NCBI GenBank assembly: GCA_030616475.1 | Contig: JAUWXF010000002.1 | Location: 18 to 64,017 of the forward strand | Source of the DNA: Desulfobacterales bacterium | Lineage (GTDB): Bacteria > Desulfobacterota > Desulfobacteria > Desulfobacterales > C00003060 | Direction of reading: 5' to 3' | DNA length: 64,000 nucleotides | Shown here: positions 1 through 64,000 of the stretch, in pieces | How positions within the stretch are numbered: position 1 is the stretch's first letter | Layout: each line of letters opens with the position of its first letter | Made by a program: the position numbers and the translations under genes | Notes under the pieces: generated by a model | Databases searched by the model: none | What the model saw: only the letters and a program-made list of their open reading frames with translations | Told to the model about the DNA's origin: nothing

Positions 1-155
1 GAAACCTACATGTGCCCTGAAACCTGAAACCTGAAACCAAAACGGGATAAAGATTTAGGTCCATATAAGAATTAATCTAAGTACGAATTTATTAAGCGAA
101 CGATGAGTTACAATGTTGAACAGGCTCTATTCTTGTGTCTAAACTACTTCCCGTT

Positions 156-605
156 TTAAACTTTTACCTTGCTTATCGTCGTGTGGTTCCGGATGAAATA
201 TTCCAGCTGAGATATCTGGTTGTGCGTCAACTCCCCAAATTGCACACCTCTTCGCCTCATTGTGATGGAACTCAAAGGGATTTCGTTGGTTTTGACATCC
301 GAAATGGTTTCAAAGGGTATCTGGCGCAAATGAAAACTATTGTCGGCCAAAAATATACCTAATTCAAACGATGAGTTTGACTGGCCCTCGTCAGCAATAT
401 AACTGAACGCAAGCCCATGCATGCTCATATCTATAATTTGACCGACTTTAGTAGAATGAGGCCAAGGCGGCGCCCCAAGTACAACAAATGCACTGCCCTG
501 GACCTTGAATCGCTTATGTTTCCTTCGCTCGACCATCTCTTTTCTCTTGCCATGACACAAGTTTCGCACCGGAGAGGCAACCTTCTCCGGATATCTAACA
601 ACCAC
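156..605 (-). CDS. PilZ domain-containing protein
   Basis: 149-aa ORF. RRKHKRF followed by DMSMHGLAF fits the RxxxR ... D-x-S-x-x-G c-di-GMP-binding signature of PilZ domains (recognised from memory). Confidence 0.6.
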   Translation of the reverse strand: MVVRYPEKVASPVRNLCHGKRKEMVERRKHKRFKVQGSAFVVLGAPPWPHSTKVGQIIDMSMHGLAFSYIADEGQSNSSFELGIFLADNSFHLRQIPFETISDVKTNEIPLSSITMRRRGVQFGELTHNQISQLEYFIRNHTTISKVKV

Positions 606-847
606 CTTGACCGTGCATTGACTTGCCTCACTGGTCGATAGATTTACGTGTAGAGTAAACTACAATATCTTCGCATTATGCAAAAATCATGCAACATCAA
701 GCTGTTAGGGTATTTATCTTTTCTTCCCAACGAGTTAGCCCGTAACGCACCAGGAAACAGACCCCGGATATTGCGTAATCAAGTTCACACATTGTGAAAA
801 AAAATGCCACTTTTGAGCAACAGAATGCAGAAACCAAACAGAACGGT

Positions 848-934
848 TGGTGCCGAAGGGGAGACTCGAACTCCCACGGGCATACACCCACTAGACCCTG
901 AACCTAGCGCGTCTACCAGTTCCGCCACTTCGGC
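848..934 (-). tRNA. tRNA-Leu (anticodon CAG)
   Basis: The reverse complement reads GCCGAAGTGGCGGAACTGGTAGACGCGCTAGGTTCAGGGTCTAGTGGGTGTATGCCCGTGGGAGTTCGAGTCTCCCCTTCGGCACCA. It has a 7-bp acceptor stem, anticodon loop TTCAGGG, a long variable arm, a T-loop and an encoded CCA. The layout is very close to E. coli tRNA-Leu(CAG). Confidence 0.9.
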
Positions 935-964
935 AGATCGGAAGGCAGAAAAAGGATTGATTTT

Positions 965-1960
965 ATGCTGAGAATGCATTACATAAAATCTTTTAAATCA
1001 TTTGTCAAGGCCAACGTAAAGGGATTGAGCATGCAGATTATTAAGGATATTAGCGAAATTTCTAATACATTAAAGAATGCCGTTGTGACCATTGGCAACT
1101 TTGACGGGGTTCACATAGGGCACCAGGCACTTTTTAATCAGGTCATTGAAAAGGCGGAAAGCATAGACGGCACCTCTGTCGTAATAACGTTTGAGCCACA
1201 TCCCATCCGGGTCATCACTTCCAACAAGCACTTCCCACTCATAACCCTTTATGAGCAAAAGGTCGAATTGATAGGTGCAACAGGCGTGGACACCCTGATA
1301 TGCATTCCGTTTACCCGTGAGTTTGCGGCCACGCCTGCTCGCACTTTTGTCAAAGAAATACTGTGTGACCTGATTGGCATGAAAGCGATTGTCGTGGGCC
1401 AGGATTACTCCTTTGGGAGAGAGCGTGAGGGAGACATCTCCCTGCTCAAGGAAATGGCTGAACCCCATGGTTTTGAGGTGATCATCTCAGGATGGATTGA
1501 ACTTGAAAGCGGTCGCATTAGCAGCACCGAGATCCGAAACCTGGTAAGAGATGGCAGGGTTGATGAGGCTAAGAAACTATTAGGGCGCCATTATCAGGTG
1601 AGAGGGACCGTTATCCGTGGCCGCGATCGAGGAGCAAGGTTGTTGGGTTTTCCCACGGCAAACCTGACGCTGTACGATGAACTCTGTCCCAAGACAGGGG
1701 TATACGCCGTAACCGTGGAACACGATAACACCCTTTACAAAGGCGTGGCCAATATTGGATACAGCCCTACTTTTCAGGAGGGTCAGTTCGGTGTGGAGGT
1801 TCACATCTTTGATTTTGACAAGTCAATCTATGACCAACCCATCCGCCTGAATTTTGTCCGCCGCCTGAGAGACGAAAAGAAGTTTTCAGGACCTGAATCC
1901 TTAGCAGCTCAGATCAGCTACGATATTGAAAAGGCCCGGGAGATCCTGTCCGGCGAATGA
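965..1960 (+). CDS. ribF: bifunctional riboflavin kinase / FMN adenylyltransferase
   Basis: 331-aa ORF with the GNFDGVHIGHQ nucleotidyltransferase motif and a C-terminal riboflavin-kinase region (GFPTANL). The true start may be the internal ATG at 1031 (MQIIKD). Confidence 0.9.
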   Translation: MLRMHYIKSFKSFVKANVKGLSMQIIKDISEISNTLKNAVVTIGNFDGVHIGHQALFNQVIEKAESIDGTSVVITFEPHPIRVITSNKHFPLITLYEQKVELIGATGVDTLICIPFTREFAATPARTFVKEILCDLIGMKAIVVGQDYSFGREREGDISLLKEMAEPHGFEVIISGWIELESGRISSTEIRNLVRDGRVDEAKKLLGRHYQVRGTVIRGRDRGARLLGFPTANLTLYDELCPKTGVYAVTVEHDNTLYKGVANIGYSPTFQEGQFGVEVHIFDFDKSIYDQPIRLNFVRRLRDEKKFSGPESLAAQISYDIEKAREILSGE

Positions 1961-2040
1961 TTGGGTGCGAAGCCCAAAGAACTTAGCTCCGCTTCGCTCC
2001 CTCCGGGGCGTAGGCCCTACGGGCCGGAGGCCGCAATTCG

Positions 2041-2110
2041 TCGAGTGGTTGATTAGTTGAGTGGTTCAAGGACCCTTACAACTCAACGACTCGACTATTT
2101 AACCACTCGA
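2041..2110. repeat. intergenic hairpin built from repeated words (GAGTGGTT / GTTGAGT and their complements)
   Basis: tcgagtggttgattagttgagtggtt ... acaactcaacgactcgactatttaaccactcga. The arms are imperfect inverted copies made of reiterated short words. Confidence 0.75.
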
Positions 2111-2223
2111 CCAAAGTCGCAGGAATTTCGATAAGTTGTAGAAATTACGAGACGTTCAAAGGTAATATCAGACGCCTTTCATTTTGGATCTTGACGGCAC
2201 CGGTCGGTCTCAGGAGAGGCTTG

Positions 2224-2306
2224 AAATCCGCAATCCCTGGCCCAGACCTGGACTGTAGGCTATGTGTCTATGAATATAAACAGAGCGCCAGGGCGGGCCG
2301 CAATCC
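2224..2306. repeat. GC-rich intergenic repeat modules (AATCCGCAATCC, CTGGCCCAGACC, GCGCCAGGGCGGGC)
   Basis: The same modules recur at 6893-6950, 45950-46236 and 47990-48005. Confidence 0.7.
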
Positions 2307-2317
2307 TATAAGACGCT

Positions 2318-3505
2318 ATGCCCGGGAACAAAAAAATCATGCTATCTCTGATAGTAGGGCTTTTGCTGTCTGGTATTGCCCTTTATCTCACCTTCAAGAA
2401 TGTTCCGCTTCCGGCGCTGATGGGCTATTTGAGAACCGTAAATTACTGGTGGGTAATCCCTGCGGTGGCGATTGCACTGATGAGTTTTTTGATCAGGGTT
2501 GTCAGGTGGCAGCTTCTCCTCAGTCCGTTCAAGAAAACAGGCTTTTTGAGCGCTTACCACCCTCTTATGATCGGATTCATGATCAATTGCCTTTTGCCCG
2601 GCCGGGTAGGAGAACTGGCCCGGCCGGCTATTTTTTGCAAAAAGGAAAGGGTTCCGTTTTCCAGGGTACTCGCTACAGTGGGCGCTGAAAGGGTCTTTGA
2701 TGTAGTCGTGCTGCTCCTTTCTTTTGTCATTGTCCTCGCCAGTGTTGAAATCAGCCCAACCCTTGATCTGACCTTCGGCAACTATCATCTTAACAAGGCC
2801 ACCCTTGAGACGATCGGCATGACAACCCTGCAACTTTGCCTTGCACTGATTGCATGCATGGCCCTGGTGAGTATCAGACAGAGTCGCGGGTTCATAACAC
2901 GCACTATCCTGAGCCTGCCGGAGCTCCTCTTTTTTGCTGGCAGCCCCTTTAAAGAGAAGATCAGGGAGAAGCTTTTCGTAAGGCTCACCCATATTATCGA
3001 CAACGTGGCCACCGGGCTTGACCTGCTGAAGAGCCCCAAGAAGGTTGGCCTTTGCCTTGGTCTTTCGTTCCTGGTGTGGGCAGTGGCCGGGATTTCTTAT
3101 TACGTCATGAGTTTCGGCTGTCCAGGAATTGAGCTCTCTTTTTTTGAAATATATGCGACGATGGTCATCCTTTGCTTCTTTATTTCGCTCCCCTCTGCCC
3201 CGGGTTTCTGGGGCCTCTGGGAAGCTGGGGGGGTGTTTGGGCTTTTGATCTTTGGTGTCTCCGCCAAAGAGGCCGCAGGATTTACCCTGGCCAATCATGT
3301 CATTCAAATGGTTCCTGTGATCATCATAGGTCTTATTTCATCGATTATTACTGGCGTCAATGTCGTGCAGGTAGCCTACACCAATATTGAGGATCGGCCC
3401 CTGGAAAAAGGTGCCCGGGTCGAGATGAACAAGGGCGTTTACACGGACGAGGTGCCCCATGAATATCTTGAAGACTTTGGACCTCACGGAAAGTCCATGG
3501 ATTAG
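2318..3505 (+). CDS. multi-pass membrane protein, UPF0104 / lysylphosphatidylglycerol-synthase transmembrane-region-like
   Basis: 395-aa ORF with many hydrophobic segments. The N-terminal layout (KK..LSLIVGLLLSGIALYL, RVVRWQLLL) resembles flippase-like UPF0104 proteins. The family assignment is from memory. Confidence 0.55.
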   Translation: MPGNKKIMLSLIVGLLLSGIALYLTFKNVPLPALMGYLRTVNYWWVIPAVAIALMSFLIRVVRWQLLLSPFKKTGFLSAYHPLMIGFMINCLLPGRVGELARPAIFCKKERVPFSRVLATVGAERVFDVVVLLLSFVIVLASVEISPTLDLTFGNYHLNKATLETIGMTTLQLCLALIACMALVSIRQSRGFITRTILSLPELLFFAGSPFKEKIREKLFVRLTHIIDNVATGLDLLKSPKKVGLCLGLSFLVWAVAGISYYVMSFGCPGIELSFFEIYATMVILCFFISLPSAPGFWGLWEAGGVFGLLIFGVSAKEAAGFTLANHVIQMVPVIIIGLISSIITGVNVVQVAYTNIEDRPLEKGARVEMNKGVYTDEVPHEYLEDFGPHGKSMD

Positions 3506-4007
3506 GCCAAGAAGGGTTGTTTATGAAAACGACAAAGGGCAGGTGCTGAACTGGGATTATATTGAGCGTGTTAATGCCCGCAGCTCGGTCCTTATCATGC
3601 CCCGGTTCAAGGAATCAGGGGACCTGATCTTCATCAGACAATACAGGGTTATCTTTGATTGCTGCGTGATTGGCTTTCCTGCAGGCGTTGTCTCAGATGG
3701 TGAGGATGTCGAGAAGTGCGCCATTCGAGAACTTATGGAAGAGACCGGCTACGAGGGAAGAGTCGTACAGATTTCGCCCGAGTTAACACTCAACAGTGCC
3801 CTGATTAAGGAGACAGCATCCTGCGCGGTCGTTGAACTGGAGGAGGATGCCGTTCCAAAGGGACAGAAACTCGAGCCTTCTGAACAGATTGAAGTTCACC
3901 GGGTGAAAAAGGATCAACTGGGAGCCTTCTTCGAGCAGGCAGCCGCAAAGGGGGATATCATAGGCGCCGGGCCGTGGTACATGTTAATGGCGACTCAATA
4001 CCTATAG
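3459..4007 (+). CDS. NUDIX hydrolase (ADP-ribose pyrophosphatase-like)
   Basis: 182-aa ORF with a Nudix box, GFPAGVVSDGEDVEKCAIRELMEETGY (GX5EX7REUXEEXGU pattern). Confidence 0.8.
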   Translation: MNILKTLDLTESPWIRPRRVVYENDKGQVLNWDYIERVNARSSVLIMPRFKESGDLIFIRQYRVIFDCCVIGFPAGVVSDGEDVEKCAIRELMEETGYEGRVVQISPELTLNSALIKETASCAVVELEEDAVPKGQKLEPSEQIEVHRVKKDQLGAFFEQAAAKGDIIGAGPWYMLMATQYL

Positions 4008-4051
4008 ATTTTAAGATAATGCTCTTGGATAAATGGCCGTGTGTCTTTCAG

Positions 4052-4146
4052 AGGAATCTTTAAGGAATTAAGGAATTGAGGGATTGAGGGATTGAAGACA
4101 CCACCCGTTTTAATTCCTAAATTCCTAAATTCCTAAATCCCAAAAT
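4052..4146. repeat. hairpin of tandem heptamers (AGGAATT / GGGATTG arm versus AATTCCT arm)
   Basis: aggaatctttaaggaattaaggaattgagggattgagggattgaag ... ttaattcctaaattcctaaattcctaaatccc. A sister copy lies at 41562-41630. Confidence 0.85.
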
Positions 4147-4166
4147 TAAGGGCCTAAATAGTATTT

Positions 4167-5105
4167 ATGACCTCCTACCGCATCATATTCCTGGGTACCC
4201 CGGATTTTTCGGTGCCGACCTTAAAGGCCCTGCATGAAAACCAATATGAGGTCCTTACCGTGGTTACACAGCCGGACCGGCCAAAAGGGCGTGGACGTCG
4301 TCTGGTTCCCCCTCCGGTCAAGGAGGTTGCCGGCACATTGGGCTATCCGGTGCTGCAGCCTCTCAGGATTAAGGAACCCTGGTTTATCGAAAAAATCATA
4401 GCCCTGGATCCGGACGTTTTTGTGGTGGTCGCCTACGGCCGTATCTTGCCGGGGTCTTTCCTGTCGATTCCCCATCTTGGGGCGATCAACATCCATCCCT
4501 CACTTCTCCCCAGATACCGAGGGCCTGCGCCAATCCAGTGGGCCATTATCAACGGAGAGCAAGAGACCGGGGTCACGACCATGTGGATGGATGAGGGGAT
4601 GGACACAGGAGACATTCTGCTGAGCTCTAAGGTCGCGATCAGGCCGGACGACACCTCCGGGAGTCTTCACCGCCTGCTGGCTGAGGTCGGGGCGCAGCTT
4701 TTGATCGAAACGTTGACCCGGCTCAAGTCCGGGAACCTTGTGGGTCAACCCCAGGACAAGTCGGGTGCCACTTATGGACCTTTACTGAAAAAGGAAGACG
4801 GGCGCATAGACTGGACCACGGATGCTGAATCATTGGATGCCCTTGTTAGAGGGATGAACCCCTGGCCCGGGGCCTTTACATTTCTCTCCGGCAAGAGGCT
4901 CAAGGTATTGAAGGCCAAAGACCTTCAGAAGCGAGCCAAGGAAAAGCCAGGCACTGTTTTGGAAGGATTTTTAGGGGACTTCGATGTGGCGACCGGCCGG
5001 GGCATATTGGCGCTGAAGGAGGTTCAGCTTGAATCTGCAAAACGCCTTCCGGTGAGAGATTTCTTAAGAGGCTGTCCTGTGCCGGCCGGCACACTCCTTG
5101 GATAG
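4167..5105 (+). CDS. fmt: methionyl-tRNA formyltransferase
   Basis: 312-aa ORF. It has the typical N-terminus RIIFLGTPDFSVPTLKAL, the HPSLLPRYRG motif and a C-terminal OB-like domain. It precedes rsmB, as in many bacteria. Confidence 0.95.
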   Translation: MTSYRIIFLGTPDFSVPTLKALHENQYEVLTVVTQPDRPKGRGRRLVPPPVKEVAGTLGYPVLQPLRIKEPWFIEKIIALDPDVFVVVAYGRILPGSFLSIPHLGAINIHPSLLPRYRGPAPIQWAIINGEQETGVTTMWMDEGMDTGDILLSSKVAIRPDDTSGSLHRLLAEVGAQLLIETLTRLKSGNLVGQPQDKSGATYGPLLKKEDGRIDWTTDAESLDALVRGMNPWPGAFTFLSGKRLKVLKAKDLQKRAKEKPGTVLEGFLGDFDVATGRGILALKEVQLESAKRLPVRDFLRGCPVPAGTLLG

Positions 5106-6495
5106 CTGGGCCATGGTAGCCGTTTCCCGTCGTATTGCCCTTTCTGTCTTGAACGGCCTGGATGACTCAAATGCTTTCCCGGAGCGTCTCCTTCACACAG
5201 CCTTTGAACGAGAGCCACAGCTCATCAGGAAAGACCGGGCCCTGGCCACTGAGCTGGTCTATGGTGTGCTTCGGTGGCGGAGCCGCCTTGACTGGGTGAT
5301 CTGCCAGCTTTCAAAGACCCCTGTCCACAAGATAGACCGATATGTGCTAAACATAATCCGGCTGGGCCTCTATCAAATCCTTTTCCATTCCCGTATTCCT
5401 CCATCTGCTGCGGTAAACGATTCTGTTGAAATGGCCAAGGGGAGAGCACCATTGTGGGTGGTGCGTTTTGTCAATGGTGTGATGCGATCTGCGGTGCGGA
5501 GAGCAAAAGAGATTCCCCTGCCGGGTTATGCTGATGATCCGGTTCAAGCCATTGCCATAGGAGAATCACACCCTTTGTGGCTGGTCAAACGATGGGTGGA
5601 GCGTCTGGGGGTAGAAGAGACTCGAAGAGTGTGTAAGGCGAACAATCAGGTCCCTTCCGTGACAGTTCGGGCCAATACCCTCAAAGTTAGCAGACGGGAA
5701 CTGCTCAACTCATTGAGAGACTACGTCAGGCAAATTACACCAACCAGATTTGCCCCGGATGGGCTGTCCCTCAGAGGATTGAGACACGGCGTTGCCGACA
5801 TCCCTTCATTCAAGGATGGCTGGTTTCAGGTCCAGGATGAGGCTGCGCAACTCATCACTCATCTGCTAGATCCAAGACCGGGTGAAACAGTCCTGGATGC
5901 CTGTGCCGGATTCGGCGGCAAGACAGGCCACATTGCACAGCTTATGAAGGATAGAGGCAAGATCAAAGCAATGGAGAACCGGTCATGGAAATTGCACCGG
6001 CTCAAGACATCATTGGCGCTCCTTGGTATCTCCGCGGTGACCACGTGGCACCATGACCTGCCAGAGCCGGTTCCTGTTGGATACTTTGGTACCTTTGACC
6101 GGATTTTGCTTGACGCGCCCTGTTCGGGTCTTGGTGTGCTCCGGAGGAATCCGGACGCCAAATGGAAGAAAACTGAGGCGGATCTCACAAGGCTTCGGGC
6201 CAGTCAACTACGCTTCCTTGGCTCCCTTGCTCCCTTACTCAAAAGAGGTGGACGACTGGTCTACTGTGTGTGTAGTCTTGAGCCTGAGGAAAGCGAATAC
6301 GTGGTGGAAGACTTTTTGAAGAATCAAGGCCAATTTGTTATAGATCGAGCACCCGTTGGGCTCTTGGATGTGGATGAACGTCTGATGGACAGCTCGGGCT
6401 TTTTCAGAAGCTTACCTCATGAGCACGACATGGACGGATTCTTTGCAGTACGTCTGAAAAGAACCAATAGTCGTCCATATAAGGTAAGATCTTGA
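5098..6495 (+). CDS. rsmB: 16S rRNA (cytosine-C5)-methyltransferase RsmB/Sun
   Basis: 465-aa ORF with an N-terminal NusB-like region and a C-terminal AdoMet methyltransferase (DACAGFGGKT, DAPCSGLGV). The track start is TTG. The ATG at 5113 is an alternative start. Confidence 0.9.
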   Translation: MDSWAMVAVSRRIALSVLNGLDDSNAFPERLLHTAFEREPQLIRKDRALATELVYGVLRWRSRLDWVICQLSKTPVHKIDRYVLNIIRLGLYQILFHSRIPPSAAVNDSVEMAKGRAPLWVVRFVNGVMRSAVRRAKEIPLPGYADDPVQAIAIGESHPLWLVKRWVERLGVEETRRVCKANNQVPSVTVRANTLKVSRRELLNSLRDYVRQITPTRFAPDGLSLRGLRHGVADIPSFKDGWFQVQDEAAQLITHLLDPRPGETVLDACAGFGGKTGHIAQLMKDRGKIKAMENRSWKLHRLKTSLALLGISAVTTWHHDLPEPVPVGYFGTFDRILLDAPCSGLGVLRRNPDAKWKKTEADLTRLRASQLRFLGSLAPLLKRGGRLVYCVCSLEPEESEYVVEDFLKNQGQFVIDRAPVGLLDVDERLMDSSGFFRSLPHEHDMDGFFAVRLKRTNSRPYKVRS

Positions 6496-6542
6496 AATTT
6501 ATGTCAAGTTTTGCAGTTAAATCAATCTCTGCTGATTTAAAA

Positions 6543-6571
6543 TTCGAAACTCGAAATTCGAAACTCGAAAC
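6543..6571. repeat. tandem heptamer TCGAAAY x4
   Basis: ttcgaaactcgaaattcgaaactcgaaac. It forms the left outer arm of the composite element 6539-6866. Confidence 0.85.
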
Positions 6572-6712
6572 AATACCGAAATTCAAATGTTCAAAATTCG
6601 AAACATCTCAAATGCTTACTTGGTGTGGGGCAAGGCTTTTTGTTTTAGAACATTGAGATTCTGGTCATTAGAATTTGTTTGCGGCTTACGCCTTGAGAAC
6701 AGTACGGATTTC

Positions 6713-6847
6713 GACCTGCCCGCCATTGCCAGAGACCTGCCCGCCATTGCCACGCATGCTGGCATTGAAGCTGCCCGCTGTGCCTGGCGAAGGCAGGCGG
6801 GTGCCGGCACATAAGCTGAATGCTGTCTCAGGCGTTGGCAGGCGGGT
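6713..6847 (+). repeat. GC-rich CTGCCCGCC element, copy A
   Basis: gacctgcccgccattgccagagacctgcccgccattgcc ... ggcaggcgggtgccggcacataagctgaatgctgtctcaggcgttggcaggcgggt. It is nearly identical to 34998-35132. Confidence 0.9.
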
Positions 6848-6976
6848 ATTCGATATTCGTATTTTCTTATTGGCTTCGTGCCTCGTCGGCCCGCCCTGGC
6901 GCGACACGCTGGCGAGAGGCTATCACGCTCCCCAACCAGGTCTGGGCCAGGGTTTGAGGCGAAGCTTCGCTAGAAT

Positions 6977-7960
6977 ATGAGACCTTTCTTAAAAATAGCG
7001 GTCCTGTTTTGCGTTTTTTTAGGGGTTGCAGGGATCAGCGGATATCTTACCCTGAGGTTTATTATAAAAAGCGAAGATACGGTGATTGTCCCAGAGCTTG
7101 TGGGAAAAGACGTAGTATACACCCTGGACATTCTCACCGATCTGGGACTCAACACCAAGGTGAGTGGCTTCGAATACAGGGCTGACGTGCCGAAAAACCA
7201 TGTGGCATACCAGGAGCCAGGACCCGGTAGTGAAGTCAAGAGAAATCGTGATGTTCGCATCATCATCTCGAAAGGGCCAAAGACCTTGGTGGTGCCGGAT
7301 CTTATCGGGATGGATATCCGGCAGGGATATATCATTATGGAAGAAAACGGCCTGTCGCGAGGTGTTTTGTCCCGCACCTTCAACGAACGGGTTTCTACAG
7401 ATGGGATCATAAGCCAGATGCCGCCCTCCGGTACAGTTGTCACGCGGGGTGATTCCATCGACCTGCTGGTCAGCCTTGGCAGACGGCCCGTAACTTATAA
7501 GATGCCCTATCTGGACGGCCTGGTCCTGGAAGATGCTATCTTCATCTTGGAGCGTGCGCACCTTGGGCTTGGTCAAATACGATCTGTTCAAAGAGACGAC
7601 TTGCCGAAGGATGTAGTGGTGGAGCAAGACCCCCGATCCGGCTACCAGGTGGCTTCAGGGACTCTGGTGAATCTGACCCTCAACCGGGCAGCAAAGGGCC
7701 CGATTCTTGATCAGGGGCTAAGCCTGTTTCATCATCGTGTGCGTGAGGGATTCTTGAAAAAGCAGATCCGGATTCGCGTCAATGCCTTTGGTATGTTCTA
7801 TGACTTCCTTGATGCTTTTGTGCGTCCTGGAGAACACATCTGGTTCTTGGCCCCACAAGATTCTGAGACCACGGTCTTCGTGTACCAGGATGGCGAACTT
7901 GTCTTGAGTCATTCTTTTTCCTCCACTTCTGTTGCGGGTTTTTCTCTGAGGTTGAAATAG
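6977..7960 (+). CDS. PASTA domain-containing membrane-anchored protein
   Basis: 327-aa ORF with an N-terminal TM helix and three PASTA-like repeats (VIVPELVGKD..., LVVPDLIGMD..., YKMPYLDGLV...). Confidence 0.75.
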   Translation: MRPFLKIAVLFCVFLGVAGISGYLTLRFIIKSEDTVIVPELVGKDVVYTLDILTDLGLNTKVSGFEYRADVPKNHVAYQEPGPGSEVKRNRDVRIIISKGPKTLVVPDLIGMDIRQGYIIMEENGLSRGVLSRTFNERVSTDGIISQMPPSGTVVTRGDSIDLLVSLGRRPVTYKMPYLDGLVLEDAIFILERAHLGLGQIRSVQRDDLPKDVVVEQDPRSGYQVASGTLVNLTLNRAAKGPILDQGLSLFHHRVREGFLKKQIRIRVNAFGMFYDFLDAFVRPGEHIWFLAPQDSETTVFVYQDGELVLSHSFSSTSVAGFSLRLK

Positions 7961-7989
7961 TTGACAACATGTCTTAATTGTTATAAATA
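7961..7989 (+). promoter_or_regulatory. candidate sigma70-type promoter
   Basis: TTGACA at 7961-7966 is followed 15-17 nt later by ttataaata (TATAAA/TAAATA). It sits immediately after the PASTA gene stop, at the left edge of the AT-rich segment. Confidence 0.3.
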
Positions 7990-8164
7990 TCGAGAACCGT
8001 GGGTTGACCGGCCCACCAGCCGGAGGCCCGTCCGTCAGGGCGGGGTTACGGGGAACTATCAATAACGTTTATCTTCCATACCGGGCGGCTAAGCCAGCGA
8101 AGCATCCCTCCTTCTTCACGCCCGGCAGGCTTTACGACGGGGTTTAGCCCCAAGGACGTAGGCC

Positions 8165-8296
8165 GTGAGCATTATCAGACATGATTCGGATGATATAGTC
8201 GTTTCATCTCGATATGATCCCTACCATGTAACCAAGATCAAAGCGATTAAGGGAGACCGATGGCATCCACCACATAGCTTTGGAGCAGCTTCTTGA
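8165..8296 (+). pseudogene. possible relic of a tyrosine-recombinase N-terminus
   Basis: This frame reads VSIIRHDSDDIVVSSRYDPYHVTKIKAIKGDRWHPPHSFGAAS*. The Y-D-P-x5-IK-x-I-x-G-x-R-W-H-P pattern resembles the N-terminal extension of some XerC/D- or integron-type integrases (from memory). A +1 shift continues as HIALEQLLEDP. No catalytic domain follows. Confidence 0.3.
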
Positions 8297-8611
8297 AGAC
8301 CCTTGAAAAGGTTTCTAGTTTTCCGAGGCTGGCAATTCCATGAGCTTGCTAATGATCGCAAAAATAGCCCCCTGGCGGCCTCACGGCCTAAAACAAAAAA
8401 AGCCTGAAGTCCCCGGCATAGGCAACTACCCCAAAGCCTCACAACTAAGGTATCTTCAATCCCTCAATGTATTGTTATGGGTTTCATTTGCGTATGGTTT
8501 GGGGAAACCCTTTGCCATAAAAAAGGCCTATATGTTTGCATATAGCCCAATTTGTTTATAATGTAAGAAAAAAGTTGCAAATCCGCTCAAGAAAGTTTAA
8601 TAGCCAGAGGC

Positions 8612-8788
8612 ATGAAGGTGGCTGTAAACATCAGAATGCCAGAAGACATGAAAAGGGTCCTTGACAAAATTGCTGGCAGTGAATTTCGGTCTCTCAATAG
8701 TCTGATCCTACAACTCTTGGATGAGCAGCTTGAATCCAAAGGTATCGATTGGCGCAAGGGAGCTGAAGAAAAAGAACCCAAGAAATAA
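8612..8788 (+). CDS. ribbon-helix-helix (CopG/Arc-like) small DNA-binding protein
   Basis: This 58-aa ORF is below the track cutoff: MKVAVNIRMPEDMKRVLDKIAGSEFRSLNSLILQLLDEQLESKGIDWRKGAEEKEPKK. The beta-strand then two-helix pattern is typical of RHH proteins. The GTG at 8618 is better spaced from AGAGG. It ends 21 nt upstream of the next gene. Confidence 0.6.
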   Translation: MKVAVNIRMPEDMKRVLDKIAGSEFRSLNSLILQLLDEQLESKGIDWRKGAEEKEPKK

Positions 8789-8809
8789 CCTTACTAAAGG
8801 GTGCCGTGA

Positions 8810-10756
8810 ATGGCTAAGAACTATATTTATAGGATGGACCATGATACCGGATTTGCCCCTAACACAAAGTATGGCATTTGTACGTTAAGCGGGTGCATGA
8901 AGACGACTGTCGAGCTGAGGGCGGAAAAGGGGAGTTGGGTTGTTGGCATAGGTGGAAAAGGTACGGGAAAACCAGATAAGCTGATTTACGCAATGGAGGT
9001 AGAAGAGAATCTTCTATATTCTGAATTCAAAAAAAGGTATCCGCGGAAGAGCAAGTATTTAGCCCCGGAAAATGCAGGGAGCAACGTATTGATTTCAAGG
9101 AAGTATTACTATTTTGGGCATAATGCGATAGATCTGCCAACCAATCTAAAGCATATGATCTGGGATAGGCAAGGATCCAAATGCATTCCCGACGATGACA
9201 TAAACACCCTAAGAAAATATCTCTCAAAGAAAGGATATGATCACGGAATATGGGGAAAACCAAACAATATTAACTACACAAAATGTATGAATTCTTGCGT
9301 TAAGAATTGCCATGGTTTGGGTCAAAAGGGTTTAGCTCAAAGAAAACCAAGAGTGTCTTGGGATTCTGCGTCACAAGAGGTAGATGCGCATATTAAGCAG
9401 CTAAAATCGGACTACAAAAGATACAGAGAACCGATACGTTTCCGTTTTCGAGATACTTGTAGCCAGTGGCTTAAGAGATCTGACAAATATACCCATATGA
9501 TCCATAGCTATCCAGCTAAATTGTTACCATATATTCCCATCTTTTTCCTATTCGACCCGTCATATGAAAATAGAACCGGATACCTTCTTGATCCCTTCGC
9601 TGGGACTGGAACTGTTCTATTAGAGGGAGTTATTCATCCTTATCAAAGAATGAATTCCCTTGGTGTTGAGATCAATCCTCTGGCCAGATTAATTTCCAAA
9701 GTCAAAACAACCCCGCTAGATACAACAGTCCTTCAGGAGATGGCTAACGACCTAGTAACTGCCATCGAGACAACTCCCGGCCAATTTGAGGTACCACAAT
9801 TTCCCAATATAGATTTCTGGTTTAAGAAGAAAGCTCAGAGAGATCTCGCAAGAATAAGATATCACATCGACTGCCTCGAAGATTCGGATTACAAAGACTT
9901 TTTTTGGGTATGTTTTTCATCCATTATTCGCCGTTCTTCAATGGCCGATCCGAAGATTGCCCCTCCCATCATTCTGAAACCGATAGTTTTCTCTGACAAA
10001 AAGCAGACAGAAAGAGTCCGCAAACAAATCATGGAAAAACAGAAACCTGAACCCATAAATTATTTCGACGAGGAAATCAAAAAAAATATTAGACGTCTCG
10101 ACGAATTTTGCGCAGCGTTCGAAGACAGAACTGTCAGGAGCGAAATAGTCTGGGACGATGTCAGAACATTACAGAAAGGAAATTATGTTCACAAAGGCCA
10201 AATAGATAAGTCCAGTGCAACCTCGCTGTCAGGAGTTGATCTTGTCATAACTTCACCACCTTACATCAATGCGCAGAAATATATAAGGACTCTAAAATTC
10301 GAACTGTTCTGGCTGGGCCTAATAGATTATGAGGATCTTGCGGAGATGGATAAGCAGTTCATAGGGACAGAACGTATTTACACGGAAGAGTATTCCAAAA
10401 TGATTCAAGTCGGCGAAAAGATTGCGGACAGTACAATTAAAGAAATATATCAAACCAATAAGCGACGTGCCGGCATTGTGGGTACCTATTATCGAGATAT
10501 GGCGGTGGCCATGAAACAAATCTATGATGCTTTGAACTCGGGGGGGCGCTTCATCTTGGTTGTTGGCAATAATTTGGTGTGCGGCAAACGAGTACAGAAT
10601 CATCATGTACTGGCAAACATCGCGACTCAACAGATAGGTTTTGAGCTAGAATTCATTGCACGGGATGAGATCAAGTCTCGTGGCCTAATAACGAAAAGGC
10701 ATGAAACCTCTGCAATCATCTCTGACGAATGGATAATGGTTTTGAATAAGAATTAG
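8810..10756 (+). CDS. fusion protein: Nmad2-like N-terminal domain + N6-adenine/N4-cytosine DNA methyltransferase
   Basis: 648 aa. The N-terminus YRMDHDTGFAPNTKYGICTLSGC resembles the Y-x-x-x-D-x-GFAPNP...CTLA-CKP signature of Nmad2-type proteins (from memory). The methyltransferase part has HSYPAKLLPYIP, LLDPFAGTGT (AdoMet motif I) and, about 210 aa later, DLVITSPPY (motif IV). This gives the order I-TRD-IV. Confidence 0.8.
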   Translation: MAKNYIYRMDHDTGFAPNTKYGICTLSGCMKTTVELRAEKGSWVVGIGGKGTGKPDKLIYAMEVEENLLYSEFKKRYPRKSKYLAPENAGSNVLISRKYYYFGHNAIDLPTNLKHMIWDRQGSKCIPDDDINTLRKYLSKKGYDHGIWGKPNNINYTKCMNSCVKNCHGLGQKGLAQRKPRVSWDSASQEVDAHIKQLKSDYKRYREPIRFRFRDTCSQWLKRSDKYTHMIHSYPAKLLPYIPIFFLFDPSYENRTGYLLDPFAGTGTVLLEGVIHPYQRMNSLGVEINPLARLISKVKTTPLDTTVLQEMANDLVTAIETTPGQFEVPQFPNIDFWFKKKAQRDLARIRYHIDCLEDSDYKDFFWVCFSSIIRRSSMADPKIAPPIILKPIVFSDKKQTERVRKQIMEKQKPEPINYFDEEIKKNIRRLDEFCAAFEDRTVRSEIVWDDVRTLQKGNYVHKGQIDKSSATSLSGVDLVITSPPYINAQKYIRTLKFELFWLGLIDYEDLAEMDKQFIGTERIYTEEYSKMIQVGEKIADSTIKEIYQTNKRRAGIVGTYYRDMAVAMKQIYDALNSGGRFILVVGNNLVCGKRVQNHHVLANIATQQIGFELEFIARDEIKSRGLITKRHETSAIISDEWIMVLNKN

Positions 10757-10766
10757 TCGGATCATT

Positions 10767-11906
10767 ATGACCAGATACCCACATCTTTATCTATCGGATT
10801 GGCCATTCCATACAATTCCCGAGGAGCAATACTGTACGTTCATGGCAGATCGTGAGCAAATGAATCAGGATATCAATTTACTGCTCAGGAATTTCTCTCG
10901 AAGAGATCATTCCACCATCAACGTCATGTGGGCTTGGTATGGTGCGGGGAAAACGCATACCCTAAGATACTTAGCACATCGGTGCAGGAAACAAAACGTT
11001 ACATTTGTGCCGATTTACAACGAATTTCCAAGGGATACTCGCTCCTTCCTGGACTTGTACACAACCTTTGTAGAAAAAATAGACATTGAACTCATTCAGG
11101 ACTTCTACCTTGAAGTATTTACAAGCCCTCGAAAAAACGAAGCACAAAAAGCACTTCATCGTGACTATCCAGACCTTTCGAATGCGATGAAGGCCCTCTG
11201 TACGGAACGGGAAGACAAGGCAACCCTTGCCATGTATTGGTTACGTGCCCAAAATCTACCACTAAAGGATCTGAAGCAAATAAACATAACTAGCAGGATC
11301 GATAAAGCTGAGAAAGCTCTTAAAGTGATCGCATGGCTCGTTCAGTTGTTCAACTGGGCTCAATCGGCTGAACAAACTATTCCCGCAAGAATCATATGGA
11401 TGATTGACGAATTTCAAAGGATCACAGACCGCCGAGTGCCGGTACAGGAAGAAATTAAGGGTTGCTTACTATCTGTTTTCAATCGTTGCCCGAGGTCTTT
11501 TTCATTGTTTTTGTCTTTTTCTGGAAACCCGGGCAAAAAGATGCCGTCCTGGATGTCAAAAGATCTAGCAGACCGAATTGGTATAGAGAAGGTTCTGGTT
11601 CTACCGCCGCTAACATCAGCAGAAGCAGTCAAATTTGTTTCTGATGTTCTCAGTCATTACAGGGAACCTGGCAAAAGTCCTCCAGTATCAACATTTCCTT
11701 TTGACAATGAAGCTATTGAAACTATTGTGCACCTGCTCCAGAAAAAAACAGAGATCAAACCCAGGACAATCATGCAGGCATGCAACGCTGTTCTTGAAGA
11801 GGCAGACTTGTTAATTGAAGCTGGAAATATGAAAGTAATTGGTAAAGAATTCGCCGAGTCAATTTTAAAGGACAGAGTATTTATCGACACCGAAGATGAG
11901 GGGTAA
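10767..11906 (+). CDS. P-loop NTPase (ORC/Cdc6- or BrxD/DUF2791-like), paralogue 1
   Basis: 379 aa. Walker A is WYGAGKTHTLRYL and Walker B is IIWMIDEFQRI. The architecture and length match the ORF at 12711-13865. Confidence 0.75.
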   Translation: MTRYPHLYLSDWPFHTIPEEQYCTFMADREQMNQDINLLLRNFSRRDHSTINVMWAWYGAGKTHTLRYLAHRCRKQNVTFVPIYNEFPRDTRSFLDLYTTFVEKIDIELIQDFYLEVFTSPRKNEAQKALHRDYPDLSNAMKALCTEREDKATLAMYWLRAQNLPLKDLKQINITSRIDKAEKALKVIAWLVQLFNWAQSAEQTIPARIIWMIDEFQRITDRRVPVQEEIKGCLLSVFNRCPRSFSLFLSFSGNPGKKMPSWMSKDLADRIGIEKVLVLPPLTSAEAVKFVSDVLSHYREPGKSPPVSTFPFDNEAIETIVHLLQKKTEIKPRTIMQACNAVLEEADLLIEAGNMKVIGKEFAESILKDRVFIDTEDEG

Positions 11907-11918
11907 GGCGGTTCCACT

Positions 11919-12710
11919 ATGCCGGGACTTCTAGCAAGCGAAGTGTTAGGACAGCCGGGTGTCTTTAGCTTTCTTAAGGAACTACACACACTTCAGGCAA
12001 TACGAACGGATAAAGTCTCTGATCTATTACTCACCTCTGGGATCGAGATGCCGGCTCCTGTGTTTAACCAGTTGACCGAGATTAGTATCATTTTTGAAGC
12101 CGCTAACAAGTTCTATTTATCCCCTAAAGGCCACCAAATGTGGTGGCTTTTGCAAGCAATAAATGGGGGTAATTTAAAAGAAATTTTACAGCAGCTCAGA
12201 CAGCTGGATCCAACCCTTTTTCCTTACGAGATCGTTACCGAGGGAATGACTGCTGACTTCATACACGGCCTTGCCTCGCTCCCTTCGTTCAGAAGGGTGC
12301 TGATCTGTTCTCCTTGGGTCTATCTAAAACCGAAAGTATTACACAAATTTGCTTATGCTGTGTATAAAGCACAGGAAAGAAGTCCGGGAAATAAAGTTGA
12401 TGTGATTGTCATTGCTCGGCCCCTAAAACAGACGGATCCACAGTATGATAAGCGTTTCGAAGTCTTTCGCTCTCTAACCAGGATCGGGGTAGAAATCGTT
12501 TTGCATGAGAAGTTACATTCAAAACTATATATCCGAGACCCCGGAACTGCCGGGGGGGTCAGTCAGGCGATTTTTGGTTCGGAGAATCTAACTAGCAAAA
12601 GAAATATAGAGCTTGGCATACGGATAACTAACGATACTGTAATAATCAATAAACTTATAACGTACTTCTTCGAACGGTATTCCGAATGTACACCATTCAA
12701 GGAGGATTAA
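11919..12710 (+). CDS. phospholipase-D-family (single HKD) nuclease with an N-terminal helical/wHTH-like region
   Basis: 263 aa. LHSKLYIRD matches HxK(x)4D, and it is followed by GSENLT (the conserved GSxN). Single-HKD proteins such as Nuc and BfiI act as dimers. Confidence 0.8.
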   Translation: MPGLLASEVLGQPGVFSFLKELHTLQAIRTDKVSDLLLTSGIEMPAPVFNQLTEISIIFEAANKFYLSPKGHQMWWLLQAINGGNLKEILQQLRQLDPTLFPYEIVTEGMTADFIHGLASLPSFRRVLICSPWVYLKPKVLHKFAYAVYKAQERSPGNKVDVIVIARPLKQTDPQYDKRFEVFRSLTRIGVEIVLHEKLHSKLYIRDPGTAGGVSQAIFGSENLTSKRNIELGIRITNDTVIINKLITYFFERYSECTPFKED

Positions 12711-13865
12711 ATGGCTGCTAAGGTTGATATTCAGACGCGTTACCTTTTAAGGAGAGCCAACTTCGTTCTTAACCCACTGTCGGATGAGGATGCCGACTTC
12801 TTTGCAGATCGCACGGGAGTGAACGTAAGCAAGATAATCGAAGATCTGCAAATAGATCTTGCTACCGGCTTGCCTCCAAAAAGGATGTTGTGGGGGCCTT
12901 ACGGTGGTGGAAAAACTCACACGCTTCAACATACGATGAGAAAACTTTCATCACTCACACCTGTTCATCCTGTGTACGTTGAGTGCCCGGACCTTTCGAA
13001 ACGATCCTCTTTCCTTGAGCTTTACCGTGAAGGTTTTATGCGAGGTTGTGGCCAGGACTTCATCCTTTCACTTTTTGAACGGACCAGAGAAAATGTGGGT
13101 TATGCGAAAAGGGAGGAAGTCCTCCGAAAGTTACGGGAAGCACTCCTTGATGAGGAACTTGCAAAAGCTGTTGCAATTCTTACAGATCCATCGGAACAGA
13201 ACAAGCTTTTGTTATGGGCATGGTTCTCAGGCGTTCCAGTGCCTCGTGGTGATTTATCAGATCTTAGTCAGACGCAAGATTTAACGTCGGCTGAACCTGC
13301 CCGTCTTGCTAATTATATTACAATCATTGGAAAGCTTGTTCAGGATCTTGAACAAAAGACATTGATTCTCGTCTTGGATGAGATGGACCGCATCGGGTTT
13401 GTTGGGCCAGACAATATTGTCCAGTTCAGGACAGCATTCACTCGCCTAATGGATCCAAACCAAAAATATGTGTCCGTACTGTTAGGCCTATCAGCAAAAA
13501 ACTTCCCTGATCTACCAGACATATTTGGTGGTGGAGGTCCAATAGTTAGCCGTATAGGTCGAGATGCAATCCAGGAAGTGCCAATGCTGGACGATCTTGA
13601 TGTTGAACCTTTCATTAAAAAAATTATCGGATTTTTGCGTGTCCCTGGTGCTGATGTCAATTCACTAATTACGAGCGCAAAGGAACAGACAACCGAAGAG
13701 CTTTCAGAGGCCATTTTTCCGTTCACCAAAGAAGCAATAGAGGCAATAAAGGTCGGGGTGGGCCAGGAAATGACACCACGAGAGATCACACTGAAGATGA
13801 CACGAGCAGCTGGGAAAGCTCATAATTATGACAAGCCCCTTGTTACATCCGATTTGGTTGACTAA
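12711..13865 (+). CDS. P-loop NTPase (ORC/Cdc6- or BrxD/DUF2791-like), paralogue 2
   Basis: 384 aa. Walker A is WGPYGGGKTHTLQH and Walker B is LILVLDEMDRI. It starts on the base after the PLD gene stop. Confidence 0.75.
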   Translation: MAAKVDIQTRYLLRRANFVLNPLSDEDADFFADRTGVNVSKIIEDLQIDLATGLPPKRMLWGPYGGGKTHTLQHTMRKLSSLTPVHPVYVECPDLSKRSSFLELYREGFMRGCGQDFILSLFERTRENVGYAKREEVLRKLREALLDEELAKAVAILTDPSEQNKLLLWAWFSGVPVPRGDLSDLSQTQDLTSAEPARLANYITIIGKLVQDLEQKTLILVLDEMDRIGFVGPDNIVQFRTAFTRLMDPNQKYVSVLLGLSAKNFPDLPDIFGGGGPIVSRIGRDAIQEVPMLDDLDVEPFIKKIIGFLRVPGADVNSLITSAKEQTTEELSEAIFPFTKEAIEAIKVGVGQEMTPREITLKMTRAAGKAHNYDKPLVTSDLVD

Positions 13866-13888
13866 TTCCGATTCATAGGAAAGCAGAA

Positions 13889-15361
13889 ATGGAACAATTT
13901 CCGATCAAGCAATTCAGATTAAGACACGGCTATTCCTTCGATCAATCTTTAGGGGGACCGGAATTTCGAAAAGATAATATTCTTATAGCTGGAACGACAG
14001 ACGATAGCCCATTGGAAGCCATTTTTCTTGGTAAGTTGGCGGAATATGACAATATGAGGGCTAATGTCTGGCTCGACCTGAATGGAGCACACGCGATATA
14101 TATCATGGGAAAACGGAGGAGTGGTAAAACTTTCACTCTGGGTGGCATTGCAGAAAGCCTTGCTTCGTCACAATGGATCAAGCAAGGCACACAAAAACAA
14201 GCAATATTGCTACTTGACACGATGAACGTTTTTCTTACTATGCCGCACACTGTTGAAGAAGTGTTCGGAAAGAATAGCGCTGAAGGCAAAGAGTTAAAAC
14301 AATGGGGCATTCAATCGGAGGATCTTCCAATAAAGCTATTCTATCCGAAAGGAACGCCTGCCCCACCTGAGGGGCTGACTCAGGAATTATCACTCCGAGC
14401 CTGTGATCTAACAGGAGACGACTGGGCCTCACTGTTTGGTGTAGACACCTTCAGCGAACCGATCGGTCAGCTTTTGTCAGAACTGTATGATCGGGTTGCA
14501 ATCGAGGGTTACGAAACAGTTCAGGAAAAAACCGTTACTGCAAATACAAACTACAGCATCTCAGATTTACTGAGATGCCTTAACGAATGCGGTGAGATAC
14601 AAAGATTTGAATTCAGAACAATAGAAGCGGCTAGACGTTACTTAGGCGCGGTAAACCGTCTTCCGATATTCTCTGAAACAGGGATTAATATTCAAGAACT
14701 TTTTCAAGAAAATCAGGTGTCAACCGTCCTTCTTCGTGACTTGGATCACAACTTACGGGGTCTCATGATTGGCATAATTGTCAAGAAAATTATGGAACAC
14801 CGGAGCATCTCTGACAGATATGAGCGCCTGGCTGACATTTACAGTTCAAAATATGAAACCCTCAAGCAAGACAATCCAGAAAAGGCTAAGGAGGTGCTTC
14901 AAAAATTTGAGGAATATATGATCCTGGCAAAGAAAGGCCTTCCGCGGGGCTGGATAATCATCGATGAGGCACATAATTATCTTCCAGCTAAAGGTATCAT
15001 AGCCTCTCGTACCCCTTTGAAGAAATATGTGAACGAGGGCCGTAACCTTGGTCTATCGATTGTTGTGGCTACGCAACAACCATCAGGGCTTGACCCGGCA
15101 ATCCAACGTAATGCTGACATTCAAATCATACACTCCATGACTATGAGCGATGATATCCAGACGGCAGAGCGTATGATAAATACCTTCGTGCCAGAGTCAG
15201 TTGTTTATGATAATCGTGACCGTATTACCACTCGAGTTTTTGAAAAGATGATTCGCAGCCTTGATTTGGGATTTGCAGTTATTTCAAACGAAAGGATGAA
15301 TAGGGTCTTTCCCATCAAGGTTCGTCCGAGGATAACTGTTCATGGCGGGAAGAAATACTAA
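13889..15361 (+). CDS. HerA/FtsK-like (DUF87-type) ATPase
   Basis: 490 aa. Walker A is IMGKRRSGKTFTLGG and Walker B is WIIIDEAHNYLP. GRNLGLSIVVATQQPSGLDPAI is typical of HerA-like translocases. Confidence 0.75.
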   Translation: MEQFPIKQFRLRHGYSFDQSLGGPEFRKDNILIAGTTDDSPLEAIFLGKLAEYDNMRANVWLDLNGAHAIYIMGKRRSGKTFTLGGIAESLASSQWIKQGTQKQAILLLDTMNVFLTMPHTVEEVFGKNSAEGKELKQWGIQSEDLPIKLFYPKGTPAPPEGLTQELSLRACDLTGDDWASLFGVDTFSEPIGQLLSELYDRVAIEGYETVQEKTVTANTNYSISDLLRCLNECGEIQRFEFRTIEAARRYLGAVNRLPIFSETGINIQELFQENQVSTVLLRDLDHNLRGLMIGIIVKKIMEHRSISDRYERLADIYSSKYETLKQDNPEKAKEVLQKFEEYMILAKKGLPRGWIIIDEAHNYLPAKGIIASRTPLKKYVNEGRNLGLSIVVATQQPSGLDPAIQRNADIQIIHSMTMSDDIQTAERMINTFVPESVVYDNRDRITTRVFEKMIRSLDLGFAVISNERMNRVFPIKVRPRITVHGGKKY

Positions 15362-16458
15362 TGGAAATAAGACTTCTGCTGAAGACACATTATCAAATAA
15401 GCAAACCAGGCATTTTTTCAGTTCTTGTACGTAAATGTACCTCTGCGGATCAAAGTACTTACCCGGAAGTAATTTCGGAACGGCTAGCTAATATAAAGTT
15501 TGAAACCATTGCACTGAACAAGGAATCTGCCAAATTTGCAGTTGCCATGGCTCAGTCTTTTGGTTTCATTACAAGAAATATGTTTTGGGGCTGGAAAGGC
15601 CGTGCAATAAACATATTGCTCGAGGAAAGCCCAAGAGAAGAATCAGATGATTATCTTGACCTCACACCTGCGGAAAAGATACTTTATCTAAAATATTACT
15701 TGGAGGCTGACGGTGCAACGATACTTGAAATCTGCAGGAGGCTTAGGTCAAGGGGTAAAATATCCCGTAACGAACTGCTTTCGAGCGATTTTATTGACCA
15801 GATCTTTATTGGTGTCTGGGAGACTTATAGACAACTTGCATTAGATCTTAGCCAAAAGGTTCAACTAAGAGGGAATATACAAAAGCTTAAATCAAGACCG
15901 TATACTTTCAAAACGAGGATTCACAAAGCACTCGCACATGTGGCGCCGTTGGTAGATTTTGATTTTATTGAACGGAGAAAAGAAAGGAATGAAATAATCT
16001 TTGTCCCTAAAAGCAGTAATAGCTCGTCACCTATGGATAAGCTAACGCAAGAATTGGATACCATTGAAACTATGGAATGGCGATTTTCAAAGTTCCAACA
16101 TTTCGAAATAATTGGCAACATCTACGATTTGGAACCCGTTGGTTATGATTCAGATAGTCATACGGACTTGTTGCGCGAAAACATTATTAAAACCTATATA
16201 AAAGCGCGTACCGAACCATCCAAAATGGCCTCAATTGCAGTAATATCAGATGTAATTTCCGCAAAGTTTCTGGCAGAGAAAGGAATTTTGGTCGAAAGGC
16301 CGGATATTGAAATAGAATTAGACAGGTTAAAGTCAAACTATTCTCCCGATGTTCATTACCACGTAGATATGGGTGGGAAAAAGGCTTTCATCGTTCTTTC
16401 AGATAGGCTCTGCAACTCTGTCCATAAGTCTACAAAAACTTCGGCTAAAAGCAGGTAA
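15361..16458 (+). CDS. hypothetical protein (last gene of the operon; possible central wHTH)
   Basis: 365 aa. Its ATG overlaps the upstream TAA by 1 nt. I recognise no motif. LEADGATILEICRRLRSRGKISRNELL looks HTH-like. Confidence 0.6.
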   Translation: MEIRLLLKTHYQISKPGIFSVLVRKCTSADQSTYPEVISERLANIKFETIALNKESAKFAVAMAQSFGFITRNMFWGWKGRAINILLEESPREESDDYLDLTPAEKILYLKYYLEADGATILEICRRLRSRGKISRNELLSSDFIDQIFIGVWETYRQLALDLSQKVQLRGNIQKLKSRPYTFKTRIHKALAHVAPLVDFDFIERRKERNEIIFVPKSSNSSSPMDKLTQELDTIETMEWRFSKFQHFEIIGNIYDLEPVGYDSDSHTDLLRENIIKTYIKARTEPSKMASIAVISDVISAKFLAEKGILVERPDIEIELDRLKSNYSPDVHYHVDMGGKKAFIVLSDRLCNSVHKSTKTSAKSR

Positions 16459-16524
16459 ACGCGATATCAGCGACATTCCCAAAGTGTGCTTTGGGCAAAT
16501 TCTCTTATCTGCAAAACATTGAGG
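16443..16524 (+). other. degenerate attC-like site candidate
   Basis: GGCTAAA-A-GCAGGTAA ... TTATCTGC-AAAAC-ATTGAGG. The stem plus 5-nt bulge layout matches sites a-e, and the sequence is strikingly similar to site d. The outer TAAC/GTTA boxes are not conserved. It overlaps the stop codon of the preceding gene, as site d does. Confidence 0.3.
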
Positions 16525-17307
16525 AAAATATCCAGAACATCCACAAAACTTTAACGGAAACTTTGCATTAGCCTAATATTCTTTAAAAACAACAGGATAA
16601 ATAAGGATAACCAGTCTATGATAAAAGGCGCATTTATCTATTTTTCAAGCTTGGTTATCTCGGCTGAACAGATGGGGGCATTCGAGTTAGCGCGGTACAA
16701 TATTCCGGAAAAGATAATAGACTCCTGGATCAGCCAGATATACGATTGCGGATTGGGGATTGCGGATTTGACCCAACCACGTTAAGTAAACAGATCTCTA
16801 CCTGCCGATGCTTGGCGCTGGCGGGGCGGGTCAGGCGAACCCAGGCGGGCTCAGGCTAGACGGGCGGGTCGGCCAGGTATTGTCTGCGTGTTTCTGCGGT
16901 TGAAAAAAATGGCTCAGGAGCGAGATCAGAAACCACACCCTGACCACCGACGGAAAGATCATAGAAAACGACGGGTCCGGAAGCTATTGGCTCTCCGTTC
17001 CGCCACTGGCCCAGCCCCGAGGCTTGAAGGCTATTAGCTGCAGGCACATATGCACCAGGGCAGGCAGATAACGTAACCGTACATAAAGATAGCCTTTTGA
17101 AGGACTGGAATGCTGTGGTGAGGGAATTGGTGCAAAAGGTATAGTTTTGTAATGGTGTTGCCGTGTTGATATTTTCACGATATCCCAAGCTCTTGAAAAA
17201 TGCGTGCAGTGGCAACTTATGTGTAAACTTTTGAGAGATGAAAAGGTTCTGTGAGAGTATGTCATATCCGAACTTGTTTCGGTATGAACAAAAGGAGGTA
17301 GTGAGTT

Positions 17308-18423
17308 ATGAAACGGACACTTTGTTGGATGTTAATTCTGGGACTGGTAATCTCCCTCGGAATGCTTGGGTGTGCGAAGAAGGAGAAAGAGCTTAAGATT
17401 GGCATCATAACGCCTTTGACAGGAGATGTTGCCTCTTGGGGAGAGATGCAACGCAATGCAACAGAACTCGCACTGGAAAAAGTTAAGGACTTAAAGATAA
17501 AGGTTATCTTTGAAGATGATCAGGCGACTCCTAAAATAGGGCTTAATGCCTTCAATAAATTGGTTGCTATTGACAAGGTTCCAATTGTTGTAGGTTCACC
17601 TGCGAGCAATGTTACTCTCACGATTGCGCCGGTCGCCAATGAAAAGAAGACTATTTTACTCTCTTCAGGTTCGACTGCAACGGAAGTTGGAAAAGCTGGT
17701 CCCTATATCTTCAGAATCATGCCATCCGATGAGGTGCAATCATCAATAATGGCTGATTGGGCTTCGCAGTTAGATTATAAAAAGATTGCTATTGTATACG
17801 TTGAAAATTCTTGGGGACGGGGTCTTATGGAAGGCTTTAAGAATGACTTCCTTCGAAAAGCTGGACAAATTCTAACTATCCAATCAACTGAACAAGATAC
17901 AACGGATTATAGGGGACAGTTGCTTAAGATCAAGGTTGCAAATCCCGATGCGATATATGCTCCTTTATATACTAAGGGCGCTGGCCTTATGATCAAGCAG
18001 GCTAGAGAATTGGGTCTCAAACAACAGATTCTGGGTGCCGATGTTTACGGAGCGCCTGAATTGATTACAGCGGGTGGAAGTGCCGTAAACGGTGTTCTTT
18101 ATACAACTTTTAGTGAATATCATGGCCCTGAATATCAGGAGTTTGCTAGTCGTTATAAAGAAAAATACGGCAAAACACCAGAGACATACACGACTTATTG
18201 CTATGACGCTTTCATGATTGCTGTGGAGGCTATCAGGCGAATTTCAAAGGGTGCCGATATTAATGGTCCGAATATACGCGCGGAATTACTTAAAATTAAC
18301 AACTATAGAGGTGTGACGGGGGTTACCTCTTTTAATGGCATGAACAGCGCGAGTGGCAAGACATTCGATAAAATGACAGTGATAGACGATTCGTTTAGGC
18401 CGTACAAAAGCAGCACAAAATGA
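17308..18423 (+). CDS. ABC transporter substrate-binding lipoprotein, branched-chain amino acid (LivK/LivJ) family
   Basis: 371 aa with a lipobox (LGMLGC). It shows type-1 periplasmic binding protein features (IGIITPLTGD, GS.ASNV). Confidence 0.85.
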   Translation: MKRTLCWMLILGLVISLGMLGCAKKEKELKIGIITPLTGDVASWGEMQRNATELALEKVKDLKIKVIFEDDQATPKIGLNAFNKLVAIDKVPIVVGSPASNVTLTIAPVANEKKTILLSSGSTATEVGKAGPYIFRIMPSDEVQSSIMADWASQLDYKKIAIVYVENSWGRGLMEGFKNDFLRKAGQILTIQSTEQDTTDYRGQLLKIKVANPDAIYAPLYTKGAGLMIKQARELGLKQQILGADVYGAPELITAGGSAVNGVLYTTFSEYHGPEYQEFASRYKEKYGKTPETYTTYCYDAFMIAVEAIRRISKGADINGPNIRAELLKINNYRGVTGVTSFNGMNSASGKTFDKMTVIDDSFRPYKSSTK

Positions 18424-19640
18424 CAGCGTCCTCGGAATGCTCATACTATAATATATTTGCACCCCATTCGTTCGAACGGAATCAGGAGAACGAGTTCATT
18501 TCGAACAATATGACCATAGACTATTATTTTGGTCATAGAAAAATAGTAGAACAGTTCGCAAAGAAGCGGAAAGAATTCCTCGCCCATTATCAATCTCTAA
18601 GGAATTTATCCAATTCTGAGTTGGCAAGATATGTCGACCGTGCGCGTAAAAAAAGTGTGCTTTTGACAGTCGTTATGCTTACAGGCAAATGTGATGCGAA
18701 CTGCAAGATATGTTGTACCGATCGTACTTACAAGGATGACGAAGAGTTAAAGATCGAAGAAATTTCGCCGATTTTTAAGCAGGTAAAGAAATTGGGGTGC
18801 AAGACAATATATATACCAGGTGAGGGAGAGCCCCTTTTAGACAAGAATATTTGGAACATTCTTGATCTATCGAGACAAATGAAATTCAATGTGATTATTT
18901 TTACAAATGGCATAATTCTTTCAAATAATAATCTTGCTAGAAACCAATGGGGAATGACAAGTGAAGAGGTCGTTAGAAAACTTTCTGCCTATCCAGTTTA
19001 CATATATCACAAGTTGTGGTCGACAGACGAGATGCTACTTTCTGAATTGATGCAAATACCACGCGGTATTTATTCCTTTAGCACTTTTTTCATTAATGGT
19101 AACGATAACAAAGCAAAACGAACAATTATGATACCCAAAGGTATTAGTCTGCTTTTGAAGTACTTTCCACCTGACAGGGTTGGCATTGAATCAGTCGTAA
19201 CAAAACAAAATTTTCAGGAATTAAAAAATATTATCATACCATTTATTAAACAATCTGGAATAAAGTCATATATAGAGCCATTAATACATGGTGGGCGGTG
19301 TTTGGGCATACATGACTATGATCTCGAGTCAAGCAAGCATCTTGAATTACATCCGTGGTTATGCAGACTCGGCTGTCGGAGGCTTGGCTATAAAGTGTTT
19401 ATTAGTAATGCAGGTTATGCTTCATTTGGTATACAAGTTCCACTTGAAAAGTACTTACCTGAGAGGAAACATGAATTTTCTATCCGGAACGGAAAAGGTA
19501 AGGTTAAAGATATCTATAATCTGGTTCATTCAAATGAATTATTGGTTAGGGGAAGATATGCAATGAACGGCTGTTTATGTGAAAAAATCTCTGTCAATAT
19601 TGAGAAACATGGGTTTTCGGAGTTTCTTAGAGATGGTTGA
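18420..19640 (+). CDS. radical SAM enzyme
   Basis: 406 aa with CDANCKIC (CxxxCxxC) and GEGEPLL. There are additional C-terminal cysteines. Its ATG overlaps the stop of the binding-protein gene (ATGA). Confidence 0.8.
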   Translation: MTASSECSYYNIFAPHSFERNQENEFISNNMTIDYYFGHRKIVEQFAKKRKEFLAHYQSLRNLSNSELARYVDRARKKSVLLTVVMLTGKCDANCKICCTDRTYKDDEELKIEEISPIFKQVKKLGCKTIYIPGEGEPLLDKNIWNILDLSRQMKFNVIIFTNGIILSNNNLARNQWGMTSEEVVRKLSAYPVYIYHKLWSTDEMLLSELMQIPRGIYSFSTFFINGNDNKAKRTIMIPKGISLLLKYFPPDRVGIESVVTKQNFQELKNIIIPFIKQSGIKSYIEPLIHGGRCLGIHDYDLESSKHLELHPWLCRLGCRRLGYKVFISNAGYASFGIQVPLEKYLPERKHEFSIRNGKGKVKDIYNLVHSNELLVRGRYAMNGCLCEKISVNIEKHGFSEFLRDG

Positions 19641-20346
19641 CAAAACTGAACGCGATAAAGTTGAAGAAAATTTTGTGGTTAGAGCCTTGAAATATTTTGG
19701 CTTATTCTTGTTAATGCTTCTCTCTGTTTTGATTATTTATAAAATAGTTATAGGAACGAATTTAATCAATGATTTGAGAGGGAGGTCTTATATTATACTT
19801 CCCGTTGCACCCGTTACACCGGAAGAAATACTCTCACAAACGCAAAACATAATATCGTTTGTGGCTGTTGTAATTGCTTTAGTTTCAATTGCTGTAGGCT
19901 CAATCTTCTGGCATGTGAGAAAGAAAATAGAAAAGTTTGAACAAATTGAGGAGCGTTTCTCAACAATGAATCGTACGTTGTTAATTGCAATGGAAACAGC
20001 TATTTTGGGGCTTCCAAAGTTTGATGAATCACAACATATTCCTCTAAAGTGTGCAGAGATTGCCTGTGAAATCGACAGGATTTTTCAGAATCATCCTGAG
20101 CTTGAACAGGAAATTGATAAAATCGGCAATGGCGCAAAGTTGAGGTTAGTAAGATCTCTTCACTACTTTGCATTTGGCGATTATAAGAAATGTATCGGAT
20201 ATTTAACGGAAATTGTGGATAATAACCTTGGTGATATGGATGCCAGAAGAAATGCATGCTATTGGTTGGGAATAGCATATAGGCAAAGAGGTGATTATGG
20301 GCTTTCTGCAAAATACTTTTCTGAGATGGAAAATTACCGATGTTAA
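19633..20346 (+). CDS. membrane protein with C-terminal TPR-like repeat
   Basis: Two predicted TM helices and a TPR-like CYWLGIAYRQRGDYGLSAKYF. I prefer the ATG at 19633, which overlaps the radical-SAM stop (ATGGTTGA), over the track start at 19579. Confidence 0.55.
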   Translation: MVDKTERDKVEENFVVRALKYFGLFLLMLLSVLIIYKIVIGTNLINDLRGRSYIILPVAPVTPEEILSQTQNIISFVAVVIALVSIAVGSIFWHVRKKIEKFEQIEERFSTMNRTLLIAMETAILGLPKFDESQHIPLKCAEIACEIDRIFQNHPELEQEIDKIGNGAKLRLVRSLHYFAFGDYKKCIGYLTEIVDNNLGDMDARRNACYWLGIAYRQRGDYGLSAKYFSEMENYRC

Positions 20347-21713
20347 ATGACGTCACGGCAAGAACGGGCAAACTGTTGACTTATTACAAAGCTTATAAGG
20401 TGGGTAACGTGAATTCGGAGCAGAGTCTGAAGGACACCTTTCCGGATGATAAAGTAATAAAGCAGTTTTCTGTTTCGAATGATGCGGATTTCCCGAAAAG
20501 TTATCTGAAGTTTTTGTTCGACAATATGTATTCAGTTTTTAAAGATCGTAGGAAGGACGTCCTTGTCCGATTTTATATTTGTGAGTTGATATATGATTTG
20601 CATCAAGCAGGGTATCAATTGACTGGCCATGAACATTCGCTTTTTAGAACTCTGCATAATGAGTTAATGAAGTTTGAACCTGAAGAGCATGACAAAGACA
20701 ATGCTATATTGGCGAACTACTATTTTTGCCTTGCTCTTGTATGTCGATGGTCCTTGGAGTTGGCTCTAGCGTTCGGACAGGGAATGTCAACCCTCAATTC
20801 AGAGCAAATTGCGGAGCAGCATACCCTCATCAATAAGGCGTATGATCTTTTAAAATACTCTAAGAAGTATGCTGGATTAGTGGAAAGCAAGGAAAATATT
20901 TTTTCAGAAGAAAAACTCGGTGAAGTGTCGCGTGATGAGTTCCTCAACGAAATTAAGAGGTTGGAAACTTGTTTTTCACAAAGAATATTGCCTGAAGTCG
21001 AAAAACCGAGAAAACAAAAGATAAAGGAATTGTTTAATAAGTTTGCACCAGAATATAAAAACCATGAGGAAGAGACGAAGCATATTGACGCCCAACGTAA
21101 AGTATTGATTACCATTTTCCAAGAACTTGATAAGAAGCATGTTGACAAAAAAATTAAAATTTTAGATATCGCTACAGGTCCTGGTATTGTCCCATGTATT
21201 ATTTCTGAGATATATGCGATCGCAAAAATCAACAAGATTATCGCTATTGATTTTAGCAACTCAATGATTGAACAAGCGAAAAAAGAGCTTTCAAAGCTGA
21301 TCGCCGATAATAAATGTCAACTAAAAGTCTGTGACATAGAGGCATATTCCGAAATAGTTCGGTCTGAAATAAATGAAGACGATTTTGATGTGATTATATT
21401 CTCCTTTGTATTTGCATGGCTCTCAGATCGGGAGAGAGCTCTTCAGAACATCGATAAACTGCTGAAAAAGAGTGGAAATATAATCATATTAGAGGAGTTT
21501 TTCAAAATTGGGCAGAATAAGCCTATCTTTTCGCAAAAAGCCGAAGAACTCTCTTTTATGAATGAGCTTGCAAAACTATACGATCATATTCCGATATTCG
21601 AAATCATTGAGCTTGCGAGAAAGTATAATTTTGAACAAAAGTCCGGTCATTTTTATTCGGCTAAAATCGATGATGTACACGATGTAGTAGGACTATTTTT
21701 TCATCGGGCTTGA
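20340..21713 (+). CDS. helical N-terminal domain fused to a class I SAM-dependent methyltransferase
   Basis: 457 aa. The C-terminal half has ILDIATGPGIV (motif I), AIDFSNSMI and FDVIIFSFVFAWL...SGNIIILE. Confidence 0.7.
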   Translation: MLNDVTARTGKLLTYYKAYKVGNVNSEQSLKDTFPDDKVIKQFSVSNDADFPKSYLKFLFDNMYSVFKDRRKDVLVRFYICELIYDLHQAGYQLTGHEHSLFRTLHNELMKFEPEEHDKDNAILANYYFCLALVCRWSLELALAFGQGMSTLNSEQIAEQHTLINKAYDLLKYSKKYAGLVESKENIFSEEKLGEVSRDEFLNEIKRLETCFSQRILPEVEKPRKQKIKELFNKFAPEYKNHEEETKHIDAQRKVLITIFQELDKKHVDKKIKILDIATGPGIVPCIISEIYAIAKINKIIAIDFSNSMIEQAKKELSKLIADNKCQLKVCDIEAYSEIVRSEINEDDFDVIIFSFVFAWLSDRERALQNIDKLLKKSGNIIILEEFFKIGQNKPIFSQKAEELSFMNELAKLYDHIPIFEIIELARKYNFEQKSGHFYSAKIDDVHDVVGLFFHRA

Positions 21714-21744
21714 AGAAATTTTTTGGGTTTCACAAGGAGGTATA

Positions 21745-21852
21745 ATGCTTCTGAATCTGTATGTACATAGGGGTTGTTACCTCGAAGCACTAATAGGGAA
21801 GGGTAACTCCAGTCGCCCAGAGTTACCCTTTAAGAAAACCACTTGCCCCTGA
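21745..21852 (+). CDS. speculative 35-aa ORF (MLLNLYVHRGCYLEALIGKGNSSRPELPFKKTTCP)
   Basis: It is preceded by AAGGAGG 4 nt upstream of the ATG. The same bases also read as a TATAAT box. The ORF contains a perfect 9-bp hairpin (GGGTAACTC...GAGTTACCC). Confidence 0.2.
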   Translation: MLLNLYVHRGCYLEALIGKGNSSRPELPFKKTTCP

Positions 21853-21928
21853 CGAGGAGGAGCAGCGGGACATCCTTAAATAAATTCAGTTTTAGCCGCA
21901 CTAACTTATTCGCTTAAGGAGAAGGCCT

Positions 21929-22807
21929 TTGCTCCCGCAACTAATATTGAATGGCATAATCGCAGGCAGCATTTACGCTGTTATTGCTATTGGCTTTACC
22001 GTCATATATCGCACTGTAAAGTTTTTTCACTTTGCCCACGGTGTGGTTTATACGATTGGAGCATATTTCGCTTATACTCTGATTATCTCATTACACTTCA
22101 ATCTTATCCTTTCTTTTTTTTTGTCCATAGTCCTGGCTGCCCTTCTTGGCATTGCTATTGACAGATCTGTCTATTATCCCCTCCGACAACAGAATGCATC
22201 CAACCTGATCTTTCTCCTCGCCTCTTTCGGCGTCTTTATTTTCCTTCAGAACCTGATCCAACTTATCTATGGAGCACAGATTCTTACAATAAGAACTGGT
22301 CCTATCAAAGAAGGACATCATTTCTACGGAGCAGTGATTACTGATATACAGATTTTGATTTTAGTGGTCTCGATCATTCTTATGATATTTCTGTGGCTTT
22401 TTATCCAGAAGACGAAACTCGGTAAGGCAATGAGGGCTGTGGCTGACGATCCCGTGGCAGCAAATGTTGTTGGTATAAATCCCGAAAGGATAATCCGAAC
22501 TTCATTTGCCATAGGCTCAGCATTGGCCGGTGCTGCTGGGATACTTATATCTTTTGAAACCAATATTGAACCTACCATGGGATTCAGTGCCCTCTTGAAG
22601 GGAATTATTGCCTCTATTATTGGTGGCATCGGTAGTATTCCAGGCGCAGTACTGGGGGGATTCTTTCTAGGATTAGCTGAGAACCTTGGCATCTGGAAGA
22701 TATCAGCCGGATGGAAGGATTGTATAGCATTTCTTATTCTCATAATTTTCCTTTTGATAAGACCATGGGGGTTCTTGGGCACTAAAACTGAAAAGGAAAC
22801 AATTTAA
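21929..22807 (+). CDS. livH: branched-chain amino acid ABC transporter permease
   Basis: 292 aa, polytopic, LivH-type sequence. It has a TTG start with an AAGGAGAAGG RBS. Confidence 0.88.
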   Translation: MLPQLILNGIIAGSIYAVIAIGFTVIYRTVKFFHFAHGVVYTIGAYFAYTLIISLHFNLILSFFLSIVLAALLGIAIDRSVYYPLRQQNASNLIFLLASFGVFIFLQNLIQLIYGAQILTIRTGPIKEGHHFYGAVITDIQILILVVSIILMIFLWLFIQKTKLGKAMRAVADDPVAANVVGINPERIIRTSFAIGSALAGAAGILISFETNIEPTMGFSALLKGIIASIIGGIGSIPGAVLGGFFLGLAENLGIWKISAGWKDCIAFLILIIFLLIRPWGFLGTKTEKETI

Positions 22808-22812
22808 GCCTC

Positions 22813-23682
22813 ATGGACTATCTCTTACATATCCTTGTTATTGCCGGGATATACATAATTCTCACATTGAGTCTGAATCTCATTGTGGGGTATACAGGAT
22901 TACCTGCGCTGGGGCATGCAGCCTTTTCTTGCATAGGTGCATATACATCAAGTCTGCTGGCATTAAATATGGGCTTGTCTCCATGGATAGGGTTATTGAT
23001 AGGGGCCTGTGTGGCGGCATTATCGGGGATAATCATAGGATATCCAGCGGTCCGACTAAGGGGAGACTATCTTGCCCTGGCAACATTCGGTTTGGGAGTT
23101 ATCGTGTATTCCATTGCCAAAAACTGGGTATCTCTCACAAGAGGGCCAATGGGGCTTCCAGGAATACCCGGCTTCTCAGTATTAGGTTTTCAGTTGTCAG
23201 AAATTTGGTCTTACCTGTTGCTGGTTCTATTTTTCGTGATAGTCACCGTCTTTGCTATCAAAAGAATAGTAAATTCTCCCTTTGGCAGAATACTGAGGTC
23301 TATCCGGGAAGATGAGATTGCTTCAGAGGCCTTGGGGAAGGATACAACCAGGCACAAACTACTGGTGTTCATCATAGGGGCATTCTTTGCCGGTATCGCA
23401 GGAAGCCTTTATGCTCATTACATAACCTTTATCGATCCATCGAGTTTTACTGTAATGGAATCTATCACCATTCTCCTGATGGTTATCTTTGGAGGAATGG
23501 GGAGTATATCAGGCTCTATAGTAGGCGCGGTCATTCTGGTTGTCTTTCCTGAGCTTTTGAGATTTCTGGGAATGCCGTCATCAATTGCAGCGCCAATGAG
23601 ACAGATGATATACGGGTTGCTCCTGGTAGTTCTTATGCTCAAAAGACCTCAGGGTATAATGGGGGCATATCGGTTCAAATGA
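22813..23682 (+). CDS. livM: branched-chain amino acid ABC transporter permease
   Basis: 289 aa, polytopic, LivM-type ([13 protein letters not shown]). Confidence 0.88.
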
Positions 23683-24461
23683 GTGGTGAAATCTTGTTAG
23701 ATGTAAAAAATCTTTCTAAGGAATTCGACGGTCTTGTTGCTGTGAATAACCTTAACTTCTCTGTTCAACCGGCCAGTATAAACGCCCTGATAGGCCCTAA
23801 TGGTGCGGGTAAGACGACCGTGTTTAATATAATCTCTGGATTCTACGACTCTCAATCAGGAGATGTTTATTTTAAGAATAAAAGGATTACCAATTTGCCA
23901 CCATACAAGATAGCCAGATTAGGTATCTCACGGACATTTCAGAATATCAGGCTTTTCCCACAGATTACAGTCCTGGAGAATATGTTACTGGCAACGAAAT
24001 ATGAGAAAGGTGAGAGGCTTATATTTGCCCTTCTTCAATCAAAGATTATGAAGAATGAGGAGCAGAGGAATAGGGAGAAGGCCCTCGAATATCTTGAATT
24101 GCTGGGTCTTTCAGACAAGAAAGACGACCTTGCACAGAATCTGTCTCATGGACAGAGGCGACTGCTTGAATTGGCCAGAGCACTGGCAATGGAAGCTGAA
24201 CTATTTCTGTTGGACGAGCCAACGGCAGGGGTTTTCCCTAATATGAGGGTTGAGATACTAGATGTGCTAAAGAGCTTGAAGGCTAAAGGTAAGACGATCC
24301 TGTTCATTGAACACAATATGAAAGTAGTAACAGGAGTTTCTGATAATGTCATTGTGTTGAACTATGGTCAGAAAATTGCAGAAGGGCCACCAGAAGAGAT
24401 TACCAGAGACGAGAAGGTCATAGAAGCCTATCTTGGCAGGAGGCGAGGAAGTGCTTCTTGA
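23679..24461 (+). CDS. livG: ABC transporter ATP-binding protein (LivG type)
   Basis: Walker A is GPNGAGKTT, the signature motif is LSHGQRR and Walker B is LFLLDEP. Confidence 0.9.
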
Positions 24462-25200
24462 AGTCAGAAGCTTGACAGTATATTACGACACCGTCCTCGC
24501 TCTGGACAATATTTCTCTCACTGTTAGTGAGGGAGAAATTGTGGCAATGATAGGACCAAATGGTGCAGGCAAATCTACGGCCCTAAAAGCAATTTGCGGT
24601 TTGCTGAAGCCGCGGTCAGGAGAGATCTTATTTCAAGGGGAAAATATAAATGACAAACAGCCATACCAGTTGGTTGAGAAAGGGCTTTGTCTCGTGCCAG
24701 AAGGGAGGCGAGTCTTTACTTCAATGACTGTTTCAGAGAATCTTGAAATGGGAGCCTATACAGTTTCCAGTGGTCAGTTCTCAGCGCTCAGAAGAAGAAA
24801 CCGACAACCGAGGACTGACATCAGGCACCTTTTAGACAAGGTATTCGTGTTATTCCCGGTGCTTAAAGAAAGACGAAAACAGAGAGCAGCAACGTTAAGC
24901 AGTGGCGAGCAACAGATGCTCGCCATTGGCAGAGCACTGATGTTAAAACCAAAACTGCTCCTATTGGACGAACCATCACTGGGACTTTCTCCGAATTATG
25001 TGGATACTGTATTTGAAAACATAAAGCAGATTAACACAGATGGGACCACCATTCTTCTCGTGGAACAGAATGCGAGGATGGCTTTAGAATACGCAGACCG
25101 AGGCTATGTATTTGAAATAGGCAAAATTGCCTTTGAAGATAAAGCAAAAAACCTCCTTGAAAATGATGAGGTTAGAAAGTCGTTTTTGGGGGAGCATTAA
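24451..25200 (+). CDS. livF: ABC transporter ATP-binding protein (LivF type)
   Basis: Walker A is GPNGAGKST, the signature motif is LSSGEQQ and Walker B is LLLLDEP. I prefer the GTG at 24451, 7 nt after AGGAGG, over the TTG at 24433. Confidence 0.88.
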
Positions 25201-25242
25201 TAGCGCTGCAAAATGAAAAAGTTAAAAAGCGGCAGCAACTTC

Positions 25243-25320
25243 ATGTAACACGCTGTTTGTGGCTTCACTTTGTTTCGCTCAAACCGTACGGGCTTCACAA
25301 ACAGCGGAAGCGTTATCTGC
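25243..25320 (+). other. attC-like structured site a
   Basis: TGTAAC-A-CGCTGTTTGTG (25251-25261) ... CACAAACAGCG (25296-25306)-GAAGC-GTTATCTGC. Confidence 0.6.
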
Positions 25321-25354
25321 CATGCGAAATGATATAATGTGAAGGTGAGAAAGC

Positions 25355-26119
25355 GTGTCTTCTTTCTTGGTTCGCAATAGTGTCGGCACGCCGATCAATT
25401 CAGTAGAAGAGTGGTTCCACCGTGCCCCTCCGAAAAAGGGCGCTAAACAGTGGAAAGACGGGCGAAGTGCCAAAGAACTTGCCAAGGTATGGTTCAAGAC
25501 CGGAGAACCTATTATCCCTTGTGAACTCAAGGCATTACTGGACAGTCATCCTTCTACTGAAAACTTCGTCCCCTCGATTGCGGTGCCAGAAATGGTTACG
25601 CCCCTCGATGATTTCAGGGGTGAGGGGCGTAACCATGATTTGGTGTTGCTCGGCCACGTTGGGGATCGAAAGACGCTGGTGTCCATTGAGGCAAAAGCAG
25701 ATGAAACCTTCGGCGACATAATCAGCGATCGTCTGGTGCGAGCAAAGTCGTTTTCCAAAGTCCCTGACCGCATCGCCCTTTTGTCGCAAGCGCTTTGGGG
25801 TCGCTCAATCGATAAACGCCTAGGAAGAATCCGCTATCAGCTTCTCACCGGCCTGGCCGGCACACTCATCGAAGCCCGAAGGCAATCAGCTGTTCAAGCA
25901 GTTTTCGTTATTCATGAATTCATTTCGGAAGCCTTAACCCAAGATAATGTTAACCGGAACGCTGGCGACCTTGAGGCGTTCATTAGGACTTTTCCTGCAA
26001 TGGAAGAGACATCTGTACACACAGGTATCATGATTGACAAAATCGTGTTCCCGGGTGGTCCGTTTGTGCCAGGAAATATTCCGACATTGATTGGCAAAGT
26101 CGTAACGCACATTGAATGA
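25355..26119 (+). CDS. PD-(D/E)xK-fold protein, DUF6946-like
   Basis: 254 aa with a GTG start after GAAGGTGAG. HDLVLLG ... VSIEAKADE fits a D...ExK nuclease core. The N-terminal WKDGRSAKELAKVW resembles DUF6946 proteins (from memory). Confidence 0.55.
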   Translation: MSSFLVRNSVGTPINSVEEWFHRAPPKKGAKQWKDGRSAKELAKVWFKTGEPIIPCELKALLDSHPSTENFVPSIAVPEMVTPLDDFRGEGRNHDLVLLGHVGDRKTLVSIEAKADETFGDIISDRLVRAKSFSKVPDRIALLSQALWGRSIDKRLGRIRYQLLTGLAGTLIEARRQSAVQAVFVIHEFISEALTQDNVNRNAGDLEAFIRTFPAMEETSVHTGIMIDKIVFPGGPFVPGNIPTLIGKVVTHIE

Positions 26120-26137
26120 ACAGATGCATTTCGTACG

Positions 26138-26243
26138 GCGGATAACATGGCCTTACCGGCGAAGCTGTCGCTTCGCCCAAATGCCGCCTGTGTGGAAAAC
26201 ATTCGCGTGGTGGCACTTCGGTAAGGCCAGAAACGTTATCTGC
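26138..26243 (+). other. attC-like structured site b
   Basis: GCGGATAAC-A-TGGCCTTACCG (26148-26158) ... CGGTAAGGCCA (26219-26229)-GAAAC-GTTATCTGC. Confidence 0.65.
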
Positions 26244-26267
26244 TACTGCGGGCAGAGGAAGGCTTAC

Positions 26268-28037
26268 ATTATAAAAAAGTTAACGACTTTAGTAATATTG
26301 CTGGTATTCTTGTTTGTTTCTATGACACTTTTTGCACAGGAAACCGACAAAAAGAAACGAAGGGATCCTATCCAATGCTTTGAAAAGGAAGCAAAACAGC
26401 TTGGTAAGATATTGAGTACGGAACATATTGAAAAATTAATTCAACATTTCCGGGAAAATAGACCTTTAAACCGCTGGTTGAGTATAATAGAAATCAAAGA
26501 ATATATCGAGCCGCTTAAGGATAAAAATGCTTATTCCTTTTGTATCATTGCGGAGTTAATGAAACGAGTAGGAGACTACCAAGCTGAAGATTATTATAAA
26601 AAAGCTATTGGTGCGAGTCCTGACGAACCTGCATATGAATTATTTTATGCAGATTATTTACGAAACTTTAGAGGTGCGCAGCGTCCACTCTTCCCAGAGG
26701 CAGAAGAGCATTACTATAAAGCATTAAAGAAACTTGAAGAGCTAAAGCAGAAGAAACATCGGAAAGCCTTTGACGTTGAAACTCAAAGGCGAGTTGAAAG
26801 AGGGCTTATCGCGCTTTATCAACAAGACGGTCTTCCGCTTCTTTGTTGGAAGTCCGATATTATTGAACCGAAAAGGGTTCTCGAAAGACCCTTTGTTTTT
26901 TTCAGCACAATTGATAAATATGCCAAACAAACTACGGATTTTGATGAAGTAGACGATGTAAGAGACTTCACATCGGAAGCTCTCTTTGCTTCAAGTAAGA
27001 TGAGGCTGAATCGCGCCTTAACGGAAGATGAGTTAAAGAATGTTATTCGCTCGAAGAAGCAATGTGAGACCTTAAATCGACTTCGATTTCGCTACAGATA
27101 TCGGCCTGCTTTAGATATCTTCTACAGATATCGAGAAATTGATGATGCTCAGATTACTAACTTTTTCGAACCAAATAAATATAACGATGTAAACCTAAAC
27201 GAATACGGTATGGCTATAGAAAAGCCTTTAGGCTTCTCTCAATACTTTGATCTTTTTCTAAAGGGTACGTTTAAAAGAACCAAACGAGAGGGAATAATCG
27301 AATTTCTTCCTGACACCAAGGAAGACATCAATCATTTTGAAGCTAAAACAGCACTTTCCAGATTTTTTGGCCCTAACAAAGCAAATTTAGAATTAACGTA
27401 TGTATTTCAGGATATCGATCCCGATATCGCCAATCCACCAAAAAGAGATAGGCAGATATTTGCCAGTACACTTGTCCTTTTACGGCCACTTTATGAACTG
27501 CGTTTTGAGACACGAGGTTTAGAAATATTTGGCGGTATCGTCCATGATAAAGAGAAGTTTGGACATGTGGATGTTAGGAAGAATGACTATTTCGTTGGTG
27601 CTTCCCTTAAAGGTTTTGAACTTTCTGAACAACTTAATACTTTTGATGTTACTATTCAACCAACAATTTTTACTTCAGAAGTTGAAGGGGATAAATCTCA
27701 GGATAATTCTCAGTATCGGACGAATTTTACTTTGCTATATAGAATATGTGACGAAGAAAAGGTGCCAGGGATTCCAAAAAAGGTTATGGGAACATATCCA
27801 GCATTTTTACATCTGGCGATTGCTATTAGACATGATATAGCAATTGATGGTCCTAAAGATTTCGAGAGTTTTAAAGCTGGTATCGAACTTAATACGAAGT
27901 TTTTTATTAGATCATTTGGAGAAACAAAAGTTTTCGGAACAACGTTCTTGGCTTCCTTAGGATATTACTATCAGCATTTCCACAGATTGGATAGAGATTT
28001 AAATCTCTTTAGCTTTAACATAAGTATGGGTTTTTGA
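26268..28037 (+). CDS. secreted / outer-membrane-like protein (C-terminal ...FNISMGF)
   Basis: The long ORF's upstream part (26112-26243) is occupied by site b. A signal peptide, IIKKLTTLVILLVFLFVSMTLFA, begins at ATT 26268, 5 nt after GAGGAAGG. This implies a non-canonical ATT/ATA start. The terminal aromatic residue is typical of beta-barrel OMPs. Confidence 0.5.
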   Translation: MIKKLTTLVILLVFLFVSMTLFAQETDKKKRRDPIQCFEKEAKQLGKILSTEHIEKLIQHFRENRPLNRWLSIIEIKEYIEPLKDKNAYSFCIIAELMKRVGDYQAEDYYKKAIGASPDEPAYELFYADYLRNFRGAQRPLFPEAEEHYYKALKKLEELKQKKHRKAFDVETQRRVERGLIALYQQDGLPLLCWKSDIIEPKRVLERPFVFFSTIDKYAKQTTDFDEVDDVRDFTSEALFASSKMRLNRALTEDELKNVIRSKKQCETLNRLRFRYRYRPALDIFYRYREIDDAQITNFFEPNKYNDVNLNEYGMAIEKPLGFSQYFDLFLKGTFKRTKREGIIEFLPDTKEDINHFEAKTALSRFFGPNKANLELTYVFQDIDPDIANPPKRDRQIFASTLVLLRPLYELRFETRGLEIFGGIVHDKEKFGHVDVRKNDYFVGASLKGFELSEQLNTFDVTIQPTIFTSEVEGDKSQDNSQYRTNFTLLYRICDEEKVPGIPKKVMGTYPAFLHLAIAIRHDIAIDGPKDFESFKAGIELNTKFFIRSFGETKVFGTTFLASLGYYYQHFHRLDRDLNLFSFNISMGF

Positions 28038-28049
28038 TAGAGCAACATA

Positions 28050-28820
28050 GTGAAAACAGTAATAGAGACAGCACATACTTTAATGGCTTTAATAATAGCG
28101 GTGACTTCTTTAATTACAGCCCTGACTGTTCTTTTAAGAAAAATCAATGAATTTCTAAAGGGGTATAGAGAACTGGTAAATTTAATTAAGGAAGGAGGTA
28201 AACCTAAAATGACAAAACCTATAACGATTTTTTTTATTGTTACTGTTTGTCTCTTTATTGGCCTTGGAATATTAGGGATAAGGGGATTTACAGAACCAAT
28301 TCCAACCCTTCGTGCCCCGTTTGATATGACTCTATATTTCTACCCTTCAGGATGGATGGGAGATGGAGAATTAGGCACAAGACACGTCCAACTTAATACA
28401 GGTTTTTGTGAATGCCAGCGTACTGGCGATACTGACGGCATTTGCATCAAAATAAGCTACCAGCCAGGTCCAAGGGGTTGGGCAGCTATCTATTGGCAAT
28501 ATCCAGATAGTAATTGGGGTGGCCAGCCTGGAAGGAGAATTGTAGGAGCTACAAGAATTGCCTTTTGGGCAAAAGGGGAAATAGGCGGTGAAATAGTTGA
28601 ATTTAAGGCGGGAGGAATTAGTGCCCACAACAAGCCTTATCGAGACAGTTTTGAAGTTTCGCGAGGGCGTATTAATCTTACAACATATTGGACAAGGTAT
28701 GAGATTACTCTATCGGGGGAGGACCTTTCCCATGTTATAGGAGCGTTCGCATGGGTAGCGTCAAGGGATGCAAATCCTGATGGTTTGATGTTCTACATAG
28801 ATGATATTCGATATGAATAA
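28050..28820 (+). CDS. membrane-anchored hypothetical protein
   Basis: 256 aa with two N-terminal hydrophobic helices and then a beta-rich domain. It starts 12 nt after the previous stop. Confidence 0.5.
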   Translation: MKTVIETAHTLMALIIAVTSLITALTVLLRKINEFLKGYRELVNLIKEGGKPKMTKPITIFFIVTVCLFIGLGILGIRGFTEPIPTLRAPFDMTLYFYPSGWMGDGELGTRHVQLNTGFCECQRTGDTDGICIKISYQPGPRGWAAIYWQYPDSNWGGQPGRRIVGATRIAFWAKGEIGGEIVEFKAGGISAHNKPYRDSFEVSRGRINLTTYWTRYEITLSGEDLSHVIGAFAWVASRDANPDGLMFYIDDIRYE

Positions 28821-28885
28821 ACTAGCAGTCAGCTTCTACTTAACATGATGAAATGGGACGGGTCTATTTTAAAAATGCCCGCAAC

Positions 28886-28954
28886 GACAGATAACACGAT
28901 GCATGTGTGAAATGAAAAATGCTCTGCACTTCACATGCACCGAAACCGTTAGCC
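28886..28954 (+). other. attC-like structured site c
   Basis: CAGATAAC-A-CGATGCATGTG (28897-28907) ... CACATGCACCG (28932-28942)-AAACC-GTTAGCC. The stem has one mismatch. Confidence 0.6.
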
Positions 28955-29013
28955 AAAACTACGTCAGTTTTAGTAAAAATGTCGGATGTCTACCATAAAG
29001 GGTTGGAAATACG

Positions 29014-29757
29014 ATGGCAAGAGTGGTGAAACAACAAGAGAGTCTTAACTTGGCCTTCAAAAAGAGAAGAGGACTTGGATTAGGAATTATTTCTGTTGGG
29101 GCAGTTATATTATTACTTTCTTGTTCTCTTGATTTTTTGTCATCTAATGTGAGGGGTATATCGGTTTTTTTAGGAATACTGTTAGTTTCCTTTGGGGCTA
29201 GGGTGATAAGTGTAGGACGTAAGTTTAAGGTAGGAGCAGTTGGTGAAAGTCGCGTAGTTGAAGTACTGGCCAGCTTTCCGAAATATTGGTATGTATTTAA
29301 TGACATGTTTGTTGGACGCTCCCAAATTGATCACATAGTTGTTTGTCCTAAGGGTGTATATACGATAGAGACAAAGAATTACCAAGGCACTATTTATGGA
29401 AATGCTGAAAAACAAGAGTGGTCTCAGGTCATCAACTATGATTACAAAACACCATTTTATAACCCTGTAAAGCAGGGGATAGGCCACTCAGTAGCACTAA
29501 GCAAGTATCTTGAGAAAGGTGGTTTTAAGAAGATTTGGGTCAACACAATAGTGGTATTTGCTGAGCCGAGCGTTAAGCTTAAGGTGTTTTCTCCCAAAAT
29601 ACCAGTGATTTATCTATCTGAATTGAATGAGTTTTTCAACAAGCAACAACAGATTATGAACCCTGATCAATGTATTAAGATAGCTAAGTGCGTACATAAA
29701 TTAATTCATGCTAAAAGGGAAAAGGCGCATGGCGTAGCTTCGGCTAACAGCGGATAA
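29014..29757 (+). CDS. NERD (nuclease-related) domain protein with N-terminal TM helices
   Basis: 247 aa. GAVGESRVVEVLASFPKYWYVFNDMFVGRSQIDHIVVCPKGVYTIETKNYQG matches the NERD pattern (GxxGE ... DH(l/i)vv ... ExK). Confidence 0.8.
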   Translation: MARVVKQQESLNLAFKKRRGLGLGIISVGAVILLLSCSLDFLSSNVRGISVFLGILLVSFGARVISVGRKFKVGAVGESRVVEVLASFPKYWYVFNDMFVGRSQIDHIVVCPKGVYTIETKNYQGTIYGNAEKQEWSQVINYDYKTPFYNPVKQGIGHSVALSKYLEKGGFKKIWVNTIVVFAEPSVKLKVFSPKIPVIYLSELNEFFNKQQQIMNPDQCIKIAKCVHKLIHAKREKAHGVASANSG

Positions 29758-29825
29758 AAGGGAAATCAAAGATTTCCCCAAATTGCCCTGCGGGCAACTT
29801 CTTTTATCCGCAAAACGTTATACGC
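29742..29825 (+). other. attC-like structured site d
   Basis: GGCTAAC-A-GCGGATAAAAG (29750-29760) ... CTTTTATCCGC (29801-29811)-AAAAC-GTTATACGC. The 11-bp stem is perfect and the loop holds two small hairpins. The site overlaps the NERD stop codon. Confidence 0.7.
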
Positions 29826-29867
29826 AATCGGACTTCGGCGGATAGACCATAAATATGAAATCAAGAG

Positions 29868-30965
29868 GTGGACGCTATGGTAAAAGACGAAGAAAAGCGC
29901 AAAACAACATTTCATAGAATAAGCAAAAAATGGAGAGAAAGCGTAGATAAAGTTAAAGAGTACGAGGTTGTTGAGGGTGAGGAAAAGATTTCTGAAGAAT
30001 TTATACCATTTGGTATCGATTATCAAGAGTACCAGGAAGCAGAAAAATTAAAACAGAGGCTGCTGAAGAAGTATAAAGGTAAGACATTGGAAGATGTAAT
30101 CGAAGGTAAGGAACTTAACACTAAAGAAGGCGTATGTTATTATATAGAAAATCAAGACAGATTAAGCTTAAAGATAATTAATCCAGAGCATGCAAGAAAG
30201 AAAATTCTATCAGATCTAAAATTAATTTACGGGATAGGAGAAGTAACAGAGCGGATTTTGAAAGAAGAGGGATGTAAAACAATTGAGGATCTTACGGAAC
30301 ATCCTCGTTTTGGTTCTCAAGCTATAGAGTTTTTAAAAATCCTTGACAAATGCGATACTTGCCAAATTGTTGACTGGATCGCACATTGGTTTCCAAAATC
30401 TCATCCATTAATCCTATATTCTTCGAGTTTCCACAACAAAGGGGACCTTATCATTTTTGATATAGAAACCATGGGGCTTTTTACTAGGCCTATTATATTG
30501 TTTGGTGTTGCCCGAATTTCTGGTGACCAGATATTGATAAACCAATATCTCTTACGCAACATAAAAGAAGAACCTGCAGCTCTAAAGGGCTTTTTATCCC
30601 ATATTAGTGAGGATAGTGTCTTTATAACATTCAATGGTCGAACCTTTGATATACCTTATGTTAGACAGAGGTTAGCGTATTATAGAATGAAAGGAGACCT
30701 TGAGAGGCCACACTTTGATATACTTCATTTTTCAAGGCGTGCATGGAGAGAAAAGGTGCCCAATTGCAGATTGAACACATTAGAGAAATATTTACTCGGC
30801 ATAGCAAGGAAAGATGATGTTCCAAGTGCTTTAGTTCCGGATTTCTATGAGACATATATGAGAAGCAAAAATGTAGGACCTTTAATTCCAATAATTGAGC
30901 ATAATAAACAAGATTTAGTTACAGTTGCTATTATCTTTTCAAGACTGCATGAAGAGTGGAGATAA
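29868..30965 (+). CDS. RNase H-fold 3'-5' exonuclease, YprB/MrfB-like
   Basis: 365 aa. LIIFDIETMGL ... FNGRTFDIPY ... HNKQD are DnaQ-like ExoI/II/III motifs. It overlaps the following helicase gene by 10 nt. Confidence 0.7.
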   Translation: MDAMVKDEEKRKTTFHRISKKWRESVDKVKEYEVVEGEEKISEEFIPFGIDYQEYQEAEKLKQRLLKKYKGKTLEDVIEGKELNTKEGVCYYIENQDRLSLKIINPEHARKKILSDLKLIYGIGEVTERILKEEGCKTIEDLTEHPRFGSQAIEFLKILDKCDTCQIVDWIAHWFPKSHPLILYSSSFHNKGDLIIFDIETMGLFTRPIILFGVARISGDQILINQYLLRNIKEEPAALKGFLSHISEDSVFITFNGRTFDIPYVRQRLAYYRMKGDLERPHFDILHFSRRAWREKVPNCRLNTLEKYLLGIARKDDVPSALVPDFYETYMRSKNVGPLIPIIEHNKQDLVTVAIIFSRLHEEWR

Positions 30966-33313
30966 TGGTAGAAAGAATAGTAAGTGCCTTAGAAAGGAAT
31001 TCACGATATAAGAACCGTGTGGAACATATTGAGATCTTGTCACCTAAGGAGCCTACTTTTGGAAAACTGAAAAAAGATCTATCGCGCAACATTAAGAATT
31101 ACCTCTTAAAAAAGGGCATTAAACTCTATAAGCATCAATGCGGTGCAATTGAGTACCTGAGAGCAGGAAAAAGCATTGTCATAACAACACCCACAGCATC
31201 GGGGAAAACGCTTGCCTTCAACGTCCCAATCTTTGAGAGATTGGACCAAGATAAGAGTGCTACTGCACTTTATCTTTATCCCACAAAGGCACTCGCCAAT
31301 GACCAATTAAAAGTAATAAAAGAGTTTGATAGCCTAAGTGGAATAGGTGTAAATCCAAATGTATATGATGGCGACACACCACCCAATAAAAGACCAAAAA
31401 TTAGAGAGACTTCGAGAATAATAATAAGCAATCCCTATCAACTACATCAGGTCTTGGCCTGGCATTATAAATGGCAAAAATTCCTCAGTAATTTGAAGTT
31501 TGTTGTGATAGATGAGGCACATCGGTATAGAGGTGTTTTTGGTTCAAATGTAGCATTTTTAATTAGAAGGTTACGGAGGATATGTGGCTTCTATGGCTCC
31601 GAACCCCAATTTATCCTATCGACTGCTACACTTGCTAATCCAATCGAATTTAGTGAAAGGTTAATTGGGGTTAGATTCAAGCTAATTGCCAATGATGGAT
31701 CACCTAAGGGAAAGAAATACTTCATTTTCTACAATCCCTATTTTGATGGTATTAGCACGCTATCCACTCATCAAGAGACAAAGGATTTATTCCTATTTTT
31801 TGTAAGAAAAGATCTTCAGACGTTGTGTTTCACACTGTCTAGGAAAATGGCAGAATTAATCGCATTATGGTCGAAGAAAGGGGTTAAAGAATCCGAACCA
31901 TACCTTATGGACAAAATTACTGCGTATAGAGCGGGCTATCTTCCAGAGGAAAGAAGAGAAATAGAGAACAATTTAAAAAACGGGATTTTAAGAGGTGTAA
32001 CCTCCACTAATGCTTTAGAGTTGGGAATCGATGTTGGTTCATTAGACAGCGTAGTAATTTCAGGTTACCCAGGAACGATTATATCAACGTGGCAACAAGC
32101 AGGAAGGGCGGGAAGAGGGGTTAGCGAGTCTGTTGCAACTTTAGTTGCTTTCCAAAATCCTTTAGATCAATATCTTATGAAGCATCCGAAGCTTTTCTTT
32201 GACAAACCTCATGAGCACGCAATAATTGATTTATCAAATCCTTATATAATCTCCGGACACTTGATGTGTGCTGGATCAGAGACGCCAATTAAATTGTCAG
32301 AAGAAGGGATATATTTTGGAGATGATGTTGAAGACATTTTAAAGGCATTAGAAAGAGAGGGTTTAATTCAGAATACACCAAATGGTTGGGTTTATTCAGG
32401 GAAAGGGAGAGCTACGGAGGCTGTTAGTTTAGATAACATTTCTTCAGACATATTTAAGGTCATTTGTGATGGGGAATTACTTGAGACAATGGATAGAAGA
32501 CAAGCATATAGAGAAGCGCATAAGGGGGCAGTTTTACTTCATCAAGGGGAAACATATATTGTGGAAGATTTAGATTTGAAGAAGTCTGTTATTCAAGTTA
32601 AAAAGATAGATGTAGATTACTACACAGAGGCTATGAAAGTTGTGGATATAGAGATTTTAGAAGAGATTGAAAAGAAAGGAATTGGCAACTTTGCTGTTTC
32701 GTTTGGTGATGTGGAAGCAAACGAGCAGTACGTTGGATACAAAATAATGAAATATGACAAAGTAATAGGAATGGAAAAACTCGATTTACCACCATTAAAC
32801 TTTAAAACAATGGGATTATGGTTTACCGTGCCAGAAGACACAAAAGAAAAAATATGGAAGAAAAGGAAGGAAGACGGAGATATTAAAGAAAATTTGAATA
32901 AAAGATCGGAAGAAGACTTAAAGAGAGGGGTGTTTGCCGGTGGGCTTCATGGTATTGAACACGCAATGATTGGAATAATGCCTTTTCATGTTATGTGTGA
33001 TCGATGGGATATAGGAGGTGTATCTGCGCCAAATCATCCAGATACAATGAAACCAACAGTCTTTATCTACGATGGTTTTGAGGGTGGAATTGGATTAACC
33101 GAGAAAGCTTTTGAATTGATTGTAGAAATAGTCAAAATGACCCTCGAACTTGTGAGAGACTGTAAATGTGAAGATGGTTGTCCTGCATGTATATATTCTC
33201 CCAAGTGTGGAAATGAGAATAAACCTTTGGATAAGAAAGCAACCATATTGATATTGGAGGAGTTACTTAATCTCATGAAGCAAGAAGATAAAATTAAGGT
33301 GAGGGGTCGATGA
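30956..33313 (+). CDS. DEAD/DEAH-box helicase with C-terminal DUF1998 zinc module, YprA/MrfA-like
   Basis: 785 aa. It has TPTASGKT (Walker A), VIDEAH, QQAGRAGR and a C-terminal CKCEDGCPACIYSPKCGNEN four-Cys module. Confidence 0.85.
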   Translation: MEIMVERIVSALERNSRYKNRVEHIEILSPKEPTFGKLKKDLSRNIKNYLLKKGIKLYKHQCGAIEYLRAGKSIVITTPTASGKTLAFNVPIFERLDQDKSATALYLYPTKALANDQLKVIKEFDSLSGIGVNPNVYDGDTPPNKRPKIRETSRIIISNPYQLHQVLAWHYKWQKFLSNLKFVVIDEAHRYRGVFGSNVAFLIRRLRRICGFYGSEPQFILSTATLANPIEFSERLIGVRFKLIANDGSPKGKKYFIFYNPYFDGISTLSTHQETKDLFLFFVRKDLQTLCFTLSRKMAELIALWSKKGVKESEPYLMDKITAYRAGYLPEERREIENNLKNGILRGVTSTNALELGIDVGSLDSVVISGYPGTIISTWQQAGRAGRGVSESVATLVAFQNPLDQYLMKHPKLFFDKPHEHAIIDLSNPYIISGHLMCAGSETPIKLSEEGIYFGDDVEDILKALEREGLIQNTPNGWVYSGKGRATEAVSLDNISSDIFKVICDGELLETMDRRQAYREAHKGAVLLHQGETYIVEDLDLKKSVIQVKKIDVDYYTEAMKVVDIEILEEIEKKGIGNFAVSFGDVEANEQYVGYKIMKYDKVIGMEKLDLPPLNFKTMGLWFTVPEDTKEKIWKKRKEDGDIKENLNKRSEEDLKRGVFAGGLHGIEHAMIGIMPFHVMCDRWDIGGVSAPNHPDTMKPTVFIYDGFEGGIGLTEKAFELIVEIVKMTLELVRDCKCEDGCPACIYSPKCGNENKPLDKKATILILEELLNLMKQEDKIKVRGR

Positions 33314-33347
33314 TAGATTTATTTGGAAATCCCGCCTTCGCCCGACA

Positions 33348-33437
33348 GCGTATAACACAGCATATCTGGCTCGCACCTACGGTGCTCACCCAAATTTGCC
33401 TTCAGCAAACTTAAGATATGCTGGAAACGTTATCCGC
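33348..33437 (+). other. attC-like structured site e
   Basis: GCGTATAAC-A-CAGCATATCT (33358-33367) ... AGATATGCTG (33414-33423)-GAAAC-GTTATCCGC. Confidence 0.65.
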
Positions 33438-33473
33438 AATCGCTGCTCTGAAAATGTTATGGGAGGGTGAGCT

Positions 33474-33743
33474 ATGCCAGCTAATAAGCACAACACAACT
33501 AAGAAAAATACCGAAAAGGCGAGTGAAAAAATCCCATTTCCCCTCAAGGGTATAACGAATGGCTATGGTAGGGTTGCTACCGAGCGAGCAATCATAATCC
33601 ACACATTGGAACGTTTGAACACAGAGGTGGATCAGTATCAGCCGACAGAGTTCAAGAACACCATTGATGAGAGGAGAATAGGGTTATTTCGAGCTATTAT
33701 ACACGCGGTCATAAATAATTGCGCATTACTGGGGATTCGATGA
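33474..33743 (+). CDS. hypothetical protein
   Basis: 89-aa ORF. GGGAGGGTGAG lies upstream. Its stop overlaps the next ATG (ATGA). Confidence 0.4.
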   Translation: MPANKHNTTKKNTEKASEKIPFPLKGITNGYGRVATERAIIIHTLERLNTEVDQYQPTEFKNTIDERRIGLFRAIIHAVINNCALLGIR

Positions 33744-34015
33744 TTCAATCGTTCAGCAGCCAGCGCTTTGATGCGCAATTATTTATGACCGTCTGTATAA
33801 CTAATGAATTGCTTGCCTTTGAAGCCGATCACGTATGGATAAGCGAAAATCTGAAAACGCTTCTGGACCAGTATGCCGAACAGTGGATCGCTGTCAAGGA
33901 TGGTAAGGTGATTGCCAGTGATCCCGAGCTGGCAGGACTGCTGTCGAAGCTGCCAGACCCAGCCCACACATGCGTTGAATTCATTACCAGTGAGCCCTTG
34001 GAGATGGTGCTATGA
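33740..34015 (+). CDS. DUF5678-like small protein
   Basis: WIAVKDGKVIASDPELAGLLSKL resembles DUF5678 proteins (from memory). I chose the ATG at 33740 because it overlaps the upstream stop. Confidence 0.45.
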   Translation: MIQSFSSQRFDAQLFMTVCITNELLAFEADHVWISENLKTLLDQYAEQWIAVKDGKVIASDPELAGLLSKLPDPAHTCVEFITSEPLEMVL

Positions 34016-34134
34016 TCATTCGGGGCCGCTTCATCGGAGATGCACCATATTTTACCATTGAAATTCGGGATAATATGAGCGATCTGTATGTGGTTGAGTC
34101 CGCGTGGGGCGGAGAGGGAGCAGGTGAGAATTAG
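34012..34134 (+). pseudogene. truncated retropepsin-like aspartic protease N-terminus (40 codons)
   Basis: MIIRGRFIGDAPYFTIEIRDNMSDLYVVESAWGGEGAGEN*. The first roughly 28 residues resemble the start of clan-AA protease partners of DUF5678 genes (from memory). The reading frame ends where backbone DNA resumes, just upstream of rpe. Confidence 0.3.
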
Positions 34135-34164
34135 CCCTGTGATCGGATACGAAGGAGGACAAAG

Positions 34165-34821
34165 ATGAAGCTGATAGCGCCATCCATATTGTCTGCGGAT
34201 TTTTCGAGATTGGGCGAAGAGGTTAAGGCCGTGGAAAGAGTCGGGGCCGATTGGATCCATGTAGATGTGATGGACGGCCATTTTGTGCCGAATATCAGCA
34301 TCGGACCGCTCGTGGTTGAAGCGGTAAAGCGGGTAACGGAGCTGCCGCTTGACGTGCACCTTATGATAGAGGATCCAGACCGGTATCTAAAAGACTTTGC
34401 AAAGGCAGGAAGTACATTAATGACTGTGCAGGTAGAGGCGTGTGTGCATCTGCACAGGACCATTCAGGCTATCAAGGCCTTCGATGTGAAGGCCGGGGTT
34501 GCACTCAATCCGGCAACGCCGCTTTCGACCATAGAATCGATCCTGGAAGATGTGGACCTGGTTCTTATCATGAGCGTAAACCCGGGCTTTGGCGGCCAGA
34601 AATTCATCCCCCAGGCGCTTCAGAAGGTAAGAGACCTCAAGCCCGTGATCCGCGAAAAGAATCCGAACGTCGTCATTGAGGTTGATGGAGGCATCAATCA
34701 AGAGACCATCCGGCCGGTGGCAGAGGCAGGTGCGGACGTATTCGTAGCTGGCTCAGCTATCTTTGGCAGCTCTGATTACGGCAAGACCATCAGGGAGTTG
34801 CGTTCGCTTATAGAGGGCTAA
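34165..34821 (+). CDS. rpe: ribulose-phosphate 3-epimerase
   Basis: 218 aa. It has PSILSADF, HVDVMDGHFVPN and MSVNPGFGGQKF. Confidence 0.95.
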   Translation: MKLIAPSILSADFSRLGEEVKAVERVGADWIHVDVMDGHFVPNISIGPLVVEAVKRVTELPLDVHLMIEDPDRYLKDFAKAGSTLMTVQVEACVHLHRTIQAIKAFDVKAGVALNPATPLSTIESILEDVDLVLIMSVNPGFGGQKFIPQALQKVRDLKPVIREKNPNVVIEVDGGINQETIRPVAEAGADVFVAGSAIFGSSDYGKTIRELRSLIEG

Positions 34822-34833
34822 CCCGGATAAACC

Positions 34834-35149
34834 GGAAATACGAAGCACGAAATCCGAAATTCTAAACAAATTCAAATATTAAATGCTCAAATGTTCAAAA
34901 TTCTATGAGCGGTCTCAAGCTCGATTGAATCAGCCTTCGGCGGGTCTTATCGTTTTTCAATTTTGAATTTCCGTCATTCGATATTGTTTCGGATTTCGAC
35001 CTGCCCGCCATTGCCAGAGACCTGCCCGCCATTGCCGTGTATGCGGGCATTGCAGCTTCCCGGCGACCGTGGCGTTGGCAGGCGGGTGCCGGCACATAAG
35101 CTGAATGCTGTCTCAGGCGTTGGCAGGCGGGTATTCGTATTTCGGATTT
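34834..35149. repeat. composite nested-hairpin element with a GC-rich CTGCCCGCC core (copy B, core 34998-35132)
   Basis: The outer arm aaatacgaagcacgaaatccgaaat pairs with ttcgtatttcggattt. The core is nearly identical to 6713-6847. Confidence 0.9.
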
Positions 35150-35201
35150 ATTTTCTGCCACAAAAAACACGATCTTCATAACTAACGGACTAAAGCGGGG
35201 C

Positions 35202-35299
35202 TGGCGGAAGTGCATGGGAATCGAACCCACCCGGGACGGTTTTAGCGCCCCACACCGGATTTGAAGTCCGGGAGCCCCACCAGTGAGCTATCCACTTCC
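35202..35299 (-). tRNA. selC: tRNA-Sec (anticodon TCA)
   Basis: The reverse complement is GGAAGTGGATAGCTCACTGGTGGGGCTCCCGGACTTCAAATCCGGTGTGGGGCGCTAAAACCGTCCCGGGTGGGTTCGATTCCCATGCACTTCCGCCA. It has a long acceptor stem, a CTTCAAA anticodon loop and a long extra arm. It aligns well with E. coli selC from memory. Confidence 0.9.
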
Positions 35300-35496
35300 G
35301 CAATCGAGTTATAAAATCACTCCGTGATTTTATATAACGCGGCTACGCCGCTCAAAAAGGAAATTCCTATACAATCAAGTTATATCTACATATTATTTCT
35401 GGGGCCTGTCAACGATTTTGTATGGGTACAATCTCCCGTGAGCTGAAAGGTCAAGGCTCAAAGCTGAAAGGGCAAGGGTGAAAGGGGAGAGATGGC

Positions 35497-36654
35497 ATGG
35501 TGAATCACGAGCGCTTGGGTGATCTTTTTAAGACCCTGATTCATATAGACAGTGTTTCAAAAAAAGAGGGGGCAATTGCGAGAACCTTACAGGGGATCTT
35601 TGAATCCCTGGGGGCGGAGGTACTGATCGATGGGGCGGGTCCTAAGGTGGGAGGTGATACCGGCAACCTGATCGCCAGGTTCAAGGGGGCCAGGGCGGAG
35701 GTTGTCCCGCTGCTGCTCAATGCCCATATGGATACGGTCCAGCCGGGCGAGGGGATCAAGGTCCTTTTTTCGGATGGCACTTTTTCGAGTGATGGGTCCA
35801 CCGTCCTGGGGGCCGACGATAAGTCGGCCTTGGCCGTTATTATTGAAACCATCAAGATACTCCGGGAAAAGAGACTTCTGTGGGGTCCATTAGAGGTAGT
35901 CGTAACTATTTGCGAGGAGGTTGGTCTTGTGGGGGCAAAGAATCTTGATTATTCACTGATCAAGGCCCAATACGGTTACAGCCTGGATGCCACCGACACA
36001 GAGGGGATTGTGACCCGGGCCCCTGCTGCCAATCACATTGAGTTCAAGGTCCATGGGCGGGATGCGCATGCCGGGGCGGCGCCTGAAAAAGGGATCAACG
36101 CCATACATCTGGCGAGTCGGGCGATTTCAGAGATACGCGTTGGCCGTATTGATGAGGAAACCACAGCCAATATCGGGCTGATCGAAGGCGGCAAAGCCAC
36201 CAATATTGTCCCTTGCCTTGTGACCGTGGCCGGCGAGGTCCGCAGCCATAGCCCGGACAAACTGGAGGAAGAGACACAAAAGATTGTTGAGAGTTTTGAA
36301 CGTCAAGTCTCAAACTACAAGGAGGCATTTCCCTCGGATGACGGACTTCCAAGGCTGGAGGTGGCAGTTCGACAGGATTTTTCAAACTTGAAGATTCCCG
36401 AGGACCATGCTGCTGTTACCCTGGCAAAGGAGGCTGCGTCCAGCCTGGGACGCTACATGAAAACCAAGACCAGCGGCGGTGGGAGCGATGCGAACATATT
36501 CTTTGGCCACGGGATTGTTACGGGTGTCCTTGGCACGGGAATGAAGGACATGCACACAGTGCGAGAGTCGATCCGGCTGGATGACATGGTCAAGTCCGTA
36601 GAACTCCTCCTTGAGATCATACAGCTTCATGCCAAGAAAGCAAGACAAGTTTAA
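35497..36654 (+). CDS. M20-family metallopeptidase (PepT/ArgE/DapE-like)
   Basis: 385 aa. It has LLNAHMDTVQPG, GADDK and a typical dimerisation-domain layout. Confidence 0.8.
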   Translation: MVNHERLGDLFKTLIHIDSVSKKEGAIARTLQGIFESLGAEVLIDGAGPKVGGDTGNLIARFKGARAEVVPLLLNAHMDTVQPGEGIKVLFSDGTFSSDGSTVLGADDKSALAVIIETIKILREKRLLWGPLEVVVTICEEVGLVGAKNLDYSLIKAQYGYSLDATDTEGIVTRAPAANHIEFKVHGRDAHAGAAPEKGINAIHLASRAISEIRVGRIDEETTANIGLIEGGKATNIVPCLVTVAGEVRSHSPDKLEEETQKIVESFERQVSNYKEAFPSDDGLPRLEVAVRQDFSNLKIPEDHAAVTLAKEAASSLGRYMKTKTSGGGSDANIFFGHGIVTGVLGTGMKDMHTVRESIRLDDMVKSVELLLEIIQLHAKKARQV

Positions 36655-36911
36655 TACGTTAGAATCTGCGACAGCTTCTCGAAAACGTTACCAAGACAGG
36701 TGGTTACACCTATTATATAAAGGAATGGTTTAAGTTATGAAAGATCGTAGGTCGGGTGGTTCCCCTACACCAACCTTGCTGCGTGATGACCTGATCGGTT
36801 TCGATGGTGGGGGCAAGGTTTTTTGACTGTTAGGGAGCAGTGTGTTAAGAAATCAAAAAATTCGGATTGCGATAGCTGGTCGCCAGGCTCGGGGCCACAT
36901 GCAGGACATGG

Positions 36912-38081
36912 ATGGGAATGAAGATCGCCTACTTTGACTGTTTTGCCGGGATAAGCGGCGACATGATTCTCGGTGCCTTGATCCATCTTGGGGTGCCTGG
37001 AGATTTCATTGAAGAGAATGTCCGCAACATGCCCCTTGAGGCCTTTGATTTGGAGATCAGCACGGCGGCCCGTATGGGGATTCACGGCAGACAAGTAGAA
37101 GTCGTGGTTGCCGATAGAGACAAACCAGCCAGGAATTATCAAGACATAAGGTCGCTTGTCGACAACAGCCCCCTCCCGGACACGGTAAAAGGCTTGAGCC
37201 TTAAGATCTTTGGCAGGCTGGCCGAGGTTGAGGCGTCTATCCACAACTGCCCCAAAGAGAGTGTCCATTTTCATGAATTAGGCGGTGTAGATGCTATTGT
37301 TGATATCGTGGGGGCTGCTCTTGGTGTGGAATGGCTTGGCATTGGCAAGATTTCCGCTTCAGAGATTCCAGTGGGCAAAGGGTTTGTGAGCTGCCAGCAT
37401 GGGAGACTTCCAGTGCCGGCCCCTGCCACCCTGGCCCTCCTTGACGGCGTGCCGGTCTACGGCACAGGAGTTTCCAACGAACTGGTTACACCCACCGGCG
37501 CTGCGATTCTTACAACGCTTTCTCAAGATTTTGGCCCAATGCCCAAAATGCTGATTCGTGAGATCGGTTACGGCGTGGGGGCGCGTGATTTGAAAGAGAT
37601 GCCAAACCTGCTCAGGGTTGTGCTTGGGGAGCCCGATTTTGCGTGTGAGGCAGATTGTGTGACAGTCGTTGAGACCAACATAGATGACATGAATCCCGAG
37701 ATATTCGGCTTTGTCATGGAGAGACTCTTTGAAGATGGGGCCCTTGATGTGGTCTTGATTCCCGTCTTTATGAAGAAAAACCGACCCGGGACCATGGTGC
37801 AGGTTATATGCAAGGAGACTGATCGAGAGACCGTTGTGCGCCGGATTCTTTCGGAGACCACGGCTACCGGGGTGCGGCATTACCGGACGGGGCGATCAAA
37901 GCTCCCACGAAAGGTCAAAGAGGCCACTACCTCCTATGGCAAGGTGCGTGTAAAGGAGGTTTCAGGTCCCACAGGCAGGATTTCTGTGGTACCTGAATAT
38001 GAGGACTGCAAAAAGATTGCTTTGGAGAAGAACGTACCTCTGAAGGTGGTGTATGAGACTATTGTGAAGGAGACGGCGTAG
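36912..38081 (+). CDS. larC: nickel-pincer cofactor biosynthesis protein LarC (DUF111)
   Basis: 389 aa. MKIAYFDCFAGISGDMILGALIHLGV is the hallmark N-terminus. The likely start is the ATG at 36918. Confidence 0.85.
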   Translation: MGMKIAYFDCFAGISGDMILGALIHLGVPGDFIEENVRNMPLEAFDLEISTAARMGIHGRQVEVVVADRDKPARNYQDIRSLVDNSPLPDTVKGLSLKIFGRLAEVEASIHNCPKESVHFHELGGVDAIVDIVGAALGVEWLGIGKISASEIPVGKGFVSCQHGRLPVPAPATLALLDGVPVYGTGVSNELVTPTGAAILTTLSQDFGPMPKMLIREIGYGVGARDLKEMPNLLRVVLGEPDFACEADCVTVVETNIDDMNPEIFGFVMERLFEDGALDVVLIPVFMKKNRPGTMVQVICKETDRETVVRRILSETTATGVRHYRTGRSKLPRKVKEATTSYGKVRVKEVSGPTGRISVVPEYEDCKKIALEKNVPLKVVYETIVKETA

Positions 38082-38125
38082 GATTGACGATTGACGATTG
38101 ACGATTGATGATTGACGCTTGACGG
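38082..38125. repeat. tandem heptamer GATTGAC/GATTGAT x6
   Basis: gattgacgattgacgattgacgattgatgattgacgcttgacgg fills the whole larC-pgpA spacer. Confidence 0.9.
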
Positions 38126-38626
38126 ATGTACGTGCAAGGAGAACGTAGGGCTGGTGGCAAGGCGTTGCATAGGATCGGCGAAAAATGTGTGGTTTTGTTG
38201 GCAACAGGCTGTTATGCAGGATACATTCCCATTGCCTCCGGGACGTTTGGCACCCTAATTGCGATTCCTATCTGTTATGTCATTTCCATGTTTGGCCCAT
38301 TTCAGGGCCTGCTAGTCATAGCGGTATTTTCGGGATTTGCCGTATGGATGTCAGGTAAAGCAGAGAAGGTATTCAACAAGAAAGACAGCGGCTTGATTGT
38401 TATAGATGAGATGGCAGGGTTGCTGGTCACCTTGTTTCTCATTCCCTGGAGCGCTATGAGTGTGGTCATCGGTTTTTTTCTCTTCAGGCTCTTCGATATT
38501 GTCAAGCCCTTTCCCATCAGGAGGCTGGAAACGAAATTGCCGGGTGGGTGGGGTGTAGTCGGCGATGACGTCCTTGCAGGCATTTATGCCAATGTCATTT
38601 TAAGAATCATTGTGGTATCATTTTAG
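38126..38626 (+). CDS. pgpA: phosphatidylglycerophosphatase A
   Basis: 166 aa. It has GYIPIASGTFGTL, IDEMAG, FRLFDIVKPFPIR and GGWGVVGDDVLAGIYA. Confidence 0.85.
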   Translation: MYVQGERRAGGKALHRIGEKCVVLLATGCYAGYIPIASGTFGTLIAIPICYVISMFGPFQGLLVIAVFSGFAVWMSGKAEKVFNKKDSGLIVIDEMAGLLVTLFLIPWSAMSVVIGFFLFRLFDIVKPFPIRRLETKLPGGWGVVGDDVLAGIYANVILRIIVVSF

Positions 38627-38644
38627 TTTTTTGAAACGATCGTC

Positions 38645-38848
38645 GCGAGCAGGTGATTTGATTCTAAACCGGCTCAAACTCGGGCAAAAGTGGGTGTAAA
38701 GAAAGAACTATGAATATCATTAAACATAGCATCAATGGGGGGGACATCGTCTTACAGTTAGGACAAATGTGCGGATTTGCCGTTCTTTCTTAACACTCAC
38801 TAATGCCCTCACACAGTGAGCCGCTTTAGAATCAAATCACCTGCTCGC
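38645..38848 (+). repeat. 204-nt long-hairpin element, copy 1 (MITE-like or structured RNA)
   Basis: It has perfect 24-nt terminal inverted repeats, gcgagcaggtgatttgattctaaa / tttagaatcaaatcacctgctcgc. The inner arms ccggctcaaactcg...gtaaagaaagaac / gttctttcttaac...gagccgc are conserved with copy 2. Confidence 0.85.
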
Positions 38849-38908
38849 TCCATTGGCTCACTCGTTCAAAAGGCTAAATGTATACTCATTGTGAAGTTTT
38901 TCTAGATC

Positions 38909-39406
38909 TTGGATCAAAGGATGGAAGAAAATCCCCTTGAACAGGAAGTGGCGAGGCTACTACTTTCTCTGAAAATGACCGTTGCAGTGGCCGAATCGTG
39001 CACTGGGGGGTTGATTTGCCACCGGTTGACCAACATTTCCGGCAGTTCGGATTATCTGGAAAGGGGAGTGGTGACCTACAGCAACCGCTCCAAGATTGAG
39101 TTATTGGGGGTTTCTGCCCAGGTCATAAGAGAACATGGGGCTGTGAGTGAGGCGTGCGTCCGGGCCATGGCAACCGGCATCAAACGGCTGGCAGGGACGG
39201 ACCTGGGCCTAGCGGTCAGCGGGATTGCCGGTCCCACAGGCGGTACGCCTGAAAAACCAGTGGGCACGGTTTACATGGCCATGGCCTGGAACGAGGATGT
39301 GGAGTGTTGGAAATATCTCTTTGGAGGTAGTCGAGGAGAGATCAAACAGAAGGCTTCAGAGCAAGCCCTCATGCAGATACGGGATCACTGTCAGTCTATA
39401 CTTTGA
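38909..39406 (+). CDS. CinA C-terminal domain protein (nicotinamide-nucleotide amidohydrolase PncC-like)
   Basis: 165 aa with VAVAESCTGGLI and SGIAGPTGG. Confidence 0.85.
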   Translation: MDQRMEENPLEQEVARLLLSLKMTVAVAESCTGGLICHRLTNISGSSDYLERGVVTYSNRSKIELLGVSAQVIREHGAVSEACVRAMATGIKRLAGTDLGLAVSGIAGPTGGTPEKPVGTVYMAMAWNEDVECWKYLFGGSRGEIKQKASEQALMQIRDHCQSIL

Positions 39407-39456
39407 ACGGGCATAATTGGACATTTTCAATTTTTCATCGTGCGCAATATATTGCC

Positions 39457-39630
39457 AAATCCGAAATACGAAGCACGAAATACGAAACAAATCCGAATTT
39501 TCAAATTTCATAGTGTTCGAAACCATGGAGCAGTCAATTTGTTTTGAATTTCTAATTTTGGTAATTTGATATTGTTTCGGATTTGCGGCTTACGCCTTGA
39601 GAACAGTACGATATTCGAATTTCGAATTTA
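39457..39630. repeat. composite word-repeat element lacking the GC-rich core
   Basis: aaatccgaaatacgaagcacgaaatacgaaac ... gatattgtttcggatttgcggcttacgccttgagaacagtacgatattcgaatttcgaattt. It shares the arms and the gcggcttacgccttgagaacagtacg block with 6680-6705 and with the flanks of 34834-35149. Confidence 0.85.
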
Positions 39631-39707
39631 TTTAAACAATAGCCTGAAGCCGATCCCCAACGCAATTTATAAGACACTATTCAATGAGTATGCTCAATAT
39701 ATAAAAG

Positions 39708-40283
39708 ATGCGTGAAAAGATACGGGCTTTCATAGCCATCGATGTGCCGGAACCTGTTCTCCAAGCCATTGAGAAGGCACAGGACACACTTCGGGGATCA
39801 GGTCTTAAGATTAGATGGGTACGTAAAGAAGGCATGCACTTGACCCTGAAGTTCCTGGGAGATATTGACAGGGATGACGTAGAGAAAATCGAGGCCGCGA
39901 TGGTGCGAGCAACGAAGGCCTTTTCCCCATTTACCCTGAGAGCGGAGGGGATTGGTGTTTTTCCGGACCTCAAGCGTCCGCGCGTTGTCTGGGTAGGGCT
40001 ATCCGGAGACGTAGAGGTCGTGCGTGCCCTTCAAAGGGATTTGGAATCCCAGCTCAACGGCCTTGGGTTCCAGAAGGAGAAGCGACCTTTTAAGGGACAT
40101 CTCACTCTGGGCCGCGTCAAAGGTCGTCTGGACCGGGCCAAGCTGGGTAAGGCATTGCAAGCATTGGGAGAGTTTCGAACAGAGTCTTTCACGGCGCAGT
40201 CGGTAGTCCTTTTTCAAAGTGATCTACGCCCCAGCGGCGCAGTCTATAGCAAACTGGCAGAGGTGAGAATAAAAAGTGCCTAA
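39708..40283 (+). CDS. thpR: RNA 2',3'-cyclic phosphodiesterase (2H family)
   Basis: 191 aa with two HxT motifs (HLTLKFLG and HLTLGRV). Confidence 0.85.
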   Translation: MREKIRAFIAIDVPEPVLQAIEKAQDTLRGSGLKIRWVRKEGMHLTLKFLGDIDRDDVEKIEAAMVRATKAFSPFTLRAEGIGVFPDLKRPRVVWVGLSGDVEVVRALQRDLESQLNGLGFQKEKRPFKGHLTLGRVKGRLDRAKLGKALQALGEFRTESFTAQSVVLFQSDLRPSGAVYSKLAEVRIKSA

Positions 40284-40405
40284 AGTGAACTAAAGTGCCT
40301 AAAGTGAGCTAAAGTTGAGGACTTGAAGAAATTCTTTTTAAAAGATCGGTTCTGTTCCTTTAACTTTAGGCACTTTAGCTCACTACTTGCAACTTTAGCT
40401 CACTA
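40276..40405. repeat. hairpin of CTAAAGTG-type words upstream of recA
   Basis: The left arm is gtgcctaaagtgaactaaagtgcctaaagtgagctaaagttgagg. The right arm is ctttaactttaggcactttagctcactacttgcaactttagctcac. The same words occur at 41637-41660 and 46240-46268. Confidence 0.85.
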
Positions 40406-40425
40406 TTACTGAAGGGGGGATACTT

Positions 40426-41442
40426 ATGGGTAGCATATCCATGGACAAGGAGAAGGCGGTCGAACTGGCCATGGGGCAGATAGAACGCCAGTTCGGCAAG
40501 GGTTCCATAATGAAGTTGGGCAGCCAGGTGGTTGCGGACGTCCCGGTTATTCCGACCGGATCGCTTGCCCTGGACCACGCTTTGGGCGTCGGAGGTATTC
40601 CGCGAGGGAGGGTTGTAGAGCTCTTTGGTCCTGAATCCTCGGGCAAGACGACGCTGGCTCTTCACATCGTGGCGGAGGCCCAAAAACAGGACGGCATCGC
40701 GGCCTTCGTGGACGCTGAACATGCCCTGGATGTCAAGTACGCCAGAAAGCTGGGGGTAAACTGTGACGATCTGCTGGTTTCTCAGCCTGACACGGGTGAA
40801 CAGGCCCTGGAGATCACCGAAGTCCTGGTGCGTAGCGGGGCCATGGATGTCGTGGTTATTGATTCTGTGGCCGCCCTGGTGCCCAGAGCAGAGATTGAAG
40901 GGGAAATGGGTGATGTGCACGTGGGCCTGCAGGCCAGGCTTATGTCACAGGCCTTGAGGAAGCTGACCGCCAGTATCAGCAAATCGATGACCTCGGTTAT
41001 CTTTATCAATCAGATTCGGATGAAGATAGGGGTGATGTTCGGCAATCCTGAAACCACGCCAGGGGGGAATGCCCTTAAATTCTATTCCTCGGTTAGGCTT
41101 GACATCCGAAGGATTGGGAGCATCAAGGACGGCCAGGAGGTTATCGGCAGCCGGACCCGCGTGAGAGTAGTCAAGAACAAGGTGGCACCCCCTTTCAAAG
41201 ACGGGGAGTTTGACATCATGTACGGCGACGGGATCTCGACTGCCGGCGACCTTCTTGACATGGGGGTTCAAACCAATGTCGTCGATAAGAGCGGGGCCTG
41301 GTACTCCTTTGACAAGGAACGGATTGGTCAAGGCAGGGAGAATGTCAAGAGCTTCTTGAAGGAAAATCCTGACGTATCTGCTCGTATCCTGGAGAAGGTG
41401 AGTAAGGCCCTTGGACTGGCAAAGGAAAAATCTGATGATTGA
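40426..41442 (+). CDS. recA: recombinase RecA
   Basis: 338 aa. It has [21 protein letters not shown] and [19 protein letters not shown]. Confidence 0.97.
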
Positions 41443-41708
41443 TGATTGATGATTGACGATTGAATATTGACGATTGACTAATGACCAATGACTAATGACC
41501 ACTGACTGTGGAGAAGTGAGCCAAAGTGTCTAACCCTGACAAGCCGGAATTTTGGAATCGCAAATTTAGGAATTTAGGAATTGTGTCTGATTTTAATCCC
41601 TTAATTCCTCAATTCCTGAATCCTGTAATCTCTTCTAACTTTAGCTCACTTTAGGCACTCCGTTATTGACCAATAACGAATAACGAATAACGAGTCACGA
41701 ATAACGAC
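41434..41708. repeat. recA-alaS spacer filled with several word-repeat blocks
   Basis: The blocks are gatgattgatgattgatgattgacgattgaatattgacgattgactaatgaccaatgactaatgacc; aatttaggaatttaggaatt ... ttaattcctcaattcctgaatcc; and caataacgaataacgaataacgagtcacgaataacgac. Confidence 0.9.
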
Positions 41709-44348
41709 ATGACTGGAGATGATCTGCGCAGTAGATTCCTGGCCTATTTTGAGCAAAGGGGCCATACGATTGTGAAGAGCTCGTCGCTGGTGCCGGATGA
41801 TGATCCTACCTTGCTTTTCACGAATGCCGGTATGGTTCAGTTCAAACGAACCTTCTTAGGGGAGGACAAACGCCCTTATGTGCGTGCGGCCAGCTCTCAA
41901 AAGTGTGTTCGGGCGGGCGGGAAACACAATGATCTTGAAAATGTGGGCCACACGGGCCGCCATCATACGTTCTTTGAGATGATGGGAAACTTCTCGTTCG
42001 GAGATTATTTCAAGGAGCGGGGCATTGAACTGGCCTGGGATCTGGTGACAAGGGGATATGGCATCCCTGAAGAGAGGCTATGGGTCTCGGTGTACGAAAA
42101 AGACGATGAGGCTCACAGGCTCTGGTCCAGCCACACAGGGATTCCTGAAGACCGGATCGTTCGCCTTGGAGAAAAAGACAATTTCTGGTCCATGGGCGAT
42201 ACAGGCCCTTGCGGTCCTTGCTCGGAAATACTTATAGACCAGGGTGAGGCGATCGGTTGCGGGCGACCGGAGTGCAGGGTCGGTTGTGATTGTGACCGCT
42301 ACTTGGAGCTCTGGAATCTGGTCTTTATGGAATTCAACCGGGATGAATATGGCAGGATGACGCCCCTTCCAATACCGAGCATTGATACAGGCATGGGTCT
42401 GGAGCGCATTGCAGCAGTGGTCCGAGGGGTTACGAACAACTATGAGACCGATCTGTTCATGCCCATCATAAAAGAGATCGAGACCCTTTCAGGTCACACT
42501 CTTGGGGAATCACCAAAGATTGATGTGTCCATCAAGGTGATCGCAGACCACAGCCGTGCTGCGGCCTTCCTCATTGGTGACGGAGTACTCCCCTCCAATG
42601 AGGGACGCGGATATGTGCTGCGCCGTATCCTGAGACGGGCCATACGTTATGGCCGTACCCTTGGCCTGACGCGCCCCTTTCTGCACCAGACAGCGGGGAG
42701 GGTTTCTCAAGTCATGAAGATGGCCTATCCAGAGCTGTTGGAAGCAGACGCCTATATCAAGAATATTATCAAGAATGAAGAGGTGCGCTTCCTGGGGACC
42801 CTGGACACCGGCCTCCGGGCACTGGAAGATGCACTAAGTGAATTGAAGGCCAGGGATGTCTCAAAGGTACCCGGGGATCTGATCTTTAAGATGTACGACA
42901 CCTATGGTTTTCCGGTGGACATTATCCAGGATATTGTGCGGGATGACGGAACGACCCTCGATATGGCGGGCTTTGAGGCAGCCATGGATCAACAGCGCAT
43001 TCGTTCGCGCATTGCCTGGAAGGGTGCCGATGCTCAGGAGACCGCAGAAGCCTACAAGGCCCTTTCGGCCCGGGGGATACAAACCGATTTCGTGGGCTAT
43101 GACCTGACAAGCATTGACTCGGAAGTCCTCATGGTGGTCCGAGACGGCAAGGCTCTCGAACTGGCCGGTACAGGGGACTCCATTGAGCTTGTAACAGCCA
43201 AGACCCCGTTTTATGGCGAGGCCGGGGGCCAGGTGGGAGATCGTGGCCGTATTACAGGCCCGGGTTTTGAGATGGACGTCTATGATACGGTGAAGCATCC
43301 CAATAACATCATTATTCACAAGGGGAAGGTGCTGCGCGGGAGTATCGCGACAGGGGAGCGTGTGACTCTGAGTGTGGATCAGGGGCGATGTTTGGCCACG
43401 AAAAGGAACCATACTGCCACCCATTTGTTGCATGCGGTACTTCGTCGAGCCCTTGGGGATCATGTGAAACAGTCAGGGTCATTGGTAGGGCCTGACCGTT
43501 TGCGATTCGACTTTACACATTTTTCCGCTCTCGATACGGAGACACTTCAGGAAATTGAGAGCTTGGTGAATGATAGAATTCGTCAGAACATCTCCCTTGA
43601 GATCGAGGAAATGGATGCTGAGGATGCCTTTAAGACAGGGGCGACCGCCTTGTTTGAGGAAAAGTACGGTGATCGTGTTCGGCTTGTGGCTATCGGAGAT
43701 TTCAGTAAGGAACTGTGTGGGGGTACCCATACTGAGCGGACCGGAGATATCGGATTGTTCAAGATTGTGAGCGAGGGGAGCGTGGCCGCAGGGGTTCGGC
43801 GGATCGAAGCACTTACAGGCACAACGGCCGTTGCTTACACACAAGAGGCCTTTCATACCTTGCGGACCCTGGCAGAGACGCTGAAAACCAAGCCTGAAGA
43901 GCTAACAGACAGGCTTCACAGGATCATGGAACATGAGAAGACCCTGGAGAAGGAACTTGCCGCCATTAAGGCCAAAGCACAGACCGAGGTATCAGACCGG
44001 GTCCTTTCCGAGATCAAGGTCATCAACGGCGTATCTGTCCTCGCCCAGGAGGTTTCAGTAGACACAGCTGCGGGCTTGAGAGACCTGGCTGATCGCCTCA
44101 AAGCAAAAATGAAGTCAGGTATTGTGGTGCTGGGGAGCAGGACACCAGATAAGGCCCTGCTGGTGGCCGTGGTGACGAAGGATCATCTAGATCGGTATCA
44201 TGCTGGCCAGATCGTGAAGCAGGTGGCTGCTGTCGTGGGTGGTGGTGGCGGAGGCCGACCTGATATGGCGCAGGCCGGGGGAAGCAAACCCGAAAAACTC
44301 CCGGAGGCACTGGCCGGGGTTTTTGATATAATAGCCAAGGGCTGTTGA
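41709..44348 (+). CDS. alaS: alanine--tRNA ligase
   Basis: 879 aa. It has FTNAGMVQFK, the editing-domain motifs HTATHLL and CGGTH, and a C-terminal DHHA1-like region with GGGGGRPDMAQAGG. Confidence 0.97.
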   Translation: MTGDDLRSRFLAYFEQRGHTIVKSSSLVPDDDPTLLFTNAGMVQFKRTFLGEDKRPYVRAASSQKCVRAGGKHNDLENVGHTGRHHTFFEMMGNFSFGDYFKERGIELAWDLVTRGYGIPEERLWVSVYEKDDEAHRLWSSHTGIPEDRIVRLGEKDNFWSMGDTGPCGPCSEILIDQGEAIGCGRPECRVGCDCDRYLELWNLVFMEFNRDEYGRMTPLPIPSIDTGMGLERIAAVVRGVTNNYETDLFMPIIKEIETLSGHTLGESPKIDVSIKVIADHSRAAAFLIGDGVLPSNEGRGYVLRRILRRAIRYGRTLGLTRPFLHQTAGRVSQVMKMAYPELLEADAYIKNIIKNEEVRFLGTLDTGLRALEDALSELKARDVSKVPGDLIFKMYDTYGFPVDIIQDIVRDDGTTLDMAGFEAAMDQQRIRSRIAWKGADAQETAEAYKALSARGIQTDFVGYDLTSIDSEVLMVVRDGKALELAGTGDSIELVTAKTPFYGEAGGQVGDRGRITGPGFEMDVYDTVKHPNNIIIHKGKVLRGSIATGERVTLSVDQGRCLATKRNHTATHLLHAVLRRALGDHVKQSGSLVGPDRLRFDFTHFSALDTETLQEIESLVNDRIRQNISLEIEEMDAEDAFKTGATALFEEKYGDRVRLVAIGDFSKELCGGTHTERTGDIGLFKIVSEGSVAAGVRRIEALTGTTAVAYTQEAFHTLRTLAETLKTKPEELTDRLHRIMEHEKTLEKELAAIKAKAQTEVSDRVLSEIKVINGVSVLAQEVSVDTAAGLRDLADRLKAKMKSGIVVLGSRTPDKALLVAVVTKDHLDRYHAGQIVKQVAAVVGGGGGGRPDMAQAGGSKPEKLPEALAGVFDIIAKGC

Positions 44349-44757
44349 TTATTGAATATTGATTATTGAATATTGGCTATTTAGGCATCCTTCATTTTCG
44401 CCATAAAGTAGTTTACACCTATTGACCAGTGTTCAGGTTTCAGTGTTCAGGTTTCAGGTCTTGCTTTTTCAGTTCCTGACACCTGATACCTGGTGCCTGG
44501 TTTCAGTGTTCAGGTTTCAGACCCGCCTGCCAACGCCTAGGTCACACCGAGGTTACAATGCCCGCATACACGGCAATGGCGGGCAGGTCTTGCGTTTCTC
44601 GCTCCTGACACCTGACACCAAAAAGTACGAACAAAAGAATTTATCTCTTGGCGCCCGCATTCTTGAAAAGTGTAAACCGAGGAATGAAGGATGCCGCTAT
44701 TTAATGATCAAGAGATTCTTCTTTCAATCGTCAATCGTCAATCGTCAATATTCAATC
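44346..44757. repeat. nested-hairpin composite element with a short inverted CTGCCCGCC core (44521-44590)
   Basis: The outer arms are ttattgaatattgattattgaatattg / caatcgtcaatcgtcaatattcaatcc. The inner arms are gttcaggtttcag repeats / cctgacacctgacacc. The core reverse complement is gacctgcccgccattgccgtgtatgcgggcattg...ggcgttggcaggcgggt. Confidence 0.85.
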
Positions 44758-44760
44758 CTG

Positions 44761-45825
44761 TCATACCCAGGTGATTTGGTGACTCCCCTTTTTCCTTTCC
44801 ACAATGCTGCCTATGACGTATGGCTTTTCGTCCATGGCCGCAAGGAACTCCATAATTCCCTCTGTGGCTCTTTCAGGGACCACAAGGATGAGCCCAATTC
44901 CATTATTGAAGGTTCTCATCATTTCCCGTTTTGAGAGCTTACCTGCTTCCTGAAGGAAGGTGAAAACAGGCGGGGGCTCCCAGCTTGCTTTATCGATCTG
45001 GGCCTTGCAGGATGATGGGAGTATACGGGGCAGGTTGTCTACGATACCACCCCCGGTTATATGGGCAATCCCGTGTATTGGGAAGTCACGCAAGAGGTGA
45101 CGAACAACCTCGGAATAAATCTTGGTCGGCTCCAGAAGCTCTTCCCCAATAGTTCTTCCCAATATGTCAACTGTGTCATCTACCTTCAATTTGAGTCTTT
45201 CAAAGCAGATCTTTCGAGCCAAAGAGTAACCGCTGCTGTGAAGACCGCTTGAGGCGATGCCAATGAGCTTATGGCCTACTGCAATCTCTGATCCATCCAC
45301 GATCTTGCTGTTATCTACAATGCCAACCACAAACCCTGCCAGATCGTACTCCCCGCCGCTGTACAGTCCGGGCATCTCTGCTGTTTCACCCCCTATAAGA
45401 GGACACCTGGCACGTTTGCAGCCCTCGACAATTCCCCGAACAATCGCCTCGGCTGTTTCGGGGACAAGGGTTCCCATGGAAAGATAGTCAAGAAAAAATA
45501 AGGGCTTGGCACCCTGCACCGCAATATCATTGACACACATTGCCACCAGGTCAATCCCGATGGTTTCGTGCTTGTCCATCATGCAAGCAACCTTGACTTT
45601 AGTGCCCACCCCATCCGTGGAGCTTACCAGAACAGGTTTCTCATACTGGCTTACGTCGAGAGAATAAAGGCCGCTGAACCCCCCAATGCCGGCAATTACC
45701 CCGGCCCGAGGGGCCTCCCTGGTGATTTTCTTAATAGTCTTTATGAAGCGATTCGCTTTGTCGATATCGACTCCTGCATCTTGATAGGTAAGAGACTCGT
45801 TCATGCCACGCTCCGTTGGGTTCAT
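44761..45825 (-). CDS. purM: phosphoribosylformylglycinamidine cyclo-ligase (AIR synthetase)
   Basis: 354 aa. It has YQDAGVDID, DGVGTK and GGETAEMPG. Confidence 0.95.
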   Translation of the reverse strand: MNPTERGMNESLTYQDAGVDIDKANRFIKTIKKITREAPRAGVIAGIGGFSGLYSLDVSQYEKPVLVSSTDGVGTKVKVACMMDKHETIGIDLVAMCVNDIAVQGAKPLFFLDYLSMGTLVPETAEAIVRGIVEGCKRARCPLIGGETAEMPGLYSGGEYDLAGFVVGIVDNSKIVDGSEIAVGHKLIGIASSGLHSSGYSLARKICFERLKLKVDDTVDILGRTIGEELLEPTKIYSEVVRHLLRDFPIHGIAHITGGGIVDNLPRILPSSCKAQIDKASWEPPPVFTFLQEAGKLSKREMMRTFNNGIGLILVVPERATEGIMEFLAAMDEKPYVIGSIVERKKGSHQITWV

Positions 45826-45949
45826 GTGTTCATTAGTCCCTTAGTTGTGAAATTCGTATTTTTTCTGGCAGAAAATTTCTTGCTATATTCAACAACAAGA
45901 CATCGGTCGGGCGTAAAGCCCGACCCTACGTAGGGGCGGGGTTTATCCC

Positions 45950-46236
45950 CGCCCGGTCTGAGCCAAAGCCCGCCCTGGTGCGATTCGTTCATATATATTG
46001 ATCTGGGCTATGCATCATTACACACCTGACTTTTTGAGTATAAAGTATTGGTGATCGGTCTGGCCCAGACCGGGTTTTTCACTCTGTGGCATTCTCCATC
46101 TTCTGTCGCGCCAGGGCGGGCCGGGTTTTTCTTCCCTGGGTATGGTCCAACTTCTGTCGCGCCCCTGGCCCAGACCGGGATGATAGGGACGGCACATCAA
46201 TGCTAAAGCTGTCGCGCCAGGGCGGGCAGGGCGGGC
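45950..46236. repeat. GC-rich direct/inverted repeat cluster (TGTCGCGCCAGGGCGGGC and CTGGCCCAGACCGGG modules)
   Basis: cttctgtcgcgccagggcgggc, cttctgtcgcgcccctggcccagaccggg and gctgtcgcgccagggcgggcagggcgggc, plus the palindrome ggtctggcccagacc. Reverse-complement modules occur at 6893-6950 and 2224-2306. Confidence 0.85.
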
Positions 46237-46371
46237 TTTAGGCACTTTAGTTCACTTTAGGCACTTTTTTTTGGTTCCGGCATGTCCGTGTCCGGGTATC
46301 CCATAGTATAATCTTCCAAATAAGTCAAAAGAAATCTATCAATTTAGCCTATTGAAAAAGCGAGCCTAACG

Positions 46372-46578
46372 AGCATACAGGCAATCCGATTCTAAAGCGG
46401 GTCTCTGTTTGAGCGTATTAGTGAGCGTTAAGAAAGAACAGCAAAGTGACATATTCTTTCTAAGGGTCAAATGATATCCGCCATAATCGAGGTTACTTAC
46501 AAAAGTCGGTCCCTGTTCTTTCTTTACGCTCACTTATGCGCGAGTTTGAGCCGGTTTAGAATCGGATTGCCTGTATGC
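46372..46578 (-). repeat. 207-nt long-hairpin element, copy 2 (inverted relative to copy 1)
   Basis: It has perfect 24-nt terminal inverted repeats, gcatacaggcaatccgattctaaa / tttagaatcggattgcctgtatgc. The inner arms are homologous to 38645-38848. The central roughly 70 nt is unrelated. Confidence 0.85.
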
Positions 46579-46693
46579 GATAATGTCTTCAAAGAACTAA
46601 AATGTTACAAGAAATCTTTTTGACATCAGCCCTGCTGTGGTATAATAAGATGTTTAAAAGGAAGGAAATTAGACCATATAGAAGGCTTGCACC

Positions 46694-47860
46694 ATGAAAG
46701 AATTTGCCCGGTTGAACCGGCTTCCTCCCTATGTCTTTACAACGGTAAACAAGATCAAGATGGATGCCCGTCGTGCAGGAGAGGACATTATTGACCTGGG
46801 GATGGGGAATCCTGATATGCCAACTCCAAAGCACATCGTGAATAAGCTGATAGAGGCATCCGGAAAGGGCCACAACCACCGGTATTCAGCATCCATGGGG
46901 ATCACAAAGCTTCGGATGGCGATTGCCGACTGGTATAAACGAAGGTTTGACGTGAATATAGACCCGGATACCGAAGCGATTGTCACCATTGGCGCCAAAG
47001 AAGGGATTTCTCATCTTGTGCTGGTAACCATACGCCCGGGGGATGTCGTCTTTTCGCCGGATCCCACATACCCGATCCATCCTTATTCGGCAGTCATTGC
47101 TGGTGGGGATGTTCGTGGGATTCCCTTGAGTCCGGATCGGGATTTTTTTGAAGACCTGATTGCGGCTACAAGGCAGACATGGCCCCGGCCCAAGATGCTC
47201 ATCATCTCCTTTCCACACAATCCTACAACCGAAGTAGTCGATTTGGCCTTTTTTGAAAAGGTGGTGGATTTCGCCAAAGAGCATGACATCCTGGTGATTC
47301 ATGATTTTGCCTATGCAGACCTGGTTTTTGACGGGTATGAGCCCCCCAGTTTTCTTCAGGTGCCGGGTGCCAAGGATATCGGGGTGGAATTCTTTTCGCT
47401 TTCCAAGAGTTATAGCATGCCGGGATGGCGTGTGGGCTTTTGCGTTGGCAATTCCGAGATTGTCGGAGCACTTCGTCGCATCAAGAGCTATCTTGATTAT
47501 GGCATCTTTCAACCCATTCAAATTGCATCCATTATTGCACTTAACGGACCTCAGGACTGTGTCAAGGAGATCGTAGAGACGTACAAGATTAGGCGCGATG
47601 CCCTGATAGACGGGCTGAACAGGGTAGGGTGGCCGGTCAAGCGACCCAAGGGGACCATGTTTGTCTGGACAAAGATCCCTGAGCCATACCTCAAGATGGG
47701 CTCTGTTGAGTTTTCAAAAATGTTGATCCGAAAAGCTAAGGTGGCCGTCTCACCAGGGCTTGGTTTTGGGGAATACGGAGATGAATACGTCCGGTTTGCC
47801 CTCATAGAAAACAAGATGCGCATTAATCAGGCCATAAGGGGGATTCGGAAGATTCTTTGA
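46694..47860 (+). CDS. class I/II PLP-dependent aminotransferase (AlaC/AspC-like)
   Basis: 388 aa. It has PHNPTT and [15 protein letters not shown] (PLP lysine context). Confidence 0.85.
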
Positions 47861-47880
47861 TGGGGGAATCGTGAATCCTT

Positions 47881-48028
47881 CGATTGATGATTGAAAAAGA
47901 CAATCAACAATCACAAATCGACAATCGACAATCGACAATCGACAATCGGAAAACCAATAACCAATAACCAATAACCAATAACGAGCTTTTAAATCCGCAA
48001 TCCGCATTCAGAAATCCGAAATCGAAAC
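47881..48028. repeat. aminotransferase-hom spacer made of word repeats
   Basis: The blocks are cgattgatgattg; gacaatc-type x7 (47899-47949); aaccaat-type x4 (47951-47983); and aaatccgcaatccgca ... aaatccgaaatcgaaac. Confidence 0.9.
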
Positions 48029-48038
48029 GGGTGTTGAG

Positions 48039-49346
48039 ATGAAGAAAATACACGTTGGTTTGTTGGGGTTCGGAACCGTGGGGTCTGGGATGGTAAAGAT
48101 CTTGCTGGAAAACCGCGAGGTGATCGAGTCGCGCCTTGGGGCCTCTCTTGCACTAAAATGGATAGCCGTCCGTGAGCTTGGAGGGGACCGGGGAGTCGCT
48201 GTGGATGCCAGCCTGCTTACAACAGACGCCGAAACGGTCATTGATGACCCTGAGGTTGACATTGTCGTGGAGCTCATTGGCGGTTATGAACCGGCAAAGA
48301 GCTTCATCTTGAAAGCGATTGAAAACGGGAAACATGTCGTTACGGCCAACAAAGCGCTTCTGGCCGTACACGGGCATGAAATTTTTTCCGCAGCCTCGCA
48401 AAGGGGTGTGGAGGTAGGCTTTGAGGCAAGCGTGGGCGGTGGAATCCCCCTGATTCGATCGATAAAGGAAGGCCTGGTTGCCAACCATATCCAAAGTCTT
48501 TTCGGTATCCTGAATGGCACTGCCAATTATATCTTGACCAAAATGACCGACCAGAGAATCCCCTTTTCAGAGGTATTGAAGGAAGCTCAGGCACTCGGCT
48601 ATGCAGAGGCGGATCCCACCTTCGACATCGAAGGGATCGACACGGCCCATAAACTGACCATACTTCTTGCCATCGCCTATGGGGTACCCATAGATTTTGA
48701 TGCAGTCTATACAGAGGGGATATCAAAGGTCACACCTCTGGACATCAAGTTCATAAAAGAATTCGGATACCGTATCAAACTCCTGGCCATCTCAAAAGAC
48801 GATGGCGGGGCGGTCGAGGCCAGGGTACATCCCACACTGATACCGGAGGACAGTATGCTTGCCAATGTGAATGAGGCTTACAATGCCCTTTACATGAAAG
48901 GGGATGCAGTGGGCAACGTGATGCTTTATGGAGCCGGGGCTGGAATGATGCCCACAGGCAGCGCTGTGGTAAGCGATCTGGTAGATGTTGCCCGCAATAT
49001 ACTAAGAGGTGCGGTGGGAAGGGTGCCGTCTGTGGGGTATCAGCCGGCAGGTACCAAGGCAAGGCGGATCAAGTCAATTGAAGAGCTTAAGACCGAGTAT
49101 TATTTTCGATTTTCAGCCGAAGACAGGCCAGGTGTACTTTCCAAGATTTCGGGGATTCTCGGAAAGCATCAGATCAGCATCAAATCAGTCCACCAGAAAG
49201 GGCGAGACCTAGTGGGCGCCGTACCCATTGTCACGATTACCCATGAGGCCAAAGAGGCGGCCGTACGGAAGGCCCTTTCGGAAATCGATCAACTTGAGGT
49301 GGTCAAGGACAAGACCGTTCTGATCCGGATTGAGGATTGGAGATGA
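48039..49346 (+). CDS. hom: homoserine dehydrogenase
   Basis: 435 aa. It has VGLLGFGTVG, NGTANYILT and a C-terminal ACT domain. Confidence 0.92.
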   Translation: MKKIHVGLLGFGTVGSGMVKILLENREVIESRLGASLALKWIAVRELGGDRGVAVDASLLTTDAETVIDDPEVDIVVELIGGYEPAKSFILKAIENGKHVVTANKALLAVHGHEIFSAASQRGVEVGFEASVGGGIPLIRSIKEGLVANHIQSLFGILNGTANYILTKMTDQRIPFSEVLKEAQALGYAEADPTFDIEGIDTAHKLTILLAIAYGVPIDFDAVYTEGISKVTPLDIKFIKEFGYRIKLLAISKDDGGAVEARVHPTLIPEDSMLANVNEAYNALYMKGDAVGNVMLYGAGAGMMPTGSAVVSDLVDVARNILRGAVGRVPSVGYQPAGTKARRIKSIEELKTEYYFRFSAEDRPGVLSKISGILGKHQISIKSVHQKGRDLVGAVPIVTITHEAKEAAVRKALSEIDQLEVVKDKTVLIRIEDWR

Positions 49347-50725
49347 AATATGTCATCCTGGTAGGCGACGGTATGGGGGATTACCCCATTGCCGAGCTTG
49401 GAGGAAAGACCCCACTTACGGCTGCGCTTACTACGCACATGGACTGGATAGCCGACCATGGAGAACTCGGTCTGGCACGAACCATTCCAGAGGGGTGCGA
49501 GGCCGGAAGTGATACGGCCAATTTGAGTCTCTTGGGATACGATCCGAAAGCGACCGTGACGCGGCGGGCCCCATTAGAGGCGGCCAGCCTTGGCGTCGAT
49601 CTATCTGAGACAGATGTGGCCTTCCGGTGCAATTTAGTCACCCTCTCCACCCAAAATGGCGTATTGACCATGGACGATTATAGCGCTGGCCACATCAGCA
49701 CTGATGAAGCCCGGGAGATTATCGAGGACCTAGACAGGGCCTTAGGAGATGAGACATTTCGGTTTTATCCTGGCGTGAGCTACCGGCATCTTATGGTCTG
49801 GCACGGCGGGGCGGCAGAGATTGATACCACGCCTCCTCACGATATTACAGGCAAGGCGGTCCGCCCCTACCTGCCCGCCAACGCTCTCGTCCGTGCGCCT
49901 CGCAAGGCCTTGGCAAGCGGGCAGGCTCAGGCCTGCCCGCCAGTGCCAGGCGACCTGCCCGCCAATGCCTTATGTGCCGGCATTGCAGTTACCCGGCGAG
50001 CGTGGCGCTGGCAGGCGGGTGGCAGGCGGGCGAGGCAGGCGGGTTTGGATCGTATGACCTCTCACGGGGTGTTGCTTCAACTCATGGATCGTGCAGGAGC
50101 AATCTTAAAAGATCATCCGATCAATAAAAGGCGCATGGAAAAAGGGCTGAAACCGGCCAACCATATCTGGTTCTGGGGGCAGGGGCATGTCCCTCAACTG
50201 GAGGCTTTCGAAGAGAAGACAGGGCTTAGAGGGGCCATCATTTCTGCCGTAGACCTCTTGAGAGGGATTGGTGTTTATGCAGGGCTTGAGGTGATAAGGG
50301 TTCCGGGTGCCACCGGGTATTTTGATACCGATTATGAGGCCAAAGCAGCGTATGCCCTGTCGGCCCTCAAAGGTGTTGACTTAGTCTACGTGCACGTGGA
50401 GGCTCCGGACGAGGCAGGGCACGCCGGTTTGCTGGATAAAAAGATCTCTGCTATCGAGTCATTTGACGCCTTGGTCGTGGGGAAGGTGTTAGATGGGATG
50501 AAGGGCTTTTCGGAATTCCGTATCATGGTGGCAACGGATCACTATACGCCTATCTCTGTTAGGACGCATACCATAGAACCCGTGCCGTTTGCCATTTTTG
50601 GCACAGGCATACGCAGCCCACTGCATGGTTCTGGTGGTTTCAGCGAGGAAAACGCTGAGGCCAGAGCCGTGTTTGTCTCTGATGGTTACAGGCTCATAGA
50701 ACGATTGATACGGTTTTCCAAATAA
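49343..50725 (+). CDS. cofactor-independent phosphoglycerate mutase, archaeal ApgM-type (alkaline-phosphatase superfamily), carrying a repeat-derived insertion
   Basis: MKYVILVGDGMGDYP...PPHDITGK...HVEAPDEAGH are typical ApgM motifs. The ATG at 49343 overlaps the hom stop (ATGA). It is about 60 aa longer than the roughly 400 aa I expect for this family. Confidence 0.85.
   Translation: MKYVILVGDGMGDYPIAELGGKTPLTAALTTHMDWIADHGELGLARTIPEGCEAGSDTANLSLLGYDPKATVTRRAPLEAASLGVDLSETDVAFRCNLVTLSTQNGVLTMDDYSAGHISTDEAREIIEDLDRALGDETFRFYPGVSYRHLMVWHGGAAEIDTTPPHDITGKAVRPYLPANALVRAPRKALASGQAQACPPVPGDLPANALCAGIAVTRRAWRWQAGGRRARQAGLDRMTSHGVLLQLMDRAGAILKDHPINKRRMEKGLKPANHIWFWGQGHVPQLEAFEEKTGLRGAIISAVDLLRGIGVYAGLEVIRVPGATGYFDTDYEAKAAYALSALKGVDLVYVHVEAPDEAGHAGLLDKKISAIESFDALVVGKVLDGMKGFSEFRIMVATDHYTPISVRTHTIEPVPFAIFGTGIRSPLHGSGGFSEENAEARAVFVSDGYRLIERLIRFSK
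49870..50044 (+). repeat. GC-rich CTGCCCGCC element inside a coding sequence (copy C)
   Basis: cctgcccgccaacgc...gcgacctgcccgccaatgccttatgtgccggcattgcagttacccggcgagcgtggcgctggcaggcgggtggcaggcggg aligns with the intergenic copies at 6713-6847 and 34998-35132. It is translated as PANALVRAPRKALASGQAQACPPVPGDLPANALCAGIAVTRRAWRWQAGGRRARQAG. Confidence 0.85.
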
Positions 50726-50767
50726 TTGTTGACAGGATGTGAGGGAGGACTTAAAATATTTTTATGC

Positions 50768-50844
50768 TGCGGGGTGGAGCAGTCTGGCAGCTCGTCGGGC
50801 TCATAACCCGAAGGTCCGTGGTTCGAATCCATGCCCCGCTACCA
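50768..50844 (+). tRNA. tRNA-Met (anticodon CAT), initiator-like
   Basis: TGCGGGGTGGAGCAGTCTGGCAGCTCGTCGGGCTCATAACCCGAAGGTCCGTGGTTCGAATCCATGCCCCGCTACCA. The D-arm and anticodon arm are identical to E. coli tRNA-fMet as I recall it. There are three G-C pairs next to the CTCATAA loop. The 1:72 position is mismatched (U.U). Confidence 0.9.
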
Positions 50845-50851
50845 AATGATT

Positions 50852-52042
50852 TCAATGGGTTAACCGATTTTGGTTAACCCGTTTTTCGTTGTTAGACTGC
50901 TCAGGGTGCAGGGGGGGTGCAGATGGGTGCAGAAAGTCTTGATCATCCAAGGCATCCACTTCATCTTTTTTCTTGCCCGGCATCCAGTGAGAATACACGT
51001 CTAAGGTCAGCTTTGTTGAACTGTGTCCAAGCTGATTTGAAACGTCCTGAATGTTGTCACCTTTGGAGATCCTCAAGGTCGCGTAAGTGTGACGAAGATC
51101 GTGAATCCTGATTCTTAACCCTGCCTTTTTCAGAGCTTTGTTGAATACCCTACGTCGCCAATTATCCTTGTCGATAGGGTTGCCATTGTCGTTCGTAAAG
51201 ATGTACTCAGGAAGGTCCCCCAGGCCCAGGGCAAGACCTTTCTTTTTGCTTTCAAGCTCGTGAGCCTTCAATCTCTTTGCAAGCTGTAGGCTCATGTCAA
51301 CGGGCCTGTCCTCACCGTTTTTAGGTGTGGTGATCTTTCCTCTAACAAGACTCCGCTCAACACTTATGAACCGGCCAGTAAAATCGATGTCACCCCATCT
51401 CAAGGCCAGTGCCTCCCCGATCCTCATGCCGGTACGGGCCAACAGCAGGAACAAAGTGTAATGCTCAGGGAAATGAGCCTGAACGATATCGAGTAACAGC
51501 TTCAACTCCTCTTTCGATAAAGGGTCTATGGCCTTCTTTTGTTTTTTCGCCTTAAGAACGTTCCTTCCGAGACTGTAGACGGGGTTTACAGGGATCACCT
51601 CGTCATCCAGGGCTTTGTTTAGCACTCCTGAGATAGTATCTTTCATGTGGCTTACAGTACTTTTGGCATACCCGTAGTTGATCTTATCAAGCAAGAAATC
51701 CTTGATCTTGCCTCGTGTAATGTCGGCCAGCTTGAGACTATCAAAAACCGGCAGCACGTGAAGCCGGAGAAGGTCCTCATAATCCCTGACGGTTGAATCT
51801 TTGCAGGTTGCAGGAACCGTGGTCCTGATCCATGAGTCTGCATACTCCTTGAACGTGGGGGCCGGCTTTTCTTCCTCAAAGCCAAACTCCCCGAGTTGAA
51901 GCTTTGTCCGGATCTCGCTTGCCACGGCCTGCGCGGCCGCTTTGTCGCCTACAAGCTTTGATGTCCTACTGCCATTATGGGCCACAAACACCCACCACGG
52001 CTTACCCTTGCCTTTATCCTTTTGTCTGACAGTAACGCCCAT
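50852..52042 (-). CDS. tyrosine-type site-specific integrase
   Basis: 396 aa. It has ARTGMRIGEALAL, HDLRHTYATL and GHSSTKLTLDVYSHW (R...HxxR...Y catalytic pattern). Its 3' end lies 7 nt from the tRNA-Met 3' end. Confidence 0.9.
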   Translation of the reverse strand: MGVTVRQKDKGKGKPWWVFVAHNGSRTSKLVGDKAAAQAVASEIRTKLQLGEFGFEEEKPAPTFKEYADSWIRTTVPATCKDSTVRDYEDLLRLHVLPVFDSLKLADITRGKIKDFLLDKINYGYAKSTVSHMKDTISGVLNKALDDEVIPVNPVYSLGRNVLKAKKQKKAIDPLSKEELKLLLDIVQAHFPEHYTLFLLLARTGMRIGEALALRWGDIDFTGRFISVERSLVRGKITTPKNGEDRPVDMSLQLAKRLKAHELESKKKGLALGLGDLPEYIFTNDNGNPIDKDNWRRRVFNKALKKAGLRIRIHDLRHTYATLRISKGDNIQDVSNQLGHSSTKLTLDVYSHWMPGKKKDEVDALDDQDFLHPSAPPLHPEQSNNEKRVNQNRLTH

Positions 52043-52192
52043 TTAAGATCGACCCCCTTTCTTCTTCGCCCTTTTCAGGTACTCAGTCAACGCCTTGATG
52101 ATAAGTCCCTTCAACGTGGTCCCCTCGATAGCCGCCTGGATCTTGGTTTCTCTGTGTAGCTTGTCAGGGAAATCTCTAATGTTTACCGTCAC
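52043..52192 (-). CDS. small ribbon-helix-helix-like protein (49 aa)
   Basis: This ORF is below the track cutoff: VTVNIRDFPDKLHRETKIQAAIEGTTLKGLIIKALTEYLKRAKKKGGRS. It has a GTG start 12 nt after GGAGG. Its TAA stop abuts the integrase ATG (TAAATG). Confidence 0.45.
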   Translation of the reverse strand: MTVNIRDFPDKLHRETKIQAAIEGTTLKGLIIKALTEYLKRAKKKGGRS

Positions 52193-52374
52193 TTTAGTCT
52201 GACACCTCCTTCCTGTTATGTTTTGATACTAATGTATCACAGGATACAGAGGATGTCAAGCCCTAAATTGATATTTTTTTGGTTATAAACCACAAGGGCA
52301 TATTTTGTTCTTAGTCGCCTGTTTTTTCCTGCAAATAGGGCACTCTGCTAAAATTGCCATGTTAAATACCTCCT

Positions 52375-52725
52375 TTAATCTTCTTTTTCTTTGTATTCCC
52401 CTTTTGGAAAGATCACCGGAACTTTGAACCTGACCCGATTCACAACTCTATTTTCACTAACCCGTTCGCCTTCAACGCTCAGAACAGGGATCTTGGCGCC
52501 TCCTTCCACTCTTTTGCTCTCAGCAACAGAAACCTCGATGTCAAACTCAACGTCTTGTCCAATCCGGCTAGTTTTCTTATGTTGAACGCTTCCCGCGCTC
52601 GGCGACAAATACTGACAGCCCTTAGGGTTCACGGCACCCCCAAGTTTCTGAACTGGCCCATGGGAATCTTTCACACCTTTTACAATCTCTCTCAGAGTCT
52701 CTTGTACAAATTCGCTAACTTTCAT
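52375..52725 (-). CDS. hypothetical protein, possibly trypco2-like
   Basis: 116 aa. The C-terminal VEFDIEVSVAESKRVEGGAKIPVLSVEGERVSENRVVNRVRFKVPV resembles the beta-rich core of the trypsin-co-occurring domain 2 as I remember it. Confidence 0.45.
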   Translation of the reverse strand: MKVSEFVQETLREIVKGVKDSHGPVQKLGGAVNPKGCQYLSPSAGSVQHKKTSRIGQDVEFDIEVSVAESKRVEGGAKIPVLSVEGERVSENRVVNRVRFKVPVIFPKGEYKEKED

Positions 52726-52753
52726 AAAAGCCCCTCACTTTCTCCCTGGTAGT

Positions 52754-53185
52754 TTACCCACGGGCAGCCGACAGGGTCCGGTTTTCGGTGATCAGCCTAG
52801 TTCGTGGTGTGTTCAAACCTTTTAACCCCAACTCCCTCTTCAACCGCTCCCTGGCATCCTCAATCGAACCGTCTATAGCCTCAAAGTGGCCTTTGAGTAC
52901 ATCCGGAGGGATCCCCTTGAAGTGCTCTGTAACCTTCTCCTTGATGTTATAGGCGATGGTTTCAAAAAGCCTGTCCAGTTCATCCGGCGCAATGTCATAG
53001 ACGATCTTGCCCTTTGCAGCCATGGCCTGCATGACGTCATTGTGGATGCTCTCGATTATCGCCTTGTTTAGTTTAGGTTTCAAGTTCCTGATTTTCTTGT
53101 ATTTGGGTGGGTGAAATTGACCCACTTTGTTGTTGATTATAGTCAAAGGTCCGAATTTCGTACTTTTGGAATTGAAATCCCCCAC
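52754..53185 (-). CDS. hypothetical protein
   Basis: 143-aa ORF on the same strand as its neighbours. I recognise no motif. Confidence 0.45.
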   Translation of the reverse strand: MGDFNSKSTKFGPLTIINNKVGQFHPPKYKKIRNLKPKLNKAIIESIHNDVMQAMAAKGKIVYDIAPDELDRLFETIAYNIKEKVTEHFKGIPPDVLKGHFEAIDGSIEDARERLKRELGLKGLNTPRTRLITENRTLSAARG

Positions 53186-53243
53186 GCGGGTTGATGGTCC
53201 CTGGAGATCTCCACAAATTTGTGGAGATCTCTGGTAGTAACCA

Positions 53244-53588
53244 CTATATCTTGTGTGCTCTTGTTCGGATTATTTCAAATCCTTCTTCTTTCAATTCCTG
53301 AAGCAACTCTCTCATTTCTTTCTCGTCAGGCCCCCACATCCCCCATTTTCGCAGTACTCTTTCCAGAAACAAAACCCCAGGATAAAGGTCATCCTTTATG
53401 TACTTCACCTCTGCCTCCTCTGCCTCTGAACATTCCAAACAGACAACCAATGGATTTAATTCACCTTTGATCAGTTGTTCTTGCTGTTCCTGATCAAAGT
53501 TTTTCATAGGAATCACCAAGTCTTTGCTACACATTGCGCAGGAAGTAAAAACTTCTTGCTTGTCTATATCTGTATATCCTATTTTCAT
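53244..53588 (-). CDS. hypothetical protein (CxxC ... CxxC zinc-ribbon-like)
   Basis: 114 aa with two cysteine pairs (SCAMCSK and VCLECSE). Confidence 0.45.
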   Translation of the reverse strand: MKIGYTDIDKQEVFTSCAMCSKDLVIPMKNFDQEQQEQLIKGELNPLVVCLECSEAEEAEVKYIKDDLYPGVLFLERVLRKWGMWGPDEKEMRELLQELKEEGFEIIRTRAHKI

Positions 53589-53808
53589 AGTGTCTCACTT
53601 CCTTTCAACGGCCACGGGTATCTTGATAGCCTTTTTCAATACCCTCAAAATTGAGGGTATTAAATTCCTGAGAACACTCAAGGTTTTCAATATGCCTCCA
53701 ATGGGGTATTTTGCCCCATCTGCTATGTACCGTTTCGGTATAACTGACTGAACACGAAGCCTTACGACTCTCATATGCTAAAGTCGTAGTGCTTCGTCTT
53801 TAGTTAGT

Positions 53809-54003
53809 CTACCCTACCTCCTCCCATATCTTAAATAGATCATCTGCTAAACCCTCCAACATGGTACCGATCCCGTTGAACCCGAAAGCCGAAAACTTCT
53901 CAATGGTGCGCTCTTCTTCAAGGGGCCCTAGAAACAATTCCGAGAGGCCCGCAAGCTTCCGGGCAGTGCAAAAAATGATGTCAGTTACCTGTGGTTGTGT
54001 CAT
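53809..54003 (-). CDS. hypothetical protein
   Basis: 64 aa. Its start overlaps the upstream stop by 4 nt. Confidence 0.4.
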   Translation of the reverse strand: MTQPQVTDIIFCTARKLAGLSELFLGPLEEERTIEKFSAFGFNGIGTMLEGLADDLFKIWEEVG

Positions 54004-54557
54004 AGCGTACCCTCCTCATGGTTCTTAGGAGCCTTGCTCACCGGCTTTGCCTCAGAGGCTTCTTCTTGTTGAAACAATGCTTTTGCCAGATCAAAGGCCA
54101 AATCGGGGCCATGGGTTAAGGCCCACGCCCGGAGGCTCGTACCATCGACATAGCCGCGTCCAATTCGTTTATCGAAAAGAGACGTCAGTGTTGCCAGGGC
54201 ATTCACCTTCTTCATATCCGGATCATGGATCCCCCGTGGCCATTTACGGCCATTGTCCTGCATAGCTTCTTTCAGGGTACGCTTTAGGGTTGAAACCTGC
54301 CTTTCCTCATTGTCAAAAAGCCGTTTCAGTTCGCTGATAATGTCTTTCTGCCAGTAGCACATAGATATTATCTGGCCAATGTCTACCTCATAGCACTCGT
54401 CGTCTACGGCCCTGTCTATCATCGAACAAAGAAGCTCAAGCCGGTCAAGCAGGGGACACGCCTCGTTCCACTCGTTTAAGGGCTCCAGGCCTTCAATAAG
54501 GTCTACCAGCTCTTGTGGAATGCTACCATTGCCATTGTTTTTTGATTCTTCTATCAT
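54000..54557 (-). CDS. hypothetical protein
   Basis: 185 aa. It has 4-nt overlaps at both ends with neighbouring ORFs, which suggests translational coupling. Confidence 0.5.
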   Translation of the reverse strand: MIEESKNNGNGSIPQELVDLIEGLEPLNEWNEACPLLDRLELLCSMIDRAVDDECYEVDIGQIISMCYWQKDIISELKRLFDNEERQVSTLKRTLKEAMQDNGRKWPRGIHDPDMKKVNALATLTSLFDKRIGRGYVDGTSLRAWALTHGPDLAFDLAKALFQQEEASEAKPVSKAPKNHEEGTL

Positions 54558-54796
54558 TTTCCATATACCTCCTGTAAGTCGTTAGTTGAGATCCTGGACA
54601 GGACTCTTTTCAAAGAATCAGGATCAACACTCAATTCGGTTGCTGTCTGTTTCAGGGTCATGCCTCCCAAATAGAGGGACACGGCCTTGTCCGTGGGAAC
54701 CGGCTGAAATTTTAGCCCGTTGACCGGCCACATGGCCCTGAACACGGACCGGATTAAATCATTCACCTCCTGTGTGTTCATAGTCATACCCTCCAT
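54554..54796 (-). CDS. small HTH protein
   Basis: MTLKQTATELSVDPDSLKRVLSRI is HTH-like. The upstream part of the track ORF overlaps the protease gene, so I prefer the internal ATG cluster (54796/54787/54781) near GGAGGG. Confidence 0.4.
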   Translation of the reverse strand: MEGMTMNTQEVNDLIRSVFRAMWPVNGLKFQPVPTDKAVSLYLGGMTLKQTATELSVDPDSLKRVLSRISTNDLQEVYGK

Positions 54797-54828
54797 TTCA
54801 CGTTGTTTGCCACCAGCTCCAACCGTTG

Positions 54829-55488
54829 TCAGATTGATAACGGTTGAACTAAATGCCGAGTCTCTTTCCCGAATATTTGACGACACACCCAAATGGGCAA
54901 CGCAAGGTGTGGCCGTGGAGAAGCTCCCATACATTTCCTCTCTCCTTCAGAGATACTGGAAGTCGAAACGATACCAACCAGCTCACCCACATCATTAATA
55001 ATCGGTCCCCCAGAGGTCCCACCTTCGATTTGCTCGTCAAAGTCAATCCAGAGTGCGTGAGCATCTTCTTGGCATTGCATTGCACTTCCCGTCACCCACG
55101 TTCCTTTATGAGTGTAGATATGGACTTTGAACTGCTGAAATAGTGCAAAGTCGTTTTGGCATAACGGTATCGGTTTCGTATGTTGGCAGAATTTCTCAAA
55201 ATCCATTGATTCTTTAAAAAAGGTCTGACCATCCAGTGAACCGAGCACCACTATATCACTGACCGGCTCCACACATAGTGGAGCAACCTTCAACTCGCCT
55301 TCGATAGTCTTGATGTCCTCAATAAAATGATGATCTAACGCCATTTCACCCTCACAGCTAAAATCAATGCAATGCGCAGCGGTGAGAATAAGATTGCCGT
55401 TGACCAAAATCCCTTGTCCCTCCTTTCGCAAAAAAGTTACTGTTGCCTTTACAACATCGTCATAAGTGCTCTCTTGTGATACCTTCAT
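54829..55488 (-). CDS. trypsin-like (S1 family) serine protease
   Basis: 219 aa. The catalytic triad context is LTAAHC (His), SDIVVLG (Asp) and GGTSGGPI (Ser). There is no signal peptide. Confidence 0.8.
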   Translation of the reverse strand: MKVSQESTYDDVVKATVTFLRKEGQGILVNGNLILTAAHCIDFSCEGEMALDHHFIEDIKTIEGELKVAPLCVEPVSDIVVLGSLDGQTFFKESMDFEKFCQHTKPIPLCQNDFALFQQFKVHIYTHKGTWVTGSAMQCQEDAHALWIDFDEQIEGGTSGGPIINDVGELVGIVSTSSISEGERKCMGASPRPHLALPIWVCRQIFGKETRHLVQPLSI

Positions 55489-55883
55489 TCACCATCACCT
55501 CCTCAACGCAAAAAATCCCGTGGCGCTCTCAGGCTCACAATCAAGCCCCCGGATCGTTGCCTTACCGGACACCACGGGAAATCGTTTAGAAACAAAAATA
55601 CCGGATTCACGGACCGGGTGCCGGATTGTGATTTTGAGATGGTTAGATTCATATCATCCTGGATTTAAATGTCAACAGTTTTTTTGCACAGTTTCAAAAA
55701 AATGTCAATAAATACTTGGGGTTATACCGTAACGGTATAACCTTGAATGATTTCCCTCGCTTTTTTTGAGACACTTGCCAAGATCATGGTTCTATGATAG
55801 GTGTGCTCAAGTTTCATAATGGTACGTCAACTCTAACTGAAGGGATTCCATGAATTGAAATTGTTACACAGGAGTTGTAAGAA

Positions 55884-56461
55884 GTGGCTTATCATGCACA
55901 TGCATTCATAGACGGGGCTTATCTCCGATCGTTGACCAAACAACTGCATAAGGACCTAGCTGACCCCAGGATCCTGGCAAACTTTGTCCTTACAGATAGA
56001 GAGATCCAGTGGTGGGGCGCGAGGCAGCCACATGAACCCCCACAGATCGTATTGACCCGGGTCACATATTATGACGCTAGGCCCGATACCCTTGACGAGG
56101 CCCACTTAAAAGATTATTGGAAAGCCGTTGAACTCCTGCCAGATACGCAACTCGGTTTGGCTGGCTCCGCGGAAGGCCCCAACGGCAAAAAGCTGTTGAT
56201 ACTTTGATCGCTGTAGATATGCTCGTGGGCGCGTTTACTAATATTTTCTCTGTTGCCATTCTTGTGGCAGGTGATGCGGACTATGTACCTGTAGTAAATG
56301 AAGTTCGCCGGCGCGGCGTAATGGTAGTGGGGGCTGGCAATGAGGATTGTAAACAAGCCTGCGTGTCAGACGAATTGAAACGGGCGGCCGACAGGTTTTT
56401 TCCCATATCGTCCATACCGTCACTCACGGTCAACGGGAAGACATTTTCCCTAACTACTTAG
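55884..56461 (+). pseudogene. NYN/LabA-like RNase domain gene interrupted by a frameshift
   Basis: ORF 55884-56207 (AFIDGAYL...) and ORF 56204-56461 (...IAVDMLVGAF...VAGDADYVPVVNEVRRRG) are two halves of one NYN domain in different frames. The second frame is open from 56132 and already reads RQKAVDTLIAVDML. The shift must lie near the CCCC run at 56177-56180. Confidence 0.6.
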
Positions 56462-56858
56462 ATAGTCCCTTATAAGCATGCAAGCGACTGATGCGTATCT
56501 GCTACCTTCAATAGGAATTGCCATCTTTCGGCTATAATCCAGGAATATATACGGTGTTGCATCAAAGTTTTCTTCCGTGAATTAGCCCACAATTCCGGCC
56601 GGGGCTTCACCCGCCGCCCGTGATCCGGGTATTCGAATTTCAAAGAGCAAATCACCGTTTAGCGATACCTGAAGCCACAGAGAGGCCCCACAAGCCACGA
56701 TCTCACATTAGCTGATGGTAAGCACGCACCCCGGAACCAATATCCTGCACGAAACCTCCGGTCTTTTGCGAAAATCCGTGAAACCGGCTTCCGGATAGGC
56801 CCAGGATGCCACGATCTCAAAACAGTTAAGGGTAAAAGTCGCACGATGAATCAAGTAG

Positions 56859-57467
56859 TCACGTGCCCTGACCGTGATCGGGGAGTGTGGGTTTTGTTTG
56901 ACTACCAGCAATGCTCTCCCATTCAGCTCTTCGCTCCTTTATGTGGTCGTTTATAGCGGAATCGGTCTTCACGGTCTCGTTGAACCTCTGAACTGCCATT
57001 GCTTCTGCTTGCTCTTTATCCATGTCCTGGCCCAGACACCTTTCATAAACAGCGGATGTCTTAATAACCAGGTAGCAATCAAAGCACAAAATATCGCGCC
57101 TGTGGTCCGGAGCAATGTATTGATTCCATTCCGGGTCATAAAATGTATACGGCCAGACCTCCCCGCACCTAGCGCAGACACGAGGATACCAGACAAAGGG
57201 AAACCGCCCCTTTTTCTCGCAAATCTCCTTCCACATTTCACTAACCTTGCCTGACACCTCGTCATAACCCTCGTCGTCTTCCAGAATTAAACTATCCAAG
57301 GTTCGCATAACTGCCGGGTCTATATACTTCCGCCTGCACTCACAAATGACCACTTCCCGGGGTTGTCCGCAAAACGGACAAGGCTCTTCAGGACATTCCC
57401 ACTCGTGAAGCTGTCCCTCTAAAACCCCACAGTCATGACAGTTGTATCTAAGATCACGTTGATCCAT
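56859..57467 (-). CDS. cysteine-rich hypothetical protein (zinc-ribbon motifs)
   Basis: It starts at MDQRDLRYNCHDCG, with GGGAG 5 nt upstream. It contains several CxxC pairs. Confidence 0.5.
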   Translation of the reverse strand: MDQRDLRYNCHDCGVLEGQLHEWECPEEPCPFCGQPREVVICECRRKYIDPAVMRTLDSLILEDDEGYDEVSGKVSEMWKEICEKKGRFPFVWYPRVCARCGEVWPYTFYDPEWNQYIAPDHRRDILCFDCYLVIKTSAVYERCLGQDMDKEQAEAMAVQRFNETVKTDSAINDHIKERRAEWESIAGSQTKPTLPDHGQGT

Positions 57468-57705
57468 CTTATCTCCCTTACGGCCTAAAAGAGAAGGCCC
57501 AACACATCTCCCGGCCACAGACGGGCCGCCCCATGCGTCGCCACATGAGGTGTGTTGAGCCTTATTTGTTGATTTGAATTTCATCGTCTGTGGTTTGGAG
57601 ATAGTGCCTGTGTACCCGTGTACACTTGTAAAAGGGTAAAGTCAACAAAAATCTGTGAATACGGTTTTTCTTGCAAAATTACACCGCTGTGGTATAGGGC
57701 TCCTC

Positions 57706-57873
57706 ATGAAGCGTAAACAGTTCACAACCACGATAGATGAGAAGCCCCTCAAGGAGATCAAGAAGCTCGCTATTGATCTTGACCGGCCTGTCAACGACCT
57801 CCTGGAGGAAGCCATTAAGTGGCTTCTGAAAAAGTACGAAAAAAAAAGAAATAATATCAACACGTTAAACTGA
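57706..57873 (+). CDS. small ribbon-helix-helix-like protein
   Basis: MKRKQFTTTIDEKPLKEIKKLAIDLDRPVNDLLEEAIKWLLKKYEKK. The pattern is a beta-strand followed by two helices. Confidence 0.45.
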   Translation: MKRKQFTTTIDEKPLKEIKKLAIDLDRPVNDLLEEAIKWLLKKYEKKRNNINTLN

Positions 57874-57927
57874 ACATCCTGGATCCCTACAAAGGGTATC
57901 TCCCCCACAAAATAAAAGGACGTTGCC

Positions 57928-58386
57928 ATGGCACAAAAGACTAAACTCGACAGGAAGTTGCAATTAAAAATATTACTTCGACTTTCAGAAGTATTTCCTT
58001 CAGAAATAAGGTATCCCAAAAGAGAATCCTTTTCTAAGGATCCAAATTTTATATATAATTGGGAGTATTTATTGGAACACGACTTGGTTAAAAGTAGCGA
58101 AGTATATACTGGAGACAAAGGCCCAGGTGACTTTGCAATGATTAATGCTCGTATAACCGCAGAGGGCTTAGATTTCCTTGAAGCTGATGGTGGTTTGTCT
58201 GCTATTAAAAAAACCATTACCGTCCGTCCTGATGTGAAAAGCTTCTTAAATCTTCTAAAAGTTCATGCTGAATCTCTTCCCGAAGCAGAGAAAAAGAATT
58301 TCCTGAAAACAATAACGGATTTTTCCAAACCTATTGTTCAGACAATTCTCCAGACTGTCCTAAACGACTGGTTAAACTTAAAGTAG
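57928..58386 (+). CDS. hypothetical protein, DUF2513-like wHTH
   Basis: 152 aa. KILLRLSEVFP ... NWEYLLEHDLVK ... ITAEGLDFLE resembles DUF2513 (from memory). Confidence 0.5.
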   Translation: MAQKTKLDRKLQLKILLRLSEVFPSEIRYPKRESFSKDPNFIYNWEYLLEHDLVKSSEVYTGDKGPGDFAMINARITAEGLDFLEADGGLSAIKKTITVRPDVKSFLNLLKVHAESLPEAEKKNFLKTITDFSKPIVQTILQTVLNDWLNLK

Positions 58387-58624
58387 CCGGAATTATGCCT
58401 GTCAGAATATAAGTCCTTTTTTGTTTTTCGCTTTGTAATAGTGGTTTAAACGTATGAAGGTTCGTAAAGAACAAAAGTGCAATAAGCTTAGTTTTCCCCC
58501 AAGAGGTAAGTGGTACGGTCATATAGTCTGATGTACCTTTCTTACTTTCATTATCGTTCATTTCCAAAAATAACTGACCATCAGTTATTGTAAAAGTTCC
58601 TGCTATATGATCTAAACTTATCAT
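58331..58624 (-). CDS. hypothetical protein
   Basis: 97 aa with GGAGG 5 nt upstream of the ATG. Its 3' end overlaps the convergent ORF. Confidence 0.4.
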   Translation of the reverse strand: MISLDHIAGTFTITDGQLFLEMNDNESKKGTSDYMTVPLTSWGKTKLIALLFFTNLHTFKPLLQSEKQKRTYILTGIIPATLSLTSRLGQSGELSEQ

Positions 58625-58674
58625 AGTTGCCTCCTCTGCGCATTCTGGCCTATTCTATTGTCTTATATGCCTTT

Positions 58675-59082
58675 TTAATCTATCCTTGGGATAATGGTCT
58701 CAATACTGCCAAGCTCCATGACTGGTAGACCACCGTAGTCTTTTTGTTTCTTACTGCGCGCCCGACCATCCTTATTGAAGATTATCCGAATCAAATTCAA
58801 ACACCCCTGAAGATCATGGATATCCAGCTCAAAAGTGTTTCTTTCATACTCACGTTCACAACCCCTGCAACAAAAACTCTTCCCGGCCTTGGCCGCCCTG
58901 TTCAAACATCGGTCATATTGCCAACAGTAGATGTTTCGATAGTACTTCAAGGCATACCGAAATAGCTCTATAGGTTCCTTTGTAGTGTTGTGCCCCAGGG
59001 ACCCGACTGGGAGAGAGCCCCTGGAGCACGGAGGCGAACAACGCAGGGGACGGAACACCCCGAACCTCCCCTGCAATTCCAC
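58675..59082 (-). CDS. hypothetical Cys-rich protein
   Basis: 135-aa ORF with an uncertain start. It contains CWQYDRC ... CCRGC. Confidence 0.3.
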   Translation of the reverse strand: MELQGRFGVFRPLRCSPPCSRGSLPVGSLGHNTTKEPIELFRYALKYYRNIYCWQYDRCLNRAAKAGKSFCCRGCEREYERNTFELDIHDLQGCLNLIRIIFNKDGRARSKKQKDYGGLPVMELGSIETIIPRID

Positions 59083-59235
59083 TTGGAGAGTCTTTTCCCT
59101 CCAAGAGGAGCGCGATCACTAGGGCGAGATCAGTTCCCCAGAGATCACAGAAGAGGATAATCCAAAAACCGGATCATCCCTATGCTCCAGGTCCCGTAGA
59201 AAGCAGACGAAAAAACCGGGACTGGAGAAACCGTA

Positions 59236-60165
59236 TTAATGCACAACCCCGGAGCGATTCTCTGGTATAATTTTTCTTGTAAGTGCCGGGGGGTGCTTCT
59301 TTGCGCGTCCCTTGACTTCACGTTCCTTGGCTTGCGTTGCTGCAATCTCACGGGCTCGCTTCAGAGTAATGTCCTGGTCCTGGATGAAAGGACTTGGAGT
59401 CACGTGCTTGCGTGTAATCGCCGGGATAGTCTTTCGCTCAATTACAGGTCCCGCAGATACTTTTTTTGATGGCGCCTGAAACTTTGTTCTCACGTGATCA
59501 AGACGTCCGTTAGCCCAAATCAAGTAATCGCGCAATCGATCCCAGAGCTCTTGAGAATTAGCAGTCAATTTTTTCGGGATTCGTGCCCTTTCATTATGAT
59601 TATTCACAACAGAGTTTAGCCAATTGTCATTTTCCTGTGCATCCGGTTCGCGAACTTCCCCCTTGTCGAAAAACGCGGGTAGGGATACTCGACCACTGAG
59701 TTTGTGAAGTATCACCTCCAGAGATTGCGATGGTAGCCGGTTATTCGTGAAGTCGTTCACCAGCTCGTTGAACCGGATTATCTTTTCGTCGAAGTCCTCA
59801 ATAAAGGCATTGATCTCAGTAGCGGATTTCAGGAAGTTCTCGTCAGTTTCTTTGTACTGTGAGATGTGGTCATAGTAAATTACGACCAGCTCTTGCTCTT
59901 GTTTAAGGTTTGCCAACCCATCCCCCAGGAGTTCCCTCGCGCGTGTTAGCTCATCGATCTCAGAAGCAAGGCGCACACAATCTGATCTTTGAACTTTAAG
60001 AGAACTCGGCAGCCGTTGCTTACCCACAGCTTTTGCTACGAGCTGGGCATTACTCTCTTTGAGCTGTGCCAGTTCAGCTTCCTTTTCCTTGACTTGTGAA
60101 TCACAATAATTCATCCGGCTCTGACGATCTTCAATGTCAGTTAGTATCTCCTCTTCCTTGCGCAT
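59236..60165 (-). CDS. coiled-coil protein (scaffold-like?)
   Basis: It is long, heptad-like and rich in E/K/L/Q. I prefer the start MRKEEEIL at 60165, after AAGGGGG. Confidence 0.5.
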   Translation of the reverse strand: MRKEEEILTDIEDRQSRMNYCDSQVKEKEAELAQLKESNAQLVAKAVGKQRLPSSLKVQRSDCVRLASEIDELTRARELLGDGLANLKQEQELVVIYYDHISQYKETDENFLKSATEINAFIEDFDEKIIRFNELVNDFTNNRLPSQSLEVILHKLSGRVSLPAFFDKGEVREPDAQENDNWLNSVVNNHNERARIPKKLTANSQELWDRLRDYLIWANGRLDHVRTKFQAPSKKVSAGPVIERKTIPAITRKHVTPSPFIQDQDITLKRAREIAATQAKEREVKGRAKKHPPALTRKIIPENRSGVVH

Positions 60166-60190
60166 TGTTCCCCCTTTCAATTTTGGAATT

Positions 60191-61000
60191 TTATCGAGAC
60201 AAGTCGAACATGCTTTGAGCCGATACCTCGTCTTCATCGCTTATTTCTTCATTTTGGACACCACCACTGGATGACCGGAAAGTGCTCTCGGCAAGCTTCT
60301 CATCCTCAAAGTCTTGCTGACGTTCCTCGTCAGTCAAAAACTTTTCGTCTTTATCAAACATAGTGTTGATCCCGTGGCAGGTAGAATTGTATATTCCCAT
60401 GACAAGCTTCTCATCCTGAAAATCTTGAAGGTCCCCCTCAACGTTCAAGCTCAAGGTTAAATGACTATCGTTCGAAAAGCCGGGGACAACTCGGCTTTCG
60501 GTGTTTGGGTCATAGCCAAATACCACCACGGAAACTTCGAAAAATATACTCTGACGCCAGATGCTAGCAGGAGGCTTAACCTCTATGCCATTCACCTTGA
60601 TTGGCTTCGCGCCCTCGCCGAGTCGTTCAATATCGGTAGGCCTTGCAAAGATACTTGCCTGCCAAGGAAACGATTCTTTTGATAGCTTCTTGAATTCCGC
60701 GGCCGCAAGTGTATCAAGAAGTTTTGCATCTTCAATCTTTATGCCGCCGTTAAGATGGATCTGACTCCTCTTTACAACACCTACCTTTCGGTCTTTCCGA
60801 TGTTCCTCAAGAACCGGATAGCTGTTTTTGGGAAAAGACATACCAGCAAGATCAATAATAAGATCTCCCCAATAATAGTGATTTCTTACCAGACCGCCGC
60901 TGTATGCAACCATTGACAACGTGTCCGCTTTTACCTTCACCGTGTTTTTGCCTGCATTGAAAACCATTGCATCAATCGGGATATTCATTTTTGTGTTCAT
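60191..61000 (-). CDS. hypothetical phage protein, possibly prohead-protease-like
   Basis: 269 aa with AAGGGGA 6 nt upstream. YPVLEEHRKDRKVGVV ... QASIFARP loosely recalls HK97-type S78 proteases. The similarity is weak. Confidence 0.45.
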   Translation of the reverse strand: MNTKMNIPIDAMVFNAGKNTVKVKADTLSMVAYSGGLVRNHYYWGDLIIDLAGMSFPKNSYPVLEEHRKDRKVGVVKRSQIHLNGGIKIEDAKLLDTLAAAEFKKLSKESFPWQASIFARPTDIERLGEGAKPIKVNGIEVKPPASIWRQSIFFEVSVVVFGYDPNTESRVVPGFSNDSHLTLSLNVEGDLQDFQDEKLVMGIYNSTCHGINTMFDKDEKFLTDEERQQDFEDEKLAESTFRSSSGGVQNEEISDEDEVSAQSMFDLSR

Positions 61001-61050
61001 GATAATTCCCCTTTCAAAGCCTCTCCCTCTTGCGAGGAAGAGGGAAAATA

Positions 61051-61317
61051 TTAGACTAACAATCTTACATAGCCCTCCTCTGACAAATTCGGGCTATCCG
61101 TCTTTAAGCCCGAGATAGTTGTCTCCTGCGAACGCTCAGGATGATTTTTCAGTGCAGCTAAAATATCACTTGAACTCGGGGTTTCGTGTGTTTTGCAAAC
61201 TGCATAAATAAAAACGCGTGTCTTGTCCGACTTGACGGTAATCTTGCACACTTTTGCAATATCCTCCTGGCCACAGATCAAGCATTCTTTTTTGAATTTC
61301 ACGACAACATTAGACAT
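61051..61317 (-). CDS. hypothetical small protein (CxxC)
   Basis: 88 aa, starting 16 nt after the tape-measure stop. Confidence 0.45.
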   Translation of the reverse strand: MSNVVVKFKKECLICGQEDIAKVCKITVKSDKTRVFIYAVCKTHETPSSSDILAALKNHPERSQETTISGLKTDSPNLSEEGYVRLLV

Positions 61318-61333
61318 TATAGAATCACCTCCT

Positions 61334-63997
61334 TTACTTTACTACTCTTCTTACAGCCTCTATGAGATCAACATTACTGCGACATTCATTAGCTACAACG
61401 TAGCCGATTTCATGCCCGTCAACCTCGATTTTTACTGTATTGTGTACGTGAATTTCCTTATCGCTATCATTTTCTGTAAGGTGCCTCGCTATCGCCTCAC
61501 CAATTTTATCAGGGTCCATCCCCATATCATCGAGAAAGTTAGACCGCTGCGGCTCATAGGTCGGCACTACCCACTCAGGTCCCATCTCGCCGGCAAATGA
61601 CAGGCCTGAAGTTAACCCACCATATTGAAGACCGGGTAAAGTAATTTTTAAATTCTTTAATTGTGCTACTATTGACGCCACAAGAGCCGCATAATCCATC
61701 CCAAAACCTTTCATGAAATCAAGGTACTCTGGGATAAATGCCAACAATTCATCAACTTCCCCCTCCATGGCAGTCGCTAAAAGCTTGGCGTATTTGGTTG
61801 CATAATATTCCGCACTCTGGACAGGGGCCAAGGCGCCTCCCGTCAGACTCTCTATCATCGCATCAATGGATTTTATAGATTTATCAAGAGCGGTCTCCAG
61901 TTCTTCTAACGCCTGCAATTGAAGCTCGTAGGCATAGTTAAGATCATCCAGAGCCAGGCCGAGGACTTCGGCTGCCGCAACTTGCTCATCATACCACTTG
62001 TCGAGAGCAAGTTTTTTGAGTTCATATTCTGTTAACGTGAGATCGTTAATAATATCTTGCCAGCCTTCCACCACGCTCTTTTCAAGGGCTTCTATCTGTA
62101 GATCGTATGCTCGGTTGACTTTATCCAGGGAGAGTCCCAGTTCTTCGGCTGTCTCTTTCTGCTTTGTGTACCACTTCTCGATCCCAAGTTTTTTAAGTTC
62201 TGTGGCGCCTAGCGTTAACCCATCTATGATAGCCGTGATTGCATCAAGAAAGTCATTTACTTTGTTTGCATAATCTGGAATCTCCGGCATCTCAGGAAGC
62301 TTGGGAGTAAGTAGATCTTCCATATACTCGATAGCGGGGTCTAACCACCAGCTAGTGAAAGGCGTAGCAACCTTCTTAACCCTCTTCCAAAGCCTCTTAA
62401 CAAACCCTCCGAGACCATATCCTTCTAATTGTTCCTTCGGAATTCTACGTTCTCGGATCGCATCCATCACTGATTTACCGTAGTATTCTACGGTATCAAC
62501 AGGTTGGACGTATTCACCGGCGGTAGCTCTGATAATTACGTCATCAGCTCTTTTGCTAGATGATATTCCGGGAATTTCACCGCCAGCAGCCATACTAGCG
62601 GCGGCAGTGGCGGCGGCGGTGCTTTTGGCTGTAATAGCAGCTATCAGCCCCTCAGAAAATAAACCCATAGTAGCCATGGACTTCAAAAACATGGCAGCGC
62701 CAGCGGCTGCCGACGCACCCCATGATGCGGCTGCCTGAGCAGAAGCTAAAGCTAGTGCACTAGGAAGTGCTGCTAAATTTGCCGCTATTTGAGCGGTCAT
62801 TGTAGCAGCCATGATTGATTTTGAGGTAGCCATTAAAATTAATTGTTGTACACCAATTTTTATCAGTGTTTCGATTGCTATCCTTAAAGTCGCTTCACCT
62901 AAAGCTTTGTATGTTTCTTCCCATGTTTTCGCACGAGTTATAAAATCAGTCATAGCAGTAGCAAAGGTGCTGGAAACACTTGCCATTGCATCGCCAATAT
63001 CGAGCCAGGCGTCTACTCCGTTTTCTCGTATTTCTTCCCAAGTTAGTCCCCATTCCTTGCGAAGCGCATTTGCGACTTGATGTTCTTTTTCCCATTGCTT
63101 TTCCCGAGCTTTAGCTATCTTTCCCGTTACTTTTAACAGATCCGTTTCAGCTTTTATCTTATCTTCAACTGCCTTTAAATACTCCTCATTTGCTACATTG
63201 GTAGATTTTCTAAGTTCCTCATAAACTTCGGTTTTCTTTTTCAACACCTCTCTTGCAAATGCTTCTTCAAGTTGAAGCTTTGCAAGATTCGCCTCTTCGA
63301 TTGACGCTATTCCAGCTTGAGCAAGCAACCCCAAACCAACTTGCTGAAGCCCTAACAGCGTAGCGTGTAATTCGATTTCATCATCAAGTCTTTTGTCTCG
63401 ATATTTCTGTCGAATCTCATCTATTTCGGTTTGTAGTAAATTTTCACTTTCTATTTCATATTTCTTAGCCTGATCATCATAATCCTTCTTTGCTTCAAAA
63501 GCCTTTTTAAAATTAGCCAATCTTTTATTATGACTAATTCCAGCAGCCGCTATTTCTGCTTGTTCCCTTTCGCCAAGAGCCTTATGATGAAATTGTTCTA
63601 TTTTGTCGAAGAAGTCCTGATACGTCCTTTTCTCCTTATCTAAACTATCTCTGAACTTTTTAAGAGCCTTTGCCCTAATATTAACAAGAATTGCCTGAAT
63701 CTTTTCTTCTGTGGCGACTCTGGTTTTAGCATCCTCCAGCTCCATCGCGTATCTTATTTTTAAAGATTCTCTCTTTTTCGTTATTTCCTTTTCTGTTCTA
63801 TCAAATACATCCAGTAAACGATCTTGATCAAGCCTGCCCAGCGTCTGGTAATACGTACCCCACGCATGCCATTCCTTGTCCAAGAGCATTTCTAAATTAG
63901 TGAGGCGACTTTCAAGCAAATCCTTTGCAGTTTTAGCCGCATCCTCAAAATACACCACGAGCATTTGAGACATTTTATCTATAGTCGCAGGATCCAA
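61334..63997 (-). CDS. phage tail tape-measure-like protein (5' end may lie outside the window)
   Basis: At least 887 aa. It has long coiled-coil stretches and a central Ala/Gly-rich hydrophobic block (AANLAALPSALALASAQAAASWGASAAAGAAMF...). A C-terminal AGEMGPEWVVP resembles the GEAGPEA motif of tape-measure proteins. Confidence 0.7.
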   Translation of the reverse strand: MDPATIDKMSQMLVVYFEDAAKTAKDLLESRLTNLEMLLDKEWHAWGTYYQTLGRLDQDRLLDVFDRTEKEITKKRESLKIRYAMELEDAKTRVATEEKIQAILVNIRAKALKKFRDSLDKEKRTYQDFFDKIEQFHHKALGEREQAEIAAAGISHNKRLANFKKAFEAKKDYDDQAKKYEIESENLLQTEIDEIRQKYRDKRLDDEIELHATLLGLQQVGLGLLAQAGIASIEEANLAKLQLEEAFAREVLKKKTEVYEELRKSTNVANEEYLKAVEDKIKAETDLLKVTGKIAKAREKQWEKEHQVANALRKEWGLTWEEIRENGVDAWLDIGDAMASVSSTFATAMTDFITRAKTWEETYKALGEATLRIAIETLIKIGVQQLILMATSKSIMAATMTAQIAANLAALPSALALASAQAAASWGASAAAGAAMFLKSMATMGLFSEGLIAAITAKSTAAATAAASMAAGGEIPGISSSKRADDVIIRATAGEYVQPVDTVEYYGKSVMDAIRERRIPKEQLEGYGLGGFVKRLWKRVKKVATPFTSWWLDPAIEYMEDLLTPKLPEMPEIPDYANKVNDFLDAITAIIDGLTLGATELKKLGIEKWYTKQKETAEELGLSLDKVNRAYDLQIEALEKSVVEGWQDIINDLTLTEYELKKLALDKWYDEQVAAAEVLGLALDDLNYAYELQLQALEELETALDKSIKSIDAMIESLTGGALAPVQSAEYYATKYAKLLATAMEGEVDELLAFIPEYLDFMKGFGMDYAALVASIVAQLKNLKITLPGLQYGGLTSGLSFAGEMGPEWVVPTYEPQRSNFLDDMGMDPDKIGEAIARHLTENDSDKEIHVHNTVKIEVDGHEIGYVVANECRSNVDLIEAVRRVVK

Positions 63998-64000
63998 TCC

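Follow-up and report, generated by a model that had tools for sequence, protein, structure and literature searches.

The window analysed here, a stretch of 64,000 nucleotides from a Desulfobacterales MAG of the sulfate-reducer type, holds two long hairpins whose arms differ between the copies and are complementary within each. A preliminary description presented them as two copies of an element of roughly 205 nt, bounded by covarying 24-nt arms around an unrelated centre, and proposed either a structured RNA or a mobile DNA element of the MITE or foldback kind. The locus raises two questions: what the repeated unit is, and what keeps its arms complementary.

Ends and insertion sites of the two window copies

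The hairpins lie where they had been placed, save that the second begins at 46373 rather than 46372 (Table 1). In each copy, the outer 24 nt of the arms are perfectly complementary, and the left arms of the two copies differ at exactly 7 positions (3, 4, 5, 10, 11, 14 and 15), each difference being matched in the opposite arm; both copies have the inner arm motifs in common, as claimed. Complementarity amounts to 97% across 32 nt in copy 1 (38645-38676 / 38817-38848) and to 94% across 31 nt in copy 2 (46373-46403 / 46548-46578), and the hairpin MFE is -98.2 (top strand) and -99.0 (complementary strand) in the former and -90.8 and -100.2, respectively, in the latter. The limits of the unit had been misjudged, as similarity between copies continues for about 30 nt to the left and 37 nt to the right of the hairpin and breaks off exactly at GTAAC.../...GATAC. 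What had been taken for terminal arms is the basal stem of a hairpin located inside the element, whose true ends are 30-37 nt beyond that stem. Nor are the central ~70 nt unrelated: once compared in the correct, inverted orientation, they are ~55% identical, and the identity is no higher because the two copies come from two subfamilies.

The termini of the element, GTAACATTTTAG...CTAAATTGATAC, are imperfect inverted repeats; the two family ends, GTAACATTTTAGTTCTTTGAAAA (the left-end consensus) and GTATCAATTTAGCCTATTGAAAAA, are imperfect yet conserved in all subfamilies. Copy 1 ends in GTATCATTTTAG...CTAAATGTATAC and deviates from the family consensus at 3 positions of its left end. Both window copies are flanked by perfect 8-bp target-site duplications, a feature that the preliminary description had proposed to look for, and across the genome the duplication is perfect (8/8) in 24 of the 38 evaluable copies and matches at 7/8 in 7 more.

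Table 1. Coordinates of the two window copies and their parts
Feature	Position	Strand	Remarks
Target-site duplication, copy 1, left	38607..38614	.	TCATTGTG; same 8-mer at 38886-38893
MITE copy 1	38615..38885	+	271 nt, subfamily 1, 'top' orientation; family profile matched full-length
Left outer end, copy 1	38615..38644	+	IS66-type terminal inverted repeat
Hairpin module, copy 1	38645..38848	+	204 nt; the element of the preliminary description
Basal stem P1, copy 1	~38645-38672 / 38821-38848	+	
Conserved core arms, copy 1	~38676-38708 / 38782-38817	+	core motif search
Variable loop, copy 1	38709-38781	+	
Right outer end, copy 1	38849..38885	+	aligns with the right ends of all family members
Target-site duplication, copy 1, right	38886..38893	.	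TCATTGTG
Target-site duplication, copy 2	46329..46336	.	AAGAAATC; same 8-mer at 46609-46616
MITE copy 2	46337..46608	-	272 nt, major subfamily 2; orientation opposite to copy 1
Hairpin module, copy 2	46373..46578	-	
Target-site duplication, copy 2, other side	46609..46616	.	AAGAAATC

The left duplication of copy 1 falls within the final codons of pgpA (ORF 38126-38626), the stop codon of which is now the TAG at 38624-38626, inside the left end of the element. In congeners the element is absent from the orthologous pgpA-cinA site, and the empty site reconstructed for copy 1 runs on without a break in G417 (95% identity), G010, G009, G014, G015 and other genomes. Copy 2 sits in the divergent intergenic region between purM and an aminotransferase gene. 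Inverted repeats, 8-bp duplications, the empty site, the many copies and the matching IS66-family element described below leave very little doubt that the element is a MITE, so that, of what had been proposed, the mobile-element reading stands and the anatomy does not.

A family with IS66-type ends and a passenger hairpin

Far from being limited to two copies, the element occupies ~60 loci in the genome. Full-length copies, 271-277 nt long, number 43 (25 close and 18 diverged, aligned end to end) and fall into at least 6 subfamilies; shortened forms comprise seven deletion forms of ~189 nt and eight 60-nt minis that consist of the two ends alone and lack the hairpin, most of both kinds retaining their own 8-bp duplications. 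The element is non-coding: since loops of different families are unrelated, the subfamilies have no conserved ORF in common. None of the genome loci lies inside a gene; the copies are scattered among housekeeping genes, with duplications of their own. This dispersal, together with the confinement of the core motif in the window to the two MITE copies, led us to reject an integron attC site. The wider search that had been suggested also recovered copies in other genera, other families and metagenomes, and no matches in shuffled sequence.

Elements of the IS66 family have inverted repeats of 20-30 bp that begin with GTAA and generate 8-bp direct repeats (PMC11946415), and the MITE has both the GTAA start and the 8-bp repeats. 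A congener, G006, carries at locus L073 a 2362-bp IS with ends GTAACAGTTTAGATCTTTGACAA and GTAATAGTTTAGCTCTTTGACAA, encoding a protein with zf-IS66 and DDE_Tnp_IS66 domains along with a DUF4338/DruA-like ORF. The left-end consensus of the MITE agrees with the two IS ends at 20/23 and 19/23 bases, and the likeness is confined to the outer 20-23 nt. By this end match, an IS66-family DDE transposase would be the enzyme that moves the MITE in trans. Among the 16 genomes searched, a matching IS was found in G006 only. The genomes searched for the IS are MAGs, which often lose IS copies. Since the assembly of this genome contains no IS66-family transposase, its MITE copies may currently be immobile.

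The 204-nt hairpin is a passenger module, distinct from the transposon ends. Five families of the order share its core, AACTCGCGCATAAGTGAGCGTAAAGAAAGAAC - loop - GTTCTTTCTTAACGCTCACTAATACGCTCAAACAGT, in nearly invariant form, and core and loop spacing together are present in 9 of the order's 401 genomes, from 5 families. The same core occurs in a second MITE backbone (backbone B, 19 copies) with other ends, CAGAAATTTACAAACTCATT, and duplications of 5-6 bp, and in the congeners G001 and G006 the hairpin lies within a longer repeat with termini GGAYCTATAAACAA. In one copy (C201) the hairpin is inverted exactly at its base; in another (C151) the left end has been swapped exactly at the hairpin base. 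The modular part of the element is not cargo in the central loop, as had been supposed, but the hairpin itself, which two or more MITE backbones carry as a passenger. Taken as a whole, the reading of a MITE that carries a passenger hairpin appears highly probable.

Complementarity of the arms and the fold of one strand

In an alignment of 99 distinct copies with 38 consensus pairs, 92.3% of cells are paired and double-sided changes occur at 28 pairs. We compared these values with two kinds of controls, a slid alignment, in which 26-45% of cells are paired, and column shuffles, which give 78.8% paired (maximum 80%) and 21.5 double-change pairs (maximum 25); the covariation generally taken to mark a structured RNA is thus present above both. 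DNA-level copying between arms can yield the same covariation signal as a structured RNA.

Terminal branches hold 18 double-hit pairs (16 compensated), whereas random placement of the same changes gives a mean of 2.8 and never more than 9 in 5000 simulations. Compensated pairs on single-copy branches reach ~6 times what independent hits allow, a figure that assumes that a terminal branch is a single lineage and that selection among unsampled transposing masters could inflate; when mutation is gauged by the loop columns, an excess of ~8-10-fold remains, as estimated from the same counts. Single compensated pairs distinguish close copies (GCGAG/CTCGC, GCGAA/TTCGC and GCCAA/TTGGC, for example). 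The excess of compensated pairs points to DNA copying between the arms, which is probably the main cause of the complementarity. Quasipalindrome template switching or mismatch correction within a hairpin could do the copying, either of which would, in a single step, give a new mutation its complementary counterpart in the other arm. Copying by itself cannot be the whole story, because asymmetric internal loops are conserved, though copying alone should erase them.

Mismatches are asymmetric between strands. On terminal and internal branches, respectively, 29 and 12 new mismatches are wobbles of the complementary strand, compared with 13 and 0 that are top-strand wobbles (41 vs 13 events), although a handful of old C.A positions inherited within the core account for part of the bias. 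All 22 repairs begin from mismatches that are wobbles on the complementary strand. Transitions in unpaired columns are unbiased (G>A 36, C>T 44, A>G 47, T>C 42). Folding energy is lower on the complementary strand in 55 of 57 copies, by ~10 kcal/mol, and this strand is also the better folder in other families and in 32 of 34 metagenome copies, where wobble cells are divided 139 vs 29. The major subfamily comprises two perfect haplotypes (C-G/A-U and U-A/G-C), and the sole intermediate is a G.U/U.G wobble on the complementary strand. These patterns suggest that the fold of one strand, the complement of the orientation that begins with GTAAC, is under constraint, a conclusion that we consider somewhat better than even; on the constrained strand, mismatches would persist solely as G.U/G.T wobbles. 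Both halves of the earlier proposal, that either pairing or arm-to-arm copying is maintained, accordingly gain support, the one from the strand-biased wobbles and the other from compensated pairs that arise too fast for independent hits.

As to the folded molecule, we lean slightly towards a read-through RNA over single-stranded DNA. No convincing conserved promoter or terminator was found within the element. With respect to neighbouring genes, the copies have no significant bias in orientation (in tandem contexts, 22 copies have the top strand and 13 the complementary strand co-oriented with the flanking genes), which lends no support to a role inside host mRNAs. An Rfam search with both hairpins returned zero matches at E <= 1.

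Alternative explanations and relation to known systems

The most serious alternative sees in the hairpin a functional gene for a non-coding RNA, or an RNA regulatory module, compensated solely by selection for RNA pairing, with the MITE merely a vehicle. The strong covariation (28 of 38 pairs, with GC<->CG and AU<->UA swaps), the asymmetric internal loops and core sequence kept across five families, the confinement of wobble mismatches to the strand that folds better in nearly all copies, and the two perfect haplotypes of the major subfamily with their wobble-only intermediate would all be expected of such a molecule, and there is a precedent in bcr1 of Bacillus, a transcribed MITE-like repeat with RNA-level compensatory changes (PMC3184786). 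Nevertheless, we consider it unlikely: Rfam holds no matching family, a conserved promoter is lacking, orientation is not significantly biased (the strand that folds better tends, if anything, to be antisense) and the 16 compensated pairs on single-copy branches, against ~1-3 expected from independent hits, are too many for mutation and selection alone. That the two hairpins are chance similarities or recent local palindromes without a wider family is refuted, to the point of near certainty, by the ~60 genome loci, the copies in other genera, families and metagenomes and their absence from shuffled sequence.

Two further alternatives appeal to proteins. The arms might be extended terminal or subterminal repeats of the element itself, bound by the transposase and covarying to fit one protein, with no folding involved; inverted transposon ends normally co-evolve with their transposase, and the core arms are conserved in sequence beyond mere pairing. 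This explanation seems quite improbable, given that the matching IS has no such arms and resembles the element over no more than the outer ~23 nt, that armless 60-nt minis have duplications of their own and so probably transposed, and that the core recurs in a backbone with other ends and another duplication length. Furthermore, a shift in protein specificity would not explain single compensated pair differences between close copies, double-stranded binding sites would give no strand bias, and 0 of 84 metagenome hits have a gene between the arms. Still less probable is a REPIN-like or HUH-type single-stranded DNA element, moved by a Y1 (RAYT or IS200-like) transposase, that repeatedly landed inside MITEs. 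It would accommodate the strand-specific fold, the precise hairpin-base boundaries of the flipped and end-replaced copies, the unrelated backbones and the 10 Y1_Tnp matches in the genome, but the hairpin was never seen outside a MITE-type backbone among genome copies and metagenome hits, 0 of the 10 Y1 genes are flanked by the element, a GTAG-type REP motif is not conserved, and the mini does not represent a clean hairpin-empty site, its junctions being variable (CATTTAGG, CATTAAGG, CAGTTAGG and others). A REPIN/RAYT system in particular was rejected on the 8-bp duplications and the lack of adjacency between copies and Y1_Tnp matches.

Within the preferred reading of a MITE with a passenger hairpin, it is conceivable, albeit doubtful, that the ~130-nt core, with its arms, fixed asymmetric internal loops and conserved wobbles, is an undescribed strand-specific RNA or single-stranded DNA module with a function of its own. 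If so, at least two unrelated sets of ends (IS66-type with 8 bp, CAGAAATTTAC-type with 5-6 bp) would have spread this module through the Desulfobacterota, and its fold, not its sequence alone, would decide which copies go on proliferating, which would explain why wobble mismatches of one strand are inherited and those of the opposite type never are.

Several known systems resemble this family in part. ERIC- and Correia-type hairpin MITEs of enterobacteria and neisseriae are intergenic, palindromic, multicopy elements of 100-300 nt, often at gene ends and foldable in transcripts; Correia elements duplicate TA, and their effects on mRNA vary with orientation. The MITE described here has no sequence similarity to them and no significant orientation bias. 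REPINs, doublets of REP sequences that form hairpins, are likewise multicopy and intergenic, are moved by RAYT and are thought to act as single-stranded structures; they insert without duplicating the target and flank a RAYT gene. The MITE shares with them the long, imperfect, multicopy intergenic hairpins and differs in its 8-bp duplications, its IS66-type ends and its lack of association with the Y1 genes of the genome.

The repeat bcr1 of the Bacillus cereus group, a transcribed mobile element of ~155 bp with 5-bp direct repeats, is reported to preserve RNA-level structure by compensatory changes (PMC3184786). Both are small non-autonomous repeats with a long folded structure and compensatory base-pair changes, although phylum, ends, duplication length and sequence differ, and compensation in the MITE hairpin seems to be driven largely by DNA-level arm copying. 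In quasipalindrome template-switch mutagenesis of E. coli, replication uses one arm of an imperfect inverted repeat as the template for the other, so that single changes become perfectly compensated pairs (PMC7202029). That process agrees with the surplus of double changes on the single-copy branches of the MITE family, but it has been described at engineered or hotspot sites, not as a long-term force shaping a transposon family, and alone predicts neither a strand bias nor preserved internal loops. Also close are IS66-family IS and their non-autonomous derivatives (single-transposase forms), with which the MITE shares GTAA ends, 8-bp duplications (PMC11946415), the 20/23 end match and ends-only minis, while differing in its lack of coding capacity and in its interior, a 204-nt hairpin missing from the IS. 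The hairpin MITE family has ends of the ordinary kind.

Family of miniature elements and their insertion sites

The two hairpins lie at the positions given in the preliminary description; their outer 24-nt arms are perfectly complementary in copy 1 and copy 2 alike, and the left arms differ at seven positions, all mirrored in the partner arms. Once copy 2 is reverse-complemented, its likeness to copy 1 extends past the hairpin on both sides, by approximately 30 nt on the left and 37 nt on the right, and the centre, previously held to be unrelated between the copies, turns out to be approximately 55% identical. The search for more copies that had been called for, conducted with BLAST and a profile across the whole assembly (3.79 Mb in 360 contigs, 48.7% G+C), yielded a family of approximately 60 loci. 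In an alignment of 25 close copies, similarity has a sharp limit on either side (GTAACATTTTAG and CTAAATTGATAC), and the 8 bases directly outside these limits form a direct repeat. The proposed check for flanking target-site duplications was likewise positive, with 8-bp direct repeats at both copies, outside a longer element. The 24-nt arms are thus complementary as described but not terminal: they are the basal stem of a hairpin that resides inside this element.

The target duplication is perfect (8/8) in 24 of the 38 evaluable full-length copies and matches at 7/8 positions in 7 more, and the short forms and minis, too, mostly retain 8-bp duplications of their own. On all testable criteria, the element is a prokaryotic MITE. 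Across the full family in the assembly, all copies are located outside genes, many of them adjoining gene ends; orientation relative to the neighbouring genes (22 against 13) shows no significant bias. We also considered that copies 1 and 2 might form a composite transposon around cinA-ligT-recA-alaS-purM, a possibility that was rejected because each copy is separately flanked by its own matching duplication.

Locations and size classes of the repeats and associated features (positions refer to the window unless a contig or locus is named)
Feature	Location	Orientation	Description
MITE copy 1	38615-38885	top	subfamily 1; duplication TCATTGTG
Hairpin of copy 1	38645-38848		internal module
MITE copy 2	46337-46608	inverted	major subfamily 2; duplication AAGAAATC
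Hairpin of copy 2	46373-46578		internal module
Promoter-like site	46555-46584	plus	TTTAGA-18-(TG)-GATAAT
Size class 1			271-277 nt; 43 copies, at least six subfamilies
Size class 2			~189 nt; two kinds of internal deletion, several copies apiece
Size class 3 (minis)			~60 nt; two ends joined, nothing else; eight copies
Tandem 7-nt units	38067-38142, 41422-41511, 44345-44381, 44724-44759	mutually inverted	TTGACGA / TTGATGA and complements; intergenic
Second small repeat	40268-40316, 40363-40404, 41632-41659, 46236-46272	both	AGTGCCTAAAGTGAACTAAAGT-type units
DruA/DUF4338 ORF	L073 (G006:C302) 1590-2468	minus	292 aa
Lone left core arm	L141 ~6372-6392		exact 21 nt
Palindromic inserts	G000 C151:3532-3799; L102 ~7210-7235; L085; L107		within hairpin copies

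The insertion site of copy 1 was examined by joining both of its flanks and searching for the resulting empty site across the genus. The pgpA-cinA junction is unbroken in the closest congener, G417, and in many others, with a native pgpA end of ...TTTTTCTAG; therefore, the insertion is specific to the lineage of the studied genome. Copy 1 displaced the final three codons of pgpA, and the gene is now stopped by a TAG derived from the element. In eight relatives (G008, G420, G018, G019, G142, G424, G416 and G259), the flanks of this site are separated by approximately 80–490 nt of other sequence, the gap being approximately 80 nt in G424 and G416. Insertions seem to have entered the short gap between pgpA and cinA repeatedly in congeners.

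A search of the studied genome for a partner IS, in the form of paired ends 0.3–8 kb apart, revealed no enclosed transposase, the sole pair being due to two separate MITE copies that share a contig, and the IS66 transposase profile had no matches in this genome. A 2362-bp element was found on a 2629-nt contig (L073) of the congener G006; its ends, GTAACAGTTTAGATCTTTGACAA and GTAATAGTTTAGCTCTTTGACAA, share 20 and 19 of 23 bases, respectively, with the end of the MITE, and its 487-aa product contains zf-IS66 and DDE_Tnp_IS66 domains. According to the literature, IS66 is characterized by ends starting with GTAA and by direct repeats of 8 bp (PMC11946415), and because the studied element carries both, and given the match to L073, it is filed as a putative IS66-type MITE. 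The partner transposase was detected in one of 16 carrier genomes (G006 only), the carriers being metagenome bins, from which IS copies are often missing. The L073 element also carries, upstream of the transposase and overlapping it by approximately 100 nt, an ORF in which a DruA/DUF4338 domain is recognized (E 1.5e-36).

The hairpin as a passenger and its spread

The IS on L073 has the outer ~23 nt in common with the MITE and nothing more. The minis lack any hairpin; in the copy on contig C201 the hairpin is flipped relative to the ends, and in the copy on contig C151 the left end is swapped, both precisely at the hairpin base. Because the IS shares the ends alone, minis exist without the hairpin, and the two rearranged copies are broken at its base, the hairpin is a passenger and not part of the transposon end. 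Its core, which consists of AACTCGCGCATAAGTGAGCGTAAAGAAAGAAC, a variable loop of approximately 70 nt and GTTCTTTCTTAACGCTCACTAATACGCTCAAACAGT, has near-invariant arms across the subfamilies, and the basal stem and the loop vary freely.

When a search pattern requiring both core arms at the correct spacing was applied to 401 genomes of the order, 9 had the core in multiple copies, representing five genera of five families; beyond the order, it is present in one of approximately 194 sampled genomes of the phylum. Some of the core-carrying genomes have the same IS66-type outer ends; in other carriers the core is inside another element, which has ends CAGAAATTTACAAACTCATT and 5–6-bp duplications (19 copies checked), and in the relatives G001 and G006 it lies within a longer repeat with termini GGAYCTATAAACAA. 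A metagenome scan produced 84 core matches, namely 49 normal hairpins, 24 cut by contig ends and 11 with no right arm nearby, all of the latter being deletion derivatives, truncations or an isolated 21-mer. In none of the 84 matches do the arms enclose a gene, as would be expected of an autonomous version, and viral contigs contained no core matches. The metagenome contig L141 carries a lone left core arm in unrelated surroundings, and the remainder of the element is missing from its vicinity. In different backbones and genomes, hairpin copies have acquired tiny palindromes (CCGCCTGCGGCGG within the right core arm, CCACGCCGAAGGCGG within the left), which suggests a still smaller mobile palindrome nesting in the hairpin elements.

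Covariation, proposed arm copying and a probable strand-specific constraint

The preliminary description stated that pairing, or copying of one arm from the other, is maintained, and both parts of this proposal are supported. Over 99 distinct copies, the 38 consensus pairs are paired in 92.3% of the cells on the better strand, and 28 pairs are double-changed. Sliding the structure by 1–3 columns leaves 26–45% paired, and column shuffles give a mean of 78.8% and a maximum of 80%. Because the paired fraction exceeds both controls, the pairing of the arms is actively maintained. Changes were mapped by pair-state parsimony on a tree of 57 copies, the terminal branches of which carry 16 compensated double changes and 35 transversion-type mismatches. 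Double hits of any kind number 18, compared to 2.8 with random placement (maximum of 9 in 5000 trials), and with the loop columns as the mutation yardstick the excess is, by our own estimate from the same counts, still 8–10-fold. Copy 1 itself has a private compensated pair, A-T to G-C, giving GCGAG/CTCGC; the corresponding sequences in the two copies closest to it are GCGAA/TTCGC and GCCAA/TTGGC.

Independent mutation followed by selection is too slow for this rate of compensated pairs. Because such pairs on single-copy branches outpace independent mutation, we propose that one arm is recopied from the other, which would be the simplest mechanism; quasipalindrome template switching in E. coli is a known example of arm copying (PMC7202029). 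Arm copying cannot be the whole story, however, because asymmetric internal loops are kept across families and the mismatches are lopsided. In the GTAAC-first orientation (the top strand), 41 changes convert a Watson-Crick pair to A.C or C.A, that is, to a G.U wobble on the complementary strand (29 on terminal and 12 on internal branches), versus 13 mismatches of the opposite kind, none of them on internal branches. All 22 repairs start from the complementary-strand wobble, and transitions in unpaired columns have no bias. For the basal stem alone, events listed in the first parsimony run were counted by hand and gave 17 versus 3; that run had spurious ancestral C.A states from alphabetical tie-breaking. 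At one dinucleotide of the major subfamily, both perfect haplotypes are present, and the sole intermediate forms a double wobble when read on the complementary strand. The predicted folding energy is lower on that strand in 55 of 57 copies and 32 of 34 metagenome copies, and likewise in the other families. Given this energy difference and the lopsided mismatches, the fold of one particular strand, as RNA or single-stranded DNA, appears to be under constraint. The ratio of inherited to private changes is highest for compensated pairs, followed by complementary-strand wobbles, transversions and opposite wobbles (zero), and this ranking by pairing class suggests that the constraint acts on lineages that later multiply.

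An Rfam scan of 38000-47200 at E ≤ 1 placed no family on the hairpins, and scans of both copies for a conserved promoter or terminator returned weak, non-conserved matches only. At the end of copy 2 that faces an aminotransferase gene there is an outward promoter-like site, which may be due to chance because it is not retained in subfamily 1.

Relation to other repeats and wider implications

Two further repeats are present in the window: runs of tandem 7-nt units, which resemble the heptamer repeats of filamentous cyanobacteria, and a second small repeat located after ligT, before recA, before alaS and beside copy 2. An integron attC site was considered for the studied element and rejected, as was a REPIN, given that the element makes target duplications and that none of the ten Y1 transposase matches in the genome is associated with its copies. 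Four of these ten Y1_Tnp (IS200/RAYT-type) matches, on contigs C113, C82, C129 and C237, are in unusually long frames of 330–350 aa; the Y1 genes may serve other repeat families of the studied genome.

By itself, the family is a further example of a MITE, from an uncultured lineage of sulfate reducers, and it accounts for many contig breaks and altered gene ends, such as that of pgpA. The family is also a natural data set that shows how perfect covariation can arise in DNA without RNA selection, and a warning for covariation-based RNA discovery in repeat-rich genomes, where copying of DNA arms can mimic RNA covariation. The near-invariant core with its strand-specific wobbles is carried by transposon backbones that are unrelated to one another, in several families; should it be a functional RNA or single-stranded-DNA module, miniature transposons would distribute a structured element besides themselves. 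Folding repeats with compensatory changes include the ERIC and Correia elements. Another is bcr1 of Bacillus (PMC3184786), which the studied MITE resembles in that both fold and both show compensatory changes.

Follow-up and report, generated by a model that had tools for sequence, protein, structure and literature searches.

The window analysed here, a 64,000-nucleotide stretch of a contig from a Desulfobacterales bacterium of the sulfate-reducer type, carries on its forward strand hom (48039..49346 in the open reading frame list), assigned as a homoserine dehydrogenase gene from the NAD_binding_3, Homoserine_dh and ACT Pfam domains of the syntenic genes, and a gene for an ApgM-family metalloenzyme (49343..50725, forward strand), whose start codon shares the sequence ATGA with the stop of hom. 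The frame of the second gene is open throughout and encodes 460 aa, or 402 aa without the insert described below; the uninterrupted frame and the translational coupling to hom are both as a preliminary description of this DNA had given them. The protein contains PF10143 and PF01676 (Pfam) and passes the cut-offs of NF003242 (cofactor-independent phosphoglycerate mutase; 527 bits, cut-off 426), TIGR02535 ('proposed homoserine kinase'; 509.5 bits, cut-off 446.3) and TIGR00306 (496.9 bits, cut-off 320), and its model shows a two-domain metalloenzyme fold with 2zkt_B as the best PDB match (Foldseek, E = 2.7e-34, TM(target) 0.89). The earlier name of ApgM-type mutase is right as to the family and incomplete as a name, the TIGR02535 cut-off being exceeded as well.

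A homoserine-kinase assignment, as the TIGR02535 match suggests, fits the hom coupling better than a glycolytic role does, and the gene can be regarded as a putative threonine-pathway member of TIGR02535. Members of this branch often adjoin other threonine-synthesis genes, as the host gene does in lying immediately 3' of hom and overlapping it; mutants of the member BT2402 require threonine, and BT2402 did not complement a thrB mutant of E. coli, the activity being unproven even for this protein (PMC7311316). The host gene differs from this branch in that it equally passes NF003242. A hom-coupled TIGR02535 member bears on the question of which enzyme serves as the missing homoserine kinase.

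The host gene contains an in-frame insert of 174 nt, corresponding to 58 codons, at 49870..50043 on the forward strand, delimited by comparison with the empty site. Alignments with 15 and then 69 orthologues put the surplus at exactly 58 residues, located between ...KAVRPY176 and LDRM..., and the segment is missing from all of the approximately 120 orthologues, which are about 402 aa long; the location proposed beforehand and the status of the segment as an addition relative to the orthologues are thus borne out, with the length fixed at 58 rather than 58-61 codons and the end at 50043, one base before the 50044 first given. The insertion point lies between the second and the third base of the Tyr176 codon (between TA and C): two orthologues 91-92% identical in protein have the empty site CCC TA|C CTG GAT where the window has the 174 nt. 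The comparison of filled and empty site reveals no target-site duplication, and the CCTG found both at the start of the element and in the apgM target belongs to the element in every other copy. The GC content is 73.6% in the insert, 53.7% in the rest of the host gene and 45.9% in the window; all three forward frames of the insert are free of stops, and the encoded 58-residue peptide, which includes ALASGQAQACPPVPGDLPANALCAGIAVTR, is of low complexity and rich in Ala, Arg, Gly and Pro, as noted from the start.

The DNA of the insert belongs to a repeat family that is otherwise found between genes, a relationship already suspected and now supported by an nhmmer match with E = 3.6e-15. The family unit is a 66-nt imperfect palindrome, equal to 22 codons, of the form CCTGCCCGCC-N46-GGCAGGCGGG and with 66% GC; in the window CTGCCCGCC occurs 9 times against 0.33 expected, a count that none of 100 shuffles reaches. 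By nhmmer, intergenic copies lie at 6715..6846 (forward strand), where the unit 6736-6801 sits exactly inside another one (6715-6735 plus 6802-6846) at AGAGA|TGCC, at 35000..35131 (forward strand), again a nested two-unit copy, with the inner unit at 35021-35086 and adjoining tRNA-Sec, and at 44522..44587 (reverse strand), a single 66-nt unit. A pattern scan of a genome collection returned 95 matches, about half of which were discarded: units with the 46-nt spacing and the ATTGCC/GGCGNT signature were kept, and differently spaced matches from GC-rich genomes were put down to chance and rejected. The spacing of 46 nt is found in every one of about 40 units from Desulfobacterales MAGs, and 48 of the 50 clusters surveyed are extragenic, with 2 credible intragenic ones. 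The units are flanked by a 5' A in 31/40 cases and by a 3' T in 31/40 cases, and the target preference is for A^T or A^C; target-site duplications are absent from three filled/empty comparisons, namely apgM, a gene of 144 aa discussed below, and the unit-in-unit insertion at AGAGA|TGCC.

The hairpin formed by the unit is strand-asymmetric and has conserved G·U positions. An alternative register of 19 pairs is 87.5% paired, in comparison to 32-45% when slid, with modest covariation, and RNAalifold, run on 42 units, returned nothing beyond the arms that the search pattern had already fixed. Rfam at gathering thresholds found only tRNAs in the whole window, and no RNA family, intron or ribozyme on the insert or the repeats; the literature, searched with the arm sequences, yielded nothing but matches to unrelated primers for eukaryotes. 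The same match to the intergenic family bears on the idea that the segment is a lineage-specific native loop of the enzyme and not a mobile element, for which the in-frame position alone speaks: since orthologues 91-92% identical in protein lack the segment and its GC content is 20 points above that of the host gene, this explanation can practically be set aside.

The assignment of the insert to the repeat family stands, but not its reading as a single element; by comparison with the unit consensus, about four units are nested in it, of which one is complete and the rest are truncated. The outermost unit, U1, is represented by the left arm CCTGCCCGCCA (49870..49880) and is interrupted after ...GCCA|, the same nesting point as in the series of the 144-aa gene. 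The following stretch, 49881..49925 on the reverse strand, ends in GGCAAGCGGGCAGG, the reverse complement of the left arm (reverse left-arm match at 49916-49925), and by analogy with reverse-nested units in L101 and L014 is probably the remnant of a unit, U2, that has lost its right arm. CTCAGG (49926..49931, forward strand) would be an internal remnant of U1, continuing in the right end CGAGGCAGGCGGG at 50031-50043, to be compared with the unit 3' end CTCAGGCGTTGGCAGGCGGG. Between these, the left part of U3, CCTGCCCGCCAGTGCCAGGCGA (49932..49953), and its right arm TGGCAGGCGGG (50020..50030) are separated by U4 (49954..50019), a complete 66-nt unit, which interrupts U3 at or near the position seen in the intergenic nested copies; U1, U3 and U4 are all on the forward strand. 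U4 encodes LPANALCAGIAVTRRAWRWQAG, gives the nhmmer match reported above over model positions 2-69, and is 87% identical to 35019-35088. The order of the nesting events within the insert is presumptive.

Repetitive and palindromic sequences, taken moreover from metagenome assemblies, are those in which a short-read assembly could have threaded a repeat into a gene, and a misassembly was among the possible objections raised at the outset. The independent assemblies agree: contig L107, which comes from a different sample, carries at the same codon the 174-nt insert with a single difference, in a host gene that differs from that of the window at 33/1206 nt, and two further assemblies (L001 and L002) share at the same site a 72-nt in-frame form, equal to the window insert minus 49921-50022. 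In addition, the host-gene sequence runs on at both sides of the insert, and the identity of the internal units to the other copies in the window is no higher than 74-87%, so that they are not collapsible repeats. An artefact is extremely improbable. The L001 deletion is of 102 nt and in frame; a simple slipped-strand origin of this allele was considered and rejected, as the GCAGGC direct repeats are 101 nt apart, so that the event was not a clean repeat-mediated one.

The differences between these alleles, which postdate the insertion, also describe the state of the gene. Between the window and L001 there are 20 synonymous and 6 nonsynonymous differences (dN/dS 0.09), and between the window and L107 21 synonymous and 12 nonsynonymous (dN/dS 0.17), a codon-level signature that shows the host gene under purifying selection after the insertion; the protein retains 85/85 invariant columns of a 70-sequence alignment. 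That the gene is intact and tolerates the insertion, as had been supposed, accords with these values across the insert-bearing lineages. The alternative is a decaying pseudogene that has yet to gain a stop, another copy supplying the function. An open frame in itself says little here, the three stop-free forward frames making openness across the insert cheap, but the low dN/dS of the post-insertion divergence, the invariant residues, the hom coupling, maintained in all lineages, and the later deletion, again in frame, make this alternative very improbable. The filled genes serve as a natural experiment on the amount of foreign loop that a metabolic enzyme can accommodate.

The survey of other genes for in-frame copies that had been suggested finds its counterpart in a second, unrelated gene of 144 aa, with alleles of 144, 164, 166, 188 and 210 aa made by nested 66-nt units: 0, 1, 2 or 3 nested units are present at one site (+22, +44 and +66 aa), and the empty site AGTGA|CAATGG compares with exactly 66 nt in L100. 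The insert lengths seen in the two genes are 60, 66, 72, 132, 174, 198 and 198 nt, all seven multiples of three. The natural alleles capture every step, from empty through one, two and three units to a later in-frame deletion. The survival of the frame can be ascribed to a unit length that is a multiple of three, to used frames free of stops, and to selection that lets only multiple-of-three derivatives pass. As for the unit itself, frame +1, used by the outer units, is open in 26/40 units against 24 expected from shuffles, and an enrichment of stop-free units is found only in frames +2 (33/40) and -2 (39/40); with +1 near the shuffle expectation, there is no strong case for a family evolving coding neutrality.

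From the conservation of the frame we infer that the insert is translated. The insert could instead be present in the DNA and absent from the mature product, owing to ribosome bypass or to removal at the RNA or protein level, to which its very stable RNA fold (-114 kcal/mol, z = -4.6) and the C-CTG bracketing the L001 insert on both sides lend some colour. Bypass or splicing would not require the frame to be kept, and all allele lengths of the two genes are multiples of three, including those that are not whole units (60, 72 and 174, the last being 72 + 102). Programmed bypass elements such as T4 gene 60 and the mitochondrial byps have take-off and landing codons that match. No such pair exists in the second gene, and the CTG on the right-hand side of the insert has changed to TTG in the window; as for removal, Rfam gives no intron or ribozyme, and the 58-aa low-complexity peptide is without intein motifs. 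Such an absence from the product is highly unlikely.

In the AlphaFold model (pTM 0.81), pLDDT falls below 50 only at residues 177-237, which correspond to the insert, so that the disordered loop anticipated in the preliminary description is also what the prediction gives, in an otherwise confident fold. A purely passive, unconstrained loop does not predict the 1/174 divergence between the window and L107. The insert might have been co-opted, as an RNA structure tuning the expression or stability of the hom-apgM mRNA or for a function of the protein loop, a possibility compatible with the proposed origin. The host synonymous divergence is 0.077; under a Poisson model, at most one difference has a probability of 2e-5 if the synonymous rate applies and of 0.05 with the average rate of the gene. 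Given substitutions that lie 6 nt before and 2 nt after the insert, a recent recombination tract is not obvious. However, the difference between the insert and the whole gene is not significant by Fisher's test (p = 0.11), the equally constrained L001 lineage has lost 102 nt of the insert, a mutational or repair bias imposed by the hairpin or gene conversion could give the same pattern, and the AlphaFold model predicts no structure for the peptide. Co-option is considered unlikely. It is likewise doubtful that the 66-nt unit is a stepwise 'loop-expansion cassette' for proteins of the clade, with the apgM insert held by selection, a reading suggested by a unit whose length is exactly 22 codons and whose own arms are among its targets, and by the far slower evolution of the insert in comparison to the host synonymous sites; if true, selection could act on an RNA structure within the operon that sets how much hom is expressed relative to apgM, or on a functional appendage of the protein.

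Very probably, then, a non-autonomous GC-rich palindromic element inserted into the gene, was nested and trimmed, and is translated as a tolerated loop. The element would have jumped into the Tyr176 codon in a common ancestor of three or more of the lineages sampled; later units would have nested into the apgM insert and parts would have been deleted, leaving 174 nt. The insert would be transcribed and translated as a 58-residue loop rich in Ala, Arg, Gly and Pro and without stable structure, which would exit the cap (PhosphMutase) domain just ahead of helix 235-256, and the enzyme would stay working despite it. The mobilisation presumably occurs in trans, and there is about an even chance that it is due to a single-strand HUH/Y1 transposase (IS200/IS605- or RAYT-type), the most plausible candidate. 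A cognate Y1_Tnp gene flanked by the 66-nt unit was not found in 0.8 Mb of related fragments, and the window has none. Two Y1_Tnp genes were considered as RAYTs and rejected, the flanks of such genes in related contigs showing another palindrome or nothing recognisable: one in L003, for a 303-aa Y1_Tnp + HTH protein, is not flanked by the 66-nt unit, and one of 173 aa in L105/L106 is flanked by other palindromes, GTGGGAGCGGCTTTCCAGCCGCGAC. The pairs of filled and empty sites are material for working out the transposition chemistry of this undescribed family.

Rickettsia provides the best-known cases of selfish palindromic repeats invading genes in frame, a process that has been discussed as a source of new protein segments. 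Rickettsia palindromic elements (RPEs; Ogata et al. 2000, as summarised in PMC10969869) are about 100-150 bp long and belong to an AT-rich genus of obligate intracellular bacteria, nearly half of the first-described copies being in ORFs. The likeness proposed at the beginning holds for the mode of action, and a relationship in sequence is not expected: in both cases palindromic repeats occur between genes and in frame within unrelated, still-functional genes, here the apgM-like gene and the 144-aa gene with its 0/1/2/3-unit series, and the added peptide is tolerated, with the same frame and peptide (LPA...RRWQAG) recurring in the present family. In contrast to RPEs, the unit measures 66 nt and has 66% GC, it is found in free-living Desulfobacterales, intragenic clusters number just 2 among about 50 and so are not a large share, and the units nest, giving 22-aa steps, without target-site duplication.

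The 66-nt family looks REP/REPIN-like, as judged from its sequence features: it is a short GC-rich imperfect palindrome with inverted arms at a fixed spacing that can form a hairpin, its numerous copies are mostly extragenic, clustered and nested (BIME-like), and it shares with these elements the lack of target-site duplication and the strand asymmetry of a hairpin with conserved G·U. REP/REPIN elements are mobilised by RAYT (Y1 HUH) transposases (PMC3116915, PMC3337134), and a cognate RAYT flanked by 66-nt units is what the related contigs (0.8 Mb) did not yield; moreover, REPINs are defined as extragenic, whereas these units are also found inside genes, in frame. Bacterial MITEs can also fuse in frame with host ORFs, as in the case of intragenic ERIC, QMITE1 and the Anabaena MITEs (PMC10969869), and they resemble the 66-nt family in being non-autonomous, with inverted-repeat ends, stem-loops and occasional in-frame fusions. 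However, a MITE is typically AT-rich, duplicates its target site and can be traced to an identifiable IS; the 66-nt family shows no duplication at any of the three sites for which the empty allele is known, and neither the window nor the loci retrieved showed a parent IS. In these free-living bacteria of Desulfobacterales type, an RPE-type outcome has arisen through a REP/REPIN-like element that leaves no target-site duplication.

The count of intragenic clusters leaves out several ORFs that span units. Those in L030, L037, L074, L095(-) and L099 were rejected as genes, being low-complexity read-throughs without family matches, and a multihaem cytochrome of L095, in which the units lie in the 5' extension, was omitted because its true start is probably downstream. 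Searches at the peptide level were also carried out: an X-padded version of the 22-aa profile, which unpadded is too short for a word-indexed search, gave only 26 candidates and missed the known positives, and an exhaustive peptide scan of 1.84 billion representatives at 50% gave 84 matches, all of them short ORFs or WD40/PQQ false positives. Such surveys are uninformative for recent insertions, given that the clusters are represented by insert-free proteins. A warning for annotation can be added, as the databases contain dozens of 'hypothetical proteins', 30-120 aa long, that are no more than translations of the 66-nt repeat.

The host gene, of the ApgM family, is an uninterrupted open reading frame of 460 codons (49343-50725, +) whose ATG forms an ATGA overlap with the TGA of hom, the homoserine dehydrogenase gene upstream, both features as given in the preliminary description; the product contains the domains PF10143 (PhosphMutase) and PF01676 (Metalloenzyme). 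In a search of 5.8 billion proteins orthologue lengths are almost all 396-405 aa, and alignments of 16 and 70 sequences locate 58 extra residues in the window protein between ...PPHDITGKAVRPY176 and LDRMTSHG.... The orthologues on contigs L003 and L004 (91-92% protein identity) have the empty site CCC TA|C CTG GAT, and comparison of the DNA shows that 174 nt are added after TA in the window (49870-50043); the insert coordinates first proposed were right within one base, and the earlier estimate of 58-61 codons narrows to exactly 58. The GC content of the insert is 73.6%, against 53.7% in the remainder of the gene and 45.9% in the window.

The designation of the enzyme as an ApgM-type mutase holds for the family, since the protein scores 527 bits with the NCBIfam model NF003242 (cofactor-independent PGM; cut-off 426), while its physiological role lies more likely in threonine synthesis, as suggested by the match to TIGR02535 (proposed homoserine kinase; 509.5 bits, cut-off 446.3) and by the synteny with hom; the order aminotransferase-hom-apgM and the ATGA overlap are kept in the related contigs L001, L003, and L107. 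TIGR02535 proteins have been proposed to take the place of ThrB, and further genes of threonine synthesis are often their neighbours. B. thetaiotaomicron mutated in its member of this group requires threonine, but complementation of an E. coli thrB mutant by that member failed (PMC7311316).

As previously proposed, the inserted DNA is a member of an intergenic repeat family, containing one complete unit (nhmmer E = 3.6e-15). In the window CTGCCCGCC is present in 9 copies versus 0.33 expected, and the family unit, a GC-rich imperfect palindrome, is exactly 66 nt long (CCTGCCCGCC ATTGCC ... GGCG-N-T GGCAGGCGGG) with an invariant arm-to-arm gap of 46 nt. A single intergenic unit is found at 44522-44587 (-), and in each of the intergenic 132-nt copies at 6715-6846 and 35000-35131 one complete unit interrupts a second complete one exactly at AGAGA|TGCC. 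When a single genome per species was scanned, about 40 units with the family signature were recovered, all in Desulfobacterales/Desulfobacteria MAGs, including Co_bin7 (GCA_030145035.1), CSMAG_1531, CSMAG_1091, SB_S3_bin18, and Eth-SRB1; matches with other arm spacings in GC-rich genomes were discarded as chance. The units fold as long imperfect hairpins, with a 19-pair register that is 87.5% paired over 42 units versus 32-45% on sliding and that shows 38 double-sided changes versus 22±4 in shuffles; two conserved U·G positions in this register make the hairpin strand-asymmetric. Rfam holds no family for the repeat and a literature text search for the arm sequences returned nothing relevant. 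Dozens of "hypothetical proteins" of 30-120 aa in public collections (P0154-P0224) are translations of it (..GDLPAIA....RRWQAGG..), that is, annotation artefacts.

Within the apgM insert the direct evidence consists of the complete unit, U4 (49954-50019), and of the arm positions, including the left arm of the outermost unit, U1 (49870-49880). The truncated pieces were assigned by reference to the consensus of the unit and to the way units nest at other sites: 49881-49925 would be the remnant of a reverse-oriented unit (U2), 49926-49931 and 50031-50043 the remains of the 3' part of U1, and 49932-49953 and 50020-50030 an internally deleted unit (U3). The RNA fold of the whole 174-nt insert has an energy of -114 kcal/mol (z = -4.6).

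Comparison of independent alleles indicates that the insert is real and old. Contig L107, from a different metagenome, encodes a protein (P0153) 97% identical to that of the window and carries the same 174-nt insert at the identical codon, bar one substitution (window 49965). A 72-nt insert occupies the same site in L001 (NCBI MAG) and L002 (JGI assembly) and corresponds, bar one substitution, to the window insert minus 49921-50022 (102 nt); as L001 keeps two right arms and one forward left arm only, its insert is read as an in-frame internal deletion derivative of a longer one. Pairwise dS among the three lineages with the insert is nearly uniform (0.073-0.084), and they stand well apart from those with an empty site (dS 0.20-0.26). 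Between the window and L107 the insert has changed much less (1 of 174 nt) than the synonymous sites of the host gene (dS 0.077; 33 differences in 1206 nt), and the nearest substitutions on either side of it are 6 nt away upstream and 2 nt away downstream; the probability of at most one difference in the insert is 2e-5 at the synonymous rate and 0.05 at the gene-average rate, and Fisher's test of insert versus whole gene gives p = 0.11, on small numbers. Such slow change may stem from a constraint of the hairpin, from conversion by other copies, or from a function.

The host-gene differences accumulated after insertion are mostly synonymous: 20 synonymous and 6 nonsynonymous between window and L001 (dN/dS 0.09), 21 and 12 between window and L107 (0.17), with a dN/dS of 0.10 between L107 and L001. 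The window protein keeps 85/85 invariant columns of the 70-sequence alignment, in agreement with the earlier remark that the gene looks intact, and we infer that the insert-bearing gene still works. An AlphaFold2 model built on this alignment (pTM 0.81; pLDDT >90 for 320 residues) falls below pLDDT 50 at residues 177-237 only, over the insert and two or three further residues, and has a helix directly thereafter (235-256). It matches the Pyrococcus ApgM structure 2zkt_B (E = 2.7e-34, TM(target) 0.89), and PDB sequence alignments put the insert between chain residues 170 and 191. The model thus supports an intact fold that the insert leaves as a disordered excursion, along the lines of the loop proposed from the sequence.

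Among 50 unit clusters from the window and from fetched loci, a search for long ORFs spanning units yielded one credible gene besides apgM; exhaustive peptide searches returned short spurious ORFs only, recent alleles behind insert-free cluster representatives being invisible to such searches. This second gene encodes a conserved 144-aa hypothetical protein, often beside chemotaxis genes, whose homologues are 144, 164, 166, 188, and 210 aa long. L103 (144 aa) has the empty site AGT GA|C AAT GGA; L100 (166 aa) contains one exact 66-nt unit, without duplication, and L104 (164 aa) the same unit without ATTGCC; in L101 (188 aa) a second, reversed unit is nested after CCTGCCCGCCA|, and in L014 (210 aa) a third is nested after CCCGCCTGCCA| of the second, while L102 (210 aa) has three units in a different arrangement. 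In both genes the interrupted codon is completed by the first base of the element (TA|C, GA|C, AA|C) and the outer unit is translated LPA...RRWQAG; in-frame insertion is therefore a property of the family and no one-off. A multihaem cytochrome ORF (L095:682-1914; Paired_CXXCH_1, Cytochrome_C7) also has no stop across the two family units at its 5' end, where an in-element ATG (MAMAGRLSIVVMAAALIAIF...) would yield a plausible signal peptide, and the unit might supply the gene start.

Immediately 5' of the element 31/40 units have A, and immediately 3' 31/40 have T; empty sites show that both bases belong to the target, and therefore insertion is precise, at A^T or A^C, without duplication and often into the element's own arm. 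The unit measures 22 codons and the apgM insert has no stop in any of the three forward frames, but over the family there is generally no excess of open frames over expectation: frame +1 is open in 26/40 units versus 24 in shuffles, and only frames +2 (33/40) and -2 (39/40) are enriched, the latter being used by reversed units. The three lengths other than a whole number of units, namely 60, 72, and the 102-nt difference, are all divisible by three, which points to derivatives filtered by selection and to translated inserts. The lack of duplication, fixed unit length, strand-asymmetric hairpin, and minimal 5' target base agree with a single-strand mechanism, HUH/Y1 transposition as in IS200/IS605 or REP-RAYT systems (PMC3116915, PMC3337134), and we give roughly an even chance that the unit works like an HUH/Y1-mobilised element. 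A cognate enzyme was not found, the Y1_Tnp genes in L003 and L105/L106 being without flanking 66-nt units and the window having no Y1_Tnp gene. In L105 (6533-7600) and L106 (4373-5455) a 173-aa Y1_Tnp (RAYT-like) gene lies between inverted copies of another palindrome, GTGGGAGCGGCTTTCCAGCCGCGAC; this is the classical layout of a REP-RAYT system, present in the same organisms but belonging to another repeat family.

Small palindromic or MITE elements that fuse in frame with genes are already on record, namely RPEs, intragenic ERIC, QMITE1, and Anabaena MITEs (PMC10969869), and therefore the apgM insert is not new in kind. The 66-nt family differs in that its unit is REP/REPIN-like, measures exactly 22 codons, and leaves no target-site duplication, in nesting within itself inside ORFs, giving 22-aa steps, in having natural alleles that record every step, and in its host clade, the Desulfobacterales, for which no description of it was found; in contrast to RPE-1, it is mainly extragenic, with 2/50 clusters in genes.

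Other repeats were observed in these genomes. P0099 (L108, gene 423-1880), a 485-aa orthologue of the host enzyme, has an unrelated 255-nt (85-codon) in-frame insert (L108:834-1088) located elsewhere in the protein, behind ...KIGSD at about residue 137, made of about seven tandem 33-nt (11-codon) TCCCCCTTT...AAAGGGGGA hairpin units translated as PPLKKGD/SPSEKGG repeats; its small palindrome also flanks 66-nt units in L031, L086, and L092. A second family, GGCCCGCCCTGGCGCGACA...GGTCTGGGCCAGGG, is represented at 6886-6955, beside the 66-nt family copy of 6715-6846, and again within 46050-46230 (-), where two or three copies stand in tandem near 46100-46230. Short tandem 7-8-nt repeats, such as (TTGACGA)n, (AATTCCT/AAATTCCT)n, and (AAATCCG/ACGAAAT)n, are present in many intergenic regions (38070-38134, 41425-41503, 44724-44759, 4060-4145, 41550-41628, 47991-48021) and often directly border palindromic units, related contigs being alike, for example L105/L106 with arrays of TTGAGCAGTTGAGTGG and CACAGGCTTGATTGTTC.

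A tRNA-Met (50768-50844) begins 43 nt past the host gene and is directly followed by a phage-type tyrosine integrase ORF of 396 aa (50852-52042, -), unlike L001 and L107, where an NAD-dependent epimerase gene follows apgM; an island has probably integrated at tRNA-Met in the window lineage. A tRNA-Sec (35202-35299, -; Rfam 74.6 bits, ARAGORN anticodon TCA) lies 70 nt from the nested copy at 35000-35131. Long inverted repeats about 7.5 kb apart (38597-38884 and 46337-46626; 146 nt at 74% and 112 nt at 77% complementary), each with an internal palindrome of about 30 nt, may bracket a mobile or duplicated segment.
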